Assembly: GCA_965649765.1 (NCBI GenBank) | Contig: OZ287748.1 | Span: 36,084,001 to 36,148,000, forward strand | Reading direction: 5' to 3' | From: Bispira polyomma | Taxonomy: Eukaryota | DNA length: 64,000 nucleotides | In this document: positions 1 through 64,000 of the stretch, piece after piece | Layout: every line of letters begins with the position of its first letter | How positions within the stretch are numbered: the first letter of the stretch is position 1 | Program-made: the position numbers and the translations under genes | Notes under the pieces: model-generated | Seen by the model: only the letters and a program-made list of their open reading frames with translations | Database searches by the model: none | Told to the model about the DNA's origin: nothing

Positions 1-20
1 TAACCACTAGGCCAAGGGAG
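1..20 (-). mobile_element. Head of a tRNA-derived SINE cut by the window edge
   Basis: Reverse complement tggcctagtggtta equals the A box of the other SINE copies. Confidence 0.5.
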
Positions 21-1544
21 ACTATGTGGTATTAAAGGTGTTTATCTTGTTAAAGTTATACTTTTTCAAGTTTGTATTTAACAGTAACACTGCAATTATG
101 TCGGACTCAGTTTTAGCCGAACATTCTTAAGTCACTACTGCTTCAACAATCCCGCCTTCTGTCAATGAATAATATAGTAAACATACACTGTTAAGAAATT
201 TTCAAGACTTGGAATTATTCACTGTATAACTGAAATTAAGCGCTAAGGAAATATAAAACAGATAGTCCATCACTGAAAAATAGTGTCAGATCGACCATGA
301 AAAGATTAGAAATGATAATAATAGTGAATCATAAAACATCTGACAAAAAATCAAGAAATCTAAAATCTGGTCACATGATATACCTACTCCATCACTGTAA
401 TCTTCAGGCACATTGGATAAAGAACATCCTGCTATGAGTAGTGATATACCTGGTCAAAAGGGCAGATCTGGCTAGTACTCCATAAACATAGGTTTAATTT
501 AAGAGGTGCCAGTCAGGTGCCCATCAAACTCGCATATCCAAAGAACATTAGTTCTGGTAGCTAGCCCGAGACTCAAATGTAGATCCCAGTAAAACAACTA
601 CCTCCCCACCCTTGGTTATATATAGACACATTACACCTGCAAAGCTCTTCTGAACAAACAAAAAACCTCCTGTCTAAATCAGACATTAAGCAAGTACACT
701 TGGAGCATTACGATAAGAAAAAAAAATAAGTCATGATAGCATTAATAGCCACTAATGATATATACTGTAAATAGCTTGAATACTCACTTATATACACTTC
801 TACTACTAGAACAACGACTCCAGACACTGGCATCAAAAAGCCTCCAGAAAACAACAAAAAGGGGGGGGGGGGGGGGGAGAAATAGAAATCCAAATTGCTA
901 GAGCAATACTGGCCATCAACAATCACAAAGACATCCCCAGGAAATGAAAACAAATTGTCACGGACATCAATAAAAGGCATGAATAATTGAAAAGAAAGGC
1001 AATGATACTTCTTCTACAGCCATAACCAAAAACTTTTTCTTTTTTTTTTTGAAAAATTATGACCATCAAAGATTCAAAGCAAGACAAGTAGAAAAACTAC
1101 TGCTTAAAATAGCTCAAGTAAGGAATCTAAAATTCAACACTGTATCTTAAATTCGCTAGGGCTAATTGCGATTAAAATTTGTCAAAATTGAGATTTTTGT
1201 GACTATTTTGTCATACGTGTACTTACCTAAATTCCATTTTTTTTTCGCAAGTTTTTATTGATTTAATTTGGCTTAAATTTTAGGGGTTGTGAATTTCAGA
1301 TATAGTGGCGAATTTATATTCCTCACTTTATATTATTGTAGGTTTTTTTTTTTTTTAGGAGTGTAAAACTACAAATCTTCCTTGTATTAAATGACACTTC
1401 CCAAAAAGAAAAAGCTAATAAAAAATGTTAGCATTCACAATTCAACATTTTTAGTAAGAATATTGTAAACATGTCTGGAACATTTCTTGAAATTTCAAAT
1501 GTTGTAAGCCAAAACATTTGAGACAGAAAAGATTTACACTGTAA

Positions 1545-1990
1545 GTGAGAGTTTCCATGCAGGCAACTTTCTGAGGCGATCAGGCGATGGCCGACGGCGA
1601 TTCTATCAGTTTCATTGATTTAAAACCAAGTGTTTCCATGTGAGCAACGCCGATAGGCGACAGGCAATGCCAGGCGATCTTTTCGGTACTAGGAGCGGAA
1701 AAAAAAATCGACTGGCATTGCCGTCGCCTTGTAAACATTGCCAATTTTTTTTAAATAACTCAAAAATTACTGAAGGTATAAATTTCTTGAAAATATGGTA
1801 AGAAAGCTTATTTTATCGGGTATATTGTGCTTTTTGTTGCATCAAAATCGGTTGAGAAATGGCTAAAATATTAAGGTTTAAATACAGGTATCGATTTTTC
1901 TCAAATATTGTTTTGAAACATAAAAATTGAAAATTGCCCATTATACGTCGGCTGGTCGCCTCACAAAGTTGCCTGCATGGAAATGCTCAC
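1545..1990. mobile_element. MITE / non-autonomous DNA transposon
   Basis: ~40-bp TIR gtgagagtttccatgcaggcaactttctgaggcgatcag / ctggtcgcctcacaaagttgcctgcatggaaatgctcac; partial second copy at ~2736-2930. Confidence 0.8.
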
Positions 1991-2540
1991 AAAATGTAAT
2001 CTTGATTTTGGGGGTTTTGCTATCGATCTCCTTTGTATCTTTCTTTATAAGTAGAGAAGAACATGCGAAATGTGGAATTAAACATCCCTATGTGAATGCA
2101 AAAGTATTGTGCAATATACAGTACCATGATTATATCTGCATGAAAACGCACATGGAGCACTTAGTAAACTAGTTGCAATCCTGACTTTCATATAATTGTG
2201 TCTCGTGTCTGAAATCTAAATACAGTAATTGCACATAATTATCAGTAGAACAAAAACGATATAATGGCCCCGTCAATTGAGGAAATTGCAGCTCAGAAAA
2301 TCACAGCGCATGAATTGTGGAAAATTAGCCTTGCTAATGCTAGCATGTATTTACTGCAGCAAAGAGTTTTTTCAACAAAAGCAAATTTTCTCGGAACATA
2401 CTATGCTCGGTTTTATGTTCAGAACATTATTGTATATTTTTTATGCAAAGATGGCCATCCAATGGAAGGACTGCCATTGTCAAGGTCATTCAAGGTCAAG
2501 ACTAAGGTATCAAGCTTCTATATGCATCTGTCTGGACCTG

Positions 2541-2735
2541 GGTTAGAATTTAGTGTTTCACATCACTTTCAACAGCTTAGGTCATATCACGAGGGCCGGA
2601 ATAAATGGCAGAAGAAACAAGTGCTAAAGTACGTTAAAACCACCGGCCTATGGCAAGTACCTGACAAACTTTCCCACATGAAGGAATAAACAAGATTTGA
2701 ACCCACATTGGTGAAAGGCCAGTGATTGTGAAGCT
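2541..2735 (-). mobile_element. tRNA-derived SINE with 5' end missing (same family as 25481-25703)
   Basis: Reverse complement gives cacaatcactggcc, ggttcaaatc and gatatgacctaagctgttgaaagtgatg. Confidence 0.8.
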
Positions 2736-3352
2736 AAGTAGATGTTTCCATGCTGGCAATTTTCTGAGGCAATTAGATTCTTTACTAAAAACTCAGAAAT
2801 TACTGAAAGTAAAACATTCTGGGAAATTTTGTACTTTTGTTGCATCAAAATCAGTTGTAAAATGGCTAAAATATTGAAGTTTAAATACAGGTAACCATTT
2901 TTCTTAAATAATTCTATGGAAACCTAAACATCACTGATTGCAGTCGAACTTCTGCTGATTGCCATTAGCCATTGACGACATATAAATGTACACTAACACT
3001 TATAACCACTTGGCCACCAAGGTCCCTTGGACCTGGGTTAGAAACCAGGTGCTCTCTGTTCTCAAAAATACGGAACACTCTATCACCTGAACATGCTCCT
3101 AGAGCAAGATTACCGGTACTAAATTCCAATAGTAGAAGGTTTATAAAATAGAAGTATGAAACAGAAATGTGGAAGAGTAAAAATTGGTTCATAAAATTGA
3201 ATATTCAGATAACAGACGTTCTACTGCAATCTATGAAACAATTAATTTCCTTAATTTTTATATCATTTACGTTTAAGTAATTACATACATTTAAACTTAA
3301 ACCACCCATAACCATGTTTACAACTTCACATTTTCTTTCAAGATCAACATAT

Positions 3353-3561
3353 ACTAGTGTACTACAATTTATAATCTAAATTGGAAAGTCCACAATTTCA
3401 CTTATCATATACAATTATACATGTATATTGTTTTCATTAAATGTACAGAACTTCAGAACTAGTGTACTACAATTTATAATTTAAATTGGAAAGTCCACAA
3501 TTTCACTTATCATATACAATTATACATGTATATTGTTTTCATTAAATGTACAGAACTTCAG
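3353..3561. repeat. 105-bp tandem duplication
   Basis: 3353-3457 repeated at 3458-3561 with about one mismatch. Confidence 0.95.
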
Positions 3562-6349
3562 GTATATCTTATCAGTCATAACATCAAAAAGCTAAATCTA
3601 AAATTTTTTGGTTAAAATTATCACAATATATATATATAGACTTTATTGCACTGACAAGGGTATCTTAAGAAGACACCCAGTAATCATGTAGAAATTGATG
3701 GAACTAGAGAAAGGGAAAAGGTGGAGATACCGAGACAGGGAACAATTGTAGTTGTCCTAGTGACGCAATGTGTCCCTTCACAAGTAATATATACAACTAT
3801 ATGTGAAGAAGATACAAAAATGTCCTTTAATAATTTGTACACACAAAGAAAAACAAATATCCTGAAACATTAAGCCTTAGTTATTTATACTTTAACCGAA
3901 TGGTTTATTTTTCTCGCTAACCATTTTAATATCTCTTGTGTCAAGCACTTATGTCTCGTATTTGTTTTCTTTACACGGATGAATATTAAATATTCTTTTC
4001 ATTCTTACTGAACCATGTGTATAGCTTTTAATCAAAATATGCTTTTGAAGTAAAATACCAATTTCCACATTATTCTTTTTTTGGGGGGGAGGGGGGCAGA
4101 TATTTGGGAACACCTGTGCAGCACCACATCTATTATCAAAAAAAATACCGCCAAATAAATATAAATCCAGTCAAGTCTGGCAGATATTATACTTACATAC
4201 AACAAAAAATATAACTAAACTACCACTGCAAGCTATAACCTTTAAGAAGTGACCAACCTTACGCCTTTGTAATATTATTTTTGCATCATAAAAAAGAACC
4301 AGTAACAAATTCAGAACAAAGAGTAAGCCTCAAATCCAGACATGCCAAAGCCACATCATTTCTAAATGCTGACAGAATGACGCCCTTGCTTTGATTATGA
4401 ATTGCAGTCATATTGTTTACATCAATAGCGGCCTCATAACTAACCAGGTCTGCTGTTCTGTAAAGTTGACAGAGGTCAGTCCTTTGACAAGAACAGACTA
4501 TATAATGGACACTGAATAAAGTTCTAACTACTCTCTCATGCCATTGTACCAGAATTTAGTAAAATGATAGCAGGACTATTTTGTAATCTTTTTTTTAGGA
4601 AAACACAGATATCATTTGAAATCATTTCACCCAATCATTTTAGTCATTTAACATGTCTTTTACTTCTTTTGTATTGCATCTGAATTAAAGGCAATGGCAT
4701 TGAGAAAAAGTTATAATCCTGTTCATCCAATGTAGACAACAGATCAATGTATTTACCGGTAGTGTATTTAAAGATATACTAAACCTCACACAATGCCAAC
4801 TATATCTGTAATAAAAGAAGGGTTCATTTTGAATACTTATACTTATTAAACCATATACTTATTATTACTGCATGACTTTATTACATACTACTTGTATAGA
4901 GCAGAGAACCTTGCAGCAGAAACAACCATCCTTATGTTGTTGGTAGTTTACAGGTTCCAATGGTAACTTTTTCCCCAATTTTCAAAAATTTTGTATAATA
5001 CAAAATTAATATTTTAATTGCATAAATTTTATGGTGATTTTGGTGATATATGAATATACAATGCAACAAACCAATACAAATACACAATACAATATAAACC
5101 AATTGAATTTGTGCAATACCAATATATCACAATTAAATGAATTTATGGCTTTCCTTTGTGTTATATAAAGGCTGCAATAGAATACTGTTTCTGGCCCAAA
5201 AACGGTATTAATCTTGGGGCTAGACAAAAGAATAGTAATAACAATGAGTTGTGGCTTGTCTTCCTGCTAAAAGCATTAAATATTCATTTGTGGTTGTGGC
5301 TTCAGAAGGCCATAATACTTGAGGTTATCTATGATTTATGCATGACATTGACACCTCTTGGCCATTTATCGGGTATATGTGTTAAAAATATATTGCATAA
5401 CTGATAGCTGCTGTCAAGTACAGGTGGACAGGTTGTAGCGAAGAAAGGCAATAATCTCTCCCAGTCAATATAAGTCACTGACATTCAGTACTAACTAATT
5501 CATGAAGATTACTCATAACTGGCATATTTCCCATACTTTTTTTTAACATACAAAAGGAGAAATATTCATGTCGGCACTGTATATTAGGAAACTTGTGTGA
5601 CCGATTGCTCTAGCATCACATGCCAAATAGCATCTAATAGAGTAGAGACACACCACTGAATTATCCATGCGTCTACTTGTCTGAATGTGGCTGCACGACA
5701 ACTAGGGAACCTTTTCTTGTAATACTCATTAAATGAACAGTCAGCTTCAGAAATTACCAGGCTTCTATGACCTTTTAAATATGGAGCCCAATCTAGCATT
5801 GATGATTAAAAAAACATATAAATTAAATTCCAAATCATGAAGATAGTTTTTTTTTTCCAAATTATAGGCAGTAGAACTTATGGTGACATGGGAATACTTT
5901 TTGAGGGGGAAAGTTCCACTATAGTCAATTATAGTGTGGAAACTCAGGTGATAATCTTGATAGACATTTGAATAAGTTCGAAAATGGTGCCAATGAATGT
6001 GACATTTGCAGGCCATGAATACGGTTGACGATAATGTTTAATCTTCAAGGTGACATGGAAACATTAATCTTCTTAGGTTATGAAAAATATTTCCCCATCA
6101 TAATATGTCCCTACATTTCTAAAGTTAAAGTTGTAATAAGTAGTTAGTAGTTAGGACCACACTGGAGTCTGACATCTGCAAATTTTAAAATAGGTTTCAC
6201 TAAATATAGATACAAACATATGTGTATGGACATAGCAAGTATAAAACAATTACTATGGAACCTTTATTATTCAAACTTATTTTGTCTAAATATTTAATTT
6301 TATTCACTCACTTTTACTCTGCAAAAATTTAGACTTGGCTACTGTTTTA

Positions 6350-6447
6350 CAGTAAACCACCTTTTCTTAAGTTTCTTCACAAACTTTCTGTTATCCAAAC
6401 AAATTCTGACTCCCCCAATGTGTTCAGATATAACAGAGGTTTTACTG
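6350..6447. mobile_element. Short Tc1/mariner(pogo)-type MITE
   Basis: ta|cagtaaacc ... ggttttactg|ta. Confidence 0.6.
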
Positions 6448-6462
6448 TATTAGTTAACCTAC

Positions 6463-6599
6463 CTCAAACCTTCTCCTACTCCTAGATCCACATAAGGATT
6501 TAAAGCATGCGCCACTCTCTTTCCTTCACATCTCCCTAAACTGTAGCATCCAAAGGGATTTTTACCCATGCTTTTTGGCTTCACAATTTTCGAGTTCAT
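6463..6599 (-). CDS. Possible first coding exon of a minus-strand gene continuing off the left edge
   Basis: ATG at 6599 open for 45 codons (MNSKIVKPKSMGKNPFGCYSLGRCEGKRVAHALNPYVDLGVGEGL) ending at an AG|gtaggt donor; no homology recognised. Confidence 0.3.
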
Positions 6600-7249
6600 A
6601 CTTTTCTACTACAAAAAACTGCATCAACTAGCGGTTGTTTCTCTTACACATCAATTTAAAAATGAGAAATAATACATTTCTTCAAATAACCACTCTCACA
6701 GATAAATGAAAATAATCAATAAATGAGAGCACTCTCTATTTTGCAGTTTCCTGTTTCATGTCTGTTATACAGTTAATTTACAGAGTTCATCAATAGAACT
6801 TGGGGGTTTAATACCCAACGTGAATCATACAGAGACTTTTAATAAAGGTGATCCTATTTGGCAGTCCATACCTCTATTCAGGCATTTGTAATAATAAAAA
6901 AGTCCATTATCCCGACCCAATATACCTTGCCCTTTTGTCCGTTATATTGATCCCTTTAATAAAAACATAACTTTTTTTCCACAAACAATGCATTTTTATT
7001 TTGGCCTTTTCCCCACACTTCTCTTGTCTTTTGTGTTCTCAAAACCTAGTCAGTGAGTGACAGTTTTCTGAAGAACACCAGGGACACACACTGAAATATT
7101 GCCTGATTGAGCTGAATAAACACTTCTAAACCTCTGCAAAGATTACTGACAATGTTTCAGGAACACATATGAAGACGCAAATCCCCCAAAATTGTCTGCT
7201 CATTTACAGCTTTCTTTCTCTATTAATGCCTTTCCCTCCCTGGATTTTT

Positions 7250-7496
7250 GGGTCACATGACTGATCCCTTAAAAAAAACTACATAAAAAAGGTTATCTAA
7301 TTTTTTTCTACTTTCTATTTCCCCTACTTCTTGTGACCTTTTTTCACTGTGCTTATTATATAAAAAAATATCCATTAATGATGTACAAAGAGCAAATGGG
7401 ACATGAGATAGTCACATGACTCCTTCAATTAGAACTCACAGGGAGCCAATTATCAAATAAACTCCAAATATGGTAGAAGTTGAACCCCAGCCAATA
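7250..7496. promoter_or_regulatory. Candidate promoter: two GTCACATGAC (M-box/CLEAR-like E-box) and two CCAAT boxes
   Basis: GTCACATGAC at 7252 and 7411; AGCCAAT at 7444 and 7489. Confidence 0.35.
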
Positions 7497-7790
7497 AAAT
7501 CAATTGTCAATGCAACAGTTGTCATATCCCTTGTTAAAACTGAAGTAAAAAAAAATAGGCTGTATATACAAGAGCCTATGCTCCATTTATCAACATCTGG
7601 GCTTCCTATTCACGTAAATAACTACATGTACTCGATATGTTCACATATTATCACACTGCACAGAACTAACAATCAGCAGTATTATTAAGCACTACATAGT
7701 GTATATTCCAGCATTTTGTATTTGTTTTCGCTGTCATTTCATATTTCCTTTTAAATCACTGAATCATATTAAAAACATCAAATACACTCT

Positions 7791-7887
7791 TGTTTTTAAT
7801 CTTAAACTTTTAAATTAGAGTTTCCCTTTTGTGAGAGTTGTTTTTAATCTTAAACTTTTAAATTAGAGTTTCCCTTTTGTGAGAGTT
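7791..7887. repeat. ~48-bp tandem duplication
   Basis: tgtttttaatcttaaacttttaaattagagtttcccttttgtgagagt x2. Confidence 0.95.
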
Positions 7888-10800
7888 ACAGAACATACTT
7901 CATCACACATACACTATTGTTTATTACTGCATTTATGCATCACAATGTCTGGAACAACATAACTGACGTTCTGTTAGCAAACACAAACAGTGTGAGTGTA
8001 TGCACCAAAAAATATATATGCAGCTTCCTCTTGTGTTTCTACACACCCACAACACAACACTGCCAGTGTGCATGTAAAAAAAAGTACACTCTACACTCTA
8101 CATGTGTGTCAATGTGTTACAACTGTACTCCTCCTCTCTTCTTCAATGAATCAACCAGTACAAAGTTTTCTTGCTCTTTTCTTACCAAAAGAATGCCCAC
8201 TGAGTGAGTGGTATGATACCACAGTAACATGGTACACACAAATCATGCAAGGTAATAGCAGGTAGCACAACCCACCTTCCCCTCTGTTCATCCCCCTCCA
8301 TCAAAACATTAATAATGTGGATGAATTATATATATCAGCATTATAGAGCAGACTTTGTGCAATATTTGGTTCCAATTAGCACTATAACTTCTCTAGTTCT
8401 ACCTTCTTTAATAAAACTTGGTAGTCTGAGGTTGGTTCCTTAAAATGTTGAATGTTAAATTAAAACTTGTAGTCACACAGTAATATTTAACGTATACTTA
8501 CTCTAGCTACACAAGAGAGTCTGCATACTCTACAGTTTCTACTAACTTGATAAGATGTATATTTTCAAAACACACAAAGTCTGTTATTATGAACCAAAAA
8601 GTAATAAGAACTAAATTCTGCACCTCTCAGCACCTTTAAATAACTGCTCTTTGTACAAACATAAACGGTTGAAAAAGCACACACTGTAAGAAATGTTCTG
8701 TGAATTTCAATCAATTTTCTTTCTCCCAAGGGCATTTTCGGGGTGTGCAGTACGTGCTTCCACAAGAATTCCTATTTTCTGCCTTTTCTCAGGTATAGTA
8801 CTTTGTTTTATTTTCTTTCTCTGTGAATGACTGTGTACAGTTCCAATGGAGATGCCGGCCAACTAATGGCAAGTTTTAACAGTCAGGGCCAATATATATA
8901 TCATCACATATAGAACTTAAACCTCCAGTTTGAGTCCAACCTTAAACTATATTTTACTTGACATAACTAATTTGTGAATAGGTAGACTAAAGATTCAGAT
9001 TTTTTTTTCTCATACTATCTTTTCTTATACACCACACTATTAAGTTATAACAAATGAGTAAATCTAAATGAATGACAAATAACATCACATGTTTGGACGT
9101 TATCTTAAAGAGTGTTTCCTAGAATATGAGCAAGATTACGGCTATAATACCACATCATGGAAGACGGTAAAGGAAATTACTGCTGTTTTTTGGCGTTTTG
9201 AAGCTTTGGTTGGTAATAATTACTTCCTGAATAATTACTGGTCAGTTTAAAAGTCAGGCAAACCACAATAGTTTACCAGAACAACTGATTGATGAGAATA
9301 AAAAAATATTATAATAACCTAATACAACAAATTTACATAAAGTAAACAAGAGTTGTCTTTGTAAAAGACATAGGCGCACATTGTGAAATACACTAACGTT
9401 GATATGGCCACTATATACTCAGGCCTGCTTGGCATCCCTACAAATATTGATCTGTCACCCACCCCTTAATTTTCCCAGGTTATTTGCTTCTAACCACCAA
9501 TTCATAAAGGGTTTACATATTATTTTTAAGATGGCGGCGCCCTCTTCAGAATGAAAACAATATCAGGCTACGCCTGATAACCCCTACAAATATTAATCTG
9601 ACACCCCTCAGTTTGGCCAGGTCGTTGCGTCTAACCAATCTATGAAGGCCTTGCATATTATTTGATGGTGATGCCTGTTTCAGAATGAAAACAATGTCAA
9701 GATAAAAATGCATCAGTTACACACAGGTGGGTAGAACAAAATCAAATGTCAGAATTGTTGCTACAATACTTCATTGTTTTAGATTTAAAGGCATAACTTA
9801 TTTTAATAATTTATTCACCTCTGTTTCTAAACTGAGGGGGCACAAATTTTAATTACCAAATAAATCTATGTCTACATTTATTTACTAATGAAAACATCAA
9901 GTTTTGAATTTCTTTCCGGATTGGCACTGTATCGAAAATGGTCTGTGAGCTGTTTTTGACATGCAAGATAGTTTTGACACAATGGTATTCTGTACTGGTA
10001 CATGTACTGTTTGTGTACAAACACTCCAGAGAAATATAAAAGGAGTTACTGGTATCTTGGTATCTGTGTTGTTATAATTACACCTATATGCATGTGAACC
10101 ATACTGTTTATCAGTTAGCAGTAATCCAATTTCAGAGAATTTGTACCCCTAGAAAAGGGTTTATGCAGACTCTATCCACCTGACATAAAACTCATCACTT
10201 AGACTAGAACATGGTCGTGATTAGTCGGAGAGCAAGACTTTATTGAAATAACAGAAGGTTCACTAACACAAAAAAAAGAGGCTTTCTAGTAATACGAAAC
10301 AGCAGGAAAATGAAAGTTTGGAACAGAAGTTCACACAATAGAAGTTTTACCCTTTATATAAATAAACTCAGACTTAATGTCTCTACTCAAATCCACTTAC
10401 ACAAATAAGATGGACAGCATATGTTAATACACTGACAAGAACTGAGTGCCAAAACGGGGTACACTGTCGGCCTTCTCATGGGTGGAAAATGAAATATACA
10501 GAGCAATACTTTATACAACAGATCTGCAGAGCAACAAGCCTTTCAGCCACATTGCTATGGAGATATTACAGCAAGTCTTTAAAACTCCAAACCATATTGT
10601 TCTTAATATTATACAAAAAATAGAAAACTGTCAAATCTAACCAATCCATTTTAAACACCCTGATCCTGATTTGATCCTTGGTTGAATTAGTTGCATAGCA
10701 GTAAGATTGTGGAATCCTAAGAAAAAAGGATCATTGGTAGCGCAGTAAGTTTATGTTTTTGGTAAGATTTTGTTCATTTCAAGTTTACTACAAAATTACA

Positions 10801-11739
10801 GTAAGCAATCTATGTCAAATACACTGACATTTAAATACAGCAGGTAATTTAGTTTGGAATTTACTTTTTTTGATGATATTTAAATACACTTTTTGTCACC
10901 AATAAAAAAAATGTATTATTTAGTGTTAGGATTCTTAAAACATTTACTTTCAGACGTATCTATGACTGTTCTGAAGCAACAGTGATTGAATGAATGTAAA
11001 ACGCACTTTTACGGATACACCCCTGTGCTGGATGTAAACATAAAGCTATTTAAACTTCAGTAAAGACTGAAAACAACATATACATACATGTATTATATAG
11101 ACATCTACTAAAGGTACCATAGACAATTGTAAAACAAAACCTATCAGCAAAAACTTGAATATGCTGCAGTTCACATCCAACATGGTGGCAACACCGTTCA
11201 CTTGCCGGGAAAATTTACTAAACAGGGAAAATTGGCAGACAATATCAAGTGGGGCGTCCAGCCAATGCTTTCGTACCAATTGATGCCTGGCCTTGCAAAT
11301 AAAGCTTCAACAATGAAACAAACAATTAGTATGTTGGATCAACTAGAATATTATTGAATTACTTGTACATCGGGGAGCAGGTGTATAATTAAACACTTGC
11401 ACATCAGGGACCCGATGCATATTTCTTTGTTAATAAAAATTTAAGAAATTTATGACTCTTTTGATTCTATATCAGTTCGGGAAAGAGCAGAATTCGGGAA
11501 CGTTGCAGAATTCGGGAACTGTTCCTGAATTCTGCAACCCCAAAGTTCCTGAATTCGGAAACGTTTCTAAATTCAAGAACCTTATAAAATTCATGTTTTA
11601 AAAACAATTTTAAGTTTTGTTGCCATTATTTTACTTGAAACAGTGGTCAGTTTAGCTATTTCTAGGTATAATTTTTGTTTTTAATTTCTTTACAAATTTT
11701 AAGTGAACTGTAACTTGCTGACATACAAAGTGGCTTTAC

Positions 11740-12350
11740 CCCTGTGTAACAGGGATTTAGTTTTAAATTCTAAGTCCCCGTTCCACGGTAAATAATTATT
11801 TCGAGTCTAACATTCAAAAATCAAAATTTTGGTTAAGCTCCGTTTATTGCTTCCTCCAATATAGACGTTAGATACTCGATGGTATATAAAATATTTTATT
11901 ATAACAATTTAATAAGGAAATTTGAAAATAAAATGAAGACGAAATGTATCAGGATTTTATAAATGAAACATACATGATTAGCCGGAAATACTATGACTAG
12001 ACTCCACAGATATAAGGTAATATATGTGAGTGATTGCTGCTGAGTCAAAGGTCAGAAACCGTTATATATCCTTATATGGAAGTTGGTGCTTTCGGGTGAT
12101 CTTTACGATGATAGATTGCCTAATTTGCAGAATATTCTTCCATTGCCACTCATACATGTGCTTCACTTCCGAGATATACATCAACCACAGACTTAATAAA
12201 AAACAAGGTCTGCAGATATATGAATTTAAAATAGATATATATCTTGGACCTGACGTATATTAAATACTTGTACTAATTTGCATTAATACTTGTAATAAGT
12301 TGTCATGGAACGGGGAATTAGAACTAAATACTTATTCCCCGTTACACGGT
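11740..12350. mobile_element. Inner inverted-repeat-bounded element nested in 11473-13118
   Basis: ctgtgtaacaggga...ttctaagtccccgttccacg vs catggaacggggaattagaa...tccccgttacacgg. Confidence 0.65.
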
Positions 12351-12548
12351 GAAATAGTTTCGTTGCTAACATAACGCAATGATGTATTTTTTTACAGCAA
12401 CACAAAAGTTTTCTATTTAATTATGTATATTTACATAACACTTGTCATCAATTGTCAATTTGTTTTGTTAAATGCCTAAATTAAAATATTCTCAAAGTTC
12501 CTATATTCAGGAACTTTAGGGTTGCAGAATTTTGAAACATTTTCCGAA

Positions 12549-13080
12549 TAAGCCAGTTCGTAGATCTGATTGCGCAGCTGTAGTTACAATATTCCGGTCT
12601 TATATACGGCACATAAACAAGAAGCACCTGCATACTGCAAATGTGCAGCCAACAGCCAATTTAACATGGGTACCCGTATTAAAAATTTAATATCTCTGTC
12701 ATTTCACAAGGGATTTTGATGCAAAAAATATCATAGTAATCGCAATATAATAAGCTTTTTCATCATATTTTTGTACAAATTTTACCCACAGTATTTTTTG
12801 AGTAATTAATTAATAATCGGCATTTTTATTATGCAAAATATCGTGCTTGTATAAAAGTTCAATGGGAATGTTATCCTTTAATGATGAAGTAATTATTTTT
12901 ACAAAGAACCCATACTTATGCATCATATATCCAAATCTGAGGCTATTATTCGGAATAATAAATGAGAAATAACATCTTAATATATTTTGCCAAGTCATAT
13001 AAGTTCATTTGTTTATGTGCGCCAAAGATTTTCACTTCCACTGAACTACACATGCGCACTCGGAACTACGAATTGGCTTA
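12549..13080. mobile_element. MITE inserted within the right TIR of 11473-13118
   Basis: taagccagttcgtag..tgcgca..tgtagtt vs aactaca..tgcgca..ctacgaattggctta; the outer TIR resumes on both sides. Confidence 0.75.
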
Positions 13081-13394
13081 TTTTGCGACGTTCCCGAATT
13101 CTGCTCTTTCATGAACTGATATATGTCAAAACACTGAGGTGGGGGAATCTCTAAAGGGGTCACATGGCCTAGTAAAACAGCTGTTTTGTCCGTGATTGAA
13201 AATATAAAGTGATCGAAAATAGGAAGTGTGGTGATCCTATCTTATCATGTTTTGGGCGATCAGGTGGGAGGCAAGAGGTATCCAATCTTGCTGATCGGCG
13301 ATTTGTAACTGTTCCACATGGTGTTAAAATTCTTGTTACTATGGTATACTACAACTGTTTATTCAAAATTTCACAAGAAAAGCTTATAACCCAC

Positions 13395-13690
13395 CTTTTA
13401 CCGAATCTGTTTGTTTCATTAATATTTTCCGGAAATGGAGTAAAAAATGTAAGAATGGTATGATTTCCGATTTTAGCGAGAAAGGAATATTTTTCAGCCG
13501 AATATATATGCGATAGAACTTTTAAAACGCAACACGCATGCGATAGAACTTTTAAAACGCAACACGCATCTCTTGCACCTCATTTACGAACTCCCTAATC
13601 TAATCGATTCCGTAATGACGCTTAATCTCCGTACTAGCGAATTCTCAACAAACAATATCAATATTCAGTATTGTGGTGGACGGAAAAAGG
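13395..13690 (-). promoter_or_regulatory. Candidate promoter / first exon of a minus-strand gene divergent from EMC6
   Basis: Locally CpG-rich; CCGGAA (ETS-like) at ~13429 and CGCATGCG (NRF1-like) at ~13535; AAG|gtgggt donor at 13394. Confidence 0.35.
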
Positions 13691-13904
13691 TTTGTTACCA
13701 GAGAGGGATGGTTATTGTAAGACCTTGTTAGGAGGGATAAGCCTTTTAATAGAGCAAAGCCTTGAGTCTGCTTCTAAAGGTTGAAAGAAAAGGTGAGCAT
13801 CTAATATCTTTTGGTAGGTCATTCCATAACTTGGATGCAGGATATTACAAACTATGATTGAAATGGACTTTCGATCTGTGTATGCTGCGATTAAAGTAGA
13901 GATT

Positions 13905-14157
13905 TTCTATTTATTTTTTTAATTCGGATAATTAACGTTCACTCTAGTACCTGTTTAAGTTATATTGGGATGGGTAGTCGGAAATGCTGGATGAAAAACT
14001 ACATACAGTTGATCAAGGTTCTGCACTGAAACCAGCAGCCCACAGTAAGGAACTACCACTTTACCCACGGGAGTCGAACCCACACCAGCCGATCCCAGAG
14101 GTGAGAGACCAGTGATTGTGAACGCAATGCTTGCTAACCACTAGGCCACCATGGCCC
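13905..14157 (-). mobile_element. tRNA-derived SINE, same family as 14210-14466, opposite orientation
   Basis: Reverse complement matches 14210-14466 along the head, body (gtttcagtgcagaaccttga) and tail (ggtactagagtg.acgttaa). Confidence 0.88.
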
Positions 14158-14209
14158 TATCAAGGTTAGGAACACTAAGAAATAATTTGTTAGGATTACC
14201 ACAACAGGT

Positions 14210-14466
14210 GGGGCCGCCGTGGCCTAGTGGTTAGCAAACATTGCGCTTCACAATCACTGGTCTCTCACCTCTAGGCGGCGTGAGTTTGAATCCTGTCGAT
14301 GCCTATGAGGGAAAGGTGGTTGTTCCTTACTGTGGGCCGCTGGTTTCAGTGCAGAACCTTGACCGACTGTATGCGGTGTTTCCTCCAGCGTTTCCAACTA
14401 CCCATCCCAATATTACCTACTAAAAGGTACTAGAGTGGACGTTAAATATCCAAAATTCAAATTCAA
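14210..14466 (+). mobile_element. tRNA-derived SINE, full length, with 12-bp target-site duplication
   Basis: A box tggcctagtgg, B box gtttgaatcc; TSD accacaacaggt at 14198-14209 and 14467-14478. Confidence 0.9.
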
Positions 14467-14999
14467 ACCACAACAGGTATTGACTAGTTGAGAGTATATA
14501 AGCAGTGAGATATGGGCTGAGGTATTTTGGGAGACTTGTATTGAGAGAATGTAGGCAGTAGACCAATGTGGCAGTTATCAACATACATCAAAATCTAGCA
14601 TGAAGCCAGTGTAAATCTTTTAGAATATGAGATATGTGGAAATACTTTGAGGTATGAGTGATGATATGAGCTAGAGTATTCTGTATTAGCTAACAACACA
14701 GCTGTATCCTGCGACAAATAGCATTTCAATTGTCTTAAGCCGAGACAACCAGTATGTCTTTAAAATAGCACTGAAGGAGTGATGTTGGTCTACTTTACTT
14801 CTAATAAAAAAGCTATTATTTCTGTTTGACAATATAAGAAAAATTAGATAGTATACATTAATTTAATTATCTATAAGGTTTTTCAAATCAAATAGTATAA
14901 ATAACTAACAAATACATATCAACTGAAGAAACCATTTCTGGTACATAACTAAAGTATCATTTAAACTCGATGAAACTATAACAATAGTTGAGCCATCCA

Positions 15000-15290
15000 T
15001 ATTTTATTGTATTTTGTATTTTTAACGTGCCTTTTTGATGTGAGGCATCTTCTAAAGTCCGACACAGAATACATTCACCAATCACGAAGTCGGAAAACAG
15101 AACGAGGTCATAAGAAATGATGTTGGGGTTTATGATGGGAGTGTACAGGGTTGGGAGGCTGGGAGCAAATGAAGGGTTTTACAAATTTGAAGAGATAGGT
15201 TGCAAGTTTTTCCCTAAACACATTCGTCTGCTGGTTCCAACTGAGCTTTGACCACAAACAGGATTGTTCTTTTAAATATTAATTGGGATG
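15000..15290 (-). mobile_element. 3' end of an L2-group LINE
   Basis: FREKLATYLF-like end; tail aggcatcttctaaag shared with the 23160 LINE. Confidence 0.6.
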
Positions 15291-16914
15291 GGCCCCCATG
15301 GGATGCCTGGATATCGCTGTTTGTGGTGCTATAGAAGTAGAAAAATAAGATATATGGAGCATGCATTCAATGGAGGTTAAAGTATGATGTGCTCTTTCTG
15401 GTCTATTTAAAAAAAATCTATCTGTTTAAACTATTATCCACATGTTCAGTAATGCTCCCATAAATTTTTATTTACTTTTAATTGATGGGGACCTTTAGAA
15501 TATATAAATATTTTGTAGTATGCACAATATTGATTAAAGTATTAAATACAATAAATATATCAGTCTTCTTCAGTTGTAAAATAAATAAAATTCTTTGATT
15601 ATGTATATCATACTGTATAGCTTATGATAGCTCATAATTAATAATGATTTGTTTGACAATATTAAGAAAATCTCATATTTAACTAAATATAGATGCATTA
15701 AGTGTAAAGATCTATTTTTACAAGAATATAACATAATTTAACTAATAATGATGCTCCTCACTCCGATGTTACAAAACCTAACAGGTCAGTTTCTTTGGAT
15801 AACATTAATCATGTTCATTTATTTGAGGTCCAGGACTGTTGGTGAACAGTAAATCTGCACACAAAACTATTTTCTATCCAAAAGTTACAATTTACTCATC
15901 AAAAGACAATCACTTAACATTACACTTGTAAGCTTAGAGAAAACCTGTTTTGTTTTTGTTGACTATCAAAGCACATCAGATAGTCATGTATTATGAAAGA
16001 TAAATGGCTTTAATAATGAATTAATAAAAAATCATCATGCATGCATTGGTTGGAAAACTCCACAACATGAGTAATTCTGCAAAATAATTATACACAGGGG
16101 GATTTTGACAGTATGCCAAAGAAAAACTACCTCAGTGATGTAATACTTTATTTTGAGCATGCATAAAATAATGTTATTACATTTAAACATGCACTTATTT
16201 CCGTTAAAAACTTTAAATATTCAATGTTCTTTTTGTTTCTAAGAACTGATTTTCTAGGAACTGAAATTTTTGATACATGTGAATGACAGAAACTTGTTAC
16301 ATATCAGATAATATAAAATCAACCCAGAGTATTACATTAAGAAAGTGCTTATTAAAATCAACATGTATTGGTTTCAAACTAAATATTTATTGGCATCCTT
16401 TAAGTTTTTGTGTCTTGTGCGTTTGTATACCTTCTTTGCCTATGTATTATTAAAGGGCATGTGGAAACAATTTCTGTGATTATAATATTGACAAAATACT
16501 CTAATAATCTACCTGTATAATAGTAACACAAATATCGCACATGTAGTGTATATATAGTATATATAAATGCTTTATTATAGTTGTTCTAAAAATAGACATT
16601 GCTAAATTGTTGGCATACTGTATTCAAAGTTGTAATAAAATTATACTGTTTTTCATTTTTTTTTTATCATATTCCTGCTCTTTAAGCTACAGATATACAT
16701 TTGCAGACTGTTATCAAATAAATCACTCTGAAATTCAAGCGAATGTCACAAGAGGACCTGTGACTGACTCAGTAGATTCACTTAAGACAAGGGTCGAATA
16801 AGATTATTAACATGCCCACACAAAATTTAGAGCAGTTTCCAAAACTCTTGCATATGTTCTTGAATATATATTTTTAATTGATTCAAAGGGTGCCTACTAA
16901 AACTCAGACGTGTC

Positions 16915-18807
16915 CGAGAGTCCAAGTGGCAGTGGCGTAAATGTGGCGTAGTGTATTTTAAATAGGCTAAGCCACTAGTAGCGCAGAATGACCAAGTAAG
17001 TGGCGTAAAAGTGGCATAGTATAAAATCATACATATAGTTACGATTATGAACATTTATAGTCCAAAAATTTATATATACATCCAATACATATTCATATAT
17101 TCATATATAGTTATATAAATATGTTTACACAAAATTCAATAACAGTCTTTATAAAAGTGAACATATAGTTACAAGTATACAATATGATTATTTTATGTGT
17201 ACAGTTAGAAATTAATATATATATATATATGTTACAGTAAAGATGCAACATCATTCACTGATTTGGTCAGTAAATATGCATACTTCCTAAAAAATGTGTA
17301 TTTACTGGTTTTTAGGTGTAGTAAGTACACATATTTACTGAATTGTCTTATTTTTCTTCAAGTGATTATAAAATATAGCCACATTTAAGTCTTTTTTATC
17401 CATAATGATGTATCAAATGGATTTACTCATATTAGTGACATTTTCTTGTACATTTCTATCCTTGTCCAACTTACGCCACTTCTGGCCCCTCCCCATTTCC
17501 CACTCCACAAACAATAAAAGGTGGTGGCAATCCTTGTCCATCCTACGCTACCTCTGCCCCCCCCCCCCCCCCCAACAATAAAAAGGTGGTGGTGTAAGTT
17601 ATATCTTGTCCAACGTACGCCACTTCTGAAAACGGGGCGAGGGCGTTTATGTTAATAGATTTGTAGTTCTCTTTATTAGGTACTACTAAAAAGTATACAC
17701 ACATAAAGGAGTATATATTGATATATTGATATTGATTTGATTTCTGTGACTAATCATATTGATATATTATAGGAGGTTACATGTGCCATTGTTAGGTATA
17801 ATAACTGATTATAGCAAACAACTGAGTGAATATTACACAAAACACCTTATAACTTATTGTCAAAAATACATGAATGATATTTATAATTATGTTTTAAATA
17901 ACACTAAATTATGCAGGACCCTAATGTGCTCGACAGTGTTTACCCAACAAAATTAGTTTTGTATTCATAAATGCACCCATATGTATGTATGCATTAGATA
18001 AATTAAGGTCATATTACTTATAGGTTGATTATGTATTCTTACAGAATACTCACTTTTGTAGATATTTGGTTGCTATAATTTCACTTAATCTACCCCATTG
18101 CTGTTGGCCATTATAATTGATTCTTTCATTTATATATTACCCTAAATTATGCAGCACTTGTGCACCAACAACAGGAACACTAGATGTCACAAAACAATAT
18201 TTTTAAACTCCAATGGTTTTATTATCTTTAAATCTGTAAATTATATTATATTCATAATTATATATAGCTTATGTAATGCGGCTTTCTATCCCATATCTCT
18301 TAGATGGCTATGTTAACATTGGTAATAAGTCATACACCACTTCCCACTTCCCAATTCGCCTCCACTAGTAATGAAGGTGGTGGTGTTAGTTGGAATTTTA
18401 TTTTAATTGGATCAATTGTTTAGTACATCTGTGGGGAGGCGGTATTGGGGGCATGTGATGGTGTTAGTTGGACTTTTATTAATTTAATGTCACTCAAAGA
18501 CAAACATATTAAAACATTTGCAACATTTTATGTGTAAATTATTTAAAGAATTGAAGATATAGAATGTTCAATAAATTGTAAATTTTACCATTTCTGCAAA
18601 ATTATAGTTGTATACCTACTTTGTATACATTCATTGGACTAGAATATTTTATTTAAACTGACTTATAACCCGCTGAGTGTTACAATTACTAAAACATGTG
18701 AAACTTTTGTATATCTATCAATGTATAACACAATGTCAGTATAATAAAAAAAATATCTATCTCTCTATCTGTCTATTTATATATTAGGTAAGCAAAAATA
18801 ATATCAC

Positions 18808-18844
<37 letters not shown>

Positions 18845-18990
18845 ATATATATATGCGTCAAAAATCTGTTACCCACTAGAACATGAAATTTATGCCACCT
18901 AAGTAAATCCCTCCCCCCCCCCCCCCCCCCACCCCCCTCCATTTACGCCACTCTACGCCACATTTGTCCAAGTAAGTCCAAGTTGGAAAG
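16915..18990. mobile_element. Probable ~2-kb foldback non-autonomous DNA element with repeated TACGCCAC motifs
   Basis: gtggcgtaaatgtggcgtag near the left end vs atttacgccactctacgccacattt near the right end; internal tacgccactt copies at 17470-17630. Confidence 0.5.
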
Positions 18991-19512
18991 TGCTGTCCAA
19001 TGTTTAGAAGGCACCGATTCAAAGTAAATATTTTTCAGATTTTTTTTTTGAAAAACCACTTGAATATTATTCAAAATAAAAAAGAGCCTGAACTTTTGTA
19101 TAATGCACTGTCCACATTTTTCAATAAAATTAAACTCTACTATATTTTAAATGACTATCTCATGAACAAAATAGCCAATAAACAAGTAAGCATTTGTAGT
19201 TAAAGACAAATAATGAAAAAGTTGATTTTAACGTAAGTTTGTAACAACCTAAATATACATATTAGTTTGAGTATCTTCGGATAATATATAAAATTTCAGA
19301 ACCAAAAACATTGCTAGCAAATAAAACCAAACTAAATGATAGAATTCGTTCAACTTTTTATTATTTGCACTATGATTAAAATATTAGCAGATCAATAATT
19401 CTAAAGTGGTCTTATAGATATCTTAGTGATATAACCTTTCTAATTTTTTTGTGTATTTTTGTAATTAGTTTAACAGGAGTTTAAAATAATTAATTCGAAA
19501 TTTGTCAGAAAA

Positions 19513-19558
19513 ATGTCTTCTCGAACGGTTGTTGTTCCAGGAAAAAGACCGAGAAAAG
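19513..19558 (+). CDS. EMC6: EMC6 coding exon 1 (MSSRTVVVPGKRPRK, phase-1 donor)
   Basis: ATG at 19513, open to AG|gtattt donor at 19559; the leftover G joins exon 2 (G|GT = Gly) in frame; lies in a CpG-richer stretch. Confidence 0.7.
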
Positions 19559-20576
19559 GTATTTGTACAGTTGATTTTACTTGTGTACACTTTAATTGTA
19601 GTTTTACATATTTGTCTTTTCTGTAATTTTTGTCATAGCGGCCAAACCATCTACTTTGATATCCAGTTGAACAGACACATGCAGCCATAAAGACCCCCAT
19701 GTGTCATCCGATTTCGAGACATCTCGCCCCGTATTCAAAATCGCCCCTTAATTTTCAGGACAGTTCGCCCCGTGAAATAAATCGCCCCATATATTTAATT
19801 ATAGATGGCAACTAATATATTAATCCACCACAAAACCAGCAAGAATATATAGTCGTATGATGTTATATAGACATATTTCTCACGGGTGTCTTTACCGGTA
19901 TCCCGGTATCAAGCCAAAAATACTTGCCAACTGAAAGTAAATATTGCTACCGATGTTTCGATGCAATGTACAAAAAATGGCATTAAAACCTCAAATTTTT
20001 AAACAGATACCATATATCGTTGGATATTGTTGATTCGAGGGTCTTGTAAATTCGATGTTTGCCGTTTTTCTTCAACAACCAAATGGGTTTTATATCCCTT
20101 ACATTACAAAATAATATTTTAGCATCTCTAGATTAAAATACAGCTTCAATTTTCGCCAAGAACGATCTTTTTCGATGTAAAATAAGCCCACAAAGAAATG
20201 GTTAAAACTCGCGAATCTACAAGACTCAAGGCTATTCAGAAAATATAACCTGTCATGCTACATTTTGGCAGATTTATTCATTTTCTTTGCGATTTCATTA
20301 GGCATGTTCGACTGGTAGGAAAAATACTTATCTTATTTAATCTGATTGAAAAATAAGTACCAAAGTTATACACATGTCTTGAAGATTAACTTTCTAAATA
20401 AATCATGTGACTGCCTTACAAATATTAGGTTTGATAGGTCTTAGTAGAGAGCAGTCTGAAGTATTACCTTCCATATAAGGAAATTTAGTTGTCTTCGGCC
20501 TTTGACTCCTCCACCACCATGTGTTACGTTTTATATAATGATAAAACTTTAATCAAATATTAACTTGTATGTACAT

Positions 20577-20905
20577 TAGGGGTGGGACGGTAGTGCCGGT
20601 ATTCCAGTACCGAAACAAAAATAATTGCTGACCGAAAGTACATATTGCTACCGGTGTATCAATACAATGTGTATAAAATGGCGGAAAAACCCCAAATTAT
20701 ATAAACAGATACAATATATTTAGAAAATATAACCTGTCATGCTACATTTTTACAGATTTATAACTTTTATTTGCGATTTCATTATGTGGAAACGTATTTG
20801 TTTTGTTTGGCGAAACTCACTTCTGGTAATAAGCTGCATTCGATTAGGTTGATACTAGAAACAAAATTTTTTGGGCATACAAAAACTGGTACCGTTCCAG
20901 TCCTA
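20577..20905. mobile_element. hAT-type MITE in EMC6 intron 1
   Basis: TAGG...CCTA termini with an exact 8-bp TSD ATGTACAT (20569-20576, 20906-20913); related fragments at ~19895-20300 and ~21170-21340. Confidence 0.85.
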
Positions 20906-22334
20906 ATGTACATATACTTGCTTAAATGAATCTCTTCTATGGACCTATAATTTACTAATTATCACTTTCCTTAAAGTATTGTTTTGATATATCACTCATC
21001 ATGCACATGGTATATTCCGAGTCCCTTCTCCGTCATTTTTCGTTTTTTGTCAGTTGTAGATATTTAGCTTTCCTGTGCAACTAGTACCATAATTGTTAAG
21101 TTTCTCTGTTATTGCGCAGGTGAGCGGAGTTTACAGATACCTATCTCAAACCCTACCAGTTGAATAGCCTAATTGAGTGGAAACGTGTTTGTTTTGTGTG
21201 GCGAAACTCAACTTCTTGTAACAGGCTGCATTCTTTTGGGGAGATACTAGAAACAATACATTTTCGGTATCCCAGAATCGGAGTGGTTTTGCATCGGCGG
21301 GATACTGACATACAAAAACTTGTACCCTCTTACCCCTAATAAATAATATACAAAACGGCTTTATACGTCCAAATACATATATATGCTTGGAATATTTAGT
21401 GTAAACTAACAAAAAGAGTGAGAGAATTGCGGGGCAAGCTGTTATTTTCAAATTTGGGGTGAGATTAAATACAGGGCTAACTGTCTTGATATCTTTCATC
21501 ACCATACTGCAGTAGACCAAGTTTGTGTGTCACTGAAACAGTGTGTTTGAATGATGAGTGGCTGTTGGCGACAGTTTACTGTATGGGAAATCATTGTAAA
21601 TGTGTAACAACAATAAAAAAGTAAGAAATAAAATCAAGTCAAAACTGCATTAAATTGTAAATAAATATCAATAATGTTATAACAAGCTGTACTTAATATT
21701 TCAAATGAGATATATTGGTGGTTTCTACATATTTATTCTCCATTGTTTGCTTGCGATAACCTATTAGCGCCTATTAAAGGAATAATTAGGATATTTACAA
21801 CGAATGAAGTGTATCTGTAAGTATGCCGTCACACATTTATAACACTTTGGTACAGTAAACCACTCTGTCCCTTGCGATACATACTATCAGTTAAATAAAG
21901 GCATGGCACGATGAGACAGAAACTCATAAGCTGTAGCATACATATTATACTTTACTTAACTTTACCCAAATTTTAGACAATTTTCTGTATTGCCATCACA
22001 CACTTCCAAAAATATTAATATCAACCATGTCAGGTTGTGTACATGTGTTGGAAACTCCAGATAATTTTAACTCAGGACACTTGTGACTAAAATGACTATT
22101 GTTTAGACTAGTCTACATTCCAAAGGTGTCTGAATTAAAACCCGTCCATGTGTTTGTTGTAAAACTGTACAGGACCATTATTATAGTTCCAATACAGAAT
22201 TACTTTGCTAACAAATTTTTCTATAGTACTCCTTCGTTTTAACATTCTTTTATGTCATGTAAAATGTGTATTGAGTTTGTCATTAGTGGATATGAATTCT
22301 CACTGCTGCTATATATGACATATGTATTGTATAG

Positions 22335-22495
22335 GTGGAATACCTGTAAATGAGATGGCAATCCGCGCTAATGGAGCCATCCTGGAGTATTGCCGTACTT
22401 CAGTATCTGCACTATCGGGGGGAACAGCAGGGATCGTTGGTTTAACAGGACTATATGGCTTTGTTTTCTACTTCTTAACATCTCTTATTATGTCG
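22335..22495 (+). CDS. EMC6: EMC6 coding exon 2 ([54 protein letters not shown])
   Basis: Matches the recalled EMC6/TMEM93 core [31 protein letters not shown]; acceptor atag| at 22334, donor |gtaagt at 22496. Confidence 0.95.
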
Positions 22496-23159
22496 GTAAG
22501 TCAAGATTTTTCCTTAAACTCTGTGTAAATATTTCGTGAAATATCATGTAGTAACTCCTATCACATGTATCTGTTTTATTTTTGTACCTTTCTTGGATGT
22601 AGTATAACTGCTATCGTTTATTGAAATAATTAAATTAAACTCTCTTGGGCTTTCTCTTTGCAGCCCTTTCGGTTGCCCTATAAGCTCAGAACAGATAACT
22701 GAATGTTGAAGATATTAATTATTTTTTTCTTCAATTTAAACATTATGTCCCAATGTAGGAAAACTCGGTAAGTGCTTAAATATTGATATACTGGCATCAT
22801 GGTATTAGTAAGAGACTAAAATTTGCTACATTAACAAAAAAAGTCAAGAGTGATTAAAATGGCCTAATTGTAGTAAAACATATGAATTAGGTGATTCATA
22901 TTTACTTAGAATTGTCTAAGAACCTTATAGGTGCTGATTTGTACTATTTTAGATGTGTCTCATATTTTGAATTCGTTATTGTGTATTTTCAATACTTTTG
23001 CTGTTGTGTTTATTACTTGAAAGCCTGTATTTGCCCCATTGACAACCCAACTCTGCAGTATACCTGCCTCACATTAGAAGTTATAATTTTATTTTCTATT
23101 ATGAGTGTACCTTCTACTTGTGTGAGTCGGGTCAATTTTGTTGGTACCAGGTGTAACAT

Positions 23160-25135
23160 TATTATTATTATTATTTATTATTATAGATTTTTAATGCGCT
23201 TTATTGATGCTAGGCATCTTCTAAAGCGCAACAGCAGAATCATTAGTCCAATCATTAAGTCCATGGAAATTGCAGAGTCGTAAGGAAGGAAGTGGGAGCG
23301 TGCACGAGGAAAGCTAAGGTGGGTAGGCAAGATTAAAAAGATAGGTTTTAAGCTTTTTCCTAAAACCGATAAGTGTGTCAACTGATCTGAGGTCAACTGG
23401 GAGACTGTTCCATAACCGTGGAGCTGCGGTGGAGAACGCTCTGAAACCTGCCCTTCTGATTGGTCTAACCGAAGTGACAGAGAGTCTGTTGCCTCTCTTG
23501 CGGTTACTAAAGGAAAGAAGGGAGGCAAGGTAGGGTGGCTGTTGAGTGATTACAGCCTTAAAAGTGGTAACGTGAATTTTAAACAAAATTCGAAATTTAA
23601 TGGGCAACCAGTGTAATTTTTTGAGGTAAGGAGTAACGTCTGTGCGACAACCTAGGCGAAAAATGACCCTACATAGGTAGTTTTGGATGGACTGGAGCTT
23701 TTTAATGTTTGACTTATTTGCTTCGTACAAGAGAGAATTGCAGTAGTCGAGGCGGCTACTTACAAGGGCATTTGCCACAATTATCGCTGTGTCCATGGAC
23801 AAGTGGTTTCTGATTCTTTTGATGTCGCGTATGTGGTAATAGCAGGATCGACAGATGTTGGCAACATGAGTATCAAACGAAAAAGCTGAATCAAAAGTGA
23901 CACCCAGGTTTTTAGCATTTTCGGAAGGTAGTATGTCTTTTCCCAGCAGGGAGATGGGAAACAAAGATTTTAGGAGTTCACTGTTTTTCTTGTTTCCTAT
24001 GAGGATGAATTCTGTTTTGTCAGGGTTAAGCTTTAGTTTGGAGTAGTTCATCCACGCCGGGACATCAGACAGACAGTCTGCAAGTAGGTTTATGTTAGTA
24101 TCTGCGTTTTGTGGATTGAGGGAGAAATAGACTTGAGTGTCGTCTGCATACATGTGGTGTTTTATATTGTGTTTATTGATGACAGTGCTGAGAGGATGTG
24201 TATAAAGGGTGAAAAGTAGAGGACCAAGGACGGATCCCTGGGGTACTCCATATGGAAGTTTTATGGAAGATGATAGGTGATCATCTAGTTTAATTCTTTG
24301 TGCCCTAAGAGTAAGGTAGAATCTGATCCATTTAAGGACACTGCCATTTATGCCGAACCACTGCTTGAGAGTGTCGCAGAGCAGGACATGATCAATAGTG
24401 TCGAATGCAGCTGAGAGATCCAGAAGGGTGAGGGCCACTGTGTCGTTGCGGTCCAGTGCAAGATTGATATCATTGCTGATGGAAAAAAGGGCACTTTCTG
24501 TAGAGTGAAATTTTCTATAAGCAGACTGGTGGCGATTTTCAATGTTTTGTCTATTAAGGTGGTCTGAAATTTGTTTAGCTACAGCTTTCTCGATGACTTT
24601 TGAGACGAAGCTAAGGTTTGACACCGGTCTGTAGTTTTTGAGATGGTTTTTATCAAGCCCTTGTTTTTTAATCAAGGGAGTTACATTTGCCGTCTTGAAA
24701 CAGGTGGGAAAAACACCATCCCAAAGAGAAAAATTTAATATATTTGTTATGGGTGTGACAAGAATGTCAAGACATTGACTCAGAATAACTGCTGGGATGG
24801 GATCTAAGTCACAAGATTTAATAGTAGAGGATTTGATGAGTTTCAGAACTTCAAGCTCTGACAGTGTACTAAAATGAAACAGGTTACAAACCTTATATCC
24901 TGGGGCTGGAGGTTTGAAGTGATGTATCGTTGGGAAGGCGTCACGAATGTTGCTGATTTTTTCTATAAAATTTTTTCCAAATTTTTCTGCTAAAAAAGTA
25001 AGACAGTGGTTTATGGGGAGAACCTTCTCTGATATTCGATGTAGAATTTTGTTTATGGAGGCCCATAACCTTTTGGGATTATCCTGATTTTCGGTGATGA
25101 TGGAGTCGTAGTGTTGCTTTTTGGCATCAGTAATG
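23160..25135 (-). mobile_element. 5'-truncated L2/CR1-group LINE (ORF2 RT and C-terminal domain) in EMC6 intron 2, antisense to the host gene
   Basis: 453-aa ORF 23314-24675 with NYRPVSNL, LDLSAAFDTIDH, GVPQGSVLGPLLF, YADDTQ, KNLGVTFD, LHWLP, LWNSLP and KLKTYLF; upstream KSCDLDPIP in frame, one frameshift near 24830; (TAA)n 3' tail at ~23160-23183. Confidence 0.95.
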
Positions 25136-25353
25136 TCCTAAGTATTCAATGCTGTGACATGCCTGAATAACTGTCAGCAGCTTGTTAGCCCTGCCTTGGG
25201 CTCAAATTTGCAGGTCAAAGTTACCAATATGTCTAATTATAAGTATATTTTGCCAGCTGATAGCATTCAGGTTACTTTTCGAAACATGCTTTTCACGTTA
25301 ATGCATTGTCAATTTTATGCAGTCAATGTCTAATTTGTATATGTCTGTTTCAG

Positions 25354-25446
25354 ATATTACTCTTATTCAGAGTAGGTAAACAGTGGCAGAAGTACTTCAA
25401 ATCACGGCTAGCATTGTTTTCAAATGGCTTGTTGGGTGGACTTTTT
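25354..25446 (+). CDS. EMC6: EMC6 coding exon 3 (ILLLFRVGKQWQKYFKSRLALFSNGLLGGLF)
   Basis: tttcag| acceptor; WxKYFKSRxxLFxxGLxGGLF motif of EMC6; followed by U12-type donor GTATCCTTT. Confidence 0.95.
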
Positions 25447-26364
25447 GTATCCTTTTTACTCTGATATACTTTTATAAGAAGGGGTCCTGTGGCCTAGTGG
25501 TTAGAAGTGCCTGCTTCACGATCACTGGTCTCTTACCAATGACGGTTTGAATCCTGTTTGTTCCCTCATGAAGGAAAGTTTGTCCGGTACCTGTTGTGGT
25601 GGTTTACAATGCTTTAACTCTAGTTTCTTCCACCCTTAAATCTGGCCATCGTGATATGACCTAAGCTGTTGAAAGCGACGTAAAACCCAACTAAAATCAA
25701 AATACCTTAAAAGTTATTTTATTTATTTATATTTTATGTAGAGTCGGAATCAAATGCAGTTCTAAATATCATTTAAAAATTTAAGGAACATAGTGATCAA
25801 TATCGATAAATATCCATGTACCTGCTAAGAGTTGGTGTAGTAAATTTTGAGTCTCATTTGCGGTTTCGTATTTCCTGACTGTAAACAACATTACACTTCC
25901 GGTTTAGCGGTAATTTTAAGATCAATATCACGGTGTGGACCCGTAAACAATCAATATGTCAATATTGATGTATGATGCCTTCTTCAATTCTAAGCTACTT
26001 CTGTTTTGTGGACCTTCTAACTATGTGCACTATATTATGCTCTCCCGGGGCATTTGCACAATCAAAGTTTAATTTTCGGTCTTGCACAGATGTTTATCTG
26101 GAACAATTATTATTATTTCAGAATATATAGTTAAATGTCATTAACTTTAATGATTTACTTTATTTTGCATTAAGCAAATGACTAGACCAGCAAGGATGGT
26201 TTACACAAAGATTCTTAATATCAAATGTTTGTCTGAACCAATTTCATTGCCAGAAAATATTGTTTCTAAGCATATGATTGGCTGAAACTATGAAAATTAT
26301 AAGAATTTGAATATAGTCACAGGTTGAGAATGTTGAAGATTGCTTCCTTAACTAGATCCGTCAG
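25447..26364 (+). other. U12-type (minor spliceosome) GT-AG intron, phase 0, 918 nt
   Basis: 5' splice site GTATCCTTT (25447-25455) fits the RTATCCTTT consensus; branch site TTCCTTAAC at 26344-26352 just upstream of the CAG; no polypyrimidine tract. Confidence 0.93.
25481..25703 (+). mobile_element. tRNA-derived SINE inside the EMC6 U12 intron
   Basis: ggggtcctgtggcctagtggttag head, B box gtttgaatcc, tail gatatgacctaagctgttgaaagcgacgtaaaaccc shared with 32414-32645 and 2541-2735. Confidence 0.88.
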
Positions 26365-26415
26365 ACATACATCTTATTCTGGACTTTTTTGTATGGTATG
26401 GTGCATGTGTACTAA
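26365..26415 (+). CDS. EMC6: EMC6 coding exon 4 (TYILFWTFLYGMVHVY*)
   Basis: Matches the EMC6 C-terminus TYxLFWTFLYGMVHVY; cag| acceptor at 26364, TAA at 26413-26415; spliced CDS is 116 aa. Confidence 0.95.
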   Translation, partial: TYILFWTFLYGMVHVY

Positions 26416-26608
26416 GGTGTATGTTCAATGTCTTGTATTATCAGATATAAATATGTCATTTTGTGACATATAGTTAACCTCTCTACATACCAGCTAATTA
26501 TTGTTAAGAGATGTAAATAATCTGTCTCTCTAGACAAATAATTCTGTCTATCATGAGTGTTACACATCAAAATTGATCAGAACCAACAGTTATGTATACT
26601 GTGTAGTA

Positions 26609-26784
26609 GAGTTAAACTCCTTTAAGTCGAACCTCAAGGGCCCAAGATAAATACCTCCACTTAAGCAGGAGTATCACTTCAAAGAGTTGATTTTTTAAAA
26701 AAAGGCCTGTGCAGGATTGACAAATTTTCTCAATATAAAAGAGAAAACGACTTAACAGAATTCTATTTAAAAAGGTTTGACTGT
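26609..26784. mobile_element. Tc1/mariner(Tigger)-type MITE downstream of the EMC6 stop
   Basis: ta|gagttaaactcctttaag ... aaaggtttgactg|ta. Confidence 0.55.
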
Positions 26785-26897
26785 ATATAAAATTTAGATG
26801 GTGAATTGGTTATTTGCTATGGCGTTTCGATATTTGTTTTCCAGAAAAATGATCAAAATGAGGTTTTTGAATTTACTTAATATTATATTTTTATTGC

Positions 26898-27095
26898 GAT
26901 AAATACACCTTACCTTATCCTCACTAACGCTATATAATTTAGTGCACCTAAATGTTCGACCACAAAAAACACTTAAGTCTTTTTTCAAAGACTATTCTTG
27001 TGATTTGACCTAAATAAATCTCACCAACCTCACTGCGCATGCGCTGGAAGTCCCTTCAATTCTTGTCCTCGAGATACCCTTCACAATTAATTTGG
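26898..27095 (+). repeat. Left inverted terminal repeat of the DIRS-like element
   Basis: Reverse complement of 32125-32319 with about 6 substitutions and a 3-nt indel (by eye). Confidence 0.93.
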
Positions 27096-27317
27096 TCGCC
27101 GTTGTGTCAACACCTAGTTCGATCTACTACTGGAGTTTTTGAAGGAAAATAGATGCTTTATTTCATAAGGCAGGATGTATTATGGCTGAGGAATATGCTT
27201 TCTATAGTTAGTTTCATCATTGGCAGCATTTTTGGAGGGTTTGCCAGACTTTCCATTTCATTAGTGATCTTTGCGTTCATTCTAGTTTTGATGAGTTTTG
27301 GAACAGCACAGGAGTCA

Positions 27318-27456
27318 ACTTAACACAACCAGATGTTGTGGTGTTAACTTTTCACAACGAGATGTTGTGGTGTTAACTTTACACAACGAGATGTTGTGGA
27401 GTCAACACAACGAGATGTTGTGCAGTCAACTTAACACAACGAGATGTTGTGGTGTT
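27318..27456 (+). repeat. ~25-30 bp minisatellite (acacaacgagatgttgtggtgttaactttt) inside the DIRS-like element
   Basis: Five recognisable copies of acacaacgagatgttgtg. Confidence 0.85.
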
Positions 27457-27527
27457 GCTGGATAATTGTTTTGTGTGCCTAGCTCTGTATTCAGGGCATG
27501 GGAGGCACATAGAATTTTCTATGGCGG

Positions 27528-27624
27528 AGATGTCCTAAGAGTGATGTCCTAGCAGTGATGTCCCAACAGTGATGTCCTAGCAGTGATGTCCCAACAGGGA
27601 TATCCTAGCAGTGATGTCCTAACA
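27528..27624 (+). repeat. 14-bp minisatellite (agtgatgtcctagc / agtgatgtcccaac) inside the DIRS-like element
   Basis: About 7 alternating copies. Confidence 0.85.
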
Positions 27625-29257
27625 AAGGAGGTGTGTTGGATTGCTGGTTGATTATTTGGTGGGCCTAGCTCTGTTTTTCAGAGCATAGGAGGCTCATCGA
27701 ATTTTCTATGGCTGATGCGCAGTGTTCTGATGGTGATGGCCTTACAGTGATGTCCCAACTGTGATATCTCAACAGACTCAAAGCTTATAGTTCATGGTGA
27801 ACGCTGGAAGCTCTTAGTATATCTTGAAGATGATGGTCCTTGAGGTTCCTGAAGGCTGAAGTTGCGAATACTATAGCTGCTGATCCCTGAGCTACCTGAA
27901 GATGTGAGCTACCTGGAGATGACTGCTATGTTGCTTATAGTTCATTGTGAATTCTGGAAGCTCTTACTATGTGCTACAGATGAAGATCGTTGTGATACCT
28001 GAAGGCTGAAGTTGTGAACACTACAGCTGCTGATGTCTTACTACTGAGGATCCCTGAATTACCTTCCTGTCAGCTTTGCTACCAGTTCCGATACAAGGAT
28101 GGAAGGGGACCTGGGCAGAAGAGGGTGAATCGTCAGCACACAGGATTGGATAGGGGTTTCCCTGACTAAGATAACATCCAGTTGGATTTTCCCTGAGAAC
28201 TGAAGGTGTAGCATCATTGAGGTACTTAAGATATCTGCTACCCAGAAGGGGACTGCTGTTTGCTGATAGTTCTCTTGTGAATGATAGAAGATCTTTCCAA
28301 CTATTGCATCGATTATTCAGCCATCCAATGCTTGATGTATGTGAGGTATGATCATTGCCAGTACAGAGGGACCCTGATAATGTTGTTATCAGTTTCACTT
28401 CAAGCTATATCGTCAAAATTACTGAGTACTTTCTGATAGAGTTGAGTGGAAGGGGACCTAGGTAGATGAGAGTGAATTGTCAGCATATAAGTTTGACAGG
28501 ACTTCTTTGGCTAGGGAACCTGAACTTTCCCCTGAAACTGGAGATGTACAGAGATGATATTTTCACTGAAGCAGAAGATCTCACAATGTTGGGGAATTTG
28601 AAGAGTAACCAGAGAATTATAGTGTCTTCTCAACAGTACTTATCACAGCCATCATATTCTTCTGATTCTTTGCTGATTTTCTTGACAGAGAGTGTCTACA
28701 TTCTCTTGGAGAATATAGAATCTCTCAGACCCATGATTTTTTCCAGATTCCAGGAGGGATTCACTTTGATAGAAGATGTGATGCAAATTTGAAGATTGGG
28801 CAGAACACTGTCAATTCACCATAATGGCCATGTGTTTGACAGAAACCACTTTTTGTGGAGTGTCCTGGCTTCTCACAGTCTTATCAGCAGAGATTTCTAC
28901 CTAGACGGAGAAGTAATGGTTTTTTATCTCTTACATTGTTGAAAAAGGCCAGGTTCTGACAGTAAAACAGAATACTTGCAGTATTTTAGCTGATTACAGC
29001 CTTCTCCACAGATATATCTATCAAAGACAGTTACGAGAAATCAAATGATGTTTAGTTGGCTATTTCTATTTCCGTGTGTGCTATTCCCGAATTCGGGCAG
29101 TACTGCGAGATGAATACCAGGTTTACCGTTAGTATGGTCTCTTCCCTGAAGTAAACATCACGTGGTGTAGGAGACGAAAATGGATATATTTGACAAATAT
29201 TGTGTATGAAGACGATGCTGAGGGATCTGGGGAGAGTTCTCAATGTGATGACGGATT

Positions 29258-29883
29258 ATGAATGAAAAGGGTTTACTGCTGAGGATAGCAGTATATATAG
29301 ACGAGGTGAGATTTTTCGACGTCTTGGGAAAGAACGATCCCGTTGTGTACTTCTACCTAGCTTCTCAAATTCAACACGAAGAGGTATCTGAATATGGCAG
29401 TTTTGTTAGCGAAAATAGATATATTTGGGTAATGTACACGTCTACTACTCTCATATTCTATTTAATTCAAAGATTCATCAGATTCGCTGAGATTCAACGG
29501 ATTCGTTGTGAGGAATCATTACTGAATGGGCGATAATAGGTGGCAGTAAGACCTACCAATGTACACTTTTATGCTGGCTAATTTGCAGATATTCAAGTTC
29601 CAGGTGGGGAAGCAGTTTCTTGCGAATATTTTTGGATTATTCACCCTTGATGGATGGATATTTAAATTTTTCGACAGGATTATTTTTCGACATTTTTAAC
29701 AACAGTCGTGTTCAAGTCTGGAATTTCTTCACAATATTTCAGTCCATGGGCTGGTTTATTGTTACACAAGGTCAGAAATCGATCCTAGACAGGAAATCGA
29801 GTTTTCTGGGCTATCATTTCGTTCTAAGTCAGGTGACAAAGTCACTGACTTATTTGAAAGCAGAAGCAGTTTTTCCAGCGTAG
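29258..29883 (+). pseudogene. Decayed DIRS RT / RNase H remnants
   Basis: LRIAVYIDE resembles the RT 'GIRxxxYLDD' motif with the second Asp lost; FLGYHFVLSQVTKSLTYL resembles RNase H 'hVLIRSDNTTAVAYI'; multiple stops; resemblance judged from memory. Confidence 0.55.
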
Positions 29884-30101
29884 TGTTTTTGGAAGTTTAC
29901 CAATGATAAACAACTAGTTGGTAGAACAGTATTTACAGAGGCCTACAGTGAAGATTGCAGTACTTGTTTAAGATATTTTATTCCAAATGGAATGAATTGG
30001 TTGGAGTTAAGCAATTTTTTGGCCTTGTTATCTTCAGCATCGAGTTCCAGGCCAGAACGATTTCACAGTTTCGAGACCAGAGATATAGTTACTAATACAG
30101 A

Positions 30102-30614
30102 ATGTTTCACTTCATCGACCAATGCTCGTGCTTCTGTACTTTTTTCCCACATCTAGACGGTTGGCTATTTGATTGGTACTGGATGGAATATGTTTTTGGT
30201 CCTGTGGTCAGGTTTTCCAATTCATGCAGGACATGTTCAAGAACATTTGTCATTGAGGATGGTCCTCGTCATAGGATTATTAGACAGGGAATTTTAAGAA
30301 ACTTAGGACCATTGCTGTGTAGGGTACCTGTTGTTTTGGAGATGTCTGAAACTCATAAACTGAATTAATTGACATCTGAGCTTGCAAATCCTGTTTCACT
30401 AGTGTTCATTCCAGCCATTAAACTGGCCCTGGATGGTTCAGTTCTGGAATTATTTTTTGGTGTCCTGGCAGATCTGGAAGATATTATCTTGTTAGATCTG
30501 ACACAGGTACTATTTCATCTTCATACATACAGTCATATGCTGATGAGCTGTTTTATTTTTCTCAATTTTATTTCTCTTCATGTGTGTATTAGAGTTTTTT
30601 ATTTGGGAAGATGA
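30102..30614 (+). pseudogene. Decayed DIRS tyrosine recombinase remnant
   Basis: LLCRVPVVLEM ~ LLCPVRAL; NPVSLVFIPAIKLAL ~ KPVSxxTISRWIKxxL; FFGVLADLEDII ~ FxGVxLEDI; catalytic HxxR and Tyr not recognisable; in-frame stop at 30366-30368. Confidence 0.55.
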
Positions 30615-30764
30615 TGCCGTCTGAATGTCTGTTTCTTGGCATGACGACTAGAGTGCAGTACCTTATCCATTAAATGGGTGATGGATTGTTTCTCAATCTG
30701 GGTTTTTTCATGCTCTACATGTTTTAGTACATGTATAGAGGCATGCTCTTATTACTATGTCTTC

Positions 30765-31610
30765 AAGTAGAAGGTGGGTTGAATACTTGCTGGTTCATAA
30801 TAAATGTCTAGTGAAGTAACTTTATCCTTCAAATACAGCACCACTTACCATTGAGTAAAGTAGGCTGCTGGTTGAATACTTACTGACACATAAGTAATTG
30901 TTCAGTGAAGTACTTTCTTGGTCCTTGTAATTCAGCACTGCTTACCATGGAGTGAAGTTGTTTTGCTGGTTGAATTCTTACTGTTCATTAAACTGTCCAG
31001 TGAAGTAATTCTTTTTATCCTTAAAGGACAACACTACTTTCATGTTGTTTGGTATGCTGTTGGTTGAATATTTTTACTGGTTGGCAAGAAATTGTTAAGT
31101 ATTTTTCCATATCCTTCCGGTACACCTTCACTTACCTTGGTGTGGAGGGGGTTGCTAGTTGAATTCTTACTGGGTTACTAAACTGTCCAGTTAAGTAATT
31201 CTTTTAATCCTTTAGGACAGCACTACTTTCATTAATTTGAATAGGCTGTTGCTTGAGTGCTTACTGGTTCTCAAGGAACTGTTCAGTGAAGTCACTTTCG
31301 TTTACTATTAAGTACAGCGTCACTTATCATGGAGTGAAGCGACTTTCTGGTTAACTATTTACTGATGCCAGGACACTTATCAGTGAAGTAGTTTTGTCTT
31401 ATTGTTACTACAGTTCTACTTACATTATCTGAGTGGTCTGTTAGTTGAATATTTATTGATTTACAAGGAAATGTCCAGTGAAGTGTCCTTACTTATCTTT
31501 GCAGGATAGCACAACTTGCCACAAAGTCAAGTAGTCTGTTGGTGCCCTACTTACTGGTTTCTTTAGAAACTGTCCAGTGAAGTAATTTCCTTTATACTGT
31601 CTACATACAT
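30765..31610 (+). repeat. Array of nine ~95-bp diverged tandem units, each with a self-complementary stem-loop
   Basis: AGT(G/T)AAGT anchors at ~30810, 30904, 30999, 31093 (degenerate), 31189, 31285, 31382, 31477, 31576; each preceded by a GTTGAATACTTACTG-like motif that pairs with it. Confidence 0.88.
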
Positions 31611-31972
31611 CTTTGCATGTGCTGATGACTTGTCTGTTTTCTCTTGCAAGCTTTTCATTAAGTGGCATCTTGTGAAGAGATCATCTGTGGGATGTGATGT
31701 CATTTTGATGACGGCTAGCATAATAGCCAGATGACATTATCTTCTTGGCCTATTGACATACATATGTGGTACAGTCATATCTGTGTAGAACGCAGCACTA
31801 CTTGTTATTCAGTTAGGTAGTTGGCTGTTTTGTCAGACTTACATGCTTCTCCTGAAGTGACAAGAGTAAGTCAAATGCCTTATCCTCAACAACTAATGCT
31901 TCAAAACTCCTTAATTCCTTAGGTGGGGCTTTGTTTCACACAAATAACCCTCCTCCTTCAAGGTTGGATTCA

Positions 31973-32076
31973 AGCGTTAGTGAGGATAAGGTAAGGTGTA
32001 TTTATCGCAATAAAATGTAAAAATTTTATTGTAATTTATCTTTTTGGAAGATAAATACTTACCTTATCCTCACTAA
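31973..32076 (+). other. Internal complementary region (ICR) of the DIRS-like element
   Basis: agcgttagtgaggataaggtaaggtgtatttatcgcaataaaa is the reverse complement of the left terminus; tgtaaaaattttattgtaatttatc...cttaccttatcctcactaa is the reverse complement of the right terminus. Confidence 0.92.
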
Positions 32077-32124
32077 ACCGGATCCCGTCCCAACCAGCCC
32101 CACTTTTATTTGTGGAAACATCAC

Positions 32125-32353
32125 CCAAATTAATTGTGAAGGGTATCTCGAGGACGAGAGTTGAAGGGACTTCCGGCGCATGCACAGTGAGGTTGTTGAT
32201 ATTTATTTAGGTCAAATCACAAGAATAGTCTTTGAAAAAAGACTTAAGTGTTTTTTGTGGTCGAACATTTAGGTGCACTAAATTATATAGCGTTAGTGAG
32301 GATAAGGTAAGTATTTATCTTCCACAAAGATAAATTACAATAAAATTTTTACA
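32125..32353 (-). repeat. Right inverted terminal repeat plus 3' extension of the DIRS-like element
   Basis: ITR match to 26898-27095; 32294-32353 is complementary to the second half of the ICR. Confidence 0.93.
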
Positions 32354-32413
32354 ATTGCTTTTGCTTTAAATGATGAAAATCAGGTCTTGGTTTGCTTAGT
32401 GACATGAAATATA

Positions 32414-32645
32414 AGGCCACAGTGGGCTAGTGGTTAGAAGCACGTGCTTCGCAATCATTGGCCTCTCTCATCAGTGTGGGTTCAAATCCTGTTTGTTCCT
32501 TCATGTTGGAAAGTTTGTTGGGTACTTGCCGCAGGTTGATGGTTTAGAGTGCTTCTGCCTTGGGTTTTTTCCACCACTAAATCTGTCCATTGCGATATGA
32601 CCCAAGTTGTTGAAATCGACGTAAACCCAAACTAAGTTCTAACTA
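32414..32645 (+). mobile_element. tRNA-derived SINE (same family as 25481-25703)
   Basis: A box tgggctagtgg, B box ggttcaaatcc, same body and tail. Confidence 0.87.
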
Positions 32646-35207
32646 AAAGTTAAATATACATAAAATACATGTATATGCACTGTATTTACAGTAAAAAAGA
32701 GAACATCATTTGTTTTGTGTGTTAATTTACTTATTTAGTTATCTTGTATGCTGTTAATTTAATACATAATATAGATACTACCTTTTATTTTATGGGATTA
32801 AAAATATGTCTGGTGTAGGCTATAAAAGGTAAGATGTTCAACCAATCAGTTTATTTCACAGAGCTTTCTTGATACTAATTATGTCACATAGAATTTTCTT
32901 GATACTAAATTGAAAACAGACTTGGTAAAAAGCATTTATGTGTTCCCTTTGATGATATATTGTAATGGTATAGAATTTCTAGTCATTAACATTTTTTGAC
33001 GTCTGAGTTGTCGGGGAACCTTTTAGTTGTTGGAATTGTGTAGGTTTTGTCGTACGAGTTCAAACTCCCTTTTGGGCAAAGTTAGTAATATTCTGTACAC
33101 TACCAATTAACTTGTCATCACTATCTGTCAAAGTTAAGTCAAGAGTATGCAGATTTTTCAGGTACAATAATCAAAAGTGGTTATAAAATGCAGTTCTAAA
33201 TGTCGATGTCGTTTAAAAATTGAAAGGAAAAATATTGATCAATATCGACAGATATGTAACTGTCAAAGTTAGGGGTATACAGATTTTACAGGTAAAATAT
33301 TGGAAAGTAATTGTTAAATGTAGCAATAATCACTGTTTAAATGGCAATATATTTATAGTAAATTGGTAATGAAGGGCAATTTGTTGTAACTTAGTAATGA
33401 TTTGAAATATACTTGAAATATAATGAATACTATTGATTTAACAAATTAGTTTTTACATAGTTTAAAGGATGCCAAATGTAAAGTTAGATAACTGTATTTG
33501 TGGATAAAACAACTTTGAATTTGGAGTATAAATGTCTCTATGTCGTGGTATGAAATGCGTTATTACAGCTGTTTTAATACTGCTATATGTTTTTGTGTAT
33601 ATAATTCTGTGCACACTTGTGGTGTGACAGGTCCCCAGAAATACGGCCAGAGTAATCGCAAACATCTAACCGTTTGGAATCCAGGTACCCGCACCTTTGG
33701 TATGAACCAATCCCAGAAAGCAGTGTAGCAAAATGGCGACTAATGTAAACTAAAATCTAACAAACAAAAATGCTATATCTGTGAGAATATTAAAAATTAT
33801 GAGGAAAACGTATATTTAGTGCAAGAATTAGAATAAAAATTACTATTTTGACATTTAGTGATTATTTTACGACTATAGCAATAGTGTAAGAGATCAAAAC
33901 AGACACCTTTTCGAGTCCCCTAATCGCTGCAATTCACTTCGCTTTCCAAACAAATTAGGCTGTTATCGAGTAAATGCAAGCTCCGTCTCACCCCAAGTGT
34001 ACACAAATGGAATATCAAAGCTTGTTTTACAGTGTTGAGTTAAGCCATAATAACTGCCAGACACTATAGTTTTTTTTGTTCACAGTGGTAGTGATAAATT
34101 CTACATTTAAATATTCAGTACATTTTCTGTTAGCATATGTGTGGCAATGCCATTTATTGTATTTAGTCTAGTAAAAAAATGTCTTGGTGATAGATATACC
34201 CTAAACTCTCTCTGTAATACCCATGGGCTTTTCTATCAAACATAAGAACAATTAGGGAACGGGTGTTGGGCTATTTAAAAAATATGGGTTATACTTGGAG
34301 ATTTTCTAGTGTATTATCATGTTTCAATGAAATAAAATTTGATGAGGAAATGCAGTTATGTCCACGTTCAAAAAAGTAACTTTGTATATATATACTATTT
34401 GTATCACTATATAAATGCAGTTTGAATGAATATATATGAGAATAAAGTCATACAAATATGGGAAAATAATTCTATTAAGAATTTGTTTTAATTCCTTACT
34501 ATAAGATTGAGACGTAGCTGTTTCATCAGAGTGTGACCTTTATCAAAGATTTGTGGTTGTGACAGACTCTTTGTACAGGATTTCTATCTGCCAGTGTTGG
34601 GCCTGGCATGTATCTCTGTAGCTGACACAGAAGGCCTCAATTCCATACTGTAACCTTTGTAAAGGTGGATGTATAGTAGTTTCAATACCAAAAAAATATT
34701 TTCTGTCTATTGTATTTATTCGAATAAAACATATGCATGCTCTATTTAGATTTTGTGAATAAGATGTGCTGTAAGCTACAATAGAACTTGATATATTGAA
34801 ATAACAGGTCCATAATTGTTGGTTGTAACAGCTAAAACATTGTCACAACAGACAATTTTTCCTTTCCTAAAATTACTAATGTCCTATTAGTTTGGATGTT
34901 AATTTATGAGCTACCTGATTCTGTGTATAGTCAGCTTATAACACATTGTCTGATGGAAATTAACACTTGATTGAGGTCATGTATGAGAGCATTATCGGAC
35001 AAGAATTGGCATGCAGTCAGTGGTTTAGAAACTGCCCTTAATATAGTAGTTAAACCAAGTTAACTCCAGACCTCGCCCCGAGAAAAGTTTTTTAATCCAT
35101 GAAGTGTCATTAGAAGGAGCTTTTATAATCCCTATTTTTGTCCAACTTTGCCTTCTTTTTAGGTCTTGGTCCAAAGGTTAAGGTTATACCTATGTGCTTG
35201 ATTACTC

Positions 35208-35615
35208 AAAATTTGTCAAGAGTGAGATTAAAACATTTTATATCTTTTAATTTTGATGCATATATGAAAAAAGGTCCTTCATTATATATTCATCAAGTAA
35301 GTACCTTATAAAGCCGGTGTAGGGATTACCTCGACTTCTTTACCCTGGTGGTTCAGCCATATATTGGCTAATTTACCTAGCCAGTGTACCTTGACTGAAT
35401 CTATTGATAGTGACAATGATGGTACTAAATGATCCACTTCTAACCTTCAAACAAAAAGCCATTATTGTCTAGTGTGAATTGCAAACTTAAAAAATACTAC
35501 AGTTATTAAAAAATTTTAAATATGTGGTTAACAAAGCATATATGGACATTTTTTCATTTTTTTTGCATCAAAATTAGAAGATATAAAATGTTTTAATCTC
35601 ACTCTTGACAAATTT
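35208..35615. mobile_element. MITE with ~70-bp TIRs
   Basis: aaatttgtcaagagtgagattaaaacattttatatctt...gatgca vs tgcatc...agatataaaatgttttaatctcactcttgacaaattt. Confidence 0.8.
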
Positions 35616-36149
35616 CGATGTCATAATTAAATTGCATCCACCTGGTTTGGGTGATTACATCTTAAGAAAACCACTTGTCTTAACTCTGATGACACAAGTG
35701 GACATGCATTGATATTTGTTCTAGGTGTACTGGTGGGTACTCTAAGTGGATGAAGTTCCTGTATGAACATAGTTTGGCTGATTGGTTTATCAGGCAAACT
35801 TTAGGAACTGTTTTGGTTCCTAGTCCACCAGGACTAGTTTAATCCACCTCATAGAGTACAATAGGTGGTCTATGGGGTAATAGGGGGAAGAAGAGTGGCT
35901 ATTGCATGTGTACCTGCCTAAGTGGTTGGGTATGATAGTTATCAAGATGGCCACTGTTTGGTGTAAATAGTGGGAGGAAAAGTTGTGAGCATTGTCTAAA
36001 AGATGAATGTTTTAGAACGTGGCAGTAGACTATGCTGAATAACCAGGAATCATTCCTGTATATTGAGACCTTTAGGTGCATAGGTGGGGTTGGCATTTTC
36101 TTTCTATGGTATTCCTGACCTCTGATGATTCGGTGGACCCAGGATGTGC

Positions 36150-36560
36150 ATGAATAAAATCTACAATGTTGTGTTTTCATTCGGACAGATCGTGGTGACC
36201 GGGTGTATACATATATTGCACTTTGGCTTTTGCCAATAGATCTTAAAAGATATTGTCGCGTCTGTGACCAAATATGAGATTTTGGTATAGGAGAGCTTTG
36301 GTGTCATTGGAGCTTGTGAGGAAGTTTCAATTTTTAGTGATGACGTCTTTAAAATTGTGGTTTGAAGGTACTGGTGATAAACAAGGTGGTGGTGTCAAGT
36401 CCTTTGTTGGTGTTGGCTAGGTCGTCTCTTTGGTAGTGTCTAGCTCGTATTAGGGCCTGGTCAATGAGTTTCAAGGCATAGCCTCTCCTATGGGAATGGA
36501 AGGCTAAGGTGCTGGCATATAGTCTTTCAGTCATCCTGGCATATACTAGGATATACAGTT
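36150..36560 (-). mobile_element. Decayed Penelope-like retroelement fragment (RT-to-GIY-YIG linker)
   Basis: FHSHRRGYALKLIDQALIRA ~ FxxRGYPxxLIxxAxxRA; downstream VITKN*NFL...GHRRDNIF*DLLAKAK ~ IIxKHWxIL...AYRRxKNLxDxLVRA; stops present. Confidence 0.6.
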
Positions 36561-36680
36561 ATTGTCATGAGACTCTATTTCAGCCATTGTCTTGTCATCA
36601 GACTCTGTTTCAGCCATTGTCTTGTCATCAGGCTCTGTTTCAGCCAATGCCTTGTCAGCAGACACTATTTCAGTTGTTGT
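36561..36680. repeat. 30-bp minisatellite
   Basis: cagccattgtcttgtcatcagactctgttt, about 4 copies. Confidence 0.85.
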
Positions 36681-37684
36681 TTTATGATGGAGATACTATT
36701 CCAGCTGGTAGCATGTGACCGGATTCTAGTTTTGTCTGAATAATCACAGCCTCAGCACTAGTGATATCATTAGATCTGTCTGGTACCTCACTATACATCA
36801 CTTTTAAAACTTTACCAATGATCATTTTGAGCCATGCAGATACATTAATTTTAAAGTGTTTACCATGCTATTCAGACAAGGTTCTTGCTCCTTGACAACA
36901 AGATGATCCAAAAGAATCAGCAGGTTCCTCTTTTGTTTTGGGCTAAGCACTTGTAATTTACAGACCTGTTTCTTTTCTGAAACTTTATGGTTCGTAGCCA
37001 TATCTTCAGTTTCTTTGGCAGTTGGTTGAAAATTAGCCTTCTAAGATTGATACTCTTGTTTGTTAGGATTTGGTTACCTTCCATTCACTCAAGGAAAAGG
37101 AGAAAAAAAAAACAAGCTTGGGCAAGTTCCAAGCCTTGGGCCCCACCCAGAGAGAAGCCATTATCAAGGGGGTGGCTCAATATTTTTGATTATTTTAAAC
37201 TTTGGGCAACCCCCTTGCTCAGTGGTCTATGGGGTACTTAGTTTGAACTTTTTCAAGCCAAAAAATAAAAGAGGACACCTGATTTATTGTCATAATGACC
37301 AAATACAATTGTAAGTACAGAGAGAATGTTACATGTGGTTGAAAAGGCATATAGCTGAATGTATTGGATATTCACAAGGCAGTGTTGAGAGAATGTCCCA
37401 ATGTAAGTGAGTGCAGGGAACCTTGATGATGTATAACACAATGAAGGTTGTTATTGTACACTCAGATAACAGCTGTCCTTGAGTAGTCCATTTCAAGGGG
37501 GGCATGCGACTATCGGCCGGGAGCTAAAGATGTCTGGCGTGAAATTTAGCAGAAATGTCCGAAAAATTCACCAACCATCCAAGTTAAACCGCCAAGCAAT
37601 TGTAACCACCATACAAGTTCACCAAAATAAATGAGTACAGTTTTCCTGAATTTTATGTCAGGGCGACCGATTAATATGACCTTT

Positions 37685-38280
37685 GGTCTCTGTGGCCCAG
37701 CGGTTAAAGTGTTGGACTTTGGATCTGAGGGATCTTAAGGTTCGATTCTCGCTTCAGGCCTGAAGAATGTACCCACTGGACAAGGTGCTTTACACAAAGA
37801 TATCCATCTCTACCTAGGCGTAGAAATTGGTACCTAGCCGCTAATGGGTGTTAGTCCAGGGTAGTAGCCAGGATTTTTCATTTGGTACTCGCAAATTAAA
37901 CCAATATATTAGGTTGGTTTTTAGGCCTACCAAAAATTCAATTCGTGAGGGGGGGGGGGGGGGGGATATAATATCATAAATCATAAATCTATGTTACTAC
38001 TAAACAAACAGAATAAAGAGAAATTTTGATTTATTGTTTTTTTTTTTTTAGTTTTTTTATTTAAATTTTTTTTTCTGGTCATTAAATTGGTATGCCTGGG
38101 CGTACTGGCGTTAACGGTAGCTACGCCCCTGTAGTCTTTGTGCGCCATATGTCGCAGAGGGAGCTAAGACTAAACAATTGGTTGACAAGTGAAAGAACCA
38201 AGGCTGGGGGGTGTAAACTGTAACGTCGGATGATATCTCAATAGAGGTGATATCAGATTATAAACCAACATTTACATATA
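37685..38280 (+). mobile_element. tRNA-headed SINE with a Nin/Deu-type central domain, split by a MITE
   Basis: A box tggcccagcgg, B box ggttcgattc, ggacaaggtgctttacac and acctaggcgtagaaattggtacc; continues after the MITE with tgcgcc...agggagctaag; domain assignment from memory. Confidence 0.65.
37857..38131. mobile_element. MITE (CAGGGG... termini) inserted in the SINE
   Basis: TIR caggggtagtagc / gtagctacgcccctg; flanking direct repeat tagtc on both sides; related copies at 48525 and 53593. Confidence 0.85.
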
Positions 38281-39229
38281 CTATTCTGAATAACAAACAT
38301 TTAAAAAAAAAAAGCCCAGTGAAAAGCCATCCTTAAATACCCTTCATCAGAAAACCCGAACATGGTCTTTGTAGATTATTATTTAGTTTTAGTTTCACTT
38401 TCAACAATATAGTATATTGTGATGGGTAGTTTATTTGTGGATAAAAACACCTGGGTCAAGGTCAGATGGTGTGCTGATAGTTGTGGGTCATATGGTGAAT
38501 GTGAAAAGAAACATTACAGAATGTTTCCCAAATAGGGTATCGTGTTAACGATGGGTCCCCACATTAAATATGTAACCATCAAAGATTACCTCCGCTTGTC
38601 ACAGAAAAGTTTAAATTAGTAAAGATACACTGCTATCAAACCAAAATCTGAACCATATGTATCAATGCCCAATGTTTACATTGGCAAAAAATCAGGCATT
38701 TTTAATAGTGCATTGGTAATTATAACTATAATACTTCGTTGTTTGTTTGAATTGTGGTTTGTAAAATGAGTAAAACAAACAAATATCAAGGTACATTTTA
38801 GCAATATACTGGGGAGGTTGTATATTTATTATACCAGATGTAATTAGCCAGATACTGTTGGATTACTCCAATATCTTTTATTTGACACACGAGGCGAGGT
38901 TTCGTCTAAAACGCGCCCCGGAGGTGAGCGACATTAAAGGATTTATAGTGAAAATACTGTATCGATACGTACTTATAACTTCAAATTAATTTAATGTATT
39001 GGCTTAACAATATTGTACTTCCTTGAATATTATTATTGTAATTGTTTTACTTGGATCCCATGGTCAATTTTGTACCAAGATTGTCAATAATTACCATTTA
39101 AAATGTGACGGCCAAATGATAACCAAAGGCAGTCGGGATATTTAAATAAATTAAAATATAGATCCTATTATATATACATGATTTTATGTTTTTTCCCCGG
39201 GTTGACCAAAAAAAAAAATTTTTTTTTTT

Positions 39230-39253
39230 CTTGGTAGACAGGTCGACAGGTTG

Positions 39254-39296
<43 letters not shown>

Positions 39297-39970
39297 ACAG
39301 GTAGACAGGTTAACAAAAAAAAAAAAAAAAAAAAAAAAAAATTAGGTACACAGGCCGACAGGTAGACTGGTAGAAAATTTCTACTAGAAATTTTATTTTT
39401 TTTTCAGTTGGACAGGTAGTCAGGTCGACAGGGAGACTAATTTTTTAATTATTTAAGAAAGATAAGCTGTCAAGTCAAAATTATTTTAGGCTTAAGGGGT
39501 TAGGGGATTATATCTAACTTTATGTATAAGAGATATTTAGGCTAAAGAATGATGGCTAACTCCTCTAAGCCCTAAACCTAAACTGTAACTTTAAGTGTAA
39601 GAGATATTTAGGCTAAAGAATAATGGCCAACTCCCCTAAACCCTAACCCATAAAAAATTATCTTCAATCAAAAAATTAAAAAAAATTTTTTTTTTAACTT
39701 GTCCACCTGTCGGATTACATGTTGACATGTCGACAGATAGACAGTTGACTATTTTTTTTTTTTACTTTTAGGTAGACAGATTGACAAAGTTGACAGGTAG
39801 ACAGATAATATTTTTTTAATATTTAAATAGGTTGTCAAATAATTTCTTTTTTTGTAACTTATATGTTGACAATTGTATTTTAGGTTACAGGTAGACAGGT
39901 AGACAGATATTTTTTTTTTTTGTTTAACTTATACATTGACAGATAATATTGGTTTACTTTTAGGTAGACA
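39230..39970. repeat. Region of repeated (g)tagacagg / gtcgacagg motifs, probably a non-autonomous DNA element
   Basis: More than 15 GACAG-containing motifs in both orientations; internal ~60-bp duplication 39522-39650. Confidence 0.55.
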
Positions 39971-42715
39971 GCTTGAGAAATAGATACATGTCTCTGAGAT
40001 TTGTGACCGCAAGGTCACTTTCCTCTTGTTAATGTGTATATTACCTCTACAAATGTTCTTAAACCAAACATAGATTTTTTCCCTGCAAAAACTGTATAAG
40101 TGGGAAATTGTAAGTGGAAGCATATTTCACAAATTTACAGTTTCGAGAAGTTCATTTCCATTATTGGCTATTTTTAGTTTTTAAACTATTACAATTTCAC
40201 ATGTGTACTCTCCCAAGTCATTAGCTAAAATAGCAACAACAAAAATTAATTCCTTCTGAAATTGGTCACTTATACAGTATGTTCTAAACACTGGAATCAC
40301 TAAAGGTGTGACGTGTTGATTTTTCTACCTCTTTCCTCAAAAACAGGGCCTTGTTGCCCTATGACAGCATCTCGAAAAAGCTGAAGAAGAAAACTTCTAA
40401 AAATAGAGGACCATCATGATGGTGCCTTGGTCTCTCCAGATGGTATTTTGTTTATTAAAGATAATAATGATGTGTTATTTAGTGGACTCACTTAAACATT
40501 TGTCTTGTGCAACCTTTAGGCCATCCAGTAAATATGGCTTAAGCCCTGGTCCCACCAAATTCACGTTAATATGTGTTAATCACGCAAGGTTCTGACAGAT
40601 ATTTGATGTAAAACTCTATGGAAAAGTTGAAATAACCCTTTTCACACACATAAATTGACGTAAATGTACATGAGAACCTGTCGAACCTTGCATCTTAACT
40701 TTAGTAGCCCCCAAAAAGCATATGTAGTTATACGCCAATACACATAGGGAGACGCTTTATTGTTACATCCCATATAATACTTTTAAGCATGTTGTTAACG
40801 TTAGATGTACGACTATTTGCATCTTATATGTGGCTTGACCGCATTACCACATAAACACTTGTACAGTTACGCACAGTTACAAATTAACATGTCATCATAT
40901 GTCAACTGTCACAATATTACTGGTAATATTGACGCTGACACATGTTACATTTCTTTTTGATTATATGCCTTGGAAACGGTTTTTAGTTTTCTAGGCGCTA
41001 TAGGAGTTATTACATTAGATTACAAAGATAACATATCTTTCTGTCAATACAGTATTTCAATCCTTGATGCTAATATCTCTTTTCATAAAGATTCTTACCT
41101 GTTCCCTCAAAACAGTTTCTTGCTCCTTAAGATAAGTTAATATGCCCTTCCCTCAAGATAATATTGCATGCCCTCAAACACTACTTTGTCATTACCTAGC
41201 GATACTATCTAATTCCCTGCAAAATAGTACCTTCTCCGTCATTTCATGGAACAGGTCTTTTGGGTACTTTTTTATTGGTTTATCAAAGGGTATAAATAAA
41301 TTATAAGAAAGCTTACAGTGTCAGAATTCTTAAAGGTTTTTGCGGATGGTTGGGTAGTAACTGCAGAGCTTACACTATTTAATGGAGCTGTAAAAAGAAA
41401 ATTATTGAATTCTTGGTATGTATTTATTGTAAAGCTATACAACTGCAACAGTATTATCTCTGGTCATTGTAATAGTTCTCAAATCTGATTGCCTGCATCA
41501 TTTGTGTGTACTAAATTACAACACAGTGTATGATTGTCATATCCTTGCAGTAGTTAATGTATTGAATTGGTCCAGTTTGGTACTCTACTTGAAAAGGACC
41601 TTAGGTAAGTTTTGTCTCAACAGATATTGTCCTTGAGAGTCATAACAGTCAACACTTGATAACCTTATAGTGTATACAGGCTTCAAGGACAGAATCCAAC
41701 ATGTCCTTACTACTTCATGGACGTTTCCCAATATCCTGAGCCACATGTATATGTAGGGCATACACTTGTGGTGGTGGAGTCCATAACATGCTTCCCACAA
41801 CTTTGGACTTATTAACTTTCATTACGTCCAAGGGAGGGATTGAGGAGCCATAGGAACCGAGAACAAAGTTACAACTGAAAATTTAATTTACTCATAATAG
41901 TAGGCCAGAGAGAAAAGACATACTGCACTTTTATCGCACTGATCTCTAGTTTCATTAAAATCATGCATGCATTTTATTAGGGATAACTTAATATGAAGTT
42001 AGATATTGTAAGAATTCTGGTAATAAGTTTCAATACTGACAGTTAACGACAAAGTTCGAAATATCTAATATTAACCCGCCCCCCAAAACCCCCACAAATA
42101 GTCATTATTGTGAACATCATTACTTTCAATCATGAGGGATTTTTTTGAGTAATGCAGTATTGTGAAAAAAGACTGTTTGATGATAAAACATCAGGAATCG
42201 TGTATCCAGGATTTTTTTGTGGATGTTCTCCATGTACAAAACTCATTTATATTGAGATCTACATATAATTTCAGTAGTATATTTTTTGCTCTAATCTCAT
42301 TTTAAAGAAACACATAGGACAGTTTTTTTTTGTCATGAACTTCCTATGAGTCTTCTTTATGAGAAATAATGAAACCTACATATATTACTCAGTATTGTTT
42401 GGGAATAATATCCTTCTCATTAATGCCTTGATCTTTCCCTTTATCAGGTATAAGCAAAGCAGTACAATAAGTACTATTTTTCTTTAATTTACTCTCCATT
42501 AAACCTCATAAATGTGACAAAGATCACAAGATAAGCATGTCAATCCTATCCGCCACAACAATAAGGCATAAGTAAATATTTTGAAGAAAAATACCATACT
42601 CGATCCTGTCAGTAGTTGTTTCAAGTGTGAACAGATACACAAAAACGACGACATGATACGACTGATTACAGTAATCTACTTCAAATGTGCCCACACTTAC
42701 ACACTGTACCACCAG

Positions 42716-42848
42716 AGGCCGTATTCACTAAAGTTCTTATACTTAGAATTTTTGCTTAAGTATAAGGACTTTCTTAAATTCTTAGAATACATTCTTATTC
42801 TAAGTGTAAGAAGTATTCTAAGTATAGGAACTTTGGTGAATACGGCCC
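42716..42848. mobile_element. PIF/Harbinger-type MITE
   Basis: TIR aggccgtattcactaaagttcttatacttagaat / attctaagtataggaactttggtgaatacggccc; 3-bp CAG duplication. Confidence 0.8.
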
Positions 42849-43756
42849 CAGGTGTTTTCATTATTTCCATATTTAGCTGAAGGACTATCATTTGTTCTTT
42901 CAGCACTTTGGTAGGTTTTTGGACTTTTTTCACAAATTCAACTGATCCTCACACTTGTCTTAAATCTTTAAAAACTAGCTTATTGGTAAAAATAGGTGAG
43001 AACTGGCTAAACATTCAGTGTTTACAGTGGTAGTACTAGCACAAACACAATCAGTTCAGTTCAGGATCTGATAAGAGCCTATACATGAATAAATGGACCA
43101 AGATCAGAAAGCTTTTGGCAAGAGTTGTGTGAAGTCTTTTCAATGTCACCAGGCAGTGCACAGGATTTGTCATAATCGGTGGCAATTGCAATAGAGCGGG
43201 TGTTACCTCATTATATTAGTCTCTAACACACACAGATAGAGAGAGCAATTGGTGGTTTAAGGTCACTTTAAGGAGTTTTTATCTGAGCACTGTGTACATA
43301 ATAAACAACTCAGGGATTGCTATATAAGACTACTCCAGAACCTGTGTAGGACTCAGTGAAAGAGAGACTCACACACACACACACACAGTGAGAAAAAAAG
43401 GAGTGAGACAGACAGAGAGCTGATAGTGTATAGTTGGGGTGTTTTAAATGTAACTCTACTTGTGGAACTGGTGTTTTGGTATTAGTAAAGTACATATACT
43501 TCAATGAATTAACAGACTCTTATATATAGTTTAGTTATTTGTGACATTTAAATTATTTTTTGGTGCATAATACACTGTTTAAATTTTTTTAGATATTTGT
43601 ATCAGTGATAGATTGATCAATCACAGAAACATAAAACTACTGATATTTGTCTCAGTGCCAGATTGATAAATCAGTGACATAAAACTCCTGATATTTAGGT
43701 TGTATAAAAAAGAAAACGTGAGAAGGAACATACATCAAAAGCATATACAAAGCAAT

Positions 43757-44803
43757 ATGGTGTCCAGTGATAATTTAGGAAATACTAACCGTGAACATAC
43801 TGGTAAGGAAGACAGCAAGATGATGCTGACTAAAGTCAGGTACATCAACAAGAAGGAGTCTATCATGTGCTTCTGCCATCTGGATGACAAAGATCTGGAT
43901 CATGAGGTATCAACTTCTCCAGAAGATGGCAGTGAATCAGATAGTGAAATGAGCAAACATAGTGACAGTGACTCTACCGATATCCAAGCAGGGTCACGTT
44001 GTAATGGAAAATTATCAAAAAGGAAAGAAGAGAAATTGAAGAGAAAATCAGTGAGGTTTTTGTTCGATGATCATAATTTTGATGCTTCATCCACGGTCTC
44101 CGAACCAATCAAATCAGTACATACCATTGACGACCTTCATACCACCTCGTTTCTCCCACCAATTACGAATGTGTCATCAAATGTTCCTGCGGAGACATCC
44201 CAAGACGACAGCCATACCAAGGTATCCAACAAGGAACCACTAAAATGGGCCAACAAACGTCAGACAGCAGTACCAGAGAGGATGTTTAAGACTTTAAACT
44301 CCCTCAGTTTGTCTCCAAGAGTGACACGCAAAATGTCATTGGAGACCTTACATGACATTAAAAAGGCCATAGTAGAATCCAGAGAATCCATTAAGAGGAC
44401 TGGTATATCCCACCACCAGTCAAAACGTATACACCAGAGAGGGTTGCAGTCCATTCCGGAGGTGGCGCTAGCCAGGACAAAGAGACCAATGCTCCCAAGG
44501 CGGTTGATTCCAGTAGAACCTCCTCTGGTAAAGTCACCCTTAAGTATGACATTAGCCTGCAGTGATGCAGAACAAGATAGACTGGACTTTATAAAGCGGG
44601 CATTGTCACCGATGCCAGAAGGTGCCGCCAGCGAGGCCTTTAGAAACCGGGCAGCCACCATCAGTGGGGGCGAGAAGAGATCATGGCTGATAGAGAGAAG
44701 GAACTCCAGGGAAAATGTGTGGTCACAGAAAAAGACTGGACAGAGCTTGGAGCCTTATGAACAGAGTGGTGACTTCCTCACATTAGACCTAACAAGACTG
44801 TAA
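43757..44803 (+). CDS. Uncharacterised single-exon Ser/Lys/Arg-rich, probably disordered protein (~348 aa) with short linear signalling motifs
   Basis: 1.1-kb stop-free ORF, GC-richer than its AT-rich flanks; in-frame stop upstream at 43667; first ATG 43757; no TE-like domain recognised. Confidence 0.75.
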   Translation: MVSSDNLGNTNREHTGKEDSKMMLTKVRYINKKESIMCFCHLDDKDLDHEVSTSPEDGSESDSEMSKHSDSDSTDIQAGSRCNGKLSKRKEEKLKRKSVRFLFDDHNFDASSTVSEPIKSVHTIDDLHTTSFLPPITNVSSNVPAETSQDDSHTKVSNKEPLKWANKRQTAVPERMFKTLNSLSLSPRVTRKMSLETLHDIKKAIVESRESIKRTGISHHQSKRIHQRGLQSIPEVALARTKRPMLPRRLIPVEPPLVKSPLSMTLACSDAEQDRLDFIKRALSPMPEGAASEAFRNRAATISGGEKRSWLIERRNSRENVWSQKKTGQSLEPYEQSGDFLTLDLTRL

Positions 44804-47032
44804 TAGTTGTGTATATGTGTGGGGGTTAGGTTAGTTAGTATAAGTTAGTATTTATTATAGATATATGTATTATGAAGGGGTTCAATTTATGCTATTGATT
44901 GTAGCTTTTCTTTTTAGGTCTAATATTGTTTTTAAATGTATGAAAAGAGAATTATTCAGTTGTGTAGAATTATGTCAATCAAAATTGGTCATAATTTCTC
45001 CAATCTATCTTAAAAGAAAAAAGCACGATATAGTAGTATCAGAAGTTTGTAGTTTCTTCTGAAATATTATAACTGACTTGTTGAAGTATTATATTTTAAA
45101 ACCCTTAAAGAGAAGATTACCTTTGTTTTTAAAAATCTTTGTAACAGAAGTTTGGGAATAATATTTAATAATATATCAGTGATATCTAAATCATAGTATC
45201 AAGTAAAAGATGTTCAGTTTTTCATTTTAGTGTACATTGTGTCACCATATTGTGTTCACGTGGTACTGCTTTAATGCTTATATTTCGAAGAATTACTACC
45301 TGCCCAGAACTATGTTTAGCTTATAGATATGTATATATCTGATTGTTACATTGTGTAAATATCATCAGTGAAGATGTGTAATGAGTATCAAGTGAAATCC
45401 GATAGAAGGAGTTCTAAAAATAGTCCCTGTACAAATACAAGAACACTTAAGGTAGCACATAAACTTTCTTCTATCTATCGTCTTAATTATATAAATCACC
45501 GGCAAATACATGGTACCCCTGTCTCTCCAGGTTTGAAGTGTACTTTCAAACCTGATATAAAAGATCTATTAAACTCAAGTGATTGTTTTTTTCCTTCTTA
45601 GATGATTTACCATCCCACTTTTTGTTTGTTTCTTGTCAAGTAAATACTGTGACAAGGGTATTGCCAAATGATTACAATGATTTGTGTGATAATAAAGTCC
45701 TCAGGTGTATCAACATATGAACTAAACTATCTGGATCTGTATTAAAATTCAGTAATGTTGGTGACATTGTTCAGCTGGTATACTTTAATACAAGGGTTGT
45801 TAGGATATATACACAGTGCTTGATCATTTGGTGATTCTTATTAATGTGTACATATTTACATTTCAAAGCAGTTAAAGTGGTTGGTAAAAGCCTTATGTAA
45901 GTCAAGTATGTCAATGAATATTAGAAGTTTTCCATTTATACTGACCAAGTGTGCTTAATGTCGTGAAGCTAGGCCATTGAATGGACAGAATAATTCGTAT
46001 ACATGGAATTGGAAATTAATTGTGTTGAAATGTAGTAGAAAGGAAAAGATTCATTTAGTTTAAAATACCTCGGTCTAAATGTTTTTCAGGAAGGTCTATA
46101 TGATCACTATTCACTGAGTTAATGTCAAATGCCTGTAAGTCCTTGAAGTTAGTTCTTAGTGTCTTCTATGTCTATTATATTAAAGAACTTTTTAGTCAGT
46201 CAATTCAGATTCAGGGAAAAACTTAAATTTTTATCTGTGTTTGTAGAATATAGGGGACTTTTTTTAATGATTATATGTAGATATTCAAATACTTGTATAT
46301 GACTCAAAATAAAGAAAATGCTATTCACTATATTGTCTCTTTTGAAAAATAATGTTCTTGAACTGTTTTAGGAACTGCATATTTGAGCAGGGATTGTCGT
46401 TCTTACGCCTACATTGTTCATCTACAAAACCAGACCAAATATATCTACAATTTAATTATTCTCCCATGTATAAATTAATACATTCAACGCGTGGCCATAT
46501 TATCTCAACACGTTGATCTTTATCCATTATTGGAGATTACTTTATTCACATAAAGACATATCTTCCTTTTCCATTACAAAACAACCCATTACCTCAGTAA
46601 AGTCTTGACTCTCTTCCAATGTTTTGTCACCCCACCCATCGGAACCAAGACCCCTAGCATGGTTATGTGTTAGAAGACAGAGAAAAGAGTGAAAAGTAAT
46701 AACAGGCCGGATTAACTCACATTCCTGACAAACAGATCCCTTGTCTGTTCCACATATCTGTTTGATCCTGTTACATTTGGGTAATGAGTTAAACACTAAG
46801 TCAATATTATGTAGGGGACTTGAAACCCTGCCATAAAGACCCTTTTGTTTTGCTTTCAAAACACCACAACATATTCCTAACAATCTAACACCTCAGGACT
46901 AAATTTAGAATCCCATGGCCACATTCCCAATAAGGATCTCAATATTTGAAATTAATCACCGAAATCACTAATAATTAAAATGACTGGTGACTAGTACAGG
47001 TTCTCGTTATAAACAGTCACTTCCACACAACC

Positions 47033-47141
47033 GTTATTTGAGTTGAGTCTGAGTTTCAGCTTGAGTTTATTTCGAAAATACAACCCCTGGATTAGTATTC
47101 TCGAAATAAACTCAAGTTTAAACTCATACTCAACTCAAATA
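47033..47141. repeat. ~110-bp palindrome (MITE-like)
   Basis: tatttgagttgagtctgagttt..cttgagtttatttcga vs tcgaaataaactcaag..aaactcatactcaactcaaata; partial copies at 47214-47260 and ~56570. Confidence 0.75.
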
Positions 47142-48524
47142 TGGGCTATATGGAAATCCTTGAAGTTAGATTATGCATATATTTTAGTCTGTCCAGAGTT
47201 ATAGAAGATCTTTATTTCAGTTGAGTCTGAGTTTGAGTTAATTTCGACACTACTGCCCCTGGTATTTTATTGTCAAGAACCAGATCAGATCAAATAGTCA
47301 AAGACACAGACAAATGTTTACACCAATAATTACATTTTAACCATTTTATTAAAATTTAAGCATACATGTCATTACCATTTTACTCCAAGCAGCCTGCGGC
47401 CAACCACCGCAGCAAATACTCTAAAAGGCAAAGAAACTCCAACAAAGACTTCCAAAAAAACTGTATAACTTATGCATTCAGAGATCCAGTAAGGCAATAT
47501 CTATTGACAATTTCTTGGATCGAATAGGACACTATATAAGGCTTAAGTGATTACAAAGACATAAAATCAAAGATAAAAAAGCACATTCTTTTATTATAAT
47601 TTAATTATACATGTAACAGTATGACTTTCATTCACACAGTACTTTATTTAGTATTATGTATTATTATTATTATTATTAAATACACATGTTAACTCAAAGT
47701 ATGAACTGAACATATGTATAAATTTGTCTTATGACTGCAGAGGGGAATGTTTTCTCAATGTGTGGAGGCTTTTATCAAACTAAGAAGTTCTAATTAGGCG
47801 CATTTCTTTTGGGGCCTTCTGAAAACGGAACACTCCTTTTGAAAACGAAATACTTTTTCTTTGGAAGCTTTTCTGTTTTCAGAAGCATTCCTATGCATTC
47901 CAGAAGTGGAGACTAAATGCATAGATCACATGACTAAACCGTGAAGTTAGGTTAGTTGAAATATTTGAAAGTCACTTTTTGGAGTTATAATATATGCAAT
48001 GAAGAAGCTAAATATAGTCAAATGAGACCAATTATATATTAAATAAAGTTTATATGTTACGAATATGTACTTAATGTCAGACTTTTTTAGCGCTTATATT
48101 CGTTGTAATGAATTCTAAGGTGCAAAAAAAACCACAGCCAGAGCCGAAAATCATTGGTGACAGACAGAAGGATAAAGAATGAAAGAATTTTTGCTTTTTT
48201 ATTTTCATAGTATTTTTGTACTATTTTAAACATACATTTCGAAAACAGACATGTTGAAACCCGTTTATCTTTGATCTTTTTTTTATCTTACTGCCATATA
48301 TTTACACAAGCACAGACTGATTTTTTAATTTTTGTTTTTCATGTCTTTGTAATCATTTTCAATAGATATTGCAATGCCAGATCTCTGAACGCATAAGTAA
48401 TACAGTTTCTTTTGGAAGTGTTGGGTACACTTTCTTTGTCTTTGCAGCGGTTGTTGGCTGCAGGCTGCTTCAAGTAAAATGGTGGCGACCAGGGCTGTAT
48501 CATCCTCCAAATGATCTACTCCAG

Positions 48525-48707
48525 CAGGGGAGTAGCCAGGTTTTTTATCTGGTACTCCCAAATTAAACCAATGTATTAATGGGGAGGGGGTGGATGGGGG
48601 GGGGGGATCAGGGTAATATTTTGGTTTAATTGGGGGGTACCAAATTATTTTTATTTAACAACAGGAATCTATGTTACTACTAAAACAATAAGAATAAAGT
48701 TTAAATT
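48525..48707. mobile_element. Truncated MITE copy closely similar to the first two thirds of 53593-53870
   Basis: Colinear match over ~180 bp; right TIR missing. Confidence 0.8.
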
Positions 48708-49991
48708 AGTATGTCGTTATAACAACATAGCGTATGTCGTAATACTGACTTAGTATGTCGTTATTACACCACTATATTGTTTCTAAATTGACCCTTCCTT
48801 AATAGGCTTCAGTAGTATTAAAATTTCCTCTACTGGTTTAATGTAATTGTTTATTGTAAATTACTTCTACTGGTTTAATGTAATTGTTTATTGTGAATTA
48901 AAAATAAGCATTTTTCAAATACCATATGGTTACTCTGTTTATCCAATTATTGTTAATGTTTGTGAAATTATTGGCATGTGAAAAATAATTAATGGCAGTG
49001 CCAAAACCTTGGTTCATTATTTCACCATTTCTTCCATGAGTGGTCACAATAAGACGTATGCAAAATATAATACAATTCATGTCCCCACCTATAAACTTAA
49101 TACTTTATTTTGACCATTACCTCCATCTATGAGCTTCACTTATCTTAAAAAAACACCAGTGCAGCCGGTCTTCTAAATCATTCTACATAACTCTTAAACT
49201 TGAAAAGTTTCCTAAAGCTGTGTACAAAGTTTGATATTTTGAAATTGAGGCAATTAGCAGGCCTAGCACAATTCATACAAATGCAGGTAATTTTTACCAA
49301 ATAGAAAGCAATGCAGACCTCAATTTTTTCAGTATTGAAGTTGTTTAGTTTCAAAGCATAACTTGTAGATCTGTAATTTTACCCTAATCTTAAGGTGTAA
49401 GTAACACGGTTAAGGCTACCTTAACTTAAAGTGTATGACCTATGATAGCAGTTATCTTTAAGGTCACCTTAACCTGAGTTTAAGGTTAGGGTTGAAGTCA
49501 TACATTAAAGTTAGCTAAACCTTAGTTTAAGGTTAGGGATATGTGAAATATATGAATTTAAGGTGGGCTGAAATTTATGAAAGCATTTAATTTACATTTA
49601 CTAAGATATAAAATATTACTGATGTTTAAATATAGCACCAAGGCCTTTTGGTTGATGGAGTGATGCAACTGTAAGGGATTACAGTTGTGAACTGTAAACT
49701 GATACTGTAACCCTTCTTTATTGTTGAAAATCCAGCTAATTTATGGTCTTGCCCAACTACTGCAGAACATCTATTCTCCGAACACAAGATAAATTTCATA
49801 AAATTCATTGATCATTTCCAATAATATCATTGACCCAATAAACCTGTATATAACATTGTTGTGATGTCAGCGATAGTAATCCGACAATTCAGTGAACTCT
49901 GATTTTAAGATGGCTAAAGTGGCAGCCATTTTGCATTTTTAAATCAGTTGACCAACTCATTGACTCATTCCCATGGGTCTGCGTCAGCTTA

Positions 49992-50407
49992 TGCCCTGGT
50001 CCCACCGGATGCACGTTAGGTTAGGTTAGTCACGCAAGGGCAGTGTAAATATTTCCTGCAAAAGTTGATGCGAAACCTAAATATATTGCTTTTCTTCACG
50101 TGAAAGGCGTCAACAGATGTTAAAATTGATTTATTAGTACGTCAGAAGCTGTCAAGTCTCGCAGGGGATGCACAGTTTACGTCAAAGTATGTATTTCAAC
50201 CCTCATATGACCTGTATGAGTACGCCAATACACGTAAAAGGACGTCATAATGACGCACATTTACACACTGTGAAACGGTTTAAAATTATAAATTTCTTGC
50301 ATCTCATCTCTCACGCCAGGTTATGTATGTTTATGTACATTACGTTAACTCCTGCAAATTACAATTTTCAAACGACTTCTAACGTGACAGCCGGTGGGAC
50401 CAGGACT
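49992..50407. mobile_element. PIF/Harbinger-type MITE
   Basis: TIR gccctggtcccaccgg...cacgttag / ctaacgtg...ccggtgggaccagg; TTA/TAA flanks; a diverged relative starts at ~40542. Confidence 0.8.
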
Positions 50408-52273
50408 TAACATGTATGTGTTGGTATACACGTCAACATATTTTTCTCCCAAACTACAGGTGATATATGTTTTATTTGCAGGTACTTTGGGTAATTCTAT
50501 TGTTTATCTGGGTCCGGGGTTTACCTGGGTTAAGTGGTGGTTCCACATTCAAGTTCGATCAGCATTAGATGTTTAGTTTGAAAATGTTTGACGATTCATA
50601 AAATATCAAATATTTTTTTTAACTTTTGGGTTTAGAGACTTGGAATGTATTGTGACTGTGTAGGAAACCAGGACCACAGAATCTAATGTACCAGTCAGAT
50701 TTTATTTGTGGTCTTGTGTCCAAGGTGAGGCTGGTGTCATAAAGACCAATATCCAGTATATTGTGTCATATTTTAAAACATATGACTTAGAATACCATTA
50801 CACTTGCTCCACAAAGTTACTGATATGGTTTGGAACCATAAAGATCTGTTTCAAGGTCACTTTTATAAATCAAAAAAGGTTTACAGGCTTGGTATGTTGT
50901 ATGAGTGTATAGGAAACCAGGGTCAGAGAATCTAATGCACTGGTCAGATTTGATCTGTGACATTGGGGTTCCAGATTTTAACAAAATATTATTTGACTAT
51001 AATTATCATTGTTGTATTTGTGATACATTGAGCAACTGTAGAATTACATTTAATGCAACTATTTTTTTATTTTAATTTTTAAAGAGAATGCAAGTCAAGA
51101 ACAATACCTGAAAAATGCATATTCGGCCGAGGACATTGAAATTGAAGAATGTTCACCTTTTGAGGGTATTCTGTAACTTGTATATATACACAATGAATCT
51201 GCTTACTCTTCTGGTATATTGAAATAATAAACATATACATTTATATCATATATATTTATATCAAATACAAAAATAACGTATGTTATTGATAATTTGGTAA
51301 AAGCAGAAACATCTGTTTATGGACTTAATTAAGCATCTCTTGGAGAGAGTGCTTTTTTGTTTTCATGTTTGGTTTCCTTTCCGCTGCAAGCCATTATGGT
51401 ATTCTTTAAATTTCTCCTTCAAGATTATATTAATCAAATCAAAATCAAAACCAGTTATCTTAGCCAGCAGCAGAAACAAATTTTCAGATACTTAGATTTG
51501 AACTTTAACCTACTTAAAAGTCACACGACTCTGGTCTAAATGTGCTTGTCATTGAAAGTATTTGTCATAGCTCAACACTATTTGGCATTAACATTGGTAA
51601 GGCAACTGGCCAGTTAATAAATTGCCAGTTAATTTTGAGGACAATCGGTTTATAATTGACAGCCAGTTGGTGTGTCTACTTTTTAATTTCATCTGGGATG
51701 TAAAAATTTTAGGGTTCTACATACTGTACTTAGTTAGTATGGAGTGCCTGAATTGAGTACTTTGCTCTATCTCTCCCTTTTATTGACTTGTCTCTTAAAG
51801 TATTGGTCATAGCTCAATGAAATATGGCATGCATATTACAAATATAAATGCCAAGACGTCTATACATTTAGAGATTATTCAGGTGATAAGTATCTGATTG
51901 ACAAGAGATTTGTTTTCAATTCAGATGTGAAAACTTGTATTTTGTTGGCTCTTATCTCAGAAAGTATTTTAAGGCTACTTTAGTATAAGTAAGTCAATTA
52001 TGTTGGCGCTTATCAAGTCGTAGATGACTAAATAGATTGGAATGGTACATGGTAAGTATAATGAAGTTTGTCTGTGCTGGTAAATATACTAGTCACACGT
52101 TTGACATCAGATACATGTATCAAAGTCCAAACAGATAAATGTTTTGCTATTCTGCATTAACTCTACAATCAACAGTTAATTGTGTGAAAGAACTAGGCCT
52201 ATATATATATAAATCTAAAAAATTACATTGCATTAAGGAGGCATTTTTCTGCAAGTATAATATAACCTTCACT

Positions 52274-53185
52274 ATGGATATATTAAGTAGGCAGCAAGTC
52301 ACTAAGTATTTAAGTGATACCTTAAACATCCAACATTGGGCAGAAGAGTTTTCATCGCAGCCGCTTAAGTTATTGAATGAAGTTATTTACAAATTGCATG
52401 GTACTCTGCCATATCAGAATTTCAAACACCTGAGTAAGCCACTAATGGAGAGACAACCTGCGAGTAAAGAAGAAAGCGTGAAGAACCTCCTTAATGGATT
52501 CGGAGGAATGTGTTGGGAGAATAATGTGGCAGTTTATGCTCTTTTGACAGTACTTGGCTACAGCCCAGAATTATACCTGTGTAACGTTGTTCTTGAACAT
52601 CCTGGAGCTATTGGAAACCATGCCCTAATTGTAGTATCTGATGTGGTAAAGAAAGGTGACAAATATCTAGTAGATCTGGGGATGGCATTTCCCAATTTCC
52701 AGGCAATCAACTTAGAATTAAATGAGAACGGAGAGAGTGACATTATGACACAGTCCTTTAAAACATACAAGATTATCAAAAGGGACGACCATTTTGTTCG
52801 TGTCCATAAAAAAGTTACTCTGGGTGACAGCGGTCATGCTGCCAGTTCTGTATGGCATGATGCTTATCATTTTCATTTGGTAAAGAATAGCCATGAAGAA
52901 ATACAAAGAAATATCAGTCAAGCAGAATACACAAGGCCTGATAGTCTCTTCAACAATAGCCTACGCTGTATGAGCTGGATCAATGGCAAATGTATTGGAA
53001 TATGCGACAACATCCTACTGAAAGAGGATGCTACTGGGAAGTTACAGCCTGAGAGAATTGCTAATGAAAGGGAGTTTCTTAAAGTATGTGCAAGTTATTT
53101 TCCCAAGATTGATAAAGATATCATAAGAAAAGCACTAATAAGTGTTCCACTATGTACTGAACAAACGCATGACCTTTTTGTTTGA
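52274..53185 (+). CDS. Arylamine N-acetyltransferase (NAT)-family protein, ~303 aa, intronless
   Basis: PYQNF (~PFENL), GGMCWENN (catalytic Cys), NHALIVV (His) and YLVDLG (Asp) form the Cys-His-Asp triad in NAT order; start placed at MDILS rather than the upstream ATG at 52139. Confidence 0.88.
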   Translation: MDILSRQQVTKYLSDTLNIQHWAEEFSSQPLKLLNEVIYKLHGTLPYQNFKHLSKPLMERQPASKEESVKNLLNGFGGMCWENNVAVYALLTVLGYSPELYLCNVVLEHPGAIGNHALIVVSDVVKKGDKYLVDLGMAFPNFQAINLELNENGESDIMTQSFKTYKIIKRDDHFVRVHKKVTLGDSGHAASSVWHDAYHFHLVKNSHEEIQRNISQAEYTRPDSLFNNSLRCMSWINGKCIGICDNILLKEDATGKLQPERIANEREFLKVCASYFPKIDKDIIRKALISVPLCTEQTHDLFV

Positions 53186-53592
53186 ATGGAAGGACAATGT
53201 TACACTTGCAATAACAATATGTGGTAACAGAAAATAGTTTTTAGCTGGTTTAGATTAAAATGATTTCAAGTTATACACTTGCAATGATAATATGTGGCAA
53301 TAGTGATTAGGTTTTTTCCAGTTTATAATAAAAAACTGACCCTAAGATTCCTGATGTTGGCATTAAGATTGATACACTTGGTTATTAATATTGTCTGTTA
53401 AACTTTGTTATGAAGATATATCTCACAAACCATGCTTTTCTTTTTTGCTTTGCACATTGGTTCAGTCACAGTCAACCAGTTTAATTGTTTCATTTTATGT
53501 GTACTTATCTTCGCCTCAGGCTTGGTTTTATTGTTAAACTACCTATATTTCTGTCTGCCTTCACTTTAACTTTGCTGTTTTCCCTTCCCTGC

Positions 53593-53870
53593 CAGGGGAG
53601 TAGCCAGGTTTTTTCATCTGGTACTTCCAAATTAAACCAATGTATTAATGGGGAGGGGGGGGGGGGGGGATCAGGGTAATATTTTGGTTTAATTGGGGGG
53701 TACCAAAATTTTTTATTTAACAACAGGAATCTATGTTACTACTAAAACAATCAGAATAAAGTTTAAATTTATTTTTTTTTTTTTAATTTTTTTTTTAATA
53801 TTTTTTTTTCTTTCTTGTCATTAAATTGGTACGCCTGCGGGTACTGGCGTAAATGGTAGCTACGCCCCTG
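53593..53870. mobile_element. MITE, same family as 37857-38131
   Basis: caggggagtagccagg ... tggtagctacgcccctg termini; internal G-run. Confidence 0.85.
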
Positions 53871-55084
53871 TCCAGAGGGATGGATGATCATGTACAACTG
53901 TTTTGCAAAAAAATTCTTCCATCCCCACAGGTGTTGTTTGATCTGTGTACCAAAATTGTCTTTAAATGAACTTTTTCTTTCTAAAGATCACAGAAAGCAG
54001 GTTTCGAGAGAAATTTTCAAAGAAACTTTGTTTATATACAAATTATTACAATTTTTTGCCTATCTAAAATGTGATGATATTGTTTATGGTATCAAAACAT
54101 TGTTTGTAAATGTAATGTCTCTGATGTTTCAAAACAGCATTTTGTCCACCCACCCCCAAAACAACCCAAATTTGACCGACATTTTATCCACCATCATTTT
54201 GTTCTGGATTCACTAGTTCCATAGTTTTAGCAATATAGGTTGTGATGGTCTTGTCACTGATGATTTGCTTTACCACAGACCAGCAGGATCAAATTTGCTT
54301 ATAATTCAGATCATAGAAGTGAGGGCTGTATGTTTCAACTTGTGAGCATCCGGTTCAACTCCTGACATGTCCAAAACTAATGCAACCGCCTATACCTGTC
54401 TCGACAACTTTGTGCACAGTACTGCCTTAATCAGTACAATTTCATGAAAGATAATGGAGTGTTTATGAAACAAAAAGTCTTGTTTATAACGATGCCAACA
54501 CTTAGAGGGACAATTATGAAACAATGTGAAAAGTTTGGATCCGTTTATTTCCTGTTACAAATAAAGAGTTTTGTAGATAGTTATAGCATCAGATGCTGTC
54601 CCTAGCTCAATGGTTGGACGCTAAAGTGTTACAGTTTCAGCATTTTAACTATTTTTGTTAATGCCCTACACGAGGCGACCAATGAAAAGTTACTAGTTCT
54701 TAAAATTAAACTACTAACAGCAATTACTCTTCCTACATGTGTTTTACTTTTCAACCTTTTATCGGAATCCTGAACAAAATAACAGTGGACAAAATGCCGG
54801 TGGTCAAAATAGTAATGTACAAAATGCCGGTCAAATTTAAGATGCCGGACAAAATGCTGGGCCGTTTTTATGGTGGGCGGATAAAATGTTGGTATTGTCA
54901 AAACACCAAAACATTTTCAAGACATTACATTTAGAAACATGTCATCACATTTTGTTTGCCCCCCAAAAAATGTTTGGGCACAATACTATAAACAATTCTA
55001 TGCAAAGTTTAAGGACTTGGATTACAAGATCTCTATAAAGAAGATGAAAACTTCAGACACTTTGTGGCATGCTTAATGTAGGGT

Positions 55085-55455
55085 TACATAATAGGGTTAA
55101 ATTGTGTGTCCAATTCTATTTTCCTTATACACAGCACCCCTCAGTCGTGTCATTGACAAGAACAAATCAATCAAGTATCATTTCTATGCTGATGATACGC
55201 AACTTTATGTTTATTTATCAAATAGAATTGCAACTTCTGCATTTAATCACCTTAAAGCTGTCTTGACGATGTTTACAAGTGGATGCATATAGTAAAGGCT
55301 TTTTTACCTTACCCTCTTAGCTTTTTCCGACGTCTCTATATTCACGACCCCTGTACTTTAAACGGCTATATGAAATTGTCAAAATGATTTTCTGTCTCAT
55401 GCGCCTTAGAATATGCTAACATAGAGATAAGCGCTATAAAAGTTAGATTAGATTA
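55085..55455 (+). mobile_element. Internally deleted L2-group LINE fragment
   Basis: PILFSLYTAPLS...YHFYADDTQLY RT segment followed by a 3' tail gagataagcgc...ttagattagatt. Confidence 0.75.
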
Positions 55456-57239
55456 AACTAGAGGAGATTAATAGTTTGGCTTTCTTGTCCCTTGTCACTA
55501 GCATTTGACTTTAAGCAGCCTGTGGAGAACCACCAGAGAAAAGACAAAGAAAGTGCACCAAAGACCTCCAAGAATCTCAATAACTTATGTGTTTAGAGGT
55601 CCAGTGAGGGAACATCCATTGAAAAAATTCTTGAATAGAATATCTATAAGGCTTAAGTTATTACAAAGTCCTGAAAATCAAAGATAAAAAAAATCATAGT
55701 TCATGCTTGTGTACATATATGGCGGGGACCATCAGTAACAGTTGTAACAATACCAGAATTTTGTTCACCAAACCCCTTAAAAGGGACGACATTTTGTTTG
55801 CCTTTGTAAAGTTGACTGGTATTTTATCCACCGGCGTTTTGTCCATGCCCCCTTCTATCCTGGTTACAAATGTATACTCTCAATAATGCTACTGTTTAGT
55901 GTGGTGTTCTATGCAAGTTTTTATCGCTAACTTAAATAAATAATCAGATAATATTTGTATGGATATGTGAAACCAACTAAATATTTAGTAAACAAGTTAT
56001 ATATGAATACTGCAATGGTGATAATTACTATCTGATTATGACACCCTGCGTGATAATTTAACTACAAAGAAATTCTGTTGGTAAAATAAGGACACATTTT
56101 CCTTTTGATGACATATTTATCTCACACATCAGACATATGTATTTTCTCCGTGACAAAAATAAAGCCTGATTTGAATCTTTTGAAATGATGCATTTTATTG
56201 GATATAACATGCAATTTTTAGTAAGTAGGTCATTACTTTAGTAAGTAAACACAGATGAAGAGTGGTTTATCTAGTTGGCCTGTTTATATTTAATATGCTT
56301 ATATTGTAATTAATATCTTTAACAGTATAAAATAAAATGTTTGTATATATAACCACAAATAAATTGGTTTTATAAAAATCAGTTTGCATACAGTGTATAT
56401 CTTCTGACGAAAGTTCAAGTATCTCATTTTTAGATTTATGTTTTATGGTTAGCTTCAAAAAAAATTTGTGTAAAATATAAAACAAATCTCTAAATGACCA
56501 GCCTCCTGAGAGTCTTGTCCAGGCGCCCCATGATTCACTATTCTTGGAATGTATTCTCCAAAAAAAGTCAAGCTCACACTTAGACTCAACTCCAAAGAAG
56601 GCTATGTGGAAGTCCTTCTATATGGAGTAAACCTGTACTTGTGACCATTCATTTTAATAGAGCTTTGAGCACTAAAGTCAAATATCTAGTCAGATTTGAT
56701 GTATCCTAATTGAAGGAACAGACCAAACACTGACCTTCTGTAGTCTGTTATGGTTTCAATCATAACTTAGTTTTTGGTCTAAATCAAATTCAATATTTGC
56801 TATTTTTTTGTGAATGTAAATATTTTTGGTTCTCTTATCACCACTAAAGTACAGATTAAAGTAGGCAACAACAGAATCAAATTAACCAGTCCAAAAAAAA
56901 CATAACCAAAGTAGTAAGAAAGGATGAAATGTGTACCTGCAGCGAATGAAGGGAGTTTGAACAGATAGGTTTTATCTTTTCTCCTAAACCCAAAAAGTGT
57001 TTTGGAAAGTTTCTTTTCCCCTTTGATGGTTGCTGAAGGAAAGGCGAGCAGCAAAGTATAAGGGTTGTTGAGAGATAAGTGGTTACATGGATCTTAAACA
57101 AAATTGGATGGTAAATGGGAAGCCAGTGTAATTGTTTGAGGTATTGAGAGACATCAATGCGGATGTCCAGACAAAAGATGACTACACATATAGTTATGAA
57201 AGGACTGTAACTTTTTTATGTGAGATTCTTTTACCTCAA

Positions 57240-57963
57240 ACTTCTGTCTGTATATCCTGTTTTGTCAGTCTGAGAGGTCTAAGACAAGTGAAATTCTTTT
57301 TGTTGCGGGATACTGCTGTGTTGTTGGCTAATGCACTTGTGAGCGGTTGACTATTGTAACTTATTGATAAGCAGTTTGTCTGCCAAGAACATGTCTCGCC
57401 TTCAGACAATACAGAATACTCTAGCTGGTATCATGACTAATACCTCAAAGTATTCCCACATATCTCTTGTTCTAAAAGATTTGCACTAGCTTAAATTTTG
57501 ATGTATGTTAAAAAATACCGCATTGGTCTACAAGTCTCTCAATACAGGCCTTTCAAAATACCTCAACCCATATCTCAACCCTTACTCTCAGCAAGTCAAT
57601 ACCCGTCGTGGTAATCCTAACAAATTATTTCTCAATGTTCCTACTTTTGATCGCAGCGTACTCAGATCCAGTCCATTTCAATCATAGTTTCTCATATGCT
57701 GCACCCAAGTTATGGAATGACCTACCACAAGATATTAGATGCTCAACTTCTTGTTCAACTTGTAGAAGTAAGCTTAAGACCTATATCTCTATCAAAAAGT
57801 TTATCCCTCCTGACCCGGTCTTACCATCATCGACTCCCTTCCTGGTAACGACACCTTTTCTATCAACCATAACATAAATACTGAATAAACATTATGATTT
57901 TTTTAGCTATAGAATCTGATAGTGTGGAGATTAAGCGCCATTACAGAATTGATTAGATTAGAT
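57240..57963 (+). mobile_element. L2-group LINE 3' fragment
   Basis: DTAVLLANALVS, SFSYAAPKLWNDLP, KLKTY; (GATTA)n tail; a short inverted fragment (SLDTAILVANSLVSS) abuts at ~57960-58050. Confidence 0.8.
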
Positions 57964-60900
57964 CAAACAGGAGGGAATTGCCATAGTTAGGGTAGCTACT
58001 TACAAGAGAGTTAGCCACTAAAATTGCAGTATCCAGTGACAACCGAGAAAAATTCCAGGGTATATGTGTATTGCAACAGTCAATGTCAATGTGATACAAT
58101 GGTGTGTGATACAAACTATGGCATTTGTGGTATTTGTTGTCCAATTGATATTTAACTCAGCTTAATATATCCTTGATTTATAGGGCTTCAATGCATCAAT
58201 TTACCTTTTCTTGACTGCACAATGGCAGGCATCCAGCACCAATAACTGTCAATGCACTAACTGAACACAGAGGAGACTTGAGGATAACAAATCATCAAAG
58301 CAAAAGAAAACAACAGTGTAAACAACAACAAGGTTAGATTCACCTAGTATGAAAGGACAGTTTCCCAATAATAATAATAATAATAATAAACAACCAGAAA
58401 CTACAGTGTCTGCATCTCATTAAATATGATTCATCACATGTAATATAGGTGTTCCTGCGAAGTAGGTAAGTGACCGGTTTGCCTTGCATTTCTATGTAAA
58501 TTTTGTAAATACATCAGTTTAATTTGTTTGTTAATTTGTTCTTTGTCGCCAGTGATGAGTAATACATTGCACAATTTTTACCTTCCGATATAGAACTGAT
58601 GACAAAACGATATGCTTATGTGGTAAGACAACTATGTATAGTCCATAAAGAGAAGAAAGCTATTTTAAGGGCACTGAGGTAAACAATGTATATATGTAAA
58701 TGAGGAGTATCTACTTATCAGAACAGACAGTTTGTACTCTAATACCTCCAGACAGGAAAGAGATATGTATAGTATAGACCACACCAGATGTATATACAGT
58801 ATCTATTTAGTACATGACAAACCAAACTTAAGTGGGGGTGGAGAACAAATACATATTGGTTATATTTATTGATTTATTTCATGTGGTGACCACTACGTGT
58901 TGTTAATTAGAACAGTCATTACCAAGTGCTTGTTGTAACACACAGTGCAATTTGGTCGTTAACAACATGGTTTTACTACAAAATTTGCATTTTTGTCTAA
59001 TTTTGACAATGATATAAGTTCTCTTTCCTAAAAGGCTCATAAAGCTGTACATGATTTTATGGATCACCTTTCACATTAGGACGCACCAGTGACAGTTAGA
59101 ACAGTGAAATTAACAGTTATACTGGTGGATAAAATAGTACAAGGAGTCATTTATGTAACGGGCAACGTGTAAACAGAGAAAGGTGTTGATACTTTCTCCA
59201 TAATATGTAATAAATCTGGCTCTCTACTTAGCCTTGTATAATACAATTGCAACAGATATGCATAAAGGTGTCCAGGTAGATAACAAATCAGTCACTTTAC
59301 GATTTATATGTTGACTACCTTTTGTTGTGGATACTGATTAACACACTAGGTATTTATGACACAGGGATGTTATCTGATAGCTTTTATTAGCTTAACCTCT
59401 GGATTAATGTCTCCATTTGCTCTGCGGACCTCGATGGTATAGTAGTAACTCACTCACCGCGCCCCATCTCCTAAGCCTTAACACTTTTGTGCATCTATTC
59501 TAATTCCGAGTGACATTCCAGGCTTTAGTAACTATTTTCCTCAGCGATTTGACCTACTTTTGAATTATGTCAGCTATGACGCATTACCCAGTCATGTTAT
59601 GATACTTTGTAGTTGCAAGCATTGACATTACAGTGAAAATATTTCTAATAATTTAAAATCATTTGCTCAGCAATCAAATGTCTTTAATGTGTAATAGTTC
59701 TAGTTGCATGTATTGTGACAAGTCTAATTCATTAAATTATACTTTGAACAGATATGAATTTGTATTGAAACCTATACACATTAAGATAAAGAGACTATTT
59801 ATCCTTAAAAAAAAAAAAAAAATAGTTTTTGACAATTAATGACCTCATTTCATTAGATATTCATCACTACAAATGTAGAAATTCTGGGTTAATCGCAAAC
59901 CACAAAAAAAACAACAAAAAACAAATATGATGACGTCATCAATCTTGATGGTCACATCTCCAGTTACAGAAAAACACATTATATCATGCAATAAACACTC
60001 AGGCTACCAGCTAATAAATCAAAAACATACTCTTTTTGCATCGTTTCATAGTAAATAAGCCTCACAAATTTGTCAATAAAAATCAACAAACAATTAGCCT
60101 GTTGGTGACAGAGTGGTGTTTACTTTTTTTCCCTGAAATGGAGAGACCGGATATATGAGGCTGTGAAGGTAGCTCCAGCTAATGCTCTTGTGGGGGTCAT
60201 ATCAACCATGAGGTGGAGTAAATGGATCTCACATCCGTCCTACTCAAAAAACTACTCTCAGTCAGTCTTTAAAAGTTAAGGTGACAGGCGATGTATAAGT
60301 AGAAATATACACAATAGGTTTTGCATTATTTTAAAATGTCACCGACTCCAAATATATAAGTGGTCGTAGGATATTTATTATATATAAGTATAAAACTTCA
60401 ACTAGATACACATATACAAATATCGGTTTTTCTTGTGAAGATTAATTTTCCTATTTAGAATAAATTTAGGTGTTTTTTTTTAATATTTCAACCCTTATTT
60501 CATGACAAGAACCACCTCGATAATAATTACATACATTTTAAGTTTTGAAGTTTAAAAATTACAATGAAACAGTCTTACAGTATTCAATCATATACTTTTG
60601 GCATTGCCTCTTTTGTCTTTGTTGTTATTTTTAGGTAATACCCAAAGCAGTTAATCTATACAACTAGGCTTCAGATGCTTTTCTTCACATAACCTCAAGG
60701 TACTACTGGTTGGAAAATTCTGTATAAAGAACTAGGCCAGCCATCTAATGTGGCATTAAATGACGTGAGTAGCTGGCCCTGATAAGGATGTCAGTACAGA
60801 CGCCTCTCAACAGTCTCTGTAATGTTATTATGTCTGGTGTTGTACAGAAAAAAACCAACATTTCCTGTTTTGCCCAACACTTCTGGGTATTTGTCTTCTT

Positions 60901-61224
60901 TAAAAAAATTCACAAACAAAAAATTTCACAATGAAACATTTAACATGAAGCCATTTTAGGATAGTTATGTAAGACTTACTTGGAAAAAAACTGTTGGTTT
61001 TAGCTTTAACTGTAACGCTTATGCACCTGATAATATATATCCAATAGGGCTATGTGAAAATATATGGTTCGAACAACAGGCAAGCTTTTCTAATCAGATA
61101 TTATTCATAGTCTAATATGATGGTATAGCTTGTATGGTGCCTACTAGAACGAAGGCTTTCTTCAAAGTAAGGATTAATCATATGTGAAATAAAGTACAAA
61201 TGTGAGAAAATGAATATAAACACA

Positions 61225-61380
61225 TGGAGGTTAAAGAGTGAGGTGTCATCAGCATACATATGAACACAGACTTTATACTTACTAATGGAGTATATCACCA
61301 GTTAACTGATGAACAGAGACTATTTGTCCTACTGGGAATGAATCAATGGGCAACGTACAAGCAAGGTAACACAAGCATAC
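61225..61380 (-). mobile_element. Short LINE RT fragment
   Basis: VHMYADDTSL motif. Confidence 0.55.
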
Positions 61381-61899
61381 AAGACGAAAGGCATACCACA
61401 CAGAAGATGTTGACAGCCTGATGTAAATGTCATTGGTTTATACTTAATCAGATGATTAATAACGATATAATTTTGTGGTGTATTCAAATTTATACTCAAA
61501 ACTTATTTTCCTTTTCTTGACTACCAGTAACTGCCCTAAAATAGCATCCAATGACCGAGGACCACCACCATCTAGGCCACTATGTATCTGGCGATACCTG
61601 GTTGGCCCTGGCTGACATTGACCCAGGTCCTGTGCATTTAAAATAACTGTATTAAGTTATTTTAGGACAGAGCCACATATCCCAAGCAAACCTTGCAGTA
61701 AATCAAATAAGCACGGGGAATAATCTACACTATCAAATGCTTTCAAAACGTGCAAAAGTGCAAGCATGATACAATTAGCTATGGTGCAGTAAGGCTCTCA
61801 AGACTTATAATGTCCACTGAAGGTTGTCACAGTTGAAAGTAGGTAGACGGAATATATTGGTGCTACAGGCATCAAATAATAATATGTAGTGGAAAAATG

Positions 61900-62210
61900 T
61901 AGTGTTCTGTGGACGTTTCGCCCCAACAACAACTTATCTCTTGATGAAAAGGCTTATCTTTTGGATTCGGGACAATCCCAGAAATTTTCAAACATGTTAC
62001 ATAAACTCTGCTGTATCGGCCGATCAGTCAGGGCCCCTGCAGAGTTATCTTTGCCTTGTAATGACTTATCTTTTGATAAAAAGACTTTTCGTCCCAATGA
62101 CTTATCTTTTGATGAAATTTCACCTCAAATAGCAAGGTTGGCAGACTTATCTTTATGAGATTGTGGTGGGTTTAAGACCTATCTTTGTCAGTTTAGACTT
62201 ATCTTTTCCT
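61900..62210 (+). repeat. Cluster of (g)acttatcttt(tgat) subrepeats, likely a DNA-transposon subterminal region
   Basis: About 7 copies at irregular spacing. Confidence 0.55.
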
Positions 62211-62600
62211 TCCAACGATTTTTTCCCCTCTTTTTTTTTCCAAAATCGTCGGGAAATGCCAAAGATTGGCCAGGATCCTTTTAATTAGGACCTCTCCTGA
62301 TTATAGTCTTGATTGTGGAACAGCCCCTTTATAATATTCCAGTATCTTATTCGAAATAAAATCCCGGCATTTACTGACATGTATTATTTATTGCTCATCT
62401 TAAGGGCGTTACAGACAGCCGCCGACCTAACACAACATGGCAAAAATAGAAATAACACAAAATATAGAGATTATTTAGACTTCTTCCGATACAGCAATAC
62501 ACTACACGACAATTAAACTTTGAGAAATCTCTATAAAACGTTGTGTTGTTATGTTACCCCATATATATGTAATACGTAGTTAAATCATTGGGGGGGGGGG

Positions 62601-62662
<62 letters not shown>

Positions 62663-64000
62663 ATTATGTAGTGCTGTGTGTTGTGCTTGATGTGATCAGT
62701 ACTGTCGTGCAATGTTGTGACTTCCCCTGTAGTGTAATGTAATGTTGTGTAGTTAGTGGTCTATAAAGCCCTTAACTCATAATTGTGTTGTGAGATTGGA
62801 ATACAACACGACCATTTTATTGACACACTGTCTGAGTGTTAAACTTATTAATAAACTACATCCTAATTTGTTTTTGTCTTCAGTAAACATGAATATAATA
62901 ACCAAATTTTGACAGTCATGGCCACAATATATTACGGGAGTGGACCCCCTCCTCTTACAAAATCCTGCATTCTCTCATGCAAACTGTAAGGATACTATTT
63001 TAATTTTTGTTGCAGTGTCAAACATAACATTTATTTAAGCCTCAAAATCTATGTTGTTTTAGAACAAATATTATTACTGATTAACCCAAATATGATATGT
63101 GTAAGCAGAAATAACAGTGCCACAGATCAAGCTGCAGACTAAACTTGTTATGTATGCTATAAAGTTAATAATGATTTTGTAGTATTTAAAGTCCTATTGT
63201 TGTACATATAAGTCAAGAAGTAAGGTTACTGTATTACTGAAAATTTTAGCCAGACAAAAATTATCACTATTCTATTATTTTGTAAGAAATTCACCGGAAG
63301 TCATTTTCATTACTAGCCATACTTTAGTTCAAATATTAATACAAATTAAAATTTCTACTTATGAATTGACTATAACTTTCAAAAGTCACAGTACCTAAAA
63401 TAGTTAAAAAAAAATTAATTTAAAAATTAAATTGAAAAAATTAAAAAAATTGAATAATTATATAAAATCTAAATCATATATAAAAGTAAATAAATAAATA
63501 ATTTAAAAAAGTTAAATAAGGTCACAATACCTAAATTATTTCATTTAAATTCTTGGTGAAACTTTCACGACAGTATTTGTCAGACAGCTAACTCTGAAGG
63601 AGTAGACAGTACTTCTAAAGAAGCTATGGAATTTATAAGTTTTTATGTATTTTAACCCTGCATTTTCCCCTGTTAATCTGTACAGTTAAATGTTGATATT
63701 TGTACTCTGGATAGGTTTTAGTAAAAAATGTAGCAATTCTTCTTTCATCTTGACTTCTCAGTAAACACACATTAAAGTATGTTTAAATAACTTTTACAAA
63801 CTATTAAACAGGTGAGTAGATTTGTTAAGTGTTTAAGTCTATACCCAAACAAAAGTCTATCCAGATTTGGAATAATATTTGATCCAATGATTCATGAAAT
63901 CCAACTGACCCATTTCTAAAAGACTTGTCTGAATGAGAGGAATAAAAAATATATGTTGATTTTTTTACCCCGATCTTGTGCAAGTCCAAACAGTGATTTG

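What the first reader, a model, noticed from the sequence alone, without database searches (positions are those of the whole stretch)
30765..31610. Nine-unit array of structured hairpins carried as cargo in a DIRS retroelement
Seen: between the decayed YR and the ICR are nine ~95-nt units (anchor spacing 94-99). Each has an inner stem TACTTACTG(G/A)..loop..(C/T)CAGTGAAGTA, a large asymmetric internal loop and an outer stem (aagtaggctg/cagcactgctt in unit 2). The pair closing the apical loop covaries: ctgA..Tcag in units 2 and 7, ctgG..Ccag in units 5 and 9. The loops diverge freely, and units 3 and 5 suggest a ~190-bp higher-order dimer. The period is not a multiple of 3 and the frames are closed. 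Known: DIRS1-like elements are defined by ITRs, an ICR and gag/RT-RH-MT/YR ORFs; I know of no such hairpin array as a standard part. Inference: structure is conserved while sequence drifts, so this could be a polycistronic small-RNA precursor, a multivalent Gag/packaging signal for parasitising an autonomous partner, or an RNA-binding-protein decoy.
Basis: partly seen in the sequence, partly recalled or inferred. Interest (0 to 1): 0.8.

Follow-up and report, generated by a model that had tools for sequence, protein, structure and literature searches.

The report
Tandem-repeat array inside non-coding DIRS element
The nine ~95-base units are a real, old tandem-repeat block carried near the 3' end of a high-copy, non-coding DIRS1-type jumping element; each unit keeps a short palindromic core, but nothing shows a selected RNA structure, so it is best read as an ordinary internal tandem repeat of a transposon.

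Summary
The array is real: exactly nine diverged units (53-86% alike) at 30763-31618. It lies 355 bases upstream of a textbook DIRS1-type internal complementary region, inside a 5.47-kb element (26889-32356) with inverted terminal repeats and no detectable coding capacity.

It is not cargo of one copy. All 40 scored genomic copies hold the full array at 96-98% identity. Related arrays with other loops and unit arrangements sit at the same place in other subfamilies of a clade of about 850 elements.

The hairpin reading is weak:
- Only a 10-bp inner stem with one bulge recurs, in 7 of 9 units.
- Whole units fold no better than shuffles (mean z -0.5).
- RNAalifold gives no covariation credit, and the shuffle control is reached in 255 of 500 trials.
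- The supposedly covarying closing pair occurs genome-wide as A-T, G-C, G-T and A-C without association.
- The outer stem is not supported.
- There is no Rfam match.

The two arms are, however, the slowest-evolving part of the unit, and so are the bulged G and unpaired flanks. That points to sequence-level conservation.

No RNA data were available. Best reading: a replication-generated tandem subrepeat region, as known from other retrotransposons. A multivalent cis-acting motif is not excluded.

The scan noted this host element before (s1-611887).

The parts
26889..27095 (+). Left inverted terminal repeat of the host DIRS1-type element. Its outer 43 nt (26889-26931) are the exact complement of the left ICR.
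   Evidence: copy alignments start at 26866-26889
27313..28034 (+). Other internal tandem or direct repeats of the element: short ~27-30-nt repeats at 27313-27456, ~22-28-nt repeats at 27529-27624, and duplications 27432-27576/27620-27768 and 27783-27884/27933-28034.
   Evidence: sequence
28035..30762 (+). Non-coding internal region. No open stretch reaches 130 aa, there is no Pfam domain, and there is no similarity to YR-element ORFs of this genome.
30763..31618 (+). Array of nine diverged ~95-nt tandem units. Units start near 30763, 30854, 30951, 31050, 31142, 31237, 31333, 31429 and 31525.
30877..30912 (+). Example of the inner palindromic core (unit 2). The same core lies at 30784-30818, 30975-31007, 31164-31197, 31258-31293, 31356-31390 and 31548-31584. 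It is decayed at 31069-31101 and 31450-31485.
31973..32015 (+). Left ICR, 100% complementary to the first 43 nt of the element.
32013..32076 (+). Right ICR, 97% complementary to the last 64 nt of the element. It overlaps the left ICR by 3 nt (AAA, the circular junction).
   Evidence: sequence
32125..32356 (+). Right inverted terminal repeat (32125-32311 pairs with 26909-27095 at 97%) plus the right extension to 32356.

Best explanation
The array is an old internal tandem-subrepeat block, minisatellite-like, in the 3' non-coding part of a non-autonomous DIRS1-type retrotransposon clade.

Inferred origin: an ancestral ~95-nt segment that happened to hold a short imperfect palindrome was multiplied. 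The likely cause is template switching or unequal recombination during replication, as proposed for tandem repeats in the 3' UTRs of other retrotransposons. The units then diverged by 15-45% while the lineage stayed mobile.

Shown: the present family burst recently, so copies are 96-98% alike and all carry the same nine units.

Shown: the hairpin is the inherited palindromic core. Its arms, its bulged base and the neighbouring unpaired boxes are conserved as sequence.

Inferred: the most that can be said for function is that this core may be a repeated cis-acting sequence motif. No selected RNA fold is demonstrated.
For: Host element and copy number:
- The host has true DIRS1-type ends: ITRs of 187 nt at 97%, and an ICR made of the complements of both termini overlapping by 3 nt. 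This matches the published definition (PMC8969392; PMC3266345).
- All 40 scored genomic hits hold the whole 846-bp array at 96-98% identity.
- 20 full copies have no ORF of 150 aa or more inside the element.

Distribution in the genome:
- The hairpin pattern occurs 2238 times genome-wide, against 2 for the reversed control.
- The matches form clusters of 1-5 with different loops and spacings, including ~190-bp dimers.
- They lie on the same strand, 0.3-1.6 kb upstream of an ICR.
- 15 of 16 exact left-ICR hits on C1 up to 44.3 Mb have such an array, but only 17 of 87 exact ICR-junction hits do.
- Unit number and arrangement therefore differ between subfamilies and are fixed within one. This is the behaviour of hypervariable retrotransposon tandem subrepeats (PMC7004042).
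- The same element also has other tandem repeats at 27313-28034.

Structure tests:
- Whole-unit z-scores are -0.31, -1.03, -1.23, -0.35, -0.45, -1.48, -0.73, +1.01 and +0.02 on the + strand, and similar on the - strand.
- The RNAalifold covariation term is +0.09.
- 255 of 500 shuffles reach the observed covariation.
- There are 0 compensatory changes among 30 copies.
- Rfam finds nothing in the array.
Against: The arms are not evolving like the rest of the unit.
- Among the nine units their mean pairwise identity is 0.84, against 0.58-0.60 elsewhere (p = 6e-5).
- Among 30 copies they show 37 substitution events against 57 expected from base-specific rates (Poisson P = 0.003).
- Stem changes are mostly C>T or A>G, which keep G-U pairs on the + strand: 12 such changes, against 3 G>A (two of them compensated at the closing pair) and 3 transversions.
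- The inner hairpins alone fold somewhat better than shuffles on the + strand (mean z -1.5, four units at P <= 0.033) than on the - strand (mean z -0.9).
- One G-C to A-T double change is fixed in a unit of another subfamily (two rows, hand count).

These points fit some constraint on the core. With the data at hand they do not distinguish pairing from sequence constraint.
Confidence: 0.72

Rival explanations
1. The repeated core is a multivalent cis-acting recognition module on the element's RNA or single-stranded cDNA. A non-coding clade uses it to borrow the Gag, RT or recombinase of an autonomous DIRS partner.
For: The arms are the most conserved part of the units and are depleted in substitutions among copies. 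The array is almost universal in the clade (15 of 16) and always sits just upstream of the ICR on the sense strand. The clade reached about 850 copies without coding capacity. Stem changes are biased to G-U on the + strand.
Against: There is no covariation. The closing pair is A-C in a whole subfamily. Units 4 and 8 have lost the stem in all copies of a successful family. About 80% of elements sharing the same ICR junction have no such array. No partner was identified and no RNA data exist.
Confidence: 0.12
2. The palindromes act at the DNA level as repeated binding sites for a dimeric DNA-binding protein, either a host factor or the recombinase.
For: The arms, the bulged base and the unpaired flanks are all conserved as sequence rather than as pairs. 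The fold is about as good on either strand for several units.
Against: The 16-nt spacer varies in length (12-22) and in sequence. The arms are not a perfect palindrome. No protein is known. In the DIRS model the recombinase acts at the ITR junction, not internally (PMC3266345).
Confidence: 0.05
3. The array is a polycistronic precursor of small RNAs, either miRNA-like or phased.
For: There are repeated hairpins on one strand of a transcribed-type element.
Against: The stems are only 10 bp with a bulge, at -3.8 to -12.6 kcal/mol. That is far below the ~22-bp or longer stems of Dicer or Drosha substrates (established knowledge). No miRNA, snoRNA or other Rfam family matches inside the array at E <= 10. 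Two units have no stem.
Confidence: 0.03
4. The motifs mimic the U1 snRNA 5' end (ATACTTAC) and bulged 5' splice sites (GTGAAGT). The array would then act on RNA processing or nuclear retention of the element's transcript.
For: The 5' arm of units 1, 2 and 9 and the right ICR hold ATACTTAC(C). The outer end of the right ITR holds AAGGTAAGTAT (sequence). Earlier notes of this scan report conserved splice signals in other YR elements of this genome.
Against: The likeness to U1 is recalled from memory and was found post hoc. No canonical GTAAGT occurs in the array. Most units have TCTTAC, TGCTTAC or ATTTAC instead. No RNA data exist.
Confidence: 0.03

Closest known systems
Tandem subrepeats in the 3' untranslated region of LTR retrotransposons (Ogre/Tat lineage; PMC7004042)
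   Same: A short array of diverged monomers lies in the non-coding 3' part of a retroelement and is carried by every copy of a family. It varies in monomer number and arrangement between related families. Its presumed origin is recombination or strand transfer during replication.
   Different: The host here is a DIRS1-type tyrosine-recombinase element, and a non-coding one, not an LTR element. No expansion into long free-standing satellite arrays was seen: the largest cluster among the first 41 holds 5 exact hairpin matches. The papers on DIRS1-like elements that I read do not mention tandem repeats at all.
DIRS1-like retrotransposons (PMC3266345, PMC8969392)
   Same: The element has inverted terminal repeats, a two-part ICR complementary to both termini with a 3-nt overlap (the circular junction), a right extension, and no target-site duplication.
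   Different: No gag, RT-RH-MT or YR coding capacity can be detected in the window copy or in 20 other copies. About 1.6 kb of the 5.47 kb is tandem or direct repeats.
Non-autonomous retrotransposon derivatives (LARD/TRIM-type, e.g. Dasheng)
   Same: They have intact cis-acting ends, a non-coding interior and high copy number, implying mobilisation in trans.
   Different: The ends are of the DIRS type. No autonomous partner was identified here.

Membership tests
DIRS1-like retrotransposon (structural definition) | Inverted terminal repeats | tested here: met
   26909-27095 against 32125-32311: 187 nt, 97% complementary.
DIRS1-like retrotransposon (structural definition) | An ICR at the 3' end of the internal region. 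Its 5' part complements the start of the left ITR and its 3' part complements the end of the right terminus, with a 3-nt overlap. | tested here: met
   31973-32015 against 26889-26931 (100%). 32013-32076 against 32293-32356 (97%). The overlap is 32013-32015, AAA, and the element starts with TTT. Definition taken.
DIRS1-like retrotransposon (structural definition) | No target-site duplication | tested here: met
   The flanks read ...ATTATAT on the left and GCTTTTGC... on the right, with no shared duplication (sequence).
Autonomous DIRS1-like element | Encodes Gag, RT-RNaseH-methyltransferase and tyrosine recombinase | tested here: not met
   No ORF of 150 aa or more inside 20 copies. No Pfam hit on 20 open pieces. 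No tblastn or tblastx hit with ORFs of 12 YR loci of this genome.
Retrotransposon-internal tandem subrepeat region | Head-to-tail diverged monomers in a non-coding part, present in all copies of the family | tested here: met
   Nine units. Full array in 40 of 40 scored copies.
Retrotransposon-internal tandem subrepeat region | Unit number and arrangement vary between related subfamilies | tested here: met
   Clusters with different loops and 95- or ~190-nt spacings at the same place upstream of the ICR.
Structured RNA family (selected fold) | Covariation above a null, and folding better than shuffles | tested here: not met
   Covariation term +0.09. 255 of 500 shuffles as high. 0 compensatory changes in 30 copies. 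Whole-unit mean z -0.5. Inner hairpins alone give mean z -1.5.
miRNA-type or other Rfam small-RNA precursor | A match to a curated family, or a stem of about 22 bp or more | tested here: not met
   No Rfam match inside 30763-31618 at E <= 10. Stems are 10 bp with a bulge.
Satellite DNA | Long homogeneous arrays outside a mobile element | tested here: inconclusive
   The first 41 clusters on C1 hold at most 5 exact hairpin matches each, and 17 lie beside an exact ICR. The rest of the genome was not listed, and flanks could not be fetched.

The most novel reading that the evidence does not exclude
A clade of about 850 non-coding DIRS1-type elements owes its success to a repeated ~36-nt palindromic core placed just upstream of the ICR. 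The core would act as a multivalent handle on the RNA or on the single-stranded cDNA, through which the elements capture the replication proteins of an autonomous partner. This would be the first described cis-acting trans-mobilisation signal in the DIRS order.
Probability: 0.1. Interest if true: 0.65.

Novelty: new member of a known kind. Interest (0 to 1): 0.25.

Why it matters
As it stands, this documents that DIRS1-type elements, like LTR retrotransposons, can carry old and evolving tandem-subrepeat blocks in their 3' non-coding region. It also shows that a non-coding DIRS derivative can reach hundreds of copies. That is useful for repeat annotation: the array would otherwise be called a satellite or 'cargo'. 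It is also useful for anyone seeking the cis requirements of DIRS replication, which are poorly known. It would matter more only if the conserved palindromic core proved to be a recognition signal.

Tried and rejected
- Tandem Repeats Finder finds nothing in the array, because the units are too diverged.
- Rfam at E <= 10 finds nothing inside the array. There are only weak sub-threshold miRNA-model hits on the ICR palindrome at 31972-32083.
- Pfam on 20 open pieces of the element finds nothing.
- tblastn, blastn and tblastx of 12 YR-element loci of this genome against the element and 20 copies find nothing inside the element. The 'decayed YR' and an autonomous partner therefore remain unidentified.
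- Search for sequencing runs: only three runs of one study were found, all kept as contigs and behaving like genomic DNA, since the unique flanks are covered without differences. There was no RNA run, so expression is untested. The laid contigs only suggest that the ICR and ITR are several-fold more abundant than the interior.
I did not try to pull sequence through long N-run patterns. The comparison across subfamilies rests on the short hairpin matches that pattern searches list, and the closing-pair and inner-stem tallies are hand counts.
- A tenth degenerate unit downstream of the array and a direct repeat flanking it, both seen by eye, were not supported.
- Derivation of the unit from the ICR was considered. 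Only a 9-nt word is shared and there is no profile hit, so it was rejected.
- No tRNA-like SINE head was found at 32420-32460.
- A look-up of earlier findings by sequence was blank.
- A per-column majority state of the 1-kb non-coding array was used inside scripts only to polarise substitutions. No consensus of the element was written out.

Full report

The stretch 30763-31618 holds exactly nine head-to-tail units of about 95 nt.
- A profile built from the nine units finds them at E = 1e-15 to 1e-22 on the + strand. It finds nothing else in the 64-kb window above noise.
- Repeat families show anchor spacings of 94-99, or twice that.
- The units are old duplicates, with pairwise identity of 53-86% and mean column identity of 69%. 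This is why Tandem Repeats Finder reports nothing.
- Only the pair of units 3 and 5 (86%) speaks for a ~190-bp higher-order repeat in this copy.
- All frames are closed; the longest open stretch is 52 aa.

**2. What carries it?**

By comparison with 49 loci from the same genome, the host element runs from 26889 to 32356. Its ends are those of a DIRS1-type element in every detail.
- The inverted terminal repeats are 187 nt long and 97% complementary.
- The internal complementary region has a left part (31973-32015) that is the exact complement of the first 43 nt of the element.
- Its right part (32013-32076) is the complement of the last 64 nt.
- The two parts overlap by the 3-nt junction AAA, and the element begins with TTT.
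- This is the published definition (PMC8969392; PMC3266345).
- The ICR lies at the 3' end of the internal region, so the + strand is the sense strand. The array sits 355 nt upstream of the ICR.

The interior is non-coding.
- No open stretch of 150 aa or more lies inside 20 full-length copies.
- 20 open pieces give no Pfam hit.
- ORFs of 12 tyrosine-recombinase loci of this genome show no similarity to it.
- The 5' part of the element (27313-28034) is also built of tandem and direct repeats. The array is thus not a unique foreign body in an otherwise coding-derived sequence.

**3. How widespread is it?**

All 40 scored genomic matches hold the full 846-bp array at 96-98% identity, on many chromosomes. 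Pattern counts in the 1.035-Gb genome are:

| Pattern | Mismatches allowed | Matches |
|---|---|---|
| 29-nt word of unit 9 | up to 2 | 210 |
| Left-terminus / left-ICR word | up to 1 | 1708 (two per element, so about 850 elements) |
| ICR-junction word | up to 2 | 3995 |
| Generic hairpin (both arms fixed, 12-22 nt between) | 0 | 2238 (2 for the reversed control) |

The listed hairpin matches include arrays with quite different loops and spacings, some with ~190-nt dimers. They always lie on the strand of the ICR and 0.3-1.6 kb upstream of it.

On the first 44.3 Mb of contig 1:
- 15 of 16 exact left-ICR hits have such an array (hand comparison).
- Only 17 of 87 exact ICR-junction hits do.

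So the array is a clade-level feature of the elements with this left terminus. It is variable between subfamilies, fixed within one, and absent from most other elements that share the junction core.

I did not work around that limit.

**4. Is it an array of structured hairpins?**

Whole units:
- On the + strand they give z-scores of -0.31, -1.03, -1.23, -0.35, -0.45, -1.48, -0.73, +1.01 and +0.02 against dinucleotide shuffles. The - strand is similar.
- RNAalifold keeps only a 10-bp inner stem with one bulge, at -3.74 kcal/mol with a covariation term of +0.09.
- On that stem 95% of cells pair, but shuffling partners among units gives 94.7%. The observed covariation is reached in 255 of 500 shuffles.

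Outer stem: read from unit 2, it pairs in 70% of cells against 68.5% in shuffles, and it is not in the consensus fold.

Inner hairpins alone:
- They are modestly better than shuffles, at -3.8 to -12.6 kcal/mol.
- Mean z is -1.5 on the + strand and -0.9 on the - strand.
- Units 4 and 8 have lost the stem.

Among 30 copies there is not one compensatory double change in 85 pairs x 30 copies. There are 37 one-sided changes that keep a G-U pair and 21 that break the pair.

| Closing pair | Rows |
|---|---|
| A-T | 19 |
| G-C | 31 |
| G-T | 28 |
| A-C | 5 |
| T-C | 10 |
| other | 5 |

- Within the one unit type that varies on both sides, the counts are A-T 19, A-C 5, G-T 11 and G-C 4, which shows no association.
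- The A-C mismatch is fixed in a whole subfamily.

With the inner four pairs left free (hand count), breaking changes (about 22) outnumber wobble-keeping ones (about 13). There is a single compensated G-C to A-T change, shared by two copies of one subfamily.

Rfam has no match in the array.

**5. What is nevertheless non-random?**

- The two arms are the slowest part of the unit. Mean pairwise identity among units is 0.84, against 0.60 for the loop and 0.58 for the rest (p = 6e-5).
- Among 30 copies the arms show 37 substitution events against 57 expected from base-specific rates (P = 0.003).
- Arm changes among units are mostly C>T and A>G (12), with 3 G>A, 0 T>C and 3 transversions. The non-stem columns have 36, 32 and 60 respectively.
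- Part of this follows from the G+T-rich sense strand of the whole element and from poorer alignment outside the arms.
- The bulged G of the 3' arm is as conserved as the paired bases. The array holds GTGAAGT eight times and never GTAAGT. The unpaired box GGTTGAAT before the 5' arm is conserved too.
- This pattern is what a conserved sequence motif gives, not what a stem maintained only for pairing gives.

**6. Explanation**

*Most likely (0.72).* This is a replication-generated tandem-subrepeat block in the 3' non-coding part of a non-autonomous DIRS1-type clade. It is the DIRS counterpart of the hypervariable 3' UTR tandem repeats of Ogre/Tat LTR retrotransposons (PMC7004042).
- Shown: the array, its age relative to the family burst, its presence across the clade, its variability between subfamilies, and the lack of covariation.
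- Inferred: the mechanism of origin, and that the palindromic core was simply inherited from the founder unit.

*Rivals.*
- A multivalent cis-acting handle for trans-mobilisation (0.12).
- DNA-level protein-binding palindromes (0.05).
- A small-RNA precursor (0.03, disfavoured by the 10-bp stems).
- A splice-site or U1-like motif array (0.03, a memory-based lead only).

**7. Novelty and limits**

- Tandem repeats inside transposons are well known. The two DIRS-focused papers I searched do not mention them, so this is a new member of a known kind.
- No RNA run exists for this organism in the tools. The three runs laid are genomic-type contigs, so expression is untested.
- The autonomous partner is unidentified.
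- The scan had already noted this host element (s1-611887). It had also noted possibly the same array in another window (s1-585888), which I did not check.

Noticed in passing
window 26889-32356 and genome-wide pattern counts: About 850 elements share this left terminus (1708 matches of a 29-mer, two per element), but about 4000 share the 29-nt ICR junction core. Several DIRS1-type families with a common junction and different interiors therefore coexist. Distances from left ITR to left ICR range from 2.7 to 11 kb, with a mode near 5 kb. Some 6-8-kb members might be coding.
   Followed up: partly
window 32051-32066, 32300-32320 and the 5' arms of units 1, 2 and 9: The right ICR and the hairpin 5' arms contain ATACTTAC(C). 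From memory this equals the 5' end of U1 snRNA. The outer end of the right ITR contains AAGGTAAGTAT, a consensus-like 5' splice site. This is an untested lead. Other notes of this scan report conserved splice signals in YR elements of this genome.
   Followed up: no
window 27313-28034: The 5' part of the same element is a mosaic of short tandem repeats (~27-30 nt and ~22-28 nt) and two ~100-150-nt duplications. Together with the array, about 1.6 kb of the 5.47 kb is repeats.
   Followed up: partly
window 23314-24675, - strand: A 453-aa open frame carries a reverse-transcriptase domain (RVT_1, E = 3e-34). It is a LINE-like element unrelated to the DIRS element.
   Followed up: partly
L025 (G000:C4:82597540-82601389) and L028: Some copies lie in tandem or nested with a second, internally deleted copy. 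Two unit-9 matches lie 2349 nt apart on C4.
   Followed up: no
L034:649-1981: One copy carries a ~1.3-kb insertion at the position of window 28095. Other copies carry internal deletions (for example L033, L040, L050).
   Followed up: no
window 31938-32131 in laid contigs: The summed contig depth over the ICR bin is about 4-10 times that of the array and about 30 times that of 27864-29027. This agrees with the pattern counts, though depth from contigs is a poor measure.
   Followed up: partly
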